Shown here one piece after another: positions 1 through 64,000 of a DNA stretch of 64,000 nt. The stretch's first letter is position 1. Each line of letters opens with the position of its first letter. The stretch spans positions 56,978,001-57,042,000 of the forward strand of contig OX597824.1 in the NCBI GenBank assembly GCA_951406725.2, given 5' to 3'. The position numbers were made by a program, and so were the translations under genes. The notes under the pieces were generated by a model that ran no database searches, was not told the origin of the DNA, and worked only from the letters and a program-made list of their open reading frames with translations. This DNA is from Octopus vulgaris (taxonomy: Eukaryota).

Positions 1-835
1 GAATCGTTCCGCCATTGATGTTTTGGCGCGCGCCGGACACACTGCCAATAAAATTGTTAAGTTGAAGGAACGTCCAAAATCAACAGTTTATCGTGTGTAT
101 AAACAATTTAGAGAGGAGGGAAAGATTGATAGAAAAAGCACAAGACTCGAAGTGATTCCAAGCGCCATCCAAAGTTTCTCGCTGGCCTCAAACGTTCGAT
201 TGAAGCCAACTCATCCACATCCATGATAACTCTTGCAAAGAAACGCAATATGTCTTTTCCATGGTGTCCAGAGTTGTGAACAGGAACCTTGGCATAACCA
301 GCTATGCTCGACGACGCCGTTACCTCCTAACAGAGAAGGCCAAAGCAATCAGAGCCGAGAGATGCCCAAATCTCAAGCATCAAGGCGCAGGCAAAACTCT
401 CGCGTTTGTGGTCGAGAAGTTCATTGTGGACGCTGAGGTAATTTGCAGACATTCTCGAGAGATTGCATACATCTCTTCTGACGTTTCCCACTGTGTTTGA
501 CAGTAAGAATCCTGCCTCTGTGATGGTATTTGGAACCGTGGAGAGTCATGGAAGTGCTATGAGTCTGGCTTGAAGATAGGCACAAAGAAGTATCTGGATA
601 TCCTGAAGAACTCTCTGTTACCTTGGATGGAGCAGACGTTTTTACTTGACAATGTTGTGCTTATTCAGGATTCTGCGCCATGCCATGGGTCAAAAGCAAC
701 ACAAACCTTCCTTGATTAGAAGGTATACTTTTTTGTGAGGGTCTACATTTGGCCCAAACCAGATCTCAACCTTCTCGATTACATTTTATGGATGTACTTC
801 GAGCAAGGACCACCGCTTCACCACACTCGAGTGTC
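1..835 (+). mobile_element. Degenerate Tc1/mariner transposase (maT/DD37D-like), 5' end outside the window
   Basis: Frameshifted pieces: HTH-like RAGHTANKIVKLKERPKSTVYRVYKQF (23-130), IQDSAPCHGSKATQTFL (~660-715), IWPKPDLNLLDYILW (PDLNPLDY-type motif). Confidence 0.8.
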
Positions 836-937
836 CATTAAAATATTAATATTTCTATTTTTGAAAGCCAGTGGAATATATATAAATAAACCTTCGAACA
901 GACAGTCAACAGCGACGCCTGCTGGGTTTGGCTACTT

Positions 938-976
938 CACATTGAGAAGGGGGAAATACCCCGAAATTAGTCTGTG
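938..976 (+). ncRNA. Minimal type I hammerhead ribozyme candidate with U3-A8 core variant
   Basis: CACA-UUGAGAA-GGGGG AAAUA CCCC-GAAA-UUAG-UC-UGUG: stem I CACA/UGUG, stem II GGGG/CCCC, GUC triplet. Flanked by 13-bp inverted repeat 889-901/1013-1025. Confidence 0.55.
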
Positions 977-1091
977 GGTGTTGAACCAGCAAGGGGAAGC
1001 TGCTGACCTCCCCTGTTCGAAGGTTGTAATGGACACAGGTTTGTGTATCACATATCTAGCTATCAGAGGCAGCATTCGTCCTATTTTCCTG

Positions 1092-1162
1092 GATAACTAT
1101 TAATATCTAGTATTACGATAACTATTAATATCTAGTATTACGATAACTATTAATATCTAGTA
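1092..1162. repeat. 25-bp tandem repeat, about 3 copies
   Basis: GATAACTATTAATATCTAGTATTAC repeated. Confidence 0.9.
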
Positions 1163-1342
1163 CTGCTGTCGTAGTCTCCTTCAGAGAAATTTAGAAATAT
1201 ATATATATTATATATAGAGATATAACATAACTATAATTATATATTATTTATATAATAATACATGTTACATTTAAAGCGACTAAACCCAAACAATTGACTG
1301 AAAAATATACGTACATACATATATATATATGTTTATATATAT

Positions 1343-1379
<37 letters not shown>

Positions 1380-1380
1380 A

Positions 1381-1600
1381 TAATAAATATTAGGGAATAA
1401 ATCCAAATTTACAGGGAAAAAATCAGATTTAGGATTAAATCCAATTTTATAGTAAAATATTATAAAATATTATTAGAGACAAAACCACTATTTTGCAAAA
1501 CAAACAAGGAAAGACTTAATCAATACATAAAATTTTAATAAATAGTATTGATTAAGTCTTTCCTTGTTTGTTTTGCAAAATAGTGGTTTTGTCTCTAATA

Positions 1601-1662
<62 letters not shown>

Positions 1663-2028
1663 TATAATATTAATTCGAGACAAAACCACTATTTTGCAAA
1701 ACAAACAAGGAAAGACTTAATCAATACATAAAAATTTTAATATAAAGTAAATAAACCGCCACTACAATTGTTTCATGTCTTCAAATGACATTCGTCAGGT
1801 GGATTTCCGATCTTCTAATCAGTTTGAAGACATGAAACAATTGTAGTGGCGGTTTATTTACTTTATATTAAAATTTTTATGTATTGATTAAGTCTTTCCT
1901 TGTTTGTTTTGCAAAATAGTGGTTTTGTCTCGAATTAATATTATATAATATTTTACTATAAAATTGGATTTAATCCTACATCTGATTTTTTCCCTGTAAA
2001 TTTGGATTTATTCCCTAATATTTATTAT
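1381..2028. mobile_element. Nested fold-back PLE-terminus module (four partial copies of one terminus) in (TA)n
   Basis: Inverted arms 1461-1526/1545-1610 and 1661-1785/1823-1947; 1948-2028 is the reverse complement of 1381-1462. An HHR lies at the second turn. Confidence 0.8.
1759..1802 (-). ncRNA. Minimal type I hammerhead ribozyme, intact core
   Basis: Minus strand CCAC-CUGACGA-AUGUC AUUUGAA GACAU-GAAA-CAAUUG-UA-GUGG: stems I and II perfect, palindromic stem III, GUA triplet. Confidence 0.85.
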
Positions 2029-2072
2029 ATATATATATATATATACGTACATACATACGTACATACATATAA

Positions 2073-2135
<63 letters not shown>

Positions 2136-2170
2136 GATAGATAGATAAGATATATGTATGGAAATTCAAC

Positions 2171-2480
2171 AGAGATGGGAGTCATGTCGGATATTTAACC
2201 ATAACTTGTTTTGGTTAAATATCCCACATGGATCCCATCTCTTTCTCACACGAATACCAATTTTTCTGCTATATTTCTTTTTTTTTTTTTTAGTTTCCTT
2301 GTGTTATGGTTTCTTTCCTTCCTTCAGTGAAGAGTACGTTCATATTTAATTAATTTAAATTAATTCAATCATGAATTTATATTATCATTATATCTATGCT
2401 CGAAACGATCGTCTGCAAGAATTAAACTTCTTATAAATTTTAACAACTTGTCTCCTCCATTTTTAATAAAATTCACCATG

Positions 2481-2483
<3 letters not shown>
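2171..2483 (+). mobile_element. PLE-terminus-like module: hairpin plus degenerate HHR-like motif
   Basis: About 31-bp stem 2171-2201/2212-2242; GUGAAGA...CUC-GAAA-CGAUCG-UC at 2327-2413 (palindromic stem III); ends in (TA)n. Confidence 0.45.
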
Positions 2484-2538
<55 letters not shown>

Positions 2539-2783
2539 CATATAATACATTATATATATATAATACAGAAGGTGGGGTGGAGAAACGGCAAAAGTAATTT
2601 AGTCGATGAAATAGACAAGGATTGACTACAGCACTACCAGCTGTCCGCTGTAGATACTTCGTGTCTTATTAAAAGCAACATAATTACACACAAATATACA
2701 TATAAGATAGATAAATAGGCAACAGATAGAGAATTAGACGAACAGTATTGCTTGTATGAGTACAGATCTATCTATCTGACGAA

Positions 2784-3188
2784 GCCACCTTGACTATGAT
2801 TCTATGAACCGTAAAAATTAATACAGAGAGTTGCTTATTTGCAAAAAAAAAAAAAGAAATATAACATGTGACTTCATTGACCGAGGTTACAGTGGTCTTT
2901 TCCGTAGGCTTTTCTTTCCACGGGTAAACCTCACCTGTTCTCCCCTTTACACTTCATATTGACATTTCTGTGATAACGATCCCTATTGATCAATTTTTTT
3001 GCTCTCCCCCCACCTTTTTTTTTTTTTTTTTATTAACCCCTCCCTTTTTTTAGTCCTCTTTCTTTCCTTTTACGATCCCTTTTGATCGAAAACCACCACT
3101 CCCTTTTTTTTACCCCCAAAAGAAAAGCTCTACCTTGTAATTTGTTCTATCTGTGTGCAGCCCTGTGTGGCTAATAAAGAAACATATC
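2784..3188 (+). mobile_element. 3' end/UTR of a non-LTR retrotransposon (L1/Tx1-like?), copy 1
   Basis: About 400 bp nearly identical to 47449-47858; ends ...GTGGCTAATAAAGAAACATATCT. Confidence 0.6.
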
Positions 3189-3515
3189 TTTCGAACTCTC
3201 TACCAATTCATCTATATATCTTTATAGATATCTTTCAAGCTGGATCTATCTCCCTGCCTGTCTGTTCGTATTCTGGCCGTCTTCTGTCTGTGTTCGTCTG
3301 TCTGCCTATCTGTCTGTCAGTCTGTCTATCTGTCTGTCTGCCTGTCTGTCTCTCTCAGTTTCTCTGTCTCTGTGTCTGTCTATGTTTACCTGTGTGTGTC
3401 TGTTTGTCTGTCTGTCTGTGTCTCTCACCCTCTTCTCTCTAACTATGAATCTATTCATTTATACTCCTTTCTAAATATCTAGTTTGCTAGCTCTATCTCT
3501 CTGCCTGCCGATCAT

Positions 3516-3613
<98 letters not shown>

Positions 3614-3701
3614 CATATATATATACCTTTCTGAATATCTATCTAGCTAGCACTATCTCTCTGCCTGCTTGGCTGTCTGCCTGTTTGTCTGTGTGACTCT
3701 G

Positions 3702-3804
<103 letters not shown>

Positions 3805-3914
3805 GCATTTGAGTGTGTGTGTATGAGTGTGTATTATCGGATACCCTTATTAGCTTAAAGCAAAAAAGACATACTTTGCTAACACAAACACCACAAATAT
3901 TCTAAATTCTGTGT

Positions 3915-3947
<33 letters not shown>

Positions 3948-4223
3948 ACACACACACACACAAATACACACATACACACAGACAGACACATGCACGCACG
4001 CACGTACAGACACACACTTTCATATATCTACATAAACTGTTATACATATATATGCACATATACATAAACATACTCACATGCATGCATATATATATACCCA
4101 TACACATATATGGGATGAAAAGAAATGCGATCTTCACAAACAATCTCTGTTGTTTTCATTTCATTTATTCTTTGCGCGGATGGGAAAAGATGACATGGTG
4201 CTGGAGCTTATTCCAGACTCATA

Positions 4224-4455
4224 GGCGGCGAGCTGGCAGAAACGATAGCACGCCAGGCGAAATGCTTAGCTGTATTTCGTCTGCCGCTACGTTCTGCGTT
4301 CAAATTCCGCCGAGGTCGACTTTGCCTTTCATCCTTTCGTGGTCGATTAAACAAGTACCAGTTATGCACTGGGGTCGATGTAATCGACTGAATCTCTTTG
4401 TCTGTCCTTCATTGTCCACTCTATGTTCAGCCCCTTGTGGGCAATAAAGACATAA
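4224..4455 (+). mobile_element. tRNA-derived SINE family A, full length, with TSD
   Basis: GGCGGCGAGCTGGCAGAA head, GTTCAAATTCC B-box; 13-bp TSD TT(C/T)CAGACTCATA at 4211-4223 and 4456-4468; many copies in the window. Confidence 0.85.
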
Positions 4456-4560
4456 TTTCAGACTCATAGGTACACACATTGGTAACATATTGACACAAAC
4501 ACTTGTCTACAAATATGCACACAGCTTCTTAAAATTCATTCCACTCGCATTCACAGAGAT

Positions 4561-4628
<68 letters not shown>

Positions 4629-4873
4629 GTATGTATGTATGTATGTATGTATGTATGTATGTATGTATGTATGTATGTATGTATGTATGTATGTATGTAT
4701 GTATGTATGTATGTATGTATGTATGTATGTATGTATGTATGTATGTATGTATGTATGTATGTATGTATGTATGTATGTATGTATGTATGTATGTATGTAT
4801 GTATGTATGTATGTATGTATGTATGTATGTATGTATGTATGTATGTATGTATGTATGTATGTATGTATGTATG
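4561..4873. repeat. (AGTA)n followed by a long perfect (ATGT)n microsatellite
   Basis: Direct reading of the sequence. Confidence 0.95.
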
Positions 4874-5424
4874 TCAGGTCACTTTCGAGTGCTACTGGTA
4901 ACATGTAACGCAGTACAACCTGTTGCATGGTAGGGTCGTTGTCAACTAAACCGGCAACCACACCAAGCTTGCTCGGTGAGGAGGGTGTTTATTGGACACC
5001 CTGCGGGATGAAAAACAAAACCCGTCAAAGGGCGGAAGAACTCTTGAGAGTCAACGGCCATCCAATAACTGTCTTAAGGCTGTATCATGCGCGGGAACAT
5101 AGAAATAATCGGACTGAATATCCGATCGCGCGGTTAAACCATTGGGAGTGAAGGACTCCTCGCCTTTGTTAGGACATCCTTCTAGGAGAAGGTAACTCAG
5201 GTAACTGGGATAACTTCGATATAAAACCTGCGGCTCAGTGGTTACCGATGATGTTGACTTGTTCTTCTTTTCGGATTATGGCTGATGTTGCTTAGTGAGT
5301 GGGATTGACTCAGTGCACAGCCTTTACTCACTTAAAAAAAATCTTCTTGCACAGGCATTGTACGATAACAACATTGATTAAGCTTCGCGCAATGGCCATA
5401 CTCGATAACGAGGGGGCAGCGACC
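4874..5424 (+). mobile_element. Probable RTE-related non-autonomous retroelement between (ATGT)n tracts
   Basis: GC-richer 550-bp island containing TTAGGACATCCTTCTAGGAGAAGGTAACTC, resembling RTE 5'UTR motifs; 3' end runs into (ATGT)n. Confidence 0.4.
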
Positions 5425-5564
5425 ATGTATGTATGTATGTATGTATGTATGTATGTATGTATGTATGTATGTATGTATGTATGTATGTATGTATGTGTGT
5501 ATGTACGTACATCTCTCTCTATATTCGTTTGCGTGCGTGTTTATGTTTATTGCGCGCTCTGTCT

Positions 5565-5630
5565 GAAAAAAATGGAAAACAGGACAAATAAACACAGAGA
5601 CGTTGGTGACGTCCTGTACCCATATATGCA

Positions 5631-5673
<43 letters not shown>

Positions 5674-6347
5674 GTATATGTATATATAATTTATTATTTA
5701 ATTGAACGCGACGCATTATTTCGAAGTTTTTCTTCACCTTTTTGATGCGACTAACTACTCTATGCTGTTTTCTTCCTCCATCCTTCTCTTATTCCCTTTT
5801 TCTCCCCCTCCTCCTGCACAGTTTTCTAAGTCTTTCTCCCTTCCCTCTTTCTCTTTCTCTCTCATTGCTCACACATGATCATCGTCCATCTTTTTTTCCT
5901 CACGTGACTATCTTTTCCTGCACGGATGTTCAAATGAGCGGACGTGTATTTTTCTCCCTTCTATCCTTTCTCTTTTCACAAAAAAAAGAAAGATGTTCCT
6001 CCCAACGTTCACTATTTTCCTCTCGTTCCAGTCTAACGACCCTCCATGTTTATTTTCGTTCGTTTTCCTTGTATGTCTCCGCTGTTATGTTTTTGTTCCC
6101 AACTTTGACCCTCCATAAATCCTAAATTTTATTTTAGAATTTATGGGAGTAACTGTCTTAGAAGACTCATGCTGTCGTTGAATGCTCGAAATGAGGAGTA
6201 GATAGACAGCCGACAACTGATGAAGGTTCCTTTCTTTGTGTTTACTTCTCCTGTTTTCCATTTTTCTCGTTGTTCACGTACTTACCTCGTTTGTTTGCGT
6301 ATTTCATGCAATTTGCACCGTTGGTGACGTCCTGTATCTATATATGC
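5565..6347. mobile_element. Rearranged PLE-like terminus
   Basis: 5565-5600 is roughly the reverse complement of 6231-6268; 5601-5629 is a direct copy of 6319-6347; degenerate HHR-like motif at 6153-6205 (stem I CUGUC/GAUAG, GAAA). Confidence 0.45.
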
Positions 6348-6357
6348 GTGTGTATTT

Positions 6358-6441
<84 letters not shown>

Positions 6442-6569
6442 TAGAGATTATGTTAACAGCATGAAGAGATGGTTTCATTCCCTAGAATAGTGGTTTAATA
6501 CCTAGTATTTTGGGGGAATTAATTTCCTTAAAATAATAGGTATATACATAACAACATTAGTTTATATTC

Positions 6570-7380
6570 ATATAAAAGAAGGAAAATGGAGAATGGGAAG
6601 ATAATAATTGTTTATTAACAGCAAATTAATCATCTTCTACAATTGTTTCGATTAATATTCAGTAAATATTAAATAAATATTAAATTTATGTTTATATGCC
6701 CTGAGCATAATATCTTCAGAGGGGAAAAATATACTCTTGGATGTTTTATTATATGGGTTCATGGATTCATTATAGCAGACTGAATGATACGGTTTATGAT
6801 TTGCATTGTTATATGTTCGGGCGAGGGATTTGCAGGTTGATTAGAGATAAGATAGTGTTGGTAAATAGAATTAGAACAATAAATGAATAAATTAAATAGA
6901 GATGATAAGGGAAATGTAAATATAAACAAGAACATGTATGTATGTATGTATGTATGTATGTATGTATGTATGTATATATATATATATATCCGTATGTGTG
7001 TATATGTATGTATATAAGTGCGCGTGTGTGTGTCTGTGAGTATGCGTACGTACGTGTGTGTCTGTTTAGGCGTAAGTATGTGCCTCTATATGTGTGTTTA
7101 TGCATGTATAGGTGTATGTGTGCGTATACACCTTTGATACACCTTAAATTTACGTGCGTTTGTACACATGCGTATTTAAATGTTAGGTACTTTCATATGC
7201 ACATTCACACACCAAAAGCTTACAAAACCGTTCAAAACAAATATATTTTCCTTGAATCGCCAAAGAGTAAACAAAATAATTCAAAATTTCATTAACCAAT
7301 CGGAATGAATTTACCAACACAGACCAAATTTTGCTTCTTCTTAGCGGCGATAGATAAAAAGAGTAAACATGTATTTGCGC

Positions 7381-7436
<56 letters not shown>

Positions 7437-8668
7437 GTAATATAATATGTGACAGTTATACGGTTGCCATAATAAAACTCCGAGTTTCGGATGTCGGAGC
7501 GGAAATCTACTCCGGCATCTTGTCAGTTATGAAGGCAATCAAAATTATTATGTAACTGACCGTTATTAAGACAAAGGAGCAATTAGAATAGCCGTTAAAT
7601 AAGGGTAAAAACCGAAGGGGAAAAGTAAAAAAGTAAAAATGCTCATAGAAATCGCGTACGCGGGCATGTATATACCTAAACATGCGCGCACGTACACCCA
7701 CGTACATGCACCTGTATGCATGTGCTCACTGAAACTCGCATGAAACACATACATGCGCACATGCGTCTATATATGCACACTTTTAGTGCTTTATATATTT
7801 TTACATATTTTTTCTGTATTTTACCTTTCAGCCTGCATTTTTCTTGTACATGTGCGTATATAGACATGTATATGAACATTATTGTGCACGTATGGGTATA
7901 TATACGTGTGCATGTGTACAGATATGTATATATGTGCATGTATATGTATATGTGTATGGTTCCATATATATGTGGTGTACATGCACGTGTTTCACGCGAG
8001 TGTGAGTGAGCATATGCATATATAGCATGTGCGTATTTTAGACGTGCATTTGAATATAACTGTGCACGTTTGGTTGTGTGCACGTGTGTGAGTGTGCGCG
8101 CGTGTGCGCGGCTATATATATATATATATATATATATGCATATGTATGGTTGCATATATATGTGCGTATGTGTGGGTGTGTATACGTGCGTATATATGTG
8201 CGTATGTGTGGGTGTGTATATATTTCGCTATACATACATACATACATACATATATGCGTACTTGCATATATACAAATTTGCATAACTTAATTATACCTTT
8301 AACTATAAACTTACCTTACTTATATTTAAATTTCCTCTATCATCTCTATTTAATCCATTTATTGTTCTAATTCTCTTTAGCAACACCATCTTATCTCTAA
8401 TCAGCCTGTAAACTCCTCGCCCGAAGATATAACAATACAAATCATAAACGGTATCATTCAGTCTGCTATAATGAATCCATGAACACATATAAAACTTCCA
8501 AGGGTGTATTTTTTCCCTCGATAGATATGCTGAAGTCATATAAATATAAATTTAACAAGTACTTAATATTTATTGAGCGTTAATTGAAAAATCTGTAAGA
8601 GAAGATGATTAATTTGCTGTTAATAATAAACAATTATTAACCTCGCAATCTCCATTTCCCCATTTCTT

Positions 8669-8675
<7 letters not shown>
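6570..8675. repeat. Diverged inverted pair of a PLE-terminus-like repeat
   Basis: 6570-6930 versus 8316-8675 reverse complement (shared GGATTCATTATAGCAGACTGAATGATAC). The left copy has minus-strand CUGAAGA...GAAA-CAAUUG-UA at 6634-6724. Confidence 0.75.
7435..7660 (-). mobile_element. PLE terminus with HHR-like motif (same family as 40419-40710)
   Basis: Minus 7472-7530: AUAA-CUGACAA-long stem II-GAAA-CUCGGAG-UU-UUAU; abuts (TA)n. Confidence 0.6.
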
Positions 8676-8718
<43 letters not shown>

Positions 8719-9010
8719 AGCAAAACATATACGTTATGTATATGCGTTCGACAATATTTGCAACACACGCGCTACTTCTAATTGATATTTGAATTTATTC
8801 CTGCTTATGCATCGTGTGGGCATACCATTTTACATAAAGCCATGGACAAGCTGCACAATTTGCTTCTGGTTCGGTTCAAGTACGAACCAAAGGTGGAACA
8901 TTGATATCTATTGCTCCTGAATCGCAGCCGACCATTGAACAAACAAACACACATTTTGTATAGTGCTTACGTTTACCACACTCGTTTGTGTGTGTGTGTG
9001 AGTATATATA

Positions 9011-9561
9011 TAAAGTAAAGATTGTTTGCCAACATAATATGGCTGTCCTGGATAGGACAGATGCTACTGTTGTTTAGCCCCAGGAAACATCGTTTCTAGC
9101 TGGTTATACGTTACAATATCTCTGATTCCTTATATTTTCGAACAGGAAGTCCAGCAACCCCATCCAGCACGAAGCAACATTTGTGGACCACTTTCTGGGT
9201 TATTGCGCTTTACCAGCACAGAATAGCTGCTTGGCTAGGTGGCGTCGCTGAATTCCCGTTCGAAAATATATCATTTTCAAAATGACACACAATAACTGAT
9301 CTAATAAATGGAAACATTATAATTTCTAAATCTCTCAATGAGAGATATATAGTAACATTTCTTTAAAGTAATATATAATTTTCAAATATAAGGACATAGA
9401 TATTGTGTCGTATAGCCAGCTGGAAACAATGTTTCCTGGGGCTAAACAACAGTAACAATCAGCCTATCCAGGACAGGCATATTATGCTGGCAAATAATCA
9501 TTACTTTAAAGAGCTGTTACTGAATATCTTTCTTTGAGAGATATAGAGATAATAATGTTTA
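9011..9561. repeat. Mosaic inverted-repeat element (MITE-like or fold-back)
   Basis: Arms 9011-9138/9384-9509, plus 9131-9148/9253-9270 and 9312-9357/9515-9561. Confidence 0.7.
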
Positions 9562-9577
9562 TATATATATATATATC

Positions 9578-9752
9578 CCTAGCCACTACACATTCTTTAT
9601 TTTCTCTCCTTGTTTCTTTCTATGTTCCTTTCTGTGGAAGAGCGTAGGCTCGAAACGTTAAAGACTTTTTCACTTCCCGAGCATTATACTAATACATCTG
9701 TTTGTTGTCTACACCACCTGTCTTTGTCTTTTGTTTTTTGTGAATTCTCCCT
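9578..9752 (+). mobile_element. PLE terminal fragment with HHR-like motif
   Basis: CTGTGGAAGAGCGTAGGCTCGAAACGTTAAAGAC; homologous to minus-strand 18430-18660; flanked by (TA)n. Confidence 0.6.
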
Positions 9753-11479
9753 ATATATATATATACATGCACATATACACACATACACTCTCTTGTTTTC
9801 TGCAATAGTGTATCTAAGATCGCATAATTCAGTTTGTTCTTCCTATTATTTTTATTTTTTATTAATGAAGACGGGAAATTGTAATTTGAAACGAATTTAT
9901 CTGCTATGTCCAGCAAAGTGAGTAATCTCTCTCATTGTCTTGCATATATTTCCTTCCTACCTTCCTTCTTTCATTCCTTCATTTATTCATTTAGTTTAAT
10001 TTCGGGTATACAATAAACAGAGGGACTATTTCACAAATGTTGTGCTAATGGTGATATACATATTTCAAATAAGACATCTTGGTAGAATACATACATGAAG
10101 TATTAAGTGAAAGAGGTTTGATGCAGCATTATTTGACGTGATAAAGAATTTTAATAAGACCAAATTTACTAGGAACCTCGTGGCTACAGGAAACGCAGGA
10201 ATTCTTGAAAGACAATTCAATCAAATATCAATGGTTCTGTCACGTGAGTATTGGGGTTTGTCTGCATTTTGACACTGACTTCGTTGATTCTTCTTCTTCT
10301 TGTTCTTCTTGTTCTTCTTCTTGTTCTTCTTGTTCTTCTTCTCTTTCTTCTTCCACCTCTCCCCCGCACACACATACACATACATATGTATACATTCTTC
10401 TTGTTAACATCTTCATAAATTCTTTTCCCTCATTCCTCGCCTTTCTCTCTCTCACTTCATTACGTTTCTTCCTTATTTTTTTCTCTCTCTCTATCAACCT
10501 ATTTATTATTTCCTTCCCACCTTCCTTCTTTATATTCCTTCATTTATTCATTCAGTTATTTATTTATTATTTATTTATTAAAGTGTAGATGGTATCATTA
10601 CACAACTGACACTACTAACGAATGAAGACAATGACGACACGGGCCATGATGTTGATGATGGTGGTAATGATGATGTCGATAAGGACAACGACGACGAAAG
10701 CGATGATAATTATGGTGATGACAAAAATGTCTTCATGCTTGAAGGCAACACTACAGCATGGCATTGGCTCTAAACAAACTAAGTTATTTAAAATCATTCT
10801 CATTCGAACCAACAAGAGAGCTTCTACGTTGTAGCTCAATCTGCTAGAAATAGCAGCCAAATCTTCCCCCAAATCGCATCTGTAATATATGTTGGATAAT
10901 TTAATCCGAATTACAGTATGCCCATAAATGACGTGATGATTACGGGTAGACTGATTATCTCAACCATACTATATAGTGTAATTGCCTTGTCTCTAATCAT
11001 ATTTTCTCCAGTCGTCGTTAGTTGATATTTCTGAGTGAATGATAAAGATATAGCACTCAATTTGGTTGTGAACTGAATTAGTGATGAAGCCTCGAAGATC
11101 TGGTGCACAACTAAAATTTTATGTTACGAATTACTTTGACGGGCCGAGTCAGTTGGTACTTTACGAAAAATAAAGGAAATCTCGAACGCAGAATAGCAGT
11201 GGAAACAGCTTATAAGATCGCCTAATATCCTTAGAAAACGGAAAAGTGGTTAGCAAGCTGCTACAGAGAATCGTACCCCTTGCTCCTCAAACACCGGTTA
11301 ACTGCTCTGTACTACAAAGCTAAGCGAGCTATTAAAACAGATACTATATTTTTATAACGCTAAATATGTTAAAATAACAAAGGTATTTTCATTTGTTAAA
11401 ATCCTCACTTTTTTCATCACTTAAAGCCACACAATTGCTTATGTACGTCGTCTTTGACAACGTTTTCATCATAAAATTC

Positions 11480-11780
11480 ATCTCATACACCTCTTACATT
11501 TGAACACAATTATAGTATAGTTTTCTTTAACAATAGCCGTCAGTTCTGGGGTTACTTATCATTTTCTCTTTTCCCTGTAAAACGTTGACCGTTTGAAGGA
11601 GAACACCTTTCCCTGAATTAGGTCGACGCATATACCACAGTTAGGTCTTCCACATTTTTTTGCTGTCGGTTTTGATATTGTTGACAAGTGTACTTGGGCT
11701 TGTGTTAGAAGACTTTTCATTGATTTGGGTTGTCTTTTAATCTTTATGACGGTGAACGTTTTACGATGAAAAACAACTTC
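11480..11780 (-). mobile_element. PLE linker/GIY-YIG remnant
   Basis: KRQPKSMKSLLTQA...KKCGRPNCGICVDLIQG is the Cys-containing linker preceding the GIY-YIG of PLEs. Confidence 0.6.
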
Positions 11781-12496
11781 ACATGTGCTCCGGAAACCTA
11801 ATATATGCGTTAACTTGCTCAGGTTGTCGTGAGCAATACATTGGTCAAACAAAAGTAGTCTACATCAGAGGATGACCGTACATAGATTCTAGATAAAAAT
11901 ACGGGAATACAGAAAAATAGCATTTATTGAACGCATTGGCATTTGCGCAACTAATAGACAACCCAACTTTAGAATTTTCCCCTTCAATAAGTTCGGGGAC
12001 AATGCAACCTATAATCAGCGCATTAGCAAAGAATCATATTTTATCGCAAAAATATAAACCTCTTTTGAATGCCTCCACCACAGGTTACACTACTACAAGG
12101 ATCTTAGAATAATGCATATGCAAATATTAAAAACGATAGATATATTAAGAACAGCCGCTACCCATGAATTTATTTAGAATAATTCCTACCACCATTGCTA
12201 CAATCACAACAGGATACTTTTAGTTCACTTGACCATTAAAGATTCCAGGGACAGCTCTACTACTGGGTCATTCCACTTCCGTCTTGTTGTTGTTGTTGTT
12301 GTTGTTTTTCTTCTTCTTCTTCTTCTTCTTCTTCTTCTTCTTCTTCTTCTTCTTCTTCTTCTTCTTCTTTCTTCTTCTTCGCCGTCTCCTTCCTAGGCTG
12401 CTGCTTAAACCTTCAAACTTCAGAACCAAACATTTCTCTGCACCCATAAACATTACTTTTTCAGATCTGCTACTACCTACCCAGCCTTCACAAAGG

Positions 12497-12552
<56 letters not shown>

Positions 12553-12757
12553 TGACCTATTTGAAGACTGAAAATATTTACAAAGCATTTCATTAAATGT
12601 TTTCCTCAATTTAATACCCGCCTTTGTTTTACACTTAGTTGAAAAAGTTGAAATGACTGAAATCGGTACTACCTATTACTAAATGCATTTCGTGATAAAA
12701 TTATTTTAACAATTTCTACCTTGTCTTATTTTCCTTATACATACATACATACATACA

Positions 12758-12828
<71 letters not shown>

Positions 12829-12831
<3 letters not shown>

Positions 12832-13027
12832 GGTCCCGGGTTGAGTCGGGGTTAACCACAGTAAATACGGTACTCAATACATAGCAGAGTAAATTAATTT
12901 ATTTTATAGAAGGAGCTTCTACAGGACTAGAACTGTTTCATTCAAATGAAATCATCAGGAATCTAGGTGTGAAGATGATTTCATTTGAATGAAACAGTTC
13001 TAGTCCTGTAGAAGCTCCTTCTATAAA

Positions 13028-13033
<6 letters not shown>
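12829..13033. mobile_element. Fold-back PLE-terminus module in (TA)n
   Basis: 60-bp inverted arms 12897-12956/12974-13033; a piece of the terminus recurs at 24602-24638. Confidence 0.8.
12917..12961 (-). ncRNA. Type I hammerhead ribozyme, intact core
   Basis: Minus UUC-CUGAUGA-U UUC AUUU GAA U-GAAA-CAG UUCUAGUC CUG-UA-GAA; GUA triplet; short stem I and a U-U mismatch at the base of stem II. Confidence 0.65.
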
Positions 13034-13074
<41 letters not shown>

Positions 13075-13378
13075 TTTATATATTATATGCATATGTACGC
13101 AACATATATGTGTATGTATATATAAATATTTATGTATATGCAAGTGAATGAACGGGAGAGAGAGAGAGAGTGAGAGAGAGCGATAGAGAGATAGAGAAAG
13201 AGAGAGATAAAGAGAAACAGAGATATATAGAGAAACTATGTATTCTAATCGCAAGCCCTGTTCCTTCTTTTATAATGTCTTCGCTACGAATGCTTCTTTC
13301 TTACGTGACAATATAAAGAAAACCACCTCGTCAAATAACAACAACAACAACAACAACAACAATAACAACAACAACAAC

Positions 13379-13439
<61 letters not shown>

Positions 13440-14561
13440 TAACAAAACCCCAAAATGTAAAAATATATAAATTAGGCCAAAAATGTAAGAAAATAATTTG
13501 ACTCAGTTTGGGGAAAATTATATTAGTTCTTGAAAGAAAAGATTTATAGGAAAGGAGAACCAATGTGGGGTGGGTACATAAGGGACAGCGGAGCGATCAA
13601 GTGGTCACAAGAGGCCCCGAGGATGTATCGGAGTTGGAGGCGGAAGTTGAAGTCACTGGGATTCGAACAGATCAAGAATCGGCGGTTGCGAGAGAGGGAG
13701 AGGATGTGTGTGTGTGTGTGTGTGCGTGTGTATGTGTTTGTGTGTGTATGTGTTTGTGTGTGTATGTGTTTGTGTGTGTATGTGTGTGTGCGTGTGCGTG
13801 CGTGCAAAAGAAAGGGGAACAGAAAGGAAAAAAGAAGAATTGTATGATGGCGGTGGGTGTTTGTGTGATGCAACGATCTGAGTTTAAGTGAAGGACCATA
13901 TACATTAGGTTGTTTCATTCTGTTGTTAAATGGCCTTTCACGAGATGAGACAAGACGAGAAGAGACGAGATGACACAGAGAGCTGGCCTTCAACAATAGC
14001 AGTCTAATTTGTTTTCCCTGAAGTGCTATGTTGTAGTACACACTCACAGGCACACACACACGCGCTCACACACTTATGCACACATATTCGTATGTGTGCG
14101 TATATGTGTATGTGTGTGTGTCTCTCTCTCTTTCTCTCTCTGTATGTGTAGATGTATATACATGTGGGCACATAGATTGATGAAAAGTGAAAACATATAG
14201 AGACTAGGGGATAAACACGCATAAAGATATAAATACATGAACACACACCTACAAACATAATCACACATACACTCAGAAAGAAATACGCGAGGTTGCGCAC
14301 ACACGCACATATGCACAGATTTACAGAGTAAAATATGAATATATAAACAGATAGATAGACATAACATACAAATATTTCGACAGATAAATTTAAAGACACA
14401 AGATAGTTGAACAGAGAAAAAGACAGGTGAATAGACAGAAAGATTGAAGATAGATATATCGATTGATGATATATAGACAGATAGGATACTTAGGATTGAT
14501 AGATTCATAGACAAATAAAAGGACCAATAAGTGCGTGTATATATATATATATATATATACA

Positions 14562-15710
14562 CTGTGAAAATAATAAATTTTCATACCGGTGGCTAGCATG
14601 CGTAATAAAGTCAATAGACTACAAATTTTCATATATAATAGTGCACAAACAATCTACGTATTTATACACGAAAGAAGTGACCTTTAACAGGATAATTTAC
14701 ATGTTAGAAAGGGCAGTTAAAGCCCAAACCACGAATAAGAGCAATTTCAAAGGCAACTCGAGTTTCTGTATCAATCTGCAAAATAAATTAATTTGCCATC
14801 CGTACTTTTTCAGTGAGGGTGCTAAAATTAATGCATATTTATGCAGCATATAGCACCGAAAATACACGTGCCACATACTTATACATTATAATTTTCACAT
14901 CCACCTTTTAAGGTCACCTCTTTCGTGTATAAATTCGTAAATTGTTTGTACACTAATATTTATGAAAATATGTTGTCTATTGACTTTATTACACATGCTA
15001 GCCACCAGTATGAAATTTAAAAAAAAATGTTCTACCCTTATTATTTTCACAGCAAAAGTTTCGTAGTTTCGAAGCCTTTCTGGTATGTAGTTTAAATTTT
15101 TTATTATTATTTGCTACCGAATGTAACTGCGCTTGCGCTGTGGATTTGAAAATTATAATGTATAAGTATGTAGCACGTATATTTTCGGTGCTATTTGCTG
15201 CATAAAAGAAATGGTTGGTGGGAGAAGCAAACAACGCCCGCCAATTGTTACATTCTCGAAAACATTGTTTTTTTTTAGAAAACAAAACAAAATGAGGAAT
15301 TAAAGCTCTTGCCTCAGTTCAATAATAATTGACGTAATCGTCTTTACAAATTGAGGCGCTGAGCCTCTTACCAAGGAATACAAACAATATAAACAATAAA
15401 AATTGAGGCACTTATCCTTTCTCCCCGACCAGGCCATATGCCTCCTGCAGGCAATCCTGTAGCTCCAGGCCGGTGCGCCAAAAGGCAAACCTATACTGGT
15501 TAATGCATTAATTTTAGCGCCCTCACTGAAGAAGTACGGATGGCAAATTAATTCATTTTGCACATTGATACAGAAACTCGAGTTTTAGCTACTAAAGTAT
15601 TTTTTATTTTCATTGCCTTTGAAATTGGTCTTATTCGTGGTTTGAGCTTTAACTGGCCTTTCTAGCATGTATATACGTGTATAAATACGTAAATTGTTTG
15701 TAAACTATTA
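14562..15710. mobile_element. Scrambled multi-inversion PLE-terminus module with two HHR-like copies
   Basis: At least five interleaved inverted segment pairs; plus-strand CUGAAGA...GAAA-CUCGAG-UU at 15526-15584, with an inverted copy at 14756-14815. Confidence 0.7.
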
Positions 15711-15719
15711 TATATATAG

Positions 15720-15764
<45 letters not shown>

Positions 15765-15789
15765 TGTGTGTGTCTGTGTATGTGTGTCT

Positions 15790-15995
15790 GTGTGTCTGTG
15801 TGTGTTTGTGTTTGCACCCTCGCCATCGCTTGACAACCGATGTTGGTGTGCTTATATACCCATAAATTATCAGTTTGGCAAAAGAGACCGATATAATAAG
15901 TTTACAAAGAATAAGTCTTGGGGTTGATTCCTTCAACTGAAAAAAATCTCTTTAAGGTGGTGCTCCATCATAGAACAAGTAAAAGAATAAAAGAA
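15790..15995 (+). mobile_element. SINE family B, 3' half
   Basis: GCTTGACAACCGATG...GGCAAAAGAGACCGAT...AACAAGTAAAAGA. Confidence 0.75.
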
Positions 15996-16000
15996 ATAGA

Positions 16001-16069
<69 letters not shown>

Positions 16070-17930
16070 GTGGTGCTATTAAGTTAGACATGGCCTGGAC
16101 CAATCTCTGGTCGAAACATATCTAAGTTTTATCTAAGTTTTATATATATATTTATATTGAAACAACTTTTGCTCGTACATAAAGGAATTGATAGAGACAC
16201 ATATATACAATACCAACAACAGCCATTCTCATCACCTTTACTTCGCATGGTCGTTTACAAAATCACTATCAACAGCAACCATGAGTACTATCATAATAAC
16301 CAAACTAACAAGTGCCACCACCACTACCATCACCACTGCCATCACCGTCACCACCATATCACCAAACATGACCCATCCTGATCATGATCATCATCCTGAT
16401 CATGATCATCATCCTAACTAAGCCTCGTCCTTTCCCTCCTTGAGATGACCTCCCTATCCCATCCACTTCAACTTCCCACCGTCCCAATTTTTCAAGCGCT
16501 GAACAATTCCATTTGTTTTCACTCTGGCTGTGTTTGGAGCTGCAACCAATCGTTTTGTTGTACCAGCAATCGAGAATTGTCTGTTTCCTCCACTTTTTTT
16601 GTATTTCTTATTTGGGAAATAAGTACTGATATGGTTAGAACTGTCACATATGCATTAGTTAGATTTTCTGCTCTGCTAATCGTCCAGGTTATAGAATAAA
16701 TGTCCGAGAATACCCGGAGGTGTCCAGGGATCAGCACCAATGAGTGGGTCCCATCATCTCATGGGCAGGTGTGTAACTTACACGGGCTGTAAAGCCTTCT
16801 AGAACCATCTTTAGCATTTCTTTCTCGACGCTCTGCCTCTATTAAACATCAACAAGGGCGTCGTCCTATTGTCCTTCAAGTGGGCATATAAATTTTCGTG
16901 TCCATGTTTTCAAAAGCAGAGTTATGCTACTTTTCTCCGTAATCTTCCCTTGGTAAATTCTTCGAGCAAGAAGGCAATTATTTTGTGAATATCTCTTTTA
17001 TATTCCTTTTATATTTACCACGAATCTCACCTAATGCAATTTTATGTTTTGTAACACATCCAAAAGATGAGTTACTGTTATTATATGTGAGGTTTATATC
17101 GTCATCGTTTGAATTTTATTTCCGTAACGTTATTCTTTTGTGTATCACAAATTGTAACCGTTTGTACTTCTGTCTCTATTTAATTCTATTTTTTGTCCTG
17201 CGTTATTTTGTACGGTTGTCATATTCACTGCTACGATTCCTGTGATTAGCACCTCCTCCTGCTACTAAGAGAGGTGGCCGTATCCAACCATACTAAACAA
17301 AGTAAAATGGATGTTTGTGTAAAAATGTATATACACAATAAAATGGTTAAGGATAAACCGTTTTTGCCAACTAAGGTTATAGAAGGATGTTTAAATATTC
17401 CGAAACTCTTTGTGGGTGAATGAAAATATAAATAAACATAAAATTTTCCCCATCAAGTAATACTGCAGAGAATCATTTGCTGAGCTGAGTTGTGTAAACG
17501 CGTACATCCATGGCTAGTAACAACTATAACAACATCACCACCACCACCACCACCTCCTCCACCACCACCATCATCAACATCAACAACAACAATAATCACA
17601 GCAACAACAACAACAGTATTTATATTGCTAATAATGATGGTGGCGGTGATATTGATGTTGATGATGATAATGATGGTAATAATAAAGAAAGGATAATGAC
17701 AATAATAATGACGGTCATGATGTCAAGAGAAATATAACAATGAAATAAACCGCTGAAGGAAATGAGCATCGGTCATATTGTACAGGCAATTTACACGCTA
17801 TTGTTAATTAATGCGCTATTAGCGGTCTTTTACACTGGCGTCTGCGTCTGAATGAATACCCTAAAGGGCAGTAAAACATGGGACACTGAATTGAAGCAGA
17901 AAAATAAATAAATAAATGAATAAATGAATA

Positions 17931-18003
<73 letters not shown>

Positions 18004-18025
18004 TTGTTATTATTATTATTATTAC

Positions 18026-18095
<70 letters not shown>

Positions 18096-18202
18096 GCTAT
18101 GAGGGTGATGAGGGAGGAGATATTACTGGAACAGTAGTTGTGAAGGCTAATAATAATAATGATAGTAACAACAACAACAACAACAATAATAATAATAATG
18201 AT

Positions 18203-18368
18203 AGGCGCAGGCGTGGCTGTGTGGTAAGAAGCTTGCTTCCCAACCACAAGGTTCCGGGTTCAGTCTCACTGCGTGGCACCTTGGGCAAGTGTCTTCTACT
18301 GTAGCTTCGGATTGACCAAAGCCTTATCAGTGGATTTGGTAGACGAAAACTGAAAATAGCCTGTCGTA
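18203..18368 (+). mobile_element. SINE family B (tRNA head plus CORE-like domain), 5' half
   Basis: GGCGCAGGCGTGGCTGTGTGGTAAG A-box, GGTTCAGTC B-box, CCTTGGGCAAGTGTCTT CORE-like; followed by the internal (TA)n. Confidence 0.85.
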
Positions 18369-18372
18369 TATA

Positions 18373-18429
<57 letters not shown>

Positions 18430-18698
18430 CGGGAAGCTTTATGAAAATAGACAAAAGACGAAGGCAGTTTTACGGAAATAAACAAAAGACGAAGGCAGGT
18501 GGAATACAAACAAATAATTGTATTAGTATGGCGCTCAGGAAATATAAATAAAACAAGTCTTTAACGTTTCGAGCCTACGCTCTTCAACAGAAAGATACAC
18601 AGAGAAAAAAACACAGAAAGAAGGAGAGAACAAAAAATATGCGTGCAGAGGCTAGCGAATCAACATGGCGATCTAATTTCGGCCAGAAGTCAAAGATC
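18430..18698 (-). mobile_element. PLE terminal fragment with HHR-like motif
   Basis: Minus CTGTTGAAGAGCGTAGGCTCGAAACGTTAAAGAC; homologous to 9578-9752. Confidence 0.6.
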
Positions 18699-19234
18699 AA
18701 ACGTGAGACGCAAGAGCGAAATTAAGGGAGATAATAGGGTTAAATGACCTCGCTCCAACATAAGAGTGTGTGTGTGTGTGTGTGTGTATGAGAAGAGTGT
18801 GTGTGTGTGTATGAGAGAGTATTAGTGCGTATGAGAGGTCTGGACGTGTGTATGTATATATGATGTGATGTGTAAAGTCGTATGGTGTAGTGTAGAGAGA
18901 GGAGATGAGGGAAGAGGGGGAGGTAAGGGGGTATATATACATATATATATATGTATATATATATGAATATATATATATATATATATTCATATATATATAC
19001 ATATATATATATATACCCCCTTACCTCCCTCTTCCCTCATCTCCTGTCTCTACACTACACCATACGACTTTACACATCACATCATATATACATACACACG
19101 TCCAGACCTCTCATACGCACTAATACTCTCTCATACACACACACACACTCTTCTCATACACACACACATACTCTTATGTTGGAGCGAGATCATTTAACCC
19201 TATTATCTCCCCTAATGTCGCTCTTGCGTCTCAC

Positions 19235-19238
<4 letters not shown>
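18699..19238. repeat. About 540-bp palindrome centred on (TA)n
   Basis: AAACGTGAGACGCAAGAGCG...GGGGTAT is mirrored by ATACCCC...CGCTCTTGCGTCTCACGTTT; centre TGAA(TA)nTTCA at ~18964-18989. Confidence 0.9.
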
Positions 19239-19290
<52 letters not shown>

Positions 19291-19291
<1 letters not shown>

Positions 19292-19512
19292 AATAAATGA
19301 AAGACTGGAGTTGAACAACGAATTAACAAAATTCCTTTATTTTCGACATATGTTTCGAAGGCTGCATATTCCTAATTTCGAAGGAATAAGGGGTGCATTA
19401 TGCCGCCTTCTCATAAGGAAAAACAAGGAACTTATGTCAGTATCAAGATGCACAAAAACTTTTAGATGACTGCCCACACGGAGCCCATAGCGATAATCAC
19501 GGAGCCCATAGC
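19291..19512 (-). mobile_element. PLE terminus with HHR (core mutated), same family as the 59.3 kb terminus
   Basis: Minus 19340-19422: UUUUC-CUUAUGA-GAAGGCGGCAUA...UAUGCAGCCUUC-GAAA-CAUAUG-UC-GAAAA. Confidence 0.75.
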
Positions 19513-19530
19513 GATATATATATATATATA

Positions 19531-20066
<536 letters not shown>

Positions 20067-20084
20067 GTTTGTATGCATGTATTT

Positions 20085-20280
20085 GTGTGTCTGTGTTTGT
20101 CCCCACCACCATCGCTTCACAACCGATGTTGGTGTATTTAGGTCCCCGTAACTTAGCTGTTTGGCAAAAGAGACTGATGGTATAAGTACTAGACTTACTA
20201 AGAATAAGTCCCGGGGTTCATTTGTTCGACTAAAGACTGCTCCAGTATGGCCACAGTCAAATGACTGAAAAAATAAAAGA

Positions 20281-20281
<1 letters not shown>
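20085..20281 (+). mobile_element. SINE family B, 3' half
   Basis: TGTTTGTCCCC...ACAACCGATG...CAGTCAAATGACTGAAA. Confidence 0.8.
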
Positions 20282-20340
<59 letters not shown>

Positions 20341-20767
20341 TAATAATAATAATAATCATTACCATCATCTTAACTATGTGTATTATATTTTAGTGACTAA
20401 ACAACAGAATGTCATGGCTGAGGGTTTGTTGACGATGAGGGGCGATTTATTTTCTCCGAGATTGGAGTTCAGAAGTTACACTCCCTGACAAAGCATCAAT
20501 TATGAAGATATTAAAACGCGACAGTGATGTTGTTTTTTCTTTATGTTTTTGTTTAGACTTTTTGTTTATGTATTATTATGTTTATTTATTATTATTTTGG
20601 TCTCTAGTCCAGAAATAAAAGAAATTGGCGTTCGATCGTTTCTAAATAATAATAATAATAATACTAATAAGCAATGATACATCTCTGAACGAGATGTAAA
20701 CAGTAACCGCTCGACAACGTAAAGTATACAAGCCATCTCAACATGGCTAACCACTAAGGGTGGGTGT

Positions 20768-20856
<89 letters not shown>

Positions 20857-20874
20857 ATAATAATAATAATAATA

Positions 20875-22262
20875 CTCCTTTGTATTAGAGGCACAAGGCC
20901 TGTTTTTTGGGGGTTTAAGTCAATTACATAAACCCCAGTGCTCAACTGGACTTTATTTTATCGATCCCGAAAGGATGAAAGGCAAAGTCGAAGAGACGGA
21001 CGAAATACTGCTAGGTATTTATCCCGACGCGGTAGCGACTCTGTCAGCTCGCGAATAACGATAATAACAATACTAGTAATAATAAACACCAGGACTTACG
21101 AATGCATATATCAAGCAGAAAATAGAACTACTAGGCACCACACATATCCTACGTAAAGCACTTTCAATACAGTGAAAATAAGAGTACCACAACAAACCAC
21201 AGCACATACTCAAGGCACTCACAGCTACGCTCGGTAGTGCAGTGAAAGCACGTGATTAAAATAAGACTACTGAATAATAATAACAGCAATAATAATGATT
21301 TAATATTTTGACACAAGGCCAGCAAGTACGGAGGATGGGTAAGTCGGTTACATCGACTCCAGTACTCAACTAGCACTTATTTTATTGACCCCGAAAAGAG
21401 GAAAGGCAAAGTCAACCTCGGCGGAATTTGAACTCAGAACATGGAGACGGGTGAAATGCCGCTAAGCATTTTGTCTGGCGCATTAACGATTCTACCAGCT
21501 CACTGCCTTAATAACAACAACAACAAGTAAAAGAATAAGAATATCTTCCTCAAACTTTGGCACAAGCCCATCAGTTTTTGGAGAAGAGTGTTAGTCGATT
21601 ATATCGATCCAAGTATATTATCAACCGTGGAGGCGCGTGGCTTAGTGGTTAGTGTCAGCATCATGATCGTAGGATTTGTGGTTTCGATTCCTGGACAAGG
21701 CGACGCGTTGTGTTCTTGGGTAAAACACTTCATTTCACGTTGCTCCAGTCCACTCAGCTGGCAAAAAGGAGTAACGCTGCGATGGACTGGCGTCCCGTCC
21801 AGCTGGGGAACACATACGCCATAGAAACAAGGAAACCGGGCGCATGAGCCTGGCTGGGCTTTAAAAGGGCGCATTTATTTTATTTTATATTATCAACCCT
21901 GAAGGAATGAAAGGCTAATTTGGCTATGGCGATATCTGAACTCATAATGTAGAAAGCTAATAGAAATAACCCATGGCACTTTGTTCGATGCGCTAACGAT
22001 TCGTCAAAATGAAGAGGACGTTAGGAATTTCTTTACTTGTCCATTAAATTGAAGGCTATACAAGGACAATGCAAATACTAAACAAATTAAGCAAGGAAAT
22101 AGAAACAAAATGAGAGAGAAATGAGAATATATATTCTTTTCTACTCTTGGCTCACGGCCCGAAATTTTTTAGATCGACCCCAGTACGTAATTGGTAATTA
22201 ATTTATCGAACCCGAAAAGATGAAAGGTAGAGTCAACCTCGGCGGAGTTTGAATTCAGAACA
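20875..22262 (-). mobile_element. Cluster of SINE family A copies
   Basis: Copies at ~20875-21055, 21296-21509, 21550-22000 (interrupted) and 22140-22262; shared GAAAGGCAAAGTC..CCTCGGCGGAATTTGAACTCAGAA. Confidence 0.8.
21627..21885 (+). mobile_element. tRNA-derived SINE family C inserted in a family A copy
   Basis: A-box TGGCTTAGTGG, B-box GTTTCGATTCC, CORE-like CTTGGGTAAAACACTT, GCGATGGACTGGCGTCCCGTCCAG; perfect 13-bp TSD TATATTATCAACC (21614-21626, 21886-21898). Confidence 0.85.
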
Positions 22263-22441
22263 CGTAAATAGAAATGAAAATATAGATTAACATATATTTT
22301 AACATTCATTTTTTAAATGTCTTGCTTTGAAAAACTGCATTGGGTATGATTAGAGAAATTTTTGGTAGTAATGACTTATGTCCCTCTTAGTGTGAGGCAT
22401 TTATGTGTAATAATGCCCTCTATATAATATAAATATAGATT

Positions 22442-22502
<61 letters not shown>

Positions 22503-22584
22503 GTATATGCAAAAACACACGCATCTATTATACGCAAATGAGTCAATATTAAATTAAAATAACCATCTATCATCTATATATTAT

Positions 22585-22634
<50 letters not shown>

Positions 22635-22690
22635 TATTTATATTTATATATATATATGTGTGTGTGTATGTATGTATATATATATATATA

Positions 22691-23733
22691 CAGGGGTTGG
22701 ACAAAATAACGGAAACATCTAACATCATAGCATCATAATTTTGAAATATCTATAAAACCGTCAAATGCTTGTTTATTTTTATGTTTTGTGATTTAATATT
22801 AGTGTTGCTAAATATATTTTGCTAAAATTGCTGTTTCTTTTCAGATACCATCAGAATAAGGTAATTAAAATTCATTAAAATGAGAAATCTATCGGACTTT
22901 CAAAGAGTTCAAATTGTTGGTGCTCTTATGACAGGCACTAGCGTAACGAAAACAGCTGAAATGTTTGGTGTATCAAGAAGTACTGCCTCCAAAGTAATGA
23001 CAGCCTTTGAGAAAGAGGGAAAAACCTCTTCGTCAAAAACAAACGTTGCAAAGCGTTTAGAGTGGAGTAAAAGCCTACAGAATTGGTCCCTAGAGCAGTG
23101 GAAGAATGTTATTTTCTCGGACGAGTTATCCTTTACTTTATTTCCAACCACCGGCCGCGTATACGTGTGAAGACAGCCTAAAGAAGCATTTGACCCAGAC
23201 TGTCTTCTTCCAACTGTTAAACATGGAAGGGGATCTGTGATGATCTGGAGACTAAATCTTGGAAATCCGCCGGCCCAATGATTTCCCTTCATGGCGGAAT
23301 TAATAGTCAAGACTATTTAAGCATTTTATCAGATCAAATCCATCGTATGGTTGCGGAACTGTTTCCGGAGGAAAACACAATCTTTCAGGATGGTAATGCA
23401 CCAATTCACACAGCTAAATTTGTAACTGAATGGCACGAGGAATATTCTAGTGGAGTTGAACATCTTATCCGGCCACCACAGTCCCCAGATCTCAATATCA
23501 TTGAATATTTATGCTGCAATTTAGAAAAACAAGTAAGGAGTCGATATCCTCTACCATCATCACTACAAGAACTGGAAACTGTTTTAGCTGAAGAATGGAA
23601 AAAATTCAAACTTTGTACGAGTCCATACCTCTGAGAATTCAAGCTGTAATTACTGCCAAAGGTGGTTCTACACCATATTAAAATTAATTTGTTTGAAATT
23701 TTAAGATGTTTCCATTATTTTGTCCAACCCCGG
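22691..23733 (+). mobile_element. Tc1-family DNA transposon (DD36E spacing), internally deleted, defective
   Basis: 30-bp TIRs CAGGGGTTGGACAAAATAA(C/T)GGAAACATCT with TA flanks; ORF pieces 22880-23170 and 23278-23634 with VIFSDE, FQDGNAPIH, PQSPDLNIIE. Confidence 0.92.
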
Positions 23734-23963
23734 TATATATATATATATACAGTCAAAAATTGTGAAGCATGACTGTCACCACTACTACATGAACCCGAAG
23801 ATTGCAGAATTTAATGCATGAAAGTACTAGTTCAATCAGAATGAACATTTAACATTCTACTATTTCATTTTATTTTATTCTATTATAATATATTATCTTA
23901 TAATATATCATTATAAGATTGTAAATAAAACGTGAAAATCAGACAAGGTTGGAATTCCTTTTA

Positions 23964-24020
<57 letters not shown>

Positions 24021-24133
24021 TGTTGATAGGCCGGTTTCTGTGGAATTCGTTCCGAGATAACATTTCTTAAGAACGTGCTCTGTTAAAAATGCCATAAATT
24101 TCGGAGATGACAAAAAATTTACGCACGCGGGTG

Positions 24134-24172
<39 letters not shown>

Positions 24173-24174
<2 letters not shown>

Positions 24175-24542
24175 CGTGACTGTATTAGTAAGGGGCATGC
24201 TTCCCGACTACATGCATTGGGGTTCAGTCCTTCTGCGTGACACCTTGGGCAAGTGTTTTCTACTATAGCCTCAGCTGACCAAAGCCTTATAAGTGGATTT
24301 GGTAGAAGGAAACTGAAAGAAGCCCATCGTATATATATGTATATATTTATGTATGTCATTGTGTCTGTGCTTTCGCCAAACCATTGCTTGACAACTGATC
24401 TTGATGAGTCTACGTTCCCGTAACTTAGCTATTCAGCAAAATAGACCGATAGAATAAGTACTAGGCTTTCAAAGAATAAGTATTGGGATCGACTTCGACT
24501 AATTAAACCTTTCAGGCGGTGTTCAGTATGGCTGCAGTGATA

Positions 24543-24546
<4 letters not shown>
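24173..24546 (+). mobile_element. SINE family B, diverged
   Basis: CACCTTGGGCAAGTG...GGAAACTGAAAGAAGCCC...GACCGATAGAATAAGTACTAGGC. Confidence 0.8.
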
Positions 24547-24601
<55 letters not shown>

Positions 24602-24636
24602 TTGAGTACCTTATTTACTGTGGTTAACCCCGACTC

Positions 24637-25103
24637 AATATTCTCCGCTTGCATGGACAAACAACAATTCATAATTCGAAGTTTCAGCATGACTCTTCAT
24701 TCACATCCTCAACCTGGGAAAATATATTTATATATTTTTTATCTTTTTACTTGTTTCAATCATTAGACTGTGATCAGGCGGAGACACTGCCATGAAGAAT
24801 TTTTAGTCGACTGAATCAACCCCACTACTTTTCAAAGACTGGTACTTATTCTGGCGAACTACTTTGCCAAACTGCTAACTTACGGGTAAAGACACTAACA
24901 TCGATTGTCAAGCGGTGGTGGAGAGACAAACACAGATACAAAGACACACACACACACACTCACGTAGATATATATATATATATAGATAGATAGATAGATA
25001 TATAAGACCGATAGAATAAGTACTAGGCTTTCAAAGAATAAGTATTGGGGTCGACTTCGACTAATTAAACCTTTCAGGCGGTGCTGGTATGGCTGCAGTG
25101 ATA

Positions 25104-25167
<64 letters not shown>

Positions 25168-25251
25168 TAAACTGGCAAAATGACCATTCCGAAATACAAC
25201 AATATATATATATATATTGTTGTATTTCGGAATGGTCATTTTGCCAGTTTA

Positions 25252-25297
<46 letters not shown>

Positions 25298-25403
25298 TAT
25301 CACTGCAGCCATACTGAGCACCGCCTGAAAGGTTTAATTAGTCGAAGTCGACCCCAATACTTATTCTTTGAAAGCCTAGTACTTATTCTATCGGTCTTTT
25401 ATA

Positions 25404-25478
<75 letters not shown>

Positions 25479-25801
25479 ATATATATATATATATATCTAC
25501 GTGAGTGTGTGTGTGTGTCTTTGTATCTGTGTTTGTCTCTCCACCACCGCTTGACAACCGATGTTAGTGTCTTTACCCGTAAGTTAGCAGTTTGGCAAAG
25601 TAGTTCTAGTGGGGTTGATTCAGTCGACTAAAAATTCTTCATGGCAGTGTCTCCGCCTGATCACAGTCTAATGATTGAAACAAGTAAAAAGATAAAAAAA
25701 TATATATAAATATATTTTCCCAGGTTGAGGATGTGAATGAAGAGTCATGCTTGAAACTTCGAATTATGAATTGTTGTTTGTCCATGCAAGCGGAGAATAT
25801 T
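24637..25801. repeat. About 1.17-kb palindrome centred on (TA)n
   Basis: AATATTCTCCGCTTGCATGG...ATACAACAA(TA)nTTGTTGTAT...CCATGCAAGCGGAGAATATT; centre ~25209. Confidence 0.92.
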
Positions 25802-26050
25802 TCTTCACTAATATACAAATTGTTCACTGTCAATGCTATGATATTTGATTTTTCTGTAATACAGAGGTCGCATTTGCTGCCCCGTCCCATATTGCATAGC
25901 TATTACATAGGGGTTGTCTACGCTCCTCTCTTTATACCATGTTGTATAAAGATGTATGTCAGTGAACGAACCTATTCCGATAAGTTATTTTCCCCACGAG
26001 CTGTGTATTTATTTTGAAATCCCGCATGGTTTCGCGTAACTCCATGTATT
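25735..26050 (-). mobile_element. PLE GIY-YIG C-terminal remnant
   Basis: GSKCDLCITEKSNII...EIFSACMDKQQF parallels CNICNSELFHI...KCKHWQKH in the 58.7-59.0 kb element. Confidence 0.55.
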
Positions 26051-26236
26051 TTCATTCAAAATGGAAATGAGGACCAGTATTCCAGAGTGAAACACTTGAA
26101 TAATTGTGGAGATCTTTTTCCCATGGAGCCACTGACCGCTTTGTTAAACATCAAAAAGTTACACACAGACACACATGCACGCACACGCACACACACATGC
26201 ATATATGCAATTATATAGATATATGTATATTTGTTG

Positions 26237-26282
<46 letters not shown>

Positions 26283-26763
26283 GTATGTATATGTATATAT
26301 GAGTGTGTGTGTGTGTGCGTTGGTATATATCTGTGTGCGCGTGTTTGCCAGAGTATGGTATATTACATATATATATGAGATACTTAATGCGTATATCCAC
26401 ATTCACACACAGACTTACATATATACTAACTCAGACCAATATATATATTATAACCTAGTGGAGAGGCGGCGCTCCATATACGTGCATTAATATGATTCGA
26501 ATAGTTTGGTCTAATTAATCAAAAAAAATTTATTTTCATGACGGTACTTGGTCATTAACTCGGATTTTCTGAATAGAATGCAGAAGTTCCTCCGTCGATG
26601 AATCTGTTGTCCTTCATGCGATTAACCACGAAATTTAAAAATTTGTGTGAGACACTTTTTTGTTGTGCTGGGTAGCTTGTTAGAGACCTTGTGTCTATTT
26701 TACTTGCTGATTTAAAGATGGCTGTTTGTTTTACGAAATGGCTCTTAAAGATGTATGTATGTA

Positions 26764-26819
<56 letters not shown>

Positions 26820-27272
26820 TGTGTGTGTATATATATTTATATGTATATATATATATGTGTGTATGTTTATGTGTGTATGTGTATTTGTGTGTGAGATGTA
26901 GGCATGTATGTATGTAGACATGATATTAATTTGGCATTTATAGTTAACGTGAGTAAATTGCTTATTGAAAGCTGACGACAAAATTGGTTAACCAAGTGGA
27001 ACTTTTGAGTGTGTGTGTGTGTAGGTGTGTGTGTGTTTGTTAGCGTGTATCAACAAATTATATATATATATATATATATATATTTAGTTATATGTAATTT
27101 TATATGTGTAATCCTCTCTCATCTCTCAATACATATATTGTATGCATATGTGTGTATATATGCACACATATACACACATATGTGGACACTCATATATACA
27201 CACATATATATGTTTGTATGAACATATATTAATGTATGTATATGAGTGAGTTCGTGTGCATGCAAGCTCGCT

Positions 27273-27328
<56 letters not shown>

Positions 27329-27338
27329 GATATGTATG

Positions 27339-27370
<32 letters not shown>

Positions 27371-27712
27371 TGTATGTGTATGTATTATCGTATATATGAT
27401 TGTGAGTATATTGTATTTGTCATGATTTTCATATTTTATGTATTCTTTTAAAAAAAAATCTGTCATAAATTTCATGCTGACATGGTTTTACATATCTTTG
27501 GTGACATGTTCAGCTGACACGTGGTCTCTCTCTTGACGTGGAGTTCTGGGTGTTCTTTGTATGCATATATGTATATATGCATGTGTTTATAGGTGTACAT
27601 ACATACACATATATACATACACACACAATCACACATACATATATATATGTATATGTATGTGTATGAATACATGTATACACATAAACACATACACACACAC
27701 ACATATATATAT

Positions 27713-27768
<56 letters not shown>

Positions 27769-27794
27769 CTACGTGAGTGTGTGTGTGTGTGTGT

Positions 27795-30700
27795 ATAGTC
27801 AATCCAAGCAAGAACAAACAAGAAAAAAACAACAACGCGAGGATGTGGTAAAAGTACTGTTTTATTGGACGCTCAGGAAAGGAAAGAAAAGAAAGAGGAT
27901 TTCACGTTTCGAGCGGAGTTCTTCATCAGAAAAATTGAAAAAGTCTAGAGAAGGGAAGACGGAGAAAGAAAATCGCCAACGATACACACGCGGTCATATA
28001 TTGAAATGACCGGAAGGGAATAGGTGATGAAAGAATTCTTTCTAAGACAGGAGAGTGCAAGAGAAGGAGATATGTGTATGTATGTGTGGGTATGTGCGTG
28101 CGCGCCGGTCTGTGTGTTTGTTTGTGTGTAATGGTAGCACGTGTATGTATGTATGTGTGTGTGGTTGTGGCTGTTTATGTATGAGTGTGATGGGACTTTG
28201 TGTCACTTAGTGTCGTAGGAAAAATTTTGGTAGGAGTGGCTGTCTGTTGTGTTTCTCCCTTCACATGTACCTTAATCTGTGTGTGTGTGTGTGCGTGTAT
28301 GTGCGTGTGTGTGTCCATGTATGTATAATTGTGTGCGTGTATGTATGAGTGTGTATGGGAGGTATGTGTGGGTTCATTTGCGTGTGCGTTTGTATGTATG
28401 TGTGTGTGTATATGTGTGTGCGTGTGAGTACATGTGCGTGTGTACATGTGTGTGTATGTATGCGCGTGTGTATTGTGTGTGTGTGCATGTACGCGTGCCT
28501 GAGTATGTGTGCGCGCGTGTGTGTGAGCGAATGGTTGTGTGGAGAGGTATATGTACGTTTTTTACGTGTGTATGCGCATGCGTAGGTGTGCATGTGTATG
28601 TGCGTGTAGTTGTGTGTGTGTGAATGCGTGCGTGTGTACATGTGTGCGTGTGTGTGTATGCAGGTGAGTATACGTGTATGCCTGGGCTTGTAAGTGTTAG
28701 GTATGTGTGCATTCGTGTGCGTGTGCGCGCAGGCGACCGTGCGTGCGCGCGTGTATGTGTGCGTGTGGATGTATGTGCGTGTATATGTGTATGAGTATGT
28801 GTATGTGTGCGTGCGTGTATGTATATATTGTGTGTGTGTATGTATATGTATGTGTGTGTGTGTATGTGTGTATGTGAGTTTGTGTATGCGTGTGTGTGCT
28901 TACGTGCGTGAGTGTATGTGCGTGTGTTATGCCCATGTGTGTGTTATTTTGTGCGCGTCTGTATGAGTGTATGTGTGTATGTGTGCGTGTGTGTATATGT
29001 GTGTGTGCGTGTGTGTATGTTCGTGTGTGCATGTGTGTATGTGCGTGGCTGTGTATATGTGTGTTTGAACGTGGAGATGTGTGTCCAGTTATGTGTATGT
29101 TTGTGTATGTATGTGTATGTGGTTGTGCGTACGTGTATACGTTTATGTGTGCACGGGGTTGTGTGGGTTAGGTATGTGTGCATTCCTGTGCGTGTGTATG
29201 TTTGTGTACGTGTGTGTGTGCGCGCATGTATGTGTGTGCGCGTGGGTGTATGTGGGTGTGTGTGTATGCATGTGTGTGCATATGTGTGTGCGCGTGTATG
29301 CGCGTGTGCATGTGTATGTGCGTATGTGTATGTGTGTGTGTGTGTGGAAGTATATGTGTGTGTATGTGCATGTATGTGTTGTATGTGTGTGGTGTGTGTG
29401 GGAGGTATATGTGCGTTCATGTGTGTGCACGGGTGCGTGTATTTTTTCGTTTGTGTGTATATGTACGCGCGTGTGTGTATGTGTGCGTGTATATACAAAT
29501 AAAAAATATAATAAATTATGAAAAAATAAGGTTGAAAGGGAATAAAGAAGTTAACAATATAAAATAGCGCAATTAAAAACAAAAAATGAAAAATGAAATA
29601 AGGTCAAGGAATAAATAAGGTTGCCTTGTTGCAGGAGATTGTAGAGACAGTCAATAGAAGGAGGGGTTGTGTTTAGTCCGAAGGGGATAGTTGTTCATAT
29701 AACGCTGTTCCAGGCGGAGTCGCAAGTGTGCGGATCCGTAGTGCAGAGCGAGGCCAAAGACGGAGATGTTAGTAATGGAGTGGTTGGCTGGCTAAGCGGA
29801 AGTGACAGGCAACGGGAGTGTTCGAACGTAGCCGAATATCCCTTAGATGTTCGGTGAACCAGTCGGCCAGCTAGTGGCCCGTCTGACCCACATATAGTTT
29901 ACCACAGAGGTTGCAACTAATACAGTATATGAGGCTAGAAGAGGTGCAAGAGAAGGAATTTGTGATGCAAAGAGTGTACTGGTTGGAACCAGTGAGAGAA
30001 GTAGTGTTGGGAGGAAGGGGCAGGTGTGGCAGCGGGATCTGGATCACGTGAAGGATCCGGGGCTGGAGGGGAAGAGAAGGTGCTATGGACTAGAAAATCG
30101 CGTAGATTCAGGGTGCGTTTAAAGGAGGACAAGGGTGCGTTGGGGAAAATGGGGCGGGTGGTGGGATCGAGCTGGAGACGATGGAAGGCCCGAAAGATCC
30201 TCCAACGAAGGGGTAGGGTGGAGGGGTGGAAAACGAGGGGAAGATTGTGGTTAAGGGATTGGTGTGAAAAAGGAGAGAGGGTGGTGGTGCGATCTATTCG
30301 ACGAGCACGGACAAGGGCGGTTTCCTCGATGCATGAACAGGCGGGAAAGGGGGTATCCTCGATGCATGAACATGCGGGAAAGGTACTAGGACTGGGTCTC
30401 AAAAGCCTGGTCCCGGCTGCACAAACGTCGAGGGAGGAGGAACTGGGAGTAGGTTATGGTCTGTTTGGTGTGGAAGGGATGGGAGGAGGAGAAGTTGAGA
30501 TAGAGGTGGGAATCTCTAGGTTTGAAGAAGGTGGAGGTGGTGAGAGAGTGGGAGGGGTGGTCAATGGTAAGAGAGATATCAAGGAAGTTAACCGAGGTGT
30601 TAGAGATAGTAGAAGTAAACTGGAGAGAAGAGTGGAAGTTAGGAAGTGGCAGAGTTGTTCACGGCAGAGGGAGGTGGCATCTATACAGTCGTTTATGTAG

Positions 30701-31040
30701 CAACCGTATAACTGTGGTGTCGGCGAAATTGGATCCCATTCTCGTTCCCATCGCGACCTCAGACTACTGTTGGTAGGTTTCCCCGGCGAACGTAAAGCAG
30801 TTGAGGGTGAGGACGAACTCTGCCAGGCGAAGAAGTGTGGAGGTGCTGGGTGTGGGGTCAGGGCAACAGTCAAGGAAGTATTGGAGGGCTAAGAGACCGA
30901 CGTTGTGGGGAATCGTCGTGTATAGGGATTTTAATGTCCAAGGTGAAGAGGAGGTGTGAGGGACCGGGAGGGAAGGAAAAGAATTGAAGAGGCGAAGGGC
31001 GTGATTAGTGTCGTGTATGTGGGATGGGAGGGTAGTAGAC
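27795..31040 (-). mobile_element. Degenerate Penelope-like retroelement: RT, C-terminal GIY-YIG, low-complexity 3' region and terminal HHR-like motif
   Basis: Minus-strand LFTLDIK/SLYTTIP (~30910-30950), VAMGTRMGSNFAD (~30720-30757), YGCYINDC, FLDIS, LIYCISCNLCGKLYVGQTG (~29878-29933); terminal CTGATGAAGAACTCCGCTCGAAACG at ~27905-27929. Linking across the TG-rich 28070-29500 tract is inferred. Confidence 0.8.
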
Positions 31041-31254
31041 AGGATGCGGTCTTTTATTTGTTTCTGTCAGTAGACTGCGACTCTGAATTGGATCTGCCTT
31101 CAAGGATTTTGTGGAGCAAACGTTTTGCCATACCAGGGTCATAAACAAAGCAAATAATGGTGGGAGTCAAGCACAGAGTCACTCACAGATACACATACAG
31201 AAATACACAGCCATGCAAATACAATGAAACACACAGAAATCCCATCCCCTCACA

Positions 31255-31408
31255 TATACGATGGGCTTGACACAGTTTCCGTCTACCAAATTCATTCAGA
31301 AGGCATTGGTCGGCTCAAGGCTATAAGTAGAAGAAACATGCCGAAGGTGCTGCACAATGGGACTGAACTCGCAACCACGTGACTGCAAAGGGAGTTTCTT
31401 AACCACTA
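31255..31408 (-). mobile_element. SINE family B, 5' half, diverged
   Basis: CAGTTTCCGTCTACCAAAT...GGGACTGAAC. Confidence 0.7.
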
Positions 31409-32324
31409 TATATTTATGGGCCTTCGCCAATAAGTATGTGTGAGTGAGTGAGTGTGTGTGTGTGTGTATACGCACATATTTATGAATATGTATATATGTA
31501 TGTGTCTGTATACATACATATACATGCATATGTCTATACACACAATCACACACGCATCAATGTCTGTTTTTTTGTGCAGTTGTAATAAAAACAATTTTAC
31601 ATTAATCTGATGGGTTACTTTTGTAGAGTACAAATCTATTGTTCTTGTACAAGATTGTTATTCACAGTAACTTCGAAGTTTCGGCCAGCTTAGCCATCGT
31701 CGGAATGTCTGTCGTATATATACACATATGTATATGTGTGTGGTGCATATTTGTGTCAAAATGTTTAATTGTATTTCTTAATTAAAAGTTAATGTCCTTC
31801 TTAGCTTCCCACTAATGTTATTTGTTAAACCCAGTACCGGCTCTTTTCCGGCAAACCTCCCATCCTTCACATCATTCGATTTTTTTTTATACCTAAGAGT
31901 TTCAGTTTATTTTGTGATTTGAGACAGATGTAGTTCCTTATTCTAGTAAGTTGACCCACATCGTAGAAGCTCCTTTCTTGTTTTGTATGTTAGTTGATGA
32001 TTATTAGGATCTTCATTGCACCATGTTGTGTAATTGGTCAAACTTCTTAAGAAATGGAGTGACCTAATGGATATGTGGCCTGAATCTCGTCATTTTAAGC
32101 AGTAGTAACTCTGTGTGAATAACGAGTGTGTTTTTCAGACTCAGACTGCCAAGTAAATGCCAGTTTTTCACACTAGAGCACTTAACCGCGATAGACTTGT
32201 ACCATTGCAACGGGAGCTGTTCCTTATGAAAGTCAGCTCAGATAAGATTCCACCTGGTGATTCTCAGAGGTTTGTGTTGGGACAAACTTCTGATTCGAAT
32301 CGCAAGAACTGGTCATGTGTGTGT

Positions 32325-32457
<133 letters not shown>

Positions 32458-32469
32458 TATATATATACA

Positions 32470-34190
32470 CTAGCATCATGACCCGGCGTTGCCGGGTCAT
32501 AGTGCTAGTGCATGTATATATGTGTATATATATATATGTGTACATATTATATGTACATCTATATATATGCATCTACACATAAAATACAAAATACAATGTT
32601 ATATCTTGATATCGCTAATGATAACAATACTCAAAATATATAACAGACTGGAATTGTAGGCCCGTCTCTTGCAATTTCGATCAATTGTATCTTGTCCTCC
32701 CTCTTGTATAGAAGTGTGGCTACAATCCAGCCTACCTCTACTTCTGGTGGGGACATTTTAAATTTTTACCCCGGGATGTCCTACGTCCCAGATATAAAGG
32801 TAAAAATAAAATATTTTCACTTTGCAAGGTTCGAGTCGAGTACTCCCTTGCACACTCTGTTGACTCGAACGTTGCTTCTATTGTGGCGAATTTACCGCCT
32901 CTGGTTAGATATCTTTCATAGTCGCACCAAGACACTTTTCGATGGTGCTTTCCTCCAGGTGTTCAAATCTTTTTTTTCTCTACATTGTATACTTCATAGA
33001 CAATAGTCTTTTCTTTAATTTTATTTTTTATTTCGTTTGGTGGTGTTATCCTATATTCATCGTCTTTGTCGGTGATCAATCCGAAATAGGTTTGTATTTC
33101 TTCCATTTTAATTTTAATGAGTTCGCGCCCGCCGACGGCTGCAGCGAAATTCGTTTTTCGACTTTCTTCTATCGAAGACATTTTAGCAAAAATGCTTCCG
33201 TATAAACGGTGAAAATATTGTCAATTTCCCCAAACAGGGACACAATTCACTTTTTAAACAATAACCAAAGCTCCTTCTCCCAAAGGGGGAGGGTTACGGT
33301 TTAGAATTATTTAACAAATGCAACACAACAACGCTTACCTTACGAGGAACCAACAAACGTGATAACAATAGTTAAACAGTAATAATAATAACAAACCTTA
33401 CGGTGAATCAAAAAGCAGTACGCAGTTGAAGCTATAGTCCTTTATGCATAAGAAATAAACCAATATAAGAAATACTCAGTAGAACGTCTGTTCCACGAAA
33501 CAGACATTACATACAGCAATATTTCATATAGATATTTAATGCTAGCTAATTAGCAGATAATCTAATGTAAAAGCCGTGGTAAAGAGTATGTGCACAGCTC
33601 CATCTGGACTATTCCATTTATGCACACTAATTTTATTTTTAATTTATTCCCATTTATGTGAAGCCACTTATTCAAGTTCAAGTCATTGATGCAATTTTAT
33701 ACCAATTGCTATTGTTACTTTTAATTGTTATGTTACGATTTAATTATTATAATATACTTTAGTTTCATTTTAATTATTACTTACTACATATAATTCAATT
33801 TTTATTATTATCTCTAATTGTTATTGTTAAAGTGAAAGTATCTGACATAAAATAGAGAAATGTTTTTGTTTCACTTTTAACACGTAATACTGAAATAGTG
33901 GAGAAGATATGATATTGCTATGGGCTCGCCCTAGGCAAGAAGTTGAACATCTTTTTTGCCCATGAAACTACATGGACCCTAAGTAAGGCATGTGTAAAAT
34001 TTGAATGAAAATGGTTGTGTAGTTCTCAAGTTTTAGGGAATCATAGTGGAGAAGATATGATATTGCTGTGGGCTCGCCCTAGGCAAAAAGTTAAAAATTT
34101 TTTTTGCCGATGACACTCCCTGGACCCTAAGTAAGGGAAACACACAGACAGACAGACATACACACATTCTCAGCTTTATATATATAGAGA
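32470..34190 (-). mobile_element. Probable non-autonomous Helitron (both termini visible; interior assignment uncertain)
   Basis: Minus strand begins A^TCTCTATATATATAAAGCTG (34190) and ends with hairpin ACCCGGCAACGCCGGGT plus CTAG^T (32470); internal ~95-bp duplication 33895-33988/34043-34137. Confidence 0.6.
32655..33181 (-). pseudogene. Frameshifted coding remnant, possibly LINE ORF1-like
   Basis: Joined frames: MSSIEESRKTNFAAAV...KTIVYEVYNVEKKK / RGGKFATIEATFESTECAREYSTRTLQSENILFLPLYLGRRTSR / PEVEVGWIVATLLY; non-repetitive composition. Confidence 0.45.
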
Positions 34191-35734
34191 TATATATGTA
34201 TGTGTGTGTGAGTATGTGTGCGCGTGTGTGCGTATGTGTGTGTGTATAGAAACACAGGCATATATATATATATATATATATATGTCTGTGTTTCTATACA
34301 CATATATATGTGTATATATATATATGTATATATATATGCGCACACACAGACACACACACAGGCACCAACACACATCTATATACATATATATTTGTGCTTG
34401 TGCCTCTGTGTATGTTTGTATCTGTTCGTGTGCACTTATATGTATATAAGAGTGTGCGTGTACTTGTGTGCGCGTGTGTGTGCGATAGAGAGAGAGTAGA
34501 ATGAGAGAGGGAGAGCGAGAGAGAACTAGAGAGAGAGAGAGGGAGAGCGAGAGAGAGAGAGAGAGATGTGTGTGTGACCACATGTGTGTAGTTGTGTCAT
34601 TTTTGACGGAACATGAAACTATGTGTGCAATGTGGAAACTAGAAGCTACCGTTAATATGGAAATATTTATTTCATTTACTCAGTCCCGCAGGTCTTATTA
34701 GATCTGTCACTTACTGTGCCACTTCTACAGGCTTTTAACGGAATTATTGGATTATCCACTCAATCACCTGGTAAGGATTTTAAAGATTTTACGCAAGCTG
34801 GTTTCATAAAATTACCCCGAAACACACAAACAAGTCTTTTTTTAAAATTTAACGTTTTCCTGTTAATGTAAATTTATTATTAAAATGGTTTTTCCAGAAT
34901 GCTGGAATAGCAAGCGCGATAGAGTTGGCACAAATAAATGCCATATAGGATTTAGTTACTTTCTAAGAAAACAAAAACAAAAAAAGGAAAAAAAGCTGTG
35001 GGTGATATTTACTTTCATCTAGCTGCTGTTGTTGTTGTTGTGACGGCCCAGGTCATTTTCTAGTTCAGCAGAACTTTGGCAGAAAGGTAGCAGCTGAGAT
35101 ACTAGTTGTGACCCATATCTAATGGTCCAGATACATTCAGCCTTTGCTAACAAGGGTGAATTTAGTCGACTATATCTGATTCCCGTGGGCGATTCAATTG
35201 GGAATCGGTACAAGTCTTGGCGCCCGAGAAGAATATAGTTCTGTATCTTATGGCATAGAGAAAGTGAGAGTTGTCACATGACTTTCCATACATTGAAATG
35301 ATTGGATTTTGAATGCTTTTCTTCCTCAAAAAGAAATGAAATCAGAAAACATGACAGTGGATTTCATTAGCATACGTGAAGAAACATGCCACAAACAGCT
35401 AATGATAATGTAATTGCCAGCATATGTGTTAATTTGCCGATCCAAGAAGGTTACAATTGTTCATTCCATCTAATATTTATTCATGACCATTCCGTTGTAA
35501 TTTCTGACATGGTGTATTTTGGATCGCAACATCTATCGTGGGCGTACTTATTTAAGAAGGTAAGGTGCAGATACAGCGATCACTCAATAATTGATTTTTG
35601 TTCATTAAACAATACTAGTGATCGAATCCTCATCAATTATATATTTTTAGAACTGTATATACTATTTTGTTTTTATGACCGGGTTCCGATCTGGACCGCA
35701 ATAACAAAGTCCACCTCCACCACATCACTGCTTC

Positions 35735-35885
35735 GAGGTCCTGGAAACATTCCAGTCCGGTGTCTGCGATCAAGTTGTTGACGACGTTTTCCTATTCTTA
35801 CATCATGAACTGGGTTCCCCAAGATTAATTTGGATTCTTGCAGGTGAAGGTGACGCACGCAGTGACCAAATAGTCGCATATATCA
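35735..35885 (-). mobile_element. RTE-like RT C-terminal fragment
   Basis: RLFGHCVRHLHLQESKLILGNPVH resembles the RLxxxGHxxR...ILWxP motif. Confidence 0.55.
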
Positions 35886-37046
35886 ATGTTTTGATAATCG
35901 CTTATATCAATAAATATGGTTTGGCCGACCCTAACCAAATGAGAAATTAAACTTAAAACCTTTATAGATATGCCCGAGATTGAGTCGAAGTCAAACGTTG
36001 GTCGGCTGGGAGGGCGTAGTAGGTTATTCCGATTCCATACTTGATTATTACATTATTTAATTGAAACCAAATAGATTAATGGCTGTGTCGATCTCGGTGG
36101 AATATGAACTCAAAGCATAAGCACTACAATACCGGAAGACTACGTGTCACCAGTGTCAACGAAAAACATTCTATTGTGAGAAGAAATTCCAGAGCTTCAG
36201 ATAAATCTGAGTTTACTCTGACAGGATTTGAACTCTGACCATTTGAGTAATTAATTGCCATTTAGTAAAATAGTTGTATTCATCCCTAATGGTGTTGATC
36301 AAAACTCCTTGGTTTACTACATAAATCAAGCTAACATACACTTTACTAATTAAAGTAGTCAAACTTTGACTGTGTTAAGGAGATAACTAGGTAGTATTTA
36401 AGTGGTTAATTGGCCTGATAGAAATAGTTGCCAAATCTTCCGTAAATCACAATTTATTGTCTAAAAGAATCAGAAGGATATATTTCGTAATGTAATTCTA
36501 TTATAATGGGGCTTGCTTGATCATGTCGACCTAGGGTTAAATAAAACCAACATTACAATTAGAATAAGAATGTAGCGAGACTTAACAGATTTTTCATCAG
36601 TTCAAGGTTAGCAACTTTTGCTGACTTAGAATCCTCTGAATTTCCCTGGAGACTTTCAGGAATTAAAGCAGCAGTAATAAGTCTGTTCTTTCGAAACATT
36701 TAGAATTCAATTAACATTTTATATTATTTTCCCGTTTTTCATTTTTTTCTTCCTTCCGTTAGAAAGTTCTGTCTACCGTGAAATTAAGTCTTTGTCGCTC
36801 AGTCATATACGGATATCGATGTATACATACATATATATATAGCATACACACACACACTCGCATCTCTGTGTGTGTGTGTGTGTGTGCTATCGTTCTATGT
36901 GTTTGTGGATATATGAATATAAGTATATATTTAAGCTTGTTCGTTATTTGTTAATTTGTTAAATGCAAATAATGAAAGCACGGACGTATATGTAATTCTG
37001 TAGATCTGTTTACACACGCGCGCACACATACACGCGTGCACATACA

Positions 37047-37078
<32 letters not shown>

Positions 37079-37954
37079 TCACACATGTATTTATGGTGGA
37101 TGTCGACTGGCTCACTTATGACCACCTTTCGTGCTAACATTACAATAGTAGTGTCCCCCACTACTCTCATTAGCTCCAACGACGACACACACCATATTAT
37201 GACATCCCTTAGACACGGAAGGTACCTCAATGAAAGTCACAAACATATAGACCAACGGTAATTTATTTCCGCTTGTATTTCGCGCGCTTGTGAGCCGGGG
37301 AACTATGTAAGTGGAAGTATTTCATTGGCGCCAATGTGTGTGACACTCCAAGCATCACAACGAAAGGGCTGTTGTCGGTTGTGATTCTAAGAAACGTGAG
37401 TCATGAATGATGACAGCACTATAAGTACCTTCACATCGAATTTGATGGTGACAAACGAGTTTCACTGGCTAAATGTTTATAGTCGTTAAATTGGCAACAA
37501 GCAAAGACAAAGCTCCAAAAATCCTCCGAGAGCAAAAATTTCGTAAAGGGACAAAACAAAACAGGAAATATGGTCAGAGAACAATCATCGCAAGTTTTAC
37601 ATGTACCTTAACATGATTTGAAACCAGAACGTAATGAGTCATAAACTAAATCCTGAATTTTAACCATTTTGTCAGTTCACTGCCTTGATTCAACAAAACA
37701 ATGAGGAAAAACATCTCAGTCGTGACCAGCCCATCATTTTGTTTTTATATTCACAACTATACTGCCCAATGTATCCATTCTTTTCTCTAAGATGACGGTG
37801 TTATTTGAGGGAGATTTGGCGACTATTTCTAGTCGACTAGGTAGATGTTCGCATGTTATCACCTGACATCAATTATTTCATTACTCTTCAAAATATACTT
37901 TTTCTTGAGAAGTTTTATGGTTTTTGTAAGACTTTACATTCTACTAGCATAAAT

Positions 37955-38970
37955 GCGAAGTGGTATCAAAAGCTTCCCGGACTAGTTCTGTAGTGTGCCC
38001 GAGTGACATCGCTGTGTTTACTTTACAAGTTGTGAAATTTGTGTTTTTGCGATCACGTGTATACTGAAGACTGCGATCTTGTCATGGACAGGAAGTTGGA
38101 ATAAAGAGCCAACGTAAAATTTTATGTTAAACTTGAGAAGTCTACTACAAAAACATTGAGCATTCTTCAATAAGCTTACCGCGACGTGACAATGGGTCAT
38201 ACGCAATGTTTTGAGTGGCACAGCAGCTTCAAAAGCGAGAAAACGTCCCTGGAAGGCGATAAACAATCTGGAAGATCTGCTTCAAGTGTCACCACCAGGA
38301 ATGTGGGTAAAATTCACCAGCTTGTGCATGAATCATTGGAGTAAAACCAAAGACATGTTGTTGGTCTGTCGTGTGTGTCCGTGCAGGCAATCCTAACGTC
38401 TGAATTGAACATGTGGCGTGTCTCTATATGAACAGAAAGAACATCTCCACGACCGCAGAAAGCACGACAAAGCTGCAGCTCAATCAAGAGCTTGCTCATC
38501 GTTTTTTCGACATCTGCGGTATTGTACATCAAGAATTCATTCTCCAGAGCCAGACCATTGATCGAGAGTTCTATTACGACGTTTTGAAGTGTTTGAATCC
38601 ACAGATTCGGCGACAGCGACCGGATCTGTGGAGTGCGAAGAACTGGATTCTTCACAACGACAATACATTCTTTCACCGAGCTCTTCTCATTTGTGAGGTT
38701 CTCGCCAAAAACATGGTATCGCTTCCGCACCTACCCTATTTGAAAGATTTATCACCTGCTGACTTCATCTCTTCCCCAAGATGAAAATGCAGCTCAGAGG
38801 TTACCATTTTAACACTGTTGTTGATAACTAGAGGAAATCGCAGAAGTTCCTCAACTCACTTACGGAAAACGACTTCCAGGCCGGATTCCAAAAGTGGCAG
38901 GAACACTGGGACCGGTGTATTGCTGCGTAAGGTGACTATTTCGAAGGAGATTATGTTAAAACTTTGGTAA
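37955..38970 (+). mobile_element. Degenerate mariner (DD34D-type) transposon
   Basis: FFDICGIVHQEF, WILHNDN, HLPYLKDLSPADF (cf. HPPYSPDLAPxDF), terminal GDYFEGD; left TIR-like CGAAGTGGTATCAAAAGCTTCCCGGACT. Confidence 0.85.
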
Positions 38971-39227
38971 ATAACACCTCGCACTAGCGATGGGTCGTCT
39001 ACGTTGTCCTTTTTTCTATGAGAAAAAGCAGCCAATATCCCTTTAATTATATCCGACAATTTTGAAAACGGAAGGAGGTATTGGATAATGTCGTCCTAGA
39101 TATATGATGGTTGAAAAATAGCCGATAGGATGGTCATGAGTGAAATGCTTTTGATCATGTATCTGCTGGGTCTGAGCTAAACAACAAGACCACCGAGAAC
39201 AACAACCAACACAAAATAAAAATATTG

Positions 39228-39429
39228 GTTTCATATTTTGGTACAAGGCCAGCAATTTGAGGGAATGGCTAAGTCGATTACATCGACCCCAGTGTCCAAC
39301 TGGTACTTATTTTATCGACCTTGAAAGGATGAAAGGCAAAGTCGGAATTTGACTCAGACCGCAAAGACGGATGAAATGCCGCTAGGCATTTTGCCCGGTG
39401 TGCTAACGATTCTGTTTGCTCACCGCCTT
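39228..39429 (-). mobile_element. SINE family A
   Basis: CAAGGCCAGCAATTT...CATCGACCCCAGTG...CTCACCGCCTT. Confidence 0.85.
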
Positions 39430-39751
39430 ATGCTATAATTGCTCCCTCGTAAACTGTAAAAAGAATGTAGGACTTTATTCAGCAAAAGCCGAAATCAAAA
39501 TCCAGACGGGCCTAAAGCTGACTTACGATGGAACAAACACAATTCTAAAACGAAAATCCAAGTATTTGATCCAGTATTTATAACAAAAGGAACACTATAC
39601 CTACTATTTACTAAATAAGTGCTTAATGTCAACAGACATCTCACTACTTTTCTTTTTAATTCAAGCCTGATGCTTATTCTATCGGTCTTTCTCGCCTAGT
39701 AAAGAAGGACGTAAGAAAACCAAACGGTGGAGGGAGACACACAATGGCATA

Positions 39752-39794
<43 letters not shown>

Positions 39795-40236
39795 ATCTAT
39801 TAACGACGGGGTTTCTTTGAGTTTTCAACGACCAAATGCACTCAAAAAGCTTAGGTCGGCTTGGAGCTGTGGTAGATGAGACTAAGCTAAGATGCAACAG
39901 AATAAGAAACAAACGTCTTACCACACAGCCACGACTATAAACCATTGTCTTACCTACAGTGACCTATCCAAACGTTCAATTCTTTATAGATTTAATAGCT
40001 TCTAATTTAGGTACAAGGCCAGCAATTTTGAGGGGAGGGACTAAGTCAATACCATCGACGTCTTAATAGTGGATCATGTTAATAGTTTAAAATCTTATTA
40101 TATTTGCAGACATCGTTGTTTTGTCTGCTGTGAATCATCGAGTCTGAAATTTCCCCAACATTTCTCACAAAGAAAAAGTCACAATTACAACAAATGTGTG
40201 TGTATGTATGCGTATGTATATGAATACGTATTTCTG

Positions 40237-40290
<54 letters not shown>

Positions 40291-40377
40291 ACAAAAATAT
40301 TTACACTCATGCACATACGCATATATTTATATATGCATAGATGCTTATCTATATCTCTCGCTCTCTCGCTCTCTCTT

Positions 40378-40418
<41 letters not shown>

Positions 40419-40421
<3 letters not shown>

Positions 40422-40710
40422 AGTAATGGTAAGACAACAAAAGATATTATATTAAAAGGGGAATGTATTTGTAATATAATATGTGACAAATTATTCGGTT
40501 GCCATGATAAAACTCCGAGTTTCGGATGTCGGGGCGGAAACCTGCACCGGCATCTCTTCTCGATAATTGAAGAGATGCTGGTGCAGGTTTCCGCCACAAC
40601 ATCCGAAACACGGAGTTTTATCATGGCAACCGAATAATTTGTCACATATTATATTACAAATAAATTCCTCTATTTATATAATATCTTTTGTGGTCTTACC
40701 ATTACTATTA
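40419..40710. mobile_element. Fold-back PLE-terminus module with HHR-like motif, in (TA)n
   Basis: About 140-bp arms 40419-40558/40569-40710; plus-strand GAUAA-UUGAAGA-stem II-GAAA-CACGGAG-UU-UUAUC at 40562-40622. Confidence 0.8.
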
Positions 40711-40735
40711 ATATATATATGTATATATATATGTA

Positions 40736-41125
<390 letters not shown>

Positions 41126-41137
41126 TATGTACATATA

Positions 41138-41186
<49 letters not shown>

Positions 41187-41542
41187 ATATGCGTGTGTGT
41201 GTATGTATGTGTGAACACACATACCCTCATATCTCATGATGTTTAGATGTTAAAAGCATGGAAGGTTTATCCAACACTCGTCGTTCAATGAACCTTACAC
41301 AGCCGCTTTAGCTGTCTAGATTACTGATAGCCAAAAATAACAGTAGAAAGTAGCTTATTACAGACACTATGGACTTCTAGTGACACTGTTTCAGACAACA
41401 ACTGTATAAATACAGACTTTACTGCTGTAAGGCAGATGTCTTTCGTTGGGCATCATTGCAATAATTCACATACTGTATGTATGCATGTATGTGTGTTTCT
41501 CTGTGTGTGTATGTATGTATGTATATCGGTATGTATGTGTGT

Positions 41543-41626
<84 letters not shown>

Positions 41627-41649
41627 TATGGTCATACACGTGCATTTAT

Positions 41650-41707
<58 letters not shown>

Positions 41708-43509
41708 GCATACATATATATATATATATATATATGTACAAAAATATGTGTGTGTGTTTATATATATATATATATAAAGATATATATATGTACATAATAC
41801 ACACACACACACACATATATATGTAATGAGATACGCATACACTCATTTCAATGTAAATCAAATACCAAATGAGAACGTATGTAAACAAACAGGTATATTG
41901 ATAAAGATAGACGACCAGGTGCTTATATATATATATATATATATACTTACACATATACATACATATATACATATCCATAAAAATGTGTGTGTACGAGTGT
42001 GAGTGGTTTGTGAATTTGACATTATTTGACAGTGTGTTGTTGTAAAGGTTTATCAGAGTTTATATAATGTTGTAACAGAGATAAGCTAAACCTCAACTTA
42101 TGCCTCACTGACTCCTCATCAATTCAATAAGGCTTTACCATTTTGTTTTATATTTTATTTCTTTGTTCTTTGAAATTGATTTTGTTTCATTTCTTTTTTA
42201 CTGTTTTCTCTTTAAAACGGATTTAAATGAAGAACAGAACGAATTTGGGTAAAACCAACAAAAACAAAATAAAACGAAGAGAAATACTAAAAAAGTAAAT
42301 GAAAACAATATTCAAATTATATAAATAAAAGATGCCATGATACCAACAAAAGGAATGTGCACGCACACACAAGAATAATCACACACACACACACACACAT
42401 ACACAGAAATAAATATGCATAGAGAAATCACACACAGGGATACACATAAACACATACACATACACATAAACACGCACATACGCATACGCGCGAATATAAA
42501 GAAAAAGGACACTGTGAAAACGCGGAAAATATTTACAACAACAACAGCGCTGGGAAGTAGGCTCCGTGTAACTGATAAAGTTCCAAAGTAAAAAGGATGA
42601 AATATTGCTTCGTTATTGTGAAAAGATGTCTCCCACAGTAAGAGATAAAGCACGAACAGCGAAGCTCTGTAACGGTGTCTCTTTAAAACAGAAAATGAAA
42701 GGAGTAACAACAACAACAATAGTCACGACAACATCAACAACATCAGCAACAACAATAATAATCGCAACAACAAATACGACGACGACGATAACAATAACAA
42801 CAAGAAAATTTACTATTAGATCTAATTCACTATTAGATAACTATGCCAATCACGGATTCCCCATGTGGTCGCTGGACCTTGCAGAAATAGCAGGAACGCT
42901 TACCGCCAATCTAATCACAAGATCTTGTAAAAAAAAAAATGAAAAGGCATACATTATATACTGCTGTCGTACATGAAAAGAAAAAACGTGCTGGGCATGA
43001 GTGGAACTCTTTCACACATAGGCTTGTTTAGAGATGGCCTAGAGCTAAACAACAATTTAAATCAAATGTAGAAAGAGTTGGTATTTTTAAGTTATTGAGC
43101 AAACACTGAATTAGTGTTTCATCGGCCACAATCCTAGAATTTCGTACATGCAACACCAGATTGTCTAAAATACCCTTGCTGTTTAAGAATAAGAACCTCA
43201 TTACAGGATTGGTTTTAAGCAGGCGACCTACAGTTTACTAGGGAGCAAAGGATATCATCAATTGACCAAACTAACCGTTTCCGTGTATAAGACAAAGTAT
43301 TTTATAGAGTGTTGATAAGAAGGATATCAAAGTTTCCTGCACAGCATGGTCTTTTGGTTACATCAGAGCAGAAACCTCATGTCCTGGGATTGCGAGGCTG
43401 CTTGAATATGCTCATATACTCTGGAACAGCATTTAGCTTCATCTAGTGAACAAGGCCTTTGGGCTATTTGGTTTGACCCGGCAAATAAATTTGGATTAAT
43501 TCCGCTGGC

Positions 43510-43622
43510 ACATGGTTCCGGGTTCAGTCCCATTGCGTGGTACCTTGGACAAGTGTCTTCTACTCTAGCCTCGGGCCGACTAAAGCCTTATGAATAAATT
43601 TGGTAGACAGAAACTGAAAGAA
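43510..43622 (+). mobile_element. SINE family B fragment
   Basis: CATGGTTCCGGGTTCAGTCCC...GTAGACAGAAACTGAAAG. Confidence 0.8.
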
Positions 43623-43992
43623 ACATGTATATATGTGTGTGACCAACAGCTTTCCTTATGTCTCCTGGAATTTATATTTATATCTGCATCTTTATGGATG
43701 GATTTACCTTCTATGAGAAGTTAACAATCATTTAAAAAACTTTTTTTAAAAACTGTGGATTATTAGGAAACATTTAAGTCTGCTTATTATCTGGCTTTAA
43801 ATTCATAGAACTCTTAATACTTCATAATAGATAGTTACATTCTCTAGGATGTCTGGAAAACATATATGTGATTTAGCTGATGAATACTGGACATTGTATT
43901 TGCTGCAATATTTGCAGCTTTAAATAAAATGTTCTTAGTACGAAACAATTGTACTAAACTATTAATCCATTCTTATTGCTTTTTTCCTTGGT

Positions 43993-44024
<32 letters not shown>

Positions 44025-44758
44025 GCCTGCTCGCTTAGCCAGCGCGGTGGCGTCATTTGAAGGCTAAAACAATGCGAAGCGCATTGTGACCAGCGATGTG
44101 TAGCAACATCTGATAGCCTGGTCAGTCACAGTGATCACGGTGATATATATATATATATATACTCTGCAACATGTATTGAACACTCATTTATCATTTGTTC
44201 AGCACATATGCAATGTACATGCACACACACACACAGACACACACACACATATACACGCATACCCACACATTTATATATATATACACGTACACACATACAC
44301 ACATATATACACGCACACCCATATATATATATATACACGCACTTACACACATATATATATACACGCACGCACACACACATACACATATATACACGCACAC
44401 CCACATACACGTATATATATAATACTTATTCACATTATTGAGGATTAAAAGCTAATTTTTGTGTGTATAAGGAATTACTTTTTAAAAGAATATTTATGAA
44501 TAAAAGGGACATTTTTAGTATATTAAATATTGTAAGATTAATCACATCTATTTTTATGAACCTCGTATAACTGCTTAAATGGAAATTGTGTTTTGGGGGT
44601 CACAGCTGTCGAAAATCGGTTATTCAGTAACTGTTGCACACCGATAGTTTGGAGATCTTTAACGAAGCAAGTGGATTTTCTGACCGCCTTAAATCAGGGT
44701 AGTTAGAGGAACTACTATAATAATGAAGTGATACATTGAACATGAAGGATAAAGAAAT

Positions 44759-45498
44759 GTTAGTTAGTTAGTTAGTTAGTTAATTTGGCTCAAAAGCAAA
44801 TAGCAAGGCCATGTAGGGGGACATGGAGTTAAGTACAGGGTGGTGTTCATGTAAAGAGTTCAGGCCACTTGAGGTCCAGGGAGGCTTTGAACAAAGCGGT
44901 CGTCGGCATCTTTACCATCTCGTCTGGCAGCTTGTTCCACGGATCCGCAACCCGGACGGAGAAAGCTCCTCTCCTTCGATTGAGATGAAATCGTCGCAGG
45001 TAGAGCTTTTCGGAATGACCCCGCAGCCGACGCTCTGGAGCAGGAGTGAAGAACAGCTCTTTCGGGAGGTTACACTTTCCGCTTATGATGTTGTGGGCGA
45101 GAATGAGATCACCACGGCGGCGGCGTTTTTCAAGAGAATAAAGGTGGAGCGTCCTCAGCCTTTCTTCGTAGGACAAATTTTTGAGACCATGAACCATGCG
45201 GGTAGCCAGCTTCTGGACTCTTTCGAGATGCTGTATGTCTTTGAGGAGATAAGGAGAAGAGGCTTGAATCCCATACTCCAATATGGGTCTCACCAGCGTG
45301 ACATAGAGTGGTAGGAATATGGCTGCTGTGAGCATTCCGAATGACCGTCGAATCAAGAACAGAATTCCGCGTGCTTTGTTGGCAGCATGGACGCACTGGG
45401 CTGAAGGCGAAAAGGAGGAATCCACCAAGATACCTAGGTCCTTTACCTGATCGGTCCTCTCCAGCAGCAGACGACCCGGCTCGAAATCAAGTTGAGTT
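44759..45498 (-). mobile_element. CR1-clade LINE, 5'-truncated, open ORF2 C-terminus
   Basis: ORF 44847-45428: LYVTLVRPILEY, LERVQKLATRMV, SYEERL, RRRRGDLI, RLRGH, FSVRVADPWNKLP; short 3'UTR with hairpin CCATGT-N6-ACATGG and (AACT)n tail. Confidence 0.93.
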
Positions 45499-46609
45499 TA
45501 TTTAAATGACCATCATCGAGCGACGTTCCACATAAATATTACTTATTGATCGGCGTCACTACCATAAACGAGAGACTAAAACAGTTTGAATTTATGGGTT
45601 ATATGTGGAACGTAAAAAAAAAAATCCGCACGTTTCTCGAAAAATAGAAACAAAAGAAAATGACGAACCCACTTTGAGTTTGTTTTACAAACGTAAAAAG
45701 TCCTGTGTTCAGAAATATTGTGATGAGAAGGAATCTAATTTGTTCAGTTCCAAGGGCTGATTGTGTGTCTGGTCAACGAGGTAAGAATTCCACGCAGACA
45801 ACATGAAGTCAAAAGTTAAGCAGGGTTGTGGTGATGTTATATTTTGGGTTAACATAGCATCACTTTCAGAAAAATGTTACCGGTACCAAATATAAAGGCC
45901 ATAATGAATAGTGTTGCACATTTAAAGATCTTAAGGGAGACTATGTTTTTATGTATCAAGAGTCGAGTCGGTGGAGGATTTTTCAGTATGGTAACCACCC
46001 GAAACAGAAATAATCAAGGAACTCATCAAATGTAATATGAATTCGGATTTTAAAATCAAAAGATTTATGGAAAGACACCGATATGAGTTCTCAGCAAAAT
46101 ACGGAAAATTCAAATATATGATTATACTGCTAAAAAATCGTAAGTTCCAGATAATGTAATAATCAAACTTATTGAGTAAATACTTTATTGAGGTGATGCC
46201 ATTTTCAAAAATTCCAGAGGTATCTAACCATGTATTTTCCTCCACCTGTAAATGCCCACATTAGATTTTATTAAAAAGAAAAAATTATTTTAAATGTTCT
46301 TAAATTGACTCTTATTTTGTTGTCATTAATAATGAATTGAATTAAATTAACTTCATGTTTTCATATTAAAACTTATAACATTTAAAGGGGTTAAGAAATT
46401 CACTTTTATATTGTACATTAGTTTGCATCATAAAACATTAAACCAGCAGAAATAACATTTATTCATTAGTTTACTGTTTGTCTTTAAATTCACATCAAAG
46501 TACATACACATGTGTTTATGTGTGATTGTGTGTATATGTGTACGTGCGCGCGCATGTATATGTATGTGTATGAATGTGTGCATATAGAGACACACATACG
46601 TTCACATAC

Positions 46610-46651
<42 letters not shown>

Positions 46652-47012
46652 AAACCCTCTAATCTATTGTTGTGGTTTATTTTTTTTCAGTCATCAAAAG
46701 ATGCTAAGAAAAAGGAAAGTGGGAAAGAAGATGCAGCATGGACGAGCCACTGATGCTGTTCCTTCCGTCTAGCTACCGCCCGCTGTTAAGTGGTGATTAA
46801 AATGTCATTGGCAGTAAGCTGAAACCTGGCACCAGGAATGGATTTACCATCAAATGGTCACCCCTGGGCAGCAAGACTCTTGCCCCACTTTACAAATGTT
46901 AGTCATTAGGATCAATTCCTACTGGAACCCACAGATCTAATATGCAGATGTCATATCGCTTCTATGTATGTTTGTATATATGTATAATTGTGTGTGCGCG
47001 TGTGTGTGTGTG

Positions 47013-47045
<33 letters not shown>

Positions 47046-47048
47046 GTA

Positions 47049-47125
<77 letters not shown>

Positions 47126-47216
47126 TATATATACATAGATATATACACACACACACGAATGCTTGTACTTTTCTTTCTATGCATTACGTATGATATATAT
47201 ATATATAATACATAAA

Positions 47217-47290
<74 letters not shown>

Positions 47291-47335
47291 GTATCTATCT
47301 ATCTATGTATCTATGTATCTATCTATCTATCTATC

Positions 47336-47910
47336 GTTGCTCTCAAGCAACTCTGCCGTCCCGGTCGACCTTGAGTGACTTCAACACAACCAAAGCATTC
47401 TATAGGGGATTAGTGAATGTAGCAAGGATGGCACGTATGAATGACGATGCCACCTTGACTATGATTCTATGAACCATAAAAATTAATACAGAGAGTTACT
47501 TATTTGCAAAAAAAAAAAGAAATATAACATGTGACTTCATTGACCGAGGTTACTGTGGTCTTTTCCGTAGGCTTTTCTTACCACGGGTAAACCTCACCTG
47601 TCCTCCCCTTTTACACTTCATATTGACATTTCTGTGATAACGATCCCTATTGATCAATTTTTTTCCTTTCCCCTTTTTTCCCCTCTCCCCACCTTTTTTA
47701 AAAATTTTATTCCCCCCTTTTTTTGTCCTCTTTCTTTCCCTTTACGATCCCTTTTGATCGAAAACCAAACCCCCTTTTTTACCCCCAAAAGAAAAGCTCT
47801 ACCTTGTAATTTGTCCTGTCTGTGTGCAGCCCTGTGTGGCTAATAAAGAAACATATCTATCCATCCATCCATCCATCCATCCATCTATCAATATATCTAT
47901 CTATCTATCC

Positions 47911-47986
<76 letters not shown>

Positions 47987-47999
47987 GTCTGTCTCTCTG

Positions 48000-48052
<53 letters not shown>

Positions 48053-48065
48053 CTATCAGTCTGCC

Positions 48066-48163
<98 letters not shown>

Positions 48164-48226
48164 CCTTGTAATTTGTTCTGTCTGTGTGCAGCCCTGTGTG
48201 GTTAATAAAGAAACATATCTATCTAT
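47336..48226 (+). mobile_element. LINE 3' end copy 2 plus a re-duplicated terminal 60 bp, in (ATCT)n
   Basis: 47449-47858 matches 2784-3188; ORF end ...VNVARMARMNDDATLTMIL*; tail repeated at 48161-48226. Confidence 0.65.
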
Positions 48227-48769
48227 CAAGGGACTTAATCAGGCCGAGACTATGATGCCATGCAGTTAAACCGACCGCAGAACTATTTGGTTGCAAATCA
48301 AGTTTCTTAACCACACCACCATGCCTGTATCCATTGATTTTGGATGCTGTCTCAGACAAGAGACACTTCATCCTGATCATATTATTCACTTCCGCTTCCG
48401 TTTCTGTTCTATAAGTTTTTTCTTCAAAGGAATTCTTTATTCTCCATATTACCGTTTATTTCTTCAAACAGAAACCTCGGACAAGAATAAAATAAGCAAG
48501 TGAAAACTGTAGTAGCACACGATGAGAATAACGTCAATGTGGTTTTGACATTAAAACTATCGAGTTACTTGAAACAGAGCATGACTAAGCCAGTCGTTAG
48601 GGGATGGTGCTGGGAATGGTAGGGAACCAGTCACAGATGAGAATTAAGATTATTTACCTCTCTATAGATATTTAACACCATCCTAATTTTGGTTTCGGTT
48701 TGATCCACGGCAAAAATGACATTGACAGATAGTTCGCAGTTAAAGAGAAAACTGCTGGTTGCTTGGTGG

Positions 48770-48834
<65 letters not shown>

Positions 48835-48882
48835 CAACAACAACAACAACAATAATAACAATAATAAAAAATAAATAAATAA

Positions 48883-48937
<55 letters not shown>

Positions 48938-49068
48938 TAACAAAGATAAAAACAATAAAGAGCTGAAATAAATTAATATACAAATAAATAAATAAACACT
49001 ACACTGTTTAAGGCATGGTCAAAACGGTGATATATTATCTTTCCTCTTCTTACAATACATTACTTGTT

Positions 49069-49890
49069 GCGGCGAGCTGGCAGAAACGTTAGCACTCCGG
49101 GCGAAATGCTTTGTGGTATTTCGTCCACCGCTGCGTTCAAATTCCGCCGAGGTCGACTTTGCCTTTCATCCTTTCGTGGTCGATAAATTAAGAACCAGTT
49201 ACGCACTGGGGTCGATGTAATCGACTTAATCCGTTCGTCTGTCCTTGTTTGTCCTCTCTGTGTTTAGCCCCTAGTGGGTTTGTAAAGACATAAGTATTTT
49301 ATCGGTCCTTACATTCTGAGTTCCGCTGAGGTCGAGTTTCGTTTCATCCTTTTGGGGTCGATAAATTAAGTACCAGTGAAATACTAGGGTCGACATAATC
49401 GACTCATTCTCTCCCCAGAAATTGCTGCCCTTGTGGAAAAATTTGAACCCATTATTATTATTACTGGGTGAGAGAGCAGCACACGCCAAGTGACGTTGAG
49501 GAAAAATATGCGAAGCTCAATATACCCATCATAACGACACGTCTGATATGGGTACACCAGGCACATGCATCACAACCACATATCCGCGACGTAGTGACCT
49601 CGTAACAATATAAATAGTGCATGACCTTGCAGCTGGGGTCCAGTTAGAACTTTCTTCAGGGCTAGTAGCCCAACCCGCTCAAGAGAATCCCCGAATAATT
49701 ATCATTATTATTACTATCGAAAGAGCGGCGAGCTGGCAGAATCGTTAAGACGGCAGGCAAAATGCTTAGCGGCATTTCGTCCGTCATTATGTTCTGAGTT
49801 CAAATTCCTCCGCAGTTGACTTTGACTTTGATCGTTTCAGAGTCAATAAATAAGTACCAGTGAAGTACTGAGTCGTTGTAATCGACTAGC
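49069..49890 (+). mobile_element. Cluster of SINE family A copies around another repeat
   Basis: Copies at 49069-49293, 49310-49462 and 49725-49890; unrelated 49466-49698 insert bounded by (ATT)n. Confidence 0.8.
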
Positions 49891-49921
49891 CCCCTTGTGG
49901 ATGTGGTGTTGGTGATGATGT

Positions 49922-49974
<53 letters not shown>

Positions 49975-50429
49975 GTAATACTGCTGTTGATGTTGATGAT
50001 GATGATATTAGACATTAAAAGCAATTTCATTTTTATAACAGTAATTCCAAGATAGTTAGTAGCAGAGTTGGTAGAGCATCGGACGAAATGATTTGCGGTA
50101 TTTAGTTGTGGTTTATTTTTTTACGTTCTGTATTCACAACTGAACGCGGTCAGTTTCGCCCCCTATCCCTCCGAGGTTAGTAAACAAAGTAGTAAGAACG
50201 ATTCAATCGTCTCTACCTTACCAATCCAAATGTGTGACCCTGTATCTCTGTCAGAAATAGCAATTGTGAAGATAGACGTAACACCATTTCTCAAACACAC
50301 TTCCCTAACACATCATGGCAGCCATATTGAGATTCGAACTTGCAGAAAGTTTGAATAGACATGACTTTTGCTGAAGCATACATCGTTTATGATTGAATAG
50401 GTTTCTGCTAAAGTGTATGTATATGTATA

Positions 50430-50501
<72 letters not shown>

Positions 50502-50639
50502 ACACACACACACACACACACACAGAACCACACACACACACACACACACACACGCTCTCTCTCTCTCACACAAATATTCACGCATAAGCGATTATATTTC
50601 TCTTTTTTCTCTCTGTCTATATAAGCACATACATATATA

Positions 50640-50849
50640 CTCTCTTTTACTCTTTTACTTCTTTCAGTCATTTGACTGCGGCCGTGCTGGAGCACCGCCT
50701 ATAGTCGAACAAATCGACCCCAGGACTTATTCTTTGGAAGCCCAGTACTTATTCTCTCGGTCTCTTTTGCCGAACCGCTAAGTTACGGGGCCGTAAACAC
50801 ACCACCATCGGTTGTCAAGCGATGTTGGGGGACAAACAAAGCCATATAA

Positions 50850-50930
<81 letters not shown>

Positions 50931-51098
50931 AATACGAAGGGCTTCTTTCAGTTTCCGTCTACCAAATCCACTCACAAGGCTTTGGTCGGCCCGAGGCTAT
51001 AGTAGAAGACACTTGCCCAAGATGCCACGCAGTGGGAATGAACCCGGAACCATGTGGTTCGTAAGCAAGCTACTTACCACTCAGCCACTAATGCGCCT
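50640..51098 (-). mobile_element. SINE family B, full length
   Basis: Matches 19531-20023 on both sides of the internal microsatellite. Confidence 0.9.
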
Positions 51099-51135
51099 AT
51101 AAAAGAGTAAGTCAGTAAGTTATAATATAATAAAT

Positions 51136-51180
<45 letters not shown>

Positions 51181-51507
51181 CAGTGCATATATGTATACAC
51201 ACACATATATAAATATATATATATACATAATATATCAAGATTCAGTTGAGTAAGGTACTTAAAGGTAAGGCACCGGGTTAGGTCAGAATAAAATATTAAC
51301 AGAGCAATTATAGACGAATAGCAACATCGGTAGAGATGTTCTGGCAGAAGGATATTCAGGTTATGTAAGCAATTAATTGAACCCAACTGTGTGTGTGTGT
51401 ATACATCATCTCTTGAGCTATTCAGAAAAGCACATTTTATTAGATATACGGTGTATTACATACTTCAAAACACTATGGTGCAGGTTCTGAGAGAGATGAC
51501 TTATAAA

Positions 51508-51690
51508 TAAATATCATCCGATGGATAGGTGTTACTTTACTACAGCCGTTTCTAACGAATTTTTTAATTGAACATTATAAAACACGCTTTCATCAAATAA
51601 AAACGCTGTTCTATAATGATATAATGTAGTCAGTGATCAATTAAAAAATTCGTTAGAAACGGCTGCAAGGAATTGACACTTCTCCATCGG
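51508..51690. repeat. Fold-back module with degenerate HHR-like motif
   Basis: CAGCCGTTTCTAACGAATTTTTTAATTGA (51543-51571) inverted at 51637-51665; minus UUGAUGA...GAAA-CGGCUG-UA. Confidence 0.6.
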
Positions 51691-51699
51691 TTCACTTCT

Positions 51700-51945
51700 T
51701 CAATTCCATCGCTTCCCATCTCTATTTGGCTTTTATTTGGCCTTGTGATACGTCTTCACACGGTTCATTTTTAAGCCTGCTGCTGAACTATGACAGTTCT
51801 GTCTGCAGGATATGCAGCTGTGAATCAGAGGTGTGTTAGTAGCTTGCCATGATGCTCACACTACCTTTTCAGTTAATGTCCTTAATGACCATTTCTAGAA
51901 ATGCGGTGAAGAGCTTTGGAGAGACCTGTTACTTTGGAGTTTCTG
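51700..51945 (-). mobile_element. RTE-like RT fragment
   Basis: Minus VSPKLFTAFLEMVIKDIN*KG...LTHL*F resembles SPKLFTAxLE...LxHLRFADD. Confidence 0.6.
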
Positions 51946-52539
51946 AGCACTGAAAATACATATATATATTCCACATGAACATACAGGCTCGCACCTCCCC
52001 CAGACACAAAGAAGAAACACGCTATTACTGGATTATTATAAAACTGTTATGCGAATTTAAATTTCACTATCGTCAGAATTCAACTGTAAAAAGAATATCT
52101 GGAAGGACTTATTTCGTTTTGAAAAGAGGTTTATTCTTATGATTCTCAATTTTCAACATGTTCACCCTCGTGATTCGATTCTGAAGTTACAGAAATACGT
52201 CTTATAGGCTGAATCACGTTAGTTTTAGCTATATTAAAAGTCATCCATCGAACAAAGTCTAGATGAACAAACAGTTATCTTCAGATGTTTGCACCCATAG
52301 ACATCTACTGGAATCAAGTTTGGTGATTGAGCAAACTACTAGCACTTTTTCATTGACAGGGAATTTTTCATTCAGAAATTGTTTCGCTCTGAGAACAAAT
52401 GAACAAGGCTTACGTCCATGTTAATATGATGTATCCCATACCATGTCTGTATTATGCCAAATTGGGGAAACTATAAAATTAAATATAGAGCACGTAGTCT
52501 ATGTATTATGTATATGAGCGTGTGTACGCGTGCTCGTGT

Positions 52540-52585
<46 letters not shown>

Positions 52586-52662
52586 GTATATGTATATAAT
52601 TGTATGTATGTATGTATGTATGTATGCATGCATGCATGTATGTATGCATGCATGCATGTATG

Positions 52663-52742
<80 letters not shown>

Positions 52743-52760
52743 CATATATATATATATATG

Positions 52761-53745
52761 CAAGGTGCATAAGGTATTTGAGGACATACCATTTTTGGGT
52801 CATTGCTGCATTTTTTGCTAACTCTGTATAACCTTTCAAAGTTTGTAAGGAGCTAGAGACTGACGATGGAAATGCATAAACAGTATCAAAACATAAAAAG
52901 CATTCTAAACGCTCTGAAATCATCAGAACACCTGAATTTATCCAGCAAGTTGAACAGACCATTGATTACAATCCCAGAAAGTCCATGAGGTCAATTGCAA
53001 AAGATCTCCATGTGTCAGAAGGAACAGTCAGAAATGTCCATGAAGACATTAGATCAAAAAAGTTAACAGAATAAAATAACAGATGATTATGTGCAGACCC
53101 TTCTGAATTTCCAAGTGTTATACTTACAATATTCCCTGCAACTGTCATGTTTTTAGGGGTTGTCAGCAATAAAGGACATGTGATGCCTACTTACTTCTTT
53201 CTATAAGTGATGCCTACTTACTTCTTTCTCTAAAGCCTTAGAGTTAACTCTGCTGCCTACATTGAAGTCCTGGAAATAATTGTCAAGCGCTGGATAGACA
53301 GTGTATGCAATGGAAGGCCATATGTGTTTCAGTAAGACCCATGGCTCTAATAACACAAGAATGGATGGCTGAAAATTTTCATGATCACATAACCCCTAAC
53401 ATTTGGCCTCCTAATCCCCTAGATCTCAATCTATTGGACTATTACATATGGAGCGTGGTTGAGAGAGAGGCCAATGAACACACCCATAGCACAAAGGATT
53501 CTTTAAAAGCTGCCATAGTCAGAGTAATGTCCAAAATGAACCAGGACCACTTGATTCGAGCATCTAGATGATTTAGATCTCATCTAGAAACAGTTGTTGA
53601 AGTTGAAGGTGGCTTTCTTGAATAACATTATAGAAAAGGTTTATTTTTATCCTTATAGCATTTTTTGATAAATAAAGTTATTATCTGTTATTATATATGT
53701 TTTATTATAAACATAAATCTGACTTCAGATATCTTGCGCACCCTG
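52761..53745 (+). mobile_element. Degenerate maT/DD37D-like transposon with diverged TIRs
   Basis: CAAGGTGCATAAGGTATTTGAGG versus reverse complement CAGGGTGCGCAAGATATCTGAAG; WPPNPLDLNLLDYYIWSVVE in ORF 53305-53571. Confidence 0.85.
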
Positions 53746-54157
53746 TATATATATGTGTATACATATATGCGCGTGTGTATGTCTGTGAATGTGTGCTCGT
53801 ATGTATGTCTAATTAATGAATTTAACCTAACTGCTGATAAACAGAAATGAAAGAGAAAGGAGACGGCCGAAATGAGTAATAACCATTGCGAATGGATTAC
53901 TCCCACTTTAGTAGCTACTCCACATATGTTTAGAAAATCATTCACTTCCGCACACGGGCGTGGTTTGGAATGCCAATGACAAATATATTTCTGTCAGAAA
54001 ACTACGATTAGAGAAGCATAACATTTTTACCCATTAAATTGTTTTGCATCCTCGCCAGCCACCGTCCCAAACAAGACACTAAAGCCGTTTATAACATAAA
54101 GTGAAGGGCGTGTGCGACTAAAGGGACTTAAGATGTCAAAACAGCCGAGTGCATCGC

Positions 54158-54201
<44 letters not shown>

Positions 54202-54224
54202 ACGAATTATGCGTGTTGCGCTGT

Positions 54225-54285
<61 letters not shown>

Positions 54286-55584
54286 CATACATGCATACGT
54301 ACACACACTCACGCACACACACATACAGCGCGCACACGCACACATACATACGCACGCATACACATACATATCAATTTGTGATTTCGTTACTTACAAAAGG
54401 AATCACGAGCCCTAATTAAAGTAAGGTTCTCAACACACCAAAATAGAGGTGTATTTATTAAAAATTTTTGGGAAAGGTACACTTACAATTGCATACCCAG
54501 GGAATTGTTCATTTACGCGGAGAAGAACTAGTCGGGTGTATAGATGAGATACACGTAGGAGGTGAATTTAACTTCTAAAACTGGAAATTCTCGACCTCAC
54601 TACCACCAAATATCTTTTTCAATCATACCATTTATCCATATTCCCAACATAGCAAATATTGTACTTCACAAGCATCCCTTCTGCTTAAGAAATATAAAAT
54701 CCTTCAACCGTACAGAACCACAAACCCTTAAGAAAATTGAGGTAAGATCCACAATGGAGTTCTTACTTCTCTCACATCTAGGACGAAACATCTGCTGCTC
54801 ACAGCCGTCCTAGACAACACCTGGATAAAGGGCACTAGATTGATGGACATAAAGTCACAATCACCAATCTTTACGTTATTGATTTTTCTACCTCTCATTG
54901 ATTTTTGTACTACTACCATAATGGCCTCTAGATTATCTTCACTTGTCACTTTCAGTTGACTCTCCCCTACCTCCCCTACCACCATATACATCGTGTCCAA
55001 CCTTCTCAGATTCATATTTAACCGCTATACCAAATCTTCATTTTACCCTGAATATCATCCCTCTCAAATAACCCCCTGCACATGTTGACTCAATAGCTAC
55101 AGTGAATATAATCAATCTCATAGGGTGTGTGATGGTCATGGGCCTTGCCTCTTCCTCAGACTAAATTCTCAATGTAGCGTCTATAGTCGGTTATTTATTT
55201 TATTAACATGAAAGGAACTTTCCATGTCCCCCTAAACTTGATAGAAATGGATTAAAATTTACAAGAGAAATAAAAAACAGGTAAATGGTAAAATAAATAA
55301 ATAATAGACGATAAAACATATAAAGAAGTGAATAAATATATAAATAGATAAATAAATGAATGACTAGAAGAGCAGGAAATGAAATTGAAAGTAAGCTGCT
55401 AGCAGAAATCGAACGCTTTCCGTTCAATTTTGCAATATTTAAAACCAAAACAAAACGGTAAGAAAGAAATTGAAGATGAAAGAATAGAGCAAAATATAAT
55501 GAAGAAAACTCCCGAGGCCATGTAATTTATGTTGCAGAGATGTAATAATAATAATAATAATAATAATGATGATGATGATAATAA

Positions 55585-55660
<76 letters not shown>

Positions 55661-56217
55661 TTACTAATGACATAGCGGAGATTTATTTGTGTTTTCTGTT
55701 CATATCATTGTCATGTGATTTTCTTTACAGTATTTTTTTTTACATTTCTTTGTATTTAATTTATTTTCAGATTGTTATCAGTTCATTTATATTTATTTTT
55801 TAATATTTTTTCTTCCATCTTGCTTACAATTCATTTCGCTATGTTTAGAGTATGAATAGTTGAATGGTGAAGTTGACGAACAAAATGGCGGAAGAATAAA
55901 ACGAATGCTTCTTTGCTTGCGCCGAAAGGCAAATTAATTTCGCCGGGAAACAGGAAAACTTTGTTTAAAAGATTTTTCTAATAACTGGAATCTCTTTTAT
56001 GGAGGCCATTACAAGAAGACGAGCAGATAAGCAATATATATGCATCATAGTTGACAATCAACGTTAATCTCTGTAGTCATACGAAATACGATGGATATCA
56101 ACAAAGAATAAATGGCTGCAAATATATGTATACAGGAACACACACACGCACGCATGCACGCACACACACTCACACACACACACACACGAATATATGTGTG
56201 TGTATATATATATATAT

Positions 56218-56319
<102 letters not shown>

Positions 56320-56386
56320 TATATATATACTTATGTATGATATATATATGTGTGTGTGTGTATGTGTTTGTGTGTGCGTGTGTATG

Positions 56387-56427
<41 letters not shown>

Positions 56428-56744
56428 ACGCACACACATACTCATCAAAATTCACACGCTCAGACATATAGATCCTCAATATATAATGGTCTGAAAATAC
56501 ACACACAAATACAATTACAACCACATATGCACATACATTCGCACCCACAAACATGCAGATATGTGTTCGCGTGTACATACATTAACTTACATCCAATGTG
56601 AATTTAATCCTTACCCGAATGTCGATGTGTGTGTGTTTATGTGTCTGTGTTTGTGCATTCGTAAATGTGTGCAAAAATTAACAAGTTAAGTTATTGACTG
56701 ATGCAATAAAAAAACAAGCGCTTGTGTGTGTGTGTTTATACTCA

Positions 56745-56797
<53 letters not shown>

Positions 56798-56815
56798 ACA
56801 TATCTACATCTATAA

Positions 56816-56955
<140 letters not shown>

Positions 56956-57226
56956 TATGCATACATTTTATAGATTGTCTATAAAATGTATGCAGTGAAT
57001 GTAATAAATAGAGAAATTAATTCAAATTTTAATGAAAATTGTATCTGAAATACCATCTCACTTCTATAACAACCATTAAAACTACAACATAAACAACATT
57101 CTGAATCACAACACCAACAGTAACAACAAGATTAGAATTTAATCAGATTTAATACAATTTTTTTCTTCAAGTATTTGTGGTTATCAGATTTGTAAACTTT
57201 ATATTTGTTTCTTATTTAAATAACCT

Positions 57227-57277
<51 letters not shown>

Positions 57278-57343
57278 CACGCACATACACAGATACACAC
57301 AGAGATACATTCAAATATATACATATATGAATATACATACACA

Positions 57344-57430
<87 letters not shown>

Positions 57431-57581
57431 TAATCTATCTAACTATCTCTCTCTCCCTCTATCTATCTATTTGCACATATATGCACATAGGGTTATGAAT
57501 ATTGATATATATTACAGATCAGTACATTATATATATATATGGTTGTTAAGCATCATTACGCTTCGTGCAAAGTTATAATTA

Positions 57582-59475
57582 TCTAAGAAGTTGGCTTTAG
57601 TTAATTCATCGTCAAAAACTATGCGCAAGCCCATTCTACTAAAAAACCTAACGATGAATTAAGTAAAGCCAACTTCTTAGACATTACCCTAAATTTGCAG
57701 AATAACTCATACTTCCCTTATCATAAACCTTCCACAAATCTTAAGTATATTAGCATTTTCAGTAATCATGCCAGGCCAATTACCGATAATTTAGTTAAAA
57801 ACATATCTCTGAGACTGTCCAAATTATCTGCTAATGTCGACATCTTTAACCAAAAGGCAGACTTCTATAACGCCGCCTTGTTAAGAGCCGGTTATAAGGA
57901 GAAAGTGTCATACATCGACTCAGCTCATTCTAAACCAACATCTGCTTCTCCAGATTGTAAAGGTACTCGTAATAGGAATAATGATTTCAATTCTAATAGT
58001 GCTAGCACCCCTGTACATAAAATAAATTCTTTACGGACTAGGCGGAGGTAAGCGCCATGCAACCCCAAATTTCCAACCCAGAAAGTTTCCCCTTACTATC
58101 ACAAATAACACTAAGAACAATTCAAAGGCCACAAAAAACTGTATCTGGTTCGTAATACCTTTCGGAAAACAAATTAAATCGAACCTTCCCTTACAGTTCC
58201 GTGAAGCCGTTGCTAAGAACTTTCCCAGAAATTCTAGATTACATTCTATTATCAATTCCCACAAGGTCAGAATCGCTTTCTCTAACACTAGGAATCTTTC
58301 ACAAATTATATCTTCCCACAATACCTAGCTGCTAAACAAAGATTCTTCACCCGGGAGTTCCAACACTAATCTTGCTAATTCCAACCCATCATACAATCAT
58401 AATAATAGGAATAGTATTAATAGTAACTGCATCGGTAGCAGCGAAAGTGTTAACAATGATAATATTAATAATAGTATTAGTCGTGTTAATAACAATGGTA
58501 GTGTTGATGGTAACAGCAATAACGGTATTATTGTCAGTGGTATTACCGGTTGTAGTACCATTAATAATACTAATAATAATAGAAATAATGTAGTTGTTAG
58601 CGCTAATAATAATAGTAACAACAATCATAACAATAAAAACTTCGTTTCGATCTCGGAGGACAACCCCAACAGAATTAAATTTTTGTCTAGTAATTCTAAG
58701 ATTAAGAATTCTATTTACCAGTGTAGAATTTCTTCCGGTACCGATGTCTTCTTCTATATAGGAGCGTCCACTTCCCAGTTATCCAAGAGAATTTCAAACC
58801 ACTATTCAACATTCAGGTATAGTAAAAAACGACATAGTACAGGGCTAAGTAAATTAATTTGGCGTCTTAAAGACAACAATATAATTTTCAAGTTCATACT
58901 GTCTGTATCCTTTCCTTTTGATAAGGGCTGGAGATTTTGTAACATTTGTAATTCTGAACTCTTCCATATTCTTTTCTCTAAGGTTCCCCTAGTAAACACA
59001 CTCATAGAAAAATCATACAAATGTAAACACTGGCAGAAACACACTTTCTACTCATATAAATGATAACGATAGTCACTGTGGTTTGAACAATTAGCTTTAC
59101 GTCCACCCCACTACTACAGAGAAATTCTTTCCTAAGCCTTCGAACATTCCTTCAATAAACGTACCCTTCCCTCTCCACTTGTTCCCTACCTATTATTCCT
59201 TTCTCTCTTCTCTTCCTACTATCTAACTTTGATGTCAATTCTTCTAACGGTTTTTTAAAAAAAAGCACTCATTATCGCTTTGTTTACCATGTAGGCAATC
59301 ATCGATTTTTTTTTGTTTGTCTTGTTGTCGAGAGAGGCTCCCTTTCTTTCCTGATGAGAAGATTGCATAATGCACCCTTTATTCCTTTGGAATGAAAAAC
59401 ATGCTGTCTTCGAAACATATGTCGAGAGTAAAGGAATTTTGTTAACATCTTCATTCGACTCCATTCTTTCATTTA
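57582..59475 (+). mobile_element. 5'-truncated Penelope-like retroelement: RT thumb, Asn-rich linker, GIY-YIG, HHR terminus
   Basis: NFLDITLNL...PYHKP...SNH (57662-57920), IWFVIPF...IISSHN (58143-58322), SIYQC...FYIG...RISNH...LSKLIW...CNIC (58683-59063); disrupted by a stop and frameshifts; ends in (TA)n. Confidence 0.92.
59346..59428 (+). ncRNA. Type I hammerhead ribozyme with canonical core in the PLE 3' terminus
   Basis: CUUUC-CUGAUGA-GAAGAUUGCAU...AUGCUGUCUUC-GAAA-CAUAUG-UC-GAGAG; GUC triplet, predicted cut after 59423; palindromic stem III. Confidence 0.88.
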
Positions 59476-59608
59476 TATATATATATATATAAAATTGTTG
59501 GCATCCTTTTTGTCTCGGGAGACAATGGAGTTGCGCATAAAATAGTCTAGTCCGGCTTTTACATTTCATGTCCTGATACATTTCCTGGTGTGGCTGTGTA
59601 TATGTATA

Positions 59609-59685
<77 letters not shown>

Positions 59686-59725
59686 GCATGTATACATATC
59701 TATATGTTAATATTTACATCTATAC

Positions 59726-59769
<44 letters not shown>

Positions 59770-59963
59770 GCATATTTGGGCACATGACGTCACGAAACGT
59801 GTACATGGAATATGAATTATTTTTCGAATAACATAAAGAACGGCCCTTATACACACACACATTTCCGCTTAAATGTGGATGTTCTGTTAGAACAAGTTTT
59901 ACTGCAGTAGATACCATGTGAGTAACTCTTATAGACTTTTGGTGCAAAATGCACGCTTGTTTT

Positions 59964-60052
<89 letters not shown>

Positions 60053-60295
60053 TAGGTCATGTTTTGGTACGCTTTATCTCACATTTGTAGGTAGTTGTTG
60101 GTGAATTAAATGTATCCTGGTGTCTCTGCTTTGTTTGCTAATTCTTGCAGGAATTTTTTCGGGTACCGTTTAAATGTTATAGGTTCTTTTAGTTCATGCT
60201 CTAGACTACCTTCCTACAGGGGAAGCAGTACCATGTTTACTGTAAATATAATCTAATTGGTTCTACATACCACACTGCTGCGTATGCCAATGGCA

Positions 60296-60463
60296 TTCTT
60301 CTTCTTCTTCTTCTTCTTCTTCTTCTTCTTCTTCTTCTTCTTCTTCTTCTTCTTCTTCTTCTTCTTCTTCTTCTTCTTCTTCTTCTTCTTCTTCTTCCTC
60401 TTCTCCTCTTTCTCCTCCTCCTCCTCCTCCTTCTTCTCCTTCTTCTTCTTCTTCTTCTTCTTC
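60296..60463. repeat. (TTC)n/(TCC)n microsatellite
   Basis: Direct reading of the sequence. Confidence 0.95.
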
Positions 60464-61027
60464 AATTGTCGGCTACGGCTGGCATTGTTCTTGGATGGTG
60501 TTGTTTGAGATTCGGTCGTGTAAAGAGACACCAGAGATCCGACGAAGACACCGCATTTGGAACACCTCGAGCTTGTGTAGGTCTCGCTTGAAGACGGTCT
60601 AGCTCTCAGCCTTAGTAGAGGAGGACAGACAGAGCCAGCATGCAGAAAAGACGGATCTACAAAAACAAAAGAAAGGTGACAGTACGCATTTCTATCGGAT
60701 TCCAACATCTACGTCGAAAAGGTTTAGACTTAACAACATTTACCTGAACTCATAAACAAGAGCTTTCGTACAAGGTCCTTAAAACTACAAGAAGCTATTT
60801 CGTCGACTCAACTCCTGCAAAACCCTCCGCAGCTTTCTCACGGTGTGCGATCATCTGCTTTTTGGAGGTCCACGAAGCAAGTGGACTCATCTTGACAGAC
60901 GAATTGTTGTAGTGAAAACATTACGCCGGGTTTACTGTATCCTGGTTTGGGATCAACATTTCTTTTCCAAACACTCAAAGGTAGACTTTATGGTTATAGG
61001 CTTAACATGAAGTTTCCTTTTAAATTA

Positions 61028-61098
<71 letters not shown>

Positions 61099-61644
61099 CT
61101 CTTTCTAAAAATAGGGATTCACACACAGGAATACTGAGCTAATGAAAGAGTCTGGGTGGATTGCTACTACTACTACAACTACTACAACAACCATAGAAGG
61201 AAACGGTTTTCAACAAATTTAATCCGAGTTTCGCGTTGTCACTTTTCAAAACATTTTCATAACAAAGTGAAGCTTCGAGTAAAACACACGTTACTTCTGC
61301 ATTCTCTTGTCTTAATTCTGACTCATAACCGAAAGGCCTTTATCTGTATGTATATGTCAATATATAAATAAAAACTACCCGTGTCATTTTCTATTATGTC
61401 TTGTCCTTATTCTGTCGTCGTTTAGCATTTGTTTTTTCTTTTCGTCACGGTTCTCGAAGCTCACTTATCCCAGCAACGTTCCACAGTTAACGACACCACA
61501 ATTAACAACCTTATCGATAATGGTCCGAATTTGTGAGGATTGTTGGAGGTCGCTAACCGATGAGAGACGAGCATATCCACGTCTTGTGTGCGTTTTTTAC
61601 GTGCCTTCCTTTGTCGCCTTTCTGTGCAATTTTTTTCCCTCTCA

Positions 61645-61710
<66 letters not shown>

Positions 61711-62176
61711 TATCTATAACTTGACTGACGAAAGAAGGCCCGTCTTTTTTTCCTGTCCCTCCAACTGTTGTTTTTCCTGTCCGCCTTTCTATCGTCTGTT
61801 TGTCCTGATGTTTTATTGTCTTCTATAGCATTTTTGCTCTATTTTTTATATTTATATATACATATAGCGGCATACGTACACACTCGTGTTCACCTTATAA
61901 TAAGTATCAAAATTTTCTACGATTCTTTTACTCTGTCTTTTAATCCCCCTCATACTTTCTTCTTTTCTTATTCTCGCTCCTTCTCTTTCACATTTCTTGG
62001 CCCTCTCTTTCTTTAACTCCCACTTTTCCTCCTCGTTTATCTCCCCTGTACCTTACCCTTTGTTTGATTTTGTTTTTCAATCCTTCAATCTTGCTGCCCC
62101 TAGCCCTCCTTATTCCTTCCGGTGTTAATATTTGTTCAATGGAATTTATACATACACACGCATATATCTGTATTTA

Positions 62177-62315
<139 letters not shown>

Positions 62316-62351
62316 GTGTGTGTGTGTATAGACACACACACGCGCAAACAT

Positions 62352-62562
62352 AATTGCAGCGTGGAAGGTGGAAGGTGTTTATAAGCAATTTAAAAACACG
62401 CAAAAACCGTTAGATTCACATAGATTAATTTGCCAAAATATTTTCGTCGCTTTGAGACTGCGACGTGTTCAACAACACTATTCCGTGCTGTAAATGTTGA
62501 AGTGAATCTAACGGTTTTTGTGTGTTTTTAAATGGCTTATAAACACCTTCAATGCTGCAATT
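62352..62562. repeat. Fold-back module with a partial HHR-like motif in the spacer
   Basis: Arms 62352-62419/62502-62562; minus GUCGC-loop-GCGAC-GAAA-AUAU-UU, but the CUGANGA box is not recognisable. Confidence 0.55.
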
Positions 62563-62621
62563 GTTTTTGTTTCAGCATACTATTCTCAGATCAGGTCACT
62601 TGCTATGCAAGTACGTCTCCG

Positions 62622-62672
<51 letters not shown>

Positions 62673-62710
62673 AGCACATATTATATATATGTATATGTAT
62701 GCATATGTAC

Positions 62711-62783
<73 letters not shown>

Positions 62784-62889
62784 AGTATAAAAGGGATAAG
62801 TTATCCTAGCGGATATGCTGTAGACAACTTTTGAATGAACAGGGTTTTGGATGTCAATAAATCTCCACTCTCCTTTTCGTTATCAACGG

Positions 62890-62945
<56 letters not shown>

Positions 62946-64000
62946 TGTGTGTGTGTGTGAGAGAGAGAGAGAGGTACGTGTGTGTACACGTCTTTATGCT
63001 TGTCTGTGTGTGTGTGTGTGTGTGCGTGTATACGTTTTCTGTGCGTGTGTTTACATGTATATATTTATAAATATATATATATGTATAGACTCGTATAAAT
63101 ATATTTTAAATATTTGAAGACAGAATAAAGAAGAAAGCATTATCCATATTCCTGCTGGTGGTGTTGTTTAGCTCCAGGTTAAGCCTGATGAAGCAGTGCT
63201 GTGGTAAAAGACATTATAGCTCTGACCAAGCTGCAGGAGAGTCTAGGACTACATTATCTAATAGACTTCAGTATTTAACCTTGTAGGGTGTGATGTGAGG
63301 GAGTTATGGCAACTACTTCAAACCGTTTGAGTAACTGTGTAAAGTTTAGCTTGTTGTCTCAGACAGTATTCAATTATAGGAAATGAGAATACCTTTTCGT
63401 AGTCCATTGACTTGCTTGTAGTAGCTACTAGACTCCTCTCAGATCAGAGTCTACCATCTTAAAAGGGACCTCAGGAGCATGAGAAAGGACTGAAGGCTCT
63501 ATTCGTTGGAAATGACTTGAAGTGGTGTTTTGTCAGGAGTGGATGTAAACTAAACTGAAAATAGTAGTGTTCTTTGCAAAGCTATTGCTTCTGGTGTTTC
63601 TTCAATTAGCAAAATTGATGTGTCCATGCAATCTATTTTTCAGGTATTGTATATCATAAAGTATATTATCCAATAGGTCTCTTTTTACCTTCTTGGAGTT
63701 TGTGTATGATTACAAGAAAAGGCTATTTACTATAGTCTGAGGTTGACCCAAGCCCAGAGAGTCTAAATGGAAACAGTGCAGAAAATCTTAGGTGGATTGT
63801 ACCAGTGTTTCAAGAGGTACATTCTTGTTACCCGCCTTCTAATGCTGACTCTATAGAGAAATACGTTAAAGCCACACGTGTCTGCGGAATACTCAGCTAC
63901 TTGCATGTTTGAATGATCAACAATTCAATCTTCTACGTCGAAAATGACAGAGAGCTATGTATGTATGTATGTATGTATGTATGTATGTATGTATGTATGT

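What the first reader, a model, noticed from the sequence alone, without database searches (positions are those of the whole stretch)
59346..59428. Canonical HHR physically linked to its PLE, with a covarying solo relative
Seen: intact CUGAUGA/GAAA/GUC core about 290 nt downstream of the GIY-YIG stop. A homolog at 19340-19422 keeps stems I and II through different sequences (CUUUC/GAGAG versus UUUUC/GAAAA; GAAGAUUGCAU/AUGCUGUCUUC versus GAAGGCGGCAU/AUGCAGCCUUC) but has a core G5U change. Stem II carries an unusually long (~30 nt) insert. This ties the solo modules to an autonomous PLE partner and is the best candidate for an active ribozyme.
Basis: partly seen in the sequence, partly recalled or inferred. 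Interest (0 to 1): 0.7.

Follow-up and report, generated by a model that had tools for sequence, protein, structure and literature searches.

The report
Long-armed hammerhead in dead Penelope copy
This is a real hammerhead-ribozyme motif at the tail end of a broken copy of a Penelope-type jumping gene, one of thousands of copies in this animal genome; it likely cuts only as a pair or with protein help, and the unusual parts are its long hairpin-bearing arm and a parent element that lacks the zinc finger thought to aim such elements at TA repeats yet still sits in them.

Summary
A type I hammerhead (HHR) lies at 59346-59428, 287 nt after a GIY-YIG stop, and HHRs in Penelope-like elements (PLEs) are published. 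The interpretation mostly fails. This copy is 5'-truncated, lacks the RT active site and is broken. The 19340 homolog is a stub of a sister family (B) with its own RT and endonuclease (dN/dS about 0.1 against A), not a dependent solo. G5U is rare (3 copies versus 351 intact). The core pattern matches 3,097 places genome-wide. Stems I and II covary across 20 variants. Two monomers co-fold into a double hammerhead, but native flanks are predicted to misfold family A (1 of 38 copies favour stem I, against 35 of 50 in B), so this is not the best active candidate. Copies end 60 or 215 nt past the cut site, which fits copying of uncut RNA. Two features differ from published Hydra-clade elements: a 32-nt hairpin-bearing loop II (published 3-10 nt), and an Asn-rich linker without the CxCX5C motif, although (TA)n insertion persists. 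This scan has reported such elements elsewhere in this genome. Cleavage is untested.

The parts
59346..59428 (+). Type I hammerhead motif, family A: stem I 59346-50/59424-28, core 59351-57, stem II 59358-68/59401-11, GAAA 59412-15, palindromic helix III 59415-22, predicted cut after C59423
   Evidence: covariation
59369..59400 (+). 32-nt loop II insert with an inner hairpin 59378-85/59389-96
   Evidence: pair probability 0.96-1.0 in three contexts; partner audit
59341..59434 (+). Distal extension of stem I (59341-45 with 59430-34) beyond a 1-nt bulge, predicted
   Evidence: folds; not counted because the register slips between subfamilies
59326..59357 (+). Rival upstream hairpin predicted to trap the stem I 5' strand and the CUGAUGA box in family A
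   Evidence: MFE of 59300-59480; P(stem I) <=0.07 with native flanks
59064..59483 (+). 3' pseudo-LTR; the copy ends 60 nt after the predicted cut site and is followed by (TA)n
58659..59063 (+). GIY-YIG endonuclease region with CxxC-E...N-CxH; no CxCX5C linker upstream; 3-residue deletion
58329..58690 (+). Asn-rich low-complexity linker in the place where published Hydra proteins carry CxCX5C
57651..58328 (+). RT thumb and inter-domain part of the ORF, 5'-truncated after the catalytic motif; frameshift near 58044-58072; stop at 58326-58328
57582..57652 (-). 71-nt inverted piece of the same element at the 5' junction
57528..57581 (.). (TA)n tract (57528-57540), then 41 nt of unassigned sequence
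   Evidence: no match in fetched loci
19288..19513 (-). About 225-nt 3' stub of sister family B between (TA)n tracts; HHR at 19340-19422 with G5U

Best explanation
The motif is the hammerhead of the 3' pseudo-LTR of a 5'-truncated, broken copy of a Hydra-like Penelope retrotransposon, and it likely cuts only conditionally, as a double hammerhead or with help from the element's protein, while insertion likely uses uncut RNA. Shown: the anatomy, a full copy elsewhere with two HHRs 3,182 nt apart (pLTR-ORF-pLTR), covarying stems, insertion next to (TA)n, and two fixed 3' ends downstream of the cut site. Inferred: source elements are transcribed through both pLTRs; the GIY-YIG domain nicks TA-rich DNA; RT starts internally 60 or 215 nt past the cut site, reads through the intact HHR and usually stalls early, leaving pLTR stubs like the 19340 copy. 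Cleavage would act in another step, such as trimming multimeric RNA to unit length, and is kept under selection in source lineages. This particular copy is likely a passenger with no function of its own.
For: Full-length copy L130 with HHRs at 2177 and 5359. DKT, YRDD and CxxC/CxH motifs as in the Hydra clade (PMC8557442 section 11). Covariation over 20 hand-picked variants: 91.5% of 400 cells paired against 32-53% when slid; 5 pairs change on both sides; 15 such cells (0 of 500 shuffles). Unconstrained co-folding of two monomers gives the double-hammerhead fold with an 8-bp helix III duplex and open cores, 7.4 kcal/mol below two monomers, for both A and B. 3' ends: 17 of 38 family-A copies at +60 and 18 of 38 at +215. 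About 36 loci counted by eye in the first 100 of 165 rows are truncated near the cut site, about 3 of them exactly at it, with no pile-up. Core-altered RNAs were inserted: G5U in 3 dispersed copies, and A6G in all 9 HHRs found in one edited array. Precedent in an anole PLE: two internal RT start sites, HHR cleavage only with protein, and HHR mutants insert normally (PMC11167929, parts 1-2 of 4). Metazoan PLE HHRs are weak and dimer-type in vitro (PMC4209133, parts 1-2 of 4).
Against: No cleavage assay exists for this family. A 2-bp helix III with a tetraloop is described as typical of invertebrate HHRs that cut as monomers (PMC7229834 passages and section 14), so dimer dependence is not certain. 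In one search the number of pairs with two-sided change (5) is not above shuffles (198 of 500), the percentage paired is reached by 43 of 500 shuffles, and the rows are related and hand-picked. Read-through of the cut site fits a re-ligated circular template as well as uncut RNA. No fully intact ORF was seen: the longest frame was 615 aa among 150 scored EN hits and 785 aa in L131. The 3 G5U copies share few other changes, so they may be independent mutations after insertion.
Confidence: 0.72

Rival explanations
1. An efficient monomeric ribozyme: the long loop II hairpin docks on the stem I bulge, each pLTR cuts, and the 3,182-nt unit is ligated to a circle that is the RT template.
For: Intact core and 2-bp helix III with a tetraloop, as in active invertebrate retrozyme HHRs. 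Inner hairpin partner kept in 130 of 140 copies that have the 5' arm. Family B folds correctly in context (35 of 50). L130 is a more-than-unit copy.
Against: Family A is predicted to misfold in native flanks (1 of 38). Subfamilies B3 and C do not favour the HHR fold even in the shortest context. No loop-loop contact could be identified, and a candidate pseudoknot is broken in A3/A4.
Confidence: 0.15
2. The motif is kept mainly as a structured docking site for the element's protein, or as part of the pLTR promoter, and cleavage hardly matters.
For: Core-altered copies were inserted. The inner hairpin's 5' arm is nearly invariant, with no two-sided change seen.
Against: Without anchoring on the core, most of the 100 listed copies from many subfamilies keep CUGANGA while flanks diverge (read by eye). 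The variation seen within families is no higher in the core than elsewhere (7 of 852 cells versus 43 of 2,241 in the insert; the core was partly filtered).
Confidence: 0.08
3. One reading: solo HHR modules such as 19340 are non-autonomous elements mobilised by the family-A PLE.
For: Most family-B copies are short stubs without ORF. The two HHRs are 81% identical. Trans-mobilisation between sister families cannot be excluded.
Against: B copies extend into their own EN (3 of 30 loci, 69-81% aa identity) and RT (L136; 185 codons, dN/dS 0.10, dS 0.74; EN 81 codons, dN/dS 0.11). B stubs have ragged 5' ends, and no tandem unit was seen.
Confidence: 0.04
4. Chance resemblance to a hammerhead.
For: No Rfam match; weak folding z-score.
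Against: 0 of 100 shuffles; 3,097 matches versus 0; expected position in the pLTR; covariation.
Confidence: 0.01

Closest known systems
Hydra clade of C-terminal EN+ PLEs, including Hydra-1_Obim (Craig et al. 2021, PMC8557442; passages, sections 11 and 15, supplement parts 2, 3, 58 and search hits seen)
   Same: Single ORF with RT then GIY-YIG; DKT and YRDD; no CCHH; CxxC and CxH around E and N; 3' type I HHR with short palindromic helix III; (TA)n insertion; inverted 5' arms and a one-sided tail.
   Different: No CxCX5C linker (present in 9 of 9 Hydra rows of Fig. S7); Asn-rich linker; RWL for RWK; unit 3,182 nt (published generally <3 kb); loop II 32 nt with an inner hairpin (published 3-10 nt in 26 rows). 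The HHR sequence differs from that of Hydra-1_Obim, so this is another family.
Metazoan PLE hammerheads (Cervera and de la Pena 2014, PMC4209133; parts 1-2 of 4 read)
   Same: Short helix I, long helix II, G10.1-C11.1 pair, palindromic helix III; many single genomic copies from truncated PLEs; inverted pairs nearby.
   Different: No unpaired base between positions 9 and 10.1; much larger structured loop II. Long loops (29-35 nt) are on record only for two spike-moss PLE-X HHRs in the table.
Poseidon element PAc of the green anole (Frangieh et al. 2024, PMC11167929; parts 1-2 of 4 read)
   Same: Two internal RT start sites downstream of the HHR give the tail; the uncut RNA is the template; AT-rich targets.
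   Different: Different clade. The tail here is 155 nt, not 30-40. The HHR lies about 260 nt upstream of the start codon and does not overlap it. Nothing is tested biochemically here.
Animal non-LTR retrozymes (PMC7229834, passages and section 14; bioRxiv 10.64898/2026.07.22.740005, part 1 of 5, supplements closed)
   Same: Type I HHR related to PLE pLTRs.
   Different: No tandem non-coding unit: 74 of 96 loci have a single HHR, 20 have an inverted pair and 2 are otherwise, within about 1.5 kb.

Membership tests
Type I hammerhead ribozyme | Conserved core CUGANGA / GAAA / UH | tested here: met
   the 19340 copy has G5U
Type I hammerhead ribozyme | Three helices around the core with sequence support | tested here: met
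   91.5% paired, two-sided changes in stems I and II; helix III only 2 bp as a monomer, 8 bp as a dimer
Type I hammerhead ribozyme | Match to an Rfam hammerhead model | tested here: inconclusive
   no hit; the long insert may defeat the models
Type I hammerhead ribozyme | Loop I-loop II tertiary contact | tested here: inconclusive
   a candidate pseudoknot with the 3' flank is broken in A3/A4 and has probability 0 as a nested pairing; non-canonical contacts cannot be predicted
Type I hammerhead ribozyme | Mg2+-dependent self-cleavage after C17 | not testable with these tools
   needs an in vitro assay
Penelope-like element (EN+) | Single ORF with RT and C-terminal GIY-YIG | tested here: met
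   family level: L131 has a 785-aa frame; GIY-YIG fold. The window copy holds only the 3' part.
Penelope-like element (EN+) | Direct pLTRs with an HHR, inverted 5' arms, one-sided tail | tested here: met
Hydra clade | DKT motif | tested here: met
Hydra clade | N-terminal RWK motif | tested here: inconclusive
   RWL at that position
Hydra clade | No CCHH in EN; CxxC and CxH beside E and N | tested here: met
   read from translations against Fig. S7 rows
Hydra clade | CxCX5C linker before EN | tested here: not met
   0 of 15 distinct A/B EN starts, against 2 of 2 other ENs in the same loci and 32 of 37 EN-bearing database relatives
Hydra clade | Insertion into (TA)n | tested here: met
   35 of 38 A and 42 of 50 B 3' ends lie beside a TA run of 3 or more units; no random-site control, and the genome is TA-rich
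Hydra clade | Phylogenetic grouping with named Hydra elements | tested here: inconclusive
   A and B are sisters (100/100) inside a clade with CxC-bearing relatives (97/88), but no named Hydra reference was in the tree
Non-LTR retrozyme | Tandem non-coding 150-450-nt units, each with an HHR | tested here: not met

The most novel reading that the evidence does not exclude
An octopod PLE lineage has lost the linker zinc finger yet still targets (TA)n under purifying selection, so targeting lies in the nuclease or in TA-microhomology priming. Its hammerhead carries an added, conserved hairpin domain in loop II that works as a protein-docking switch: an upstream rival hairpin keeps the ribozyme off until the element's protein or a second copy turns it on.
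Probability: 0.18. Interest if true: 0.62.

Novelty: new variant of a known kind. Interest (0 to 1): 0.32.

Why it matters
What PLE hammerheads do is an open question (PMC8557442 section 15). This family gives natural contrasts to test it: predicted misfolded (A) versus well-folded (B) contexts, inserted core-altered variants, and two sharp RT start points. It is also a natural counter-example to the idea that the linker zinc finger directs microsatellite insertion. The flagged copy itself is an ordinary dead fragment among thousands.

Tried and rejected
Rfam, whole window and locus: no hammerhead among the listed hits, only simple-repeat matches (one search listed 150 of 352). Pfam: no RT or GIY-YIG match for the window pieces, L131 or 5 relatives. 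Word-index protein search limited to longer proteins: nothing. Foldseek E-values were weak (0.07-0.19), though ranks 1-9 were all GIY-YIG. A shared 5' boundary at 57651 in several copies first looked like a fixed non-autonomous element; it was the limit of my query, and those copies extend upstream. A type III fold using the upstream GUC at 59327-29 was rejected: it is about 10 kcal/mol above the MFE and not conserved in A2 or B. A pseudoknot between loop II and the 3' flank was rejected. Expression: no RNA holder listed; contigs of four runs guessed to be RNA cover the family but cannot show strand, ends or level, so they are not used as evidence. Paper searches showed no description of this long-loop, linker-less family; Repbase and most subscription journals are not searched. 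A sequence look-up of earlier findings gave nothing, and a word look-up showed no note on linker loss.

Full report
Observation. The motif is as described: CUGAUGA at 59351-57, stem II 59358-68/59401-11 (10 of 11 pairs), GAAA, a palindromic helix III, C17 at 59423 and stem I with 5 of 5 pairs. The stop of the upstream frame ends at 59063, 287 nt before the core. The homolog at 19340-19422 is on the minus strand, 67 of 83 identical, with G5U. A strict descriptor gives 1 hit in the window and 0 in 100 block shuffles. The core pattern has 3,097 exact matches in the 2.8-Gb genome and the reversed control 0. Rfam lists no hammerhead here, and the folding z-score is only -1.5.

The host copy. It runs from 57582 to 59483: a 71-nt inverted piece, then the 3' 1.8 kb of a PLE, then (TA)n. 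Against the 785-aa frame of L131 it starts at about residue 326, after YRDD, and carries a frameshift, a stop and a 3-residue deletion. It cannot be autonomous. The C-terminal domain is GIY-YIG by fold (pLDDT 83; I-TevI Z 8.9, rmsd 2.7, 89 aligned), though Pfam misses it. Longer copies show DKT and YRDD. L130 is a full pLTR-ORF-pLTR copy with HHRs 3,182 nt apart and a frameshifted ORF. I saw no intact ORF: the longest frame was 615 aa among 150 scored EN hits of 17,263 candidates and 785 aa in L131.

The 'solo'. It is a stub of about 225 nt from sister family B. Three of 30 B loci extend into their own EN, at 69-81% aa identity to A. L136 has its own RT. A versus B gives dN/dS 0.10 over 185 RT/thumb codons (dS 0.74) and 0.11 over 81 EN codons, so both lineages evolved as protein-coding elements. 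G5U is found in 3 copies against 351 intact ones; these 3 share few other changes.

Structure support. I collected 151 copies with a pattern that allowed at most 1 mismatch in the first core box and 2 in the second; the C20 array and twelve-odd long loci were left out. I picked 20 variants by hand for alignment. Over 20 pairs, 91.5% of 400 cells pair, against 32-53% when slid. Five pairs change on both sides; the cell count (15) and the covariation score beat all 500 shuffles, while the pair count does not (198 of 500). The rows are related, so this is support, not proof. The spacer between the core boxes is 53-61 nt, whereas loop 2 is 3-10 nt in the 26 Hydra rows of Craig's File S2; loops of 29-35 nt occur only in two spike-moss PLE-X HHRs. 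The insert holds a hairpin (P 0.96-1.0). Of 151 copies, 140 keep its 5' arm, and 130 of these have a partner: near in 70, far in 52, both in 8. Subfamilies that lost the near partner mostly keep the far one, which hints at selection on pairing, but I saw no two-sided substitution in it.

Likely activity. Helix III has 2 bp as a monomer. Two monomers co-fold, unconstrained, into a double hammerhead with an 8-bp duplex and open cores, 7.4 kcal/mol below two monomers. With native flanks, this copy's stem I probability falls from 0.97 to 0.00-0.07 because of an upstream rival hairpin. Stem I is favoured in 1 of 38 A copies and 35 of 50 B copies. The copy has no second HHR in cis; of 96 loci viewed within about 1.5 kb, 74 are single, 20 are inverted pairs and 2 are otherwise (direct pairs 3.2 kb apart are outside that view). 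It is therefore not the best candidate. Monomeric cleavage is not excluded, since invertebrate retrozyme HHRs with such a helix III do cut alone (PMC7229834).

Mechanism. Copies thus contain the intact junction. Truncations near the cut site are few and scattered: about 36 loci by eye in the first 100 of 165 rows, about 3 at the exact site. Core-altered RNAs were also inserted (A6G in an edited array). This fits the anole PLE, where RT starts at two internal sites, the HHR cuts only with protein and HHR mutants insert normally (PMC11167929). A re-ligated circle, as proposed in PMC4209133, fits as well. The anatomy and counts are shown; transcription, nicking, internal priming and conditional cleavage are inferred.

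Comparison. The element works like a Hydra-clade PLE (PMC8557442): DKT, no CCHH, CxxC/CxH, 3' HHR and (TA)n flanks (35 of 38 A, 42 of 50 B, no random-site control). It fails one defining feature. CxCX5C is in 9 of 9 published rows, 32 of 37 EN-bearing relatives and 2 of 2 other ENs in my loci, but in 0 of 15 A/B EN starts; an Asn-rich tract stands there. A tree of 36 RT rows (34 of the top 60 relatives passed trimming) puts A and B as sisters on a long branch inside a clade with CxC-bearing relatives, so the loss looks derived. I file it as Hydra-like, not as a member. Craig et al. cite the linker as the hypothesised microsatellite-targeting part; this lineage is a natural counter-example, unless other families mobilise it in trans, which the dN/dS values make less likely. 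Named relatives come from Octopus and Argonauta.

Verdict. The hammerhead motif is real and of a known kind, in a dead copy. The family is a modest new variant (long structured loop II, no linker zinc finger). This scan has noted HHR-tipped Hydra-type ends, long stems and the edited array elsewhere in this genome; those notes are leads, not evidence. Interest 0.32.

Noticed in passing
L127-L129 (G000:C20:23.329-23.356 Mb): Tandem and inverted array of family A with sense-strand A>G hypermutation: 235 of 272 mismatches at trusted sites in one full unit; 5' neighbour G 9 of 126 versus T 104 of 241 in another; units share most edits; all 9 HHRs found carry A6G. The pattern is ADAR-like.
   Followed up: partly
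L130:1901-5480 (G000:C10:102.20 Mb): Complete pLTR-ORF-pLTR copy with HHRs 3,182 nt apart and a frameshifted ORF. A different Hydra-type EN fragment lies just upstream at L130:241-693.
   Followed up: partly
window 9632-9659 (+) and 18563-18590 (-): Two copies of another short hammerhead-like motif with A6 replaced, in a different PLE-end-like repeat.
   Followed up: no
window 1763-1798 (-): Compact hammerhead with an intact core, CUGACGA, and a palindromic helix III; family not traced.
   Followed up: no
window 18680-19230: Large inverted repeat of about 250 nt per arm around a TA tract, between two HHR-bearing stubs.
   Followed up: no
P0004, P0008, P0108: Argonauta and Octopus database proteins named 'GATA zinc finger domain-containing' or 'myb-like' are PLE RT fragments related to this family; P0108 has the same Asn-rich linker start.
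   Followed up: partly
L033:3-1619: 539-aa LINE-type RT frame next to a family-A copy.
   Followed up: no
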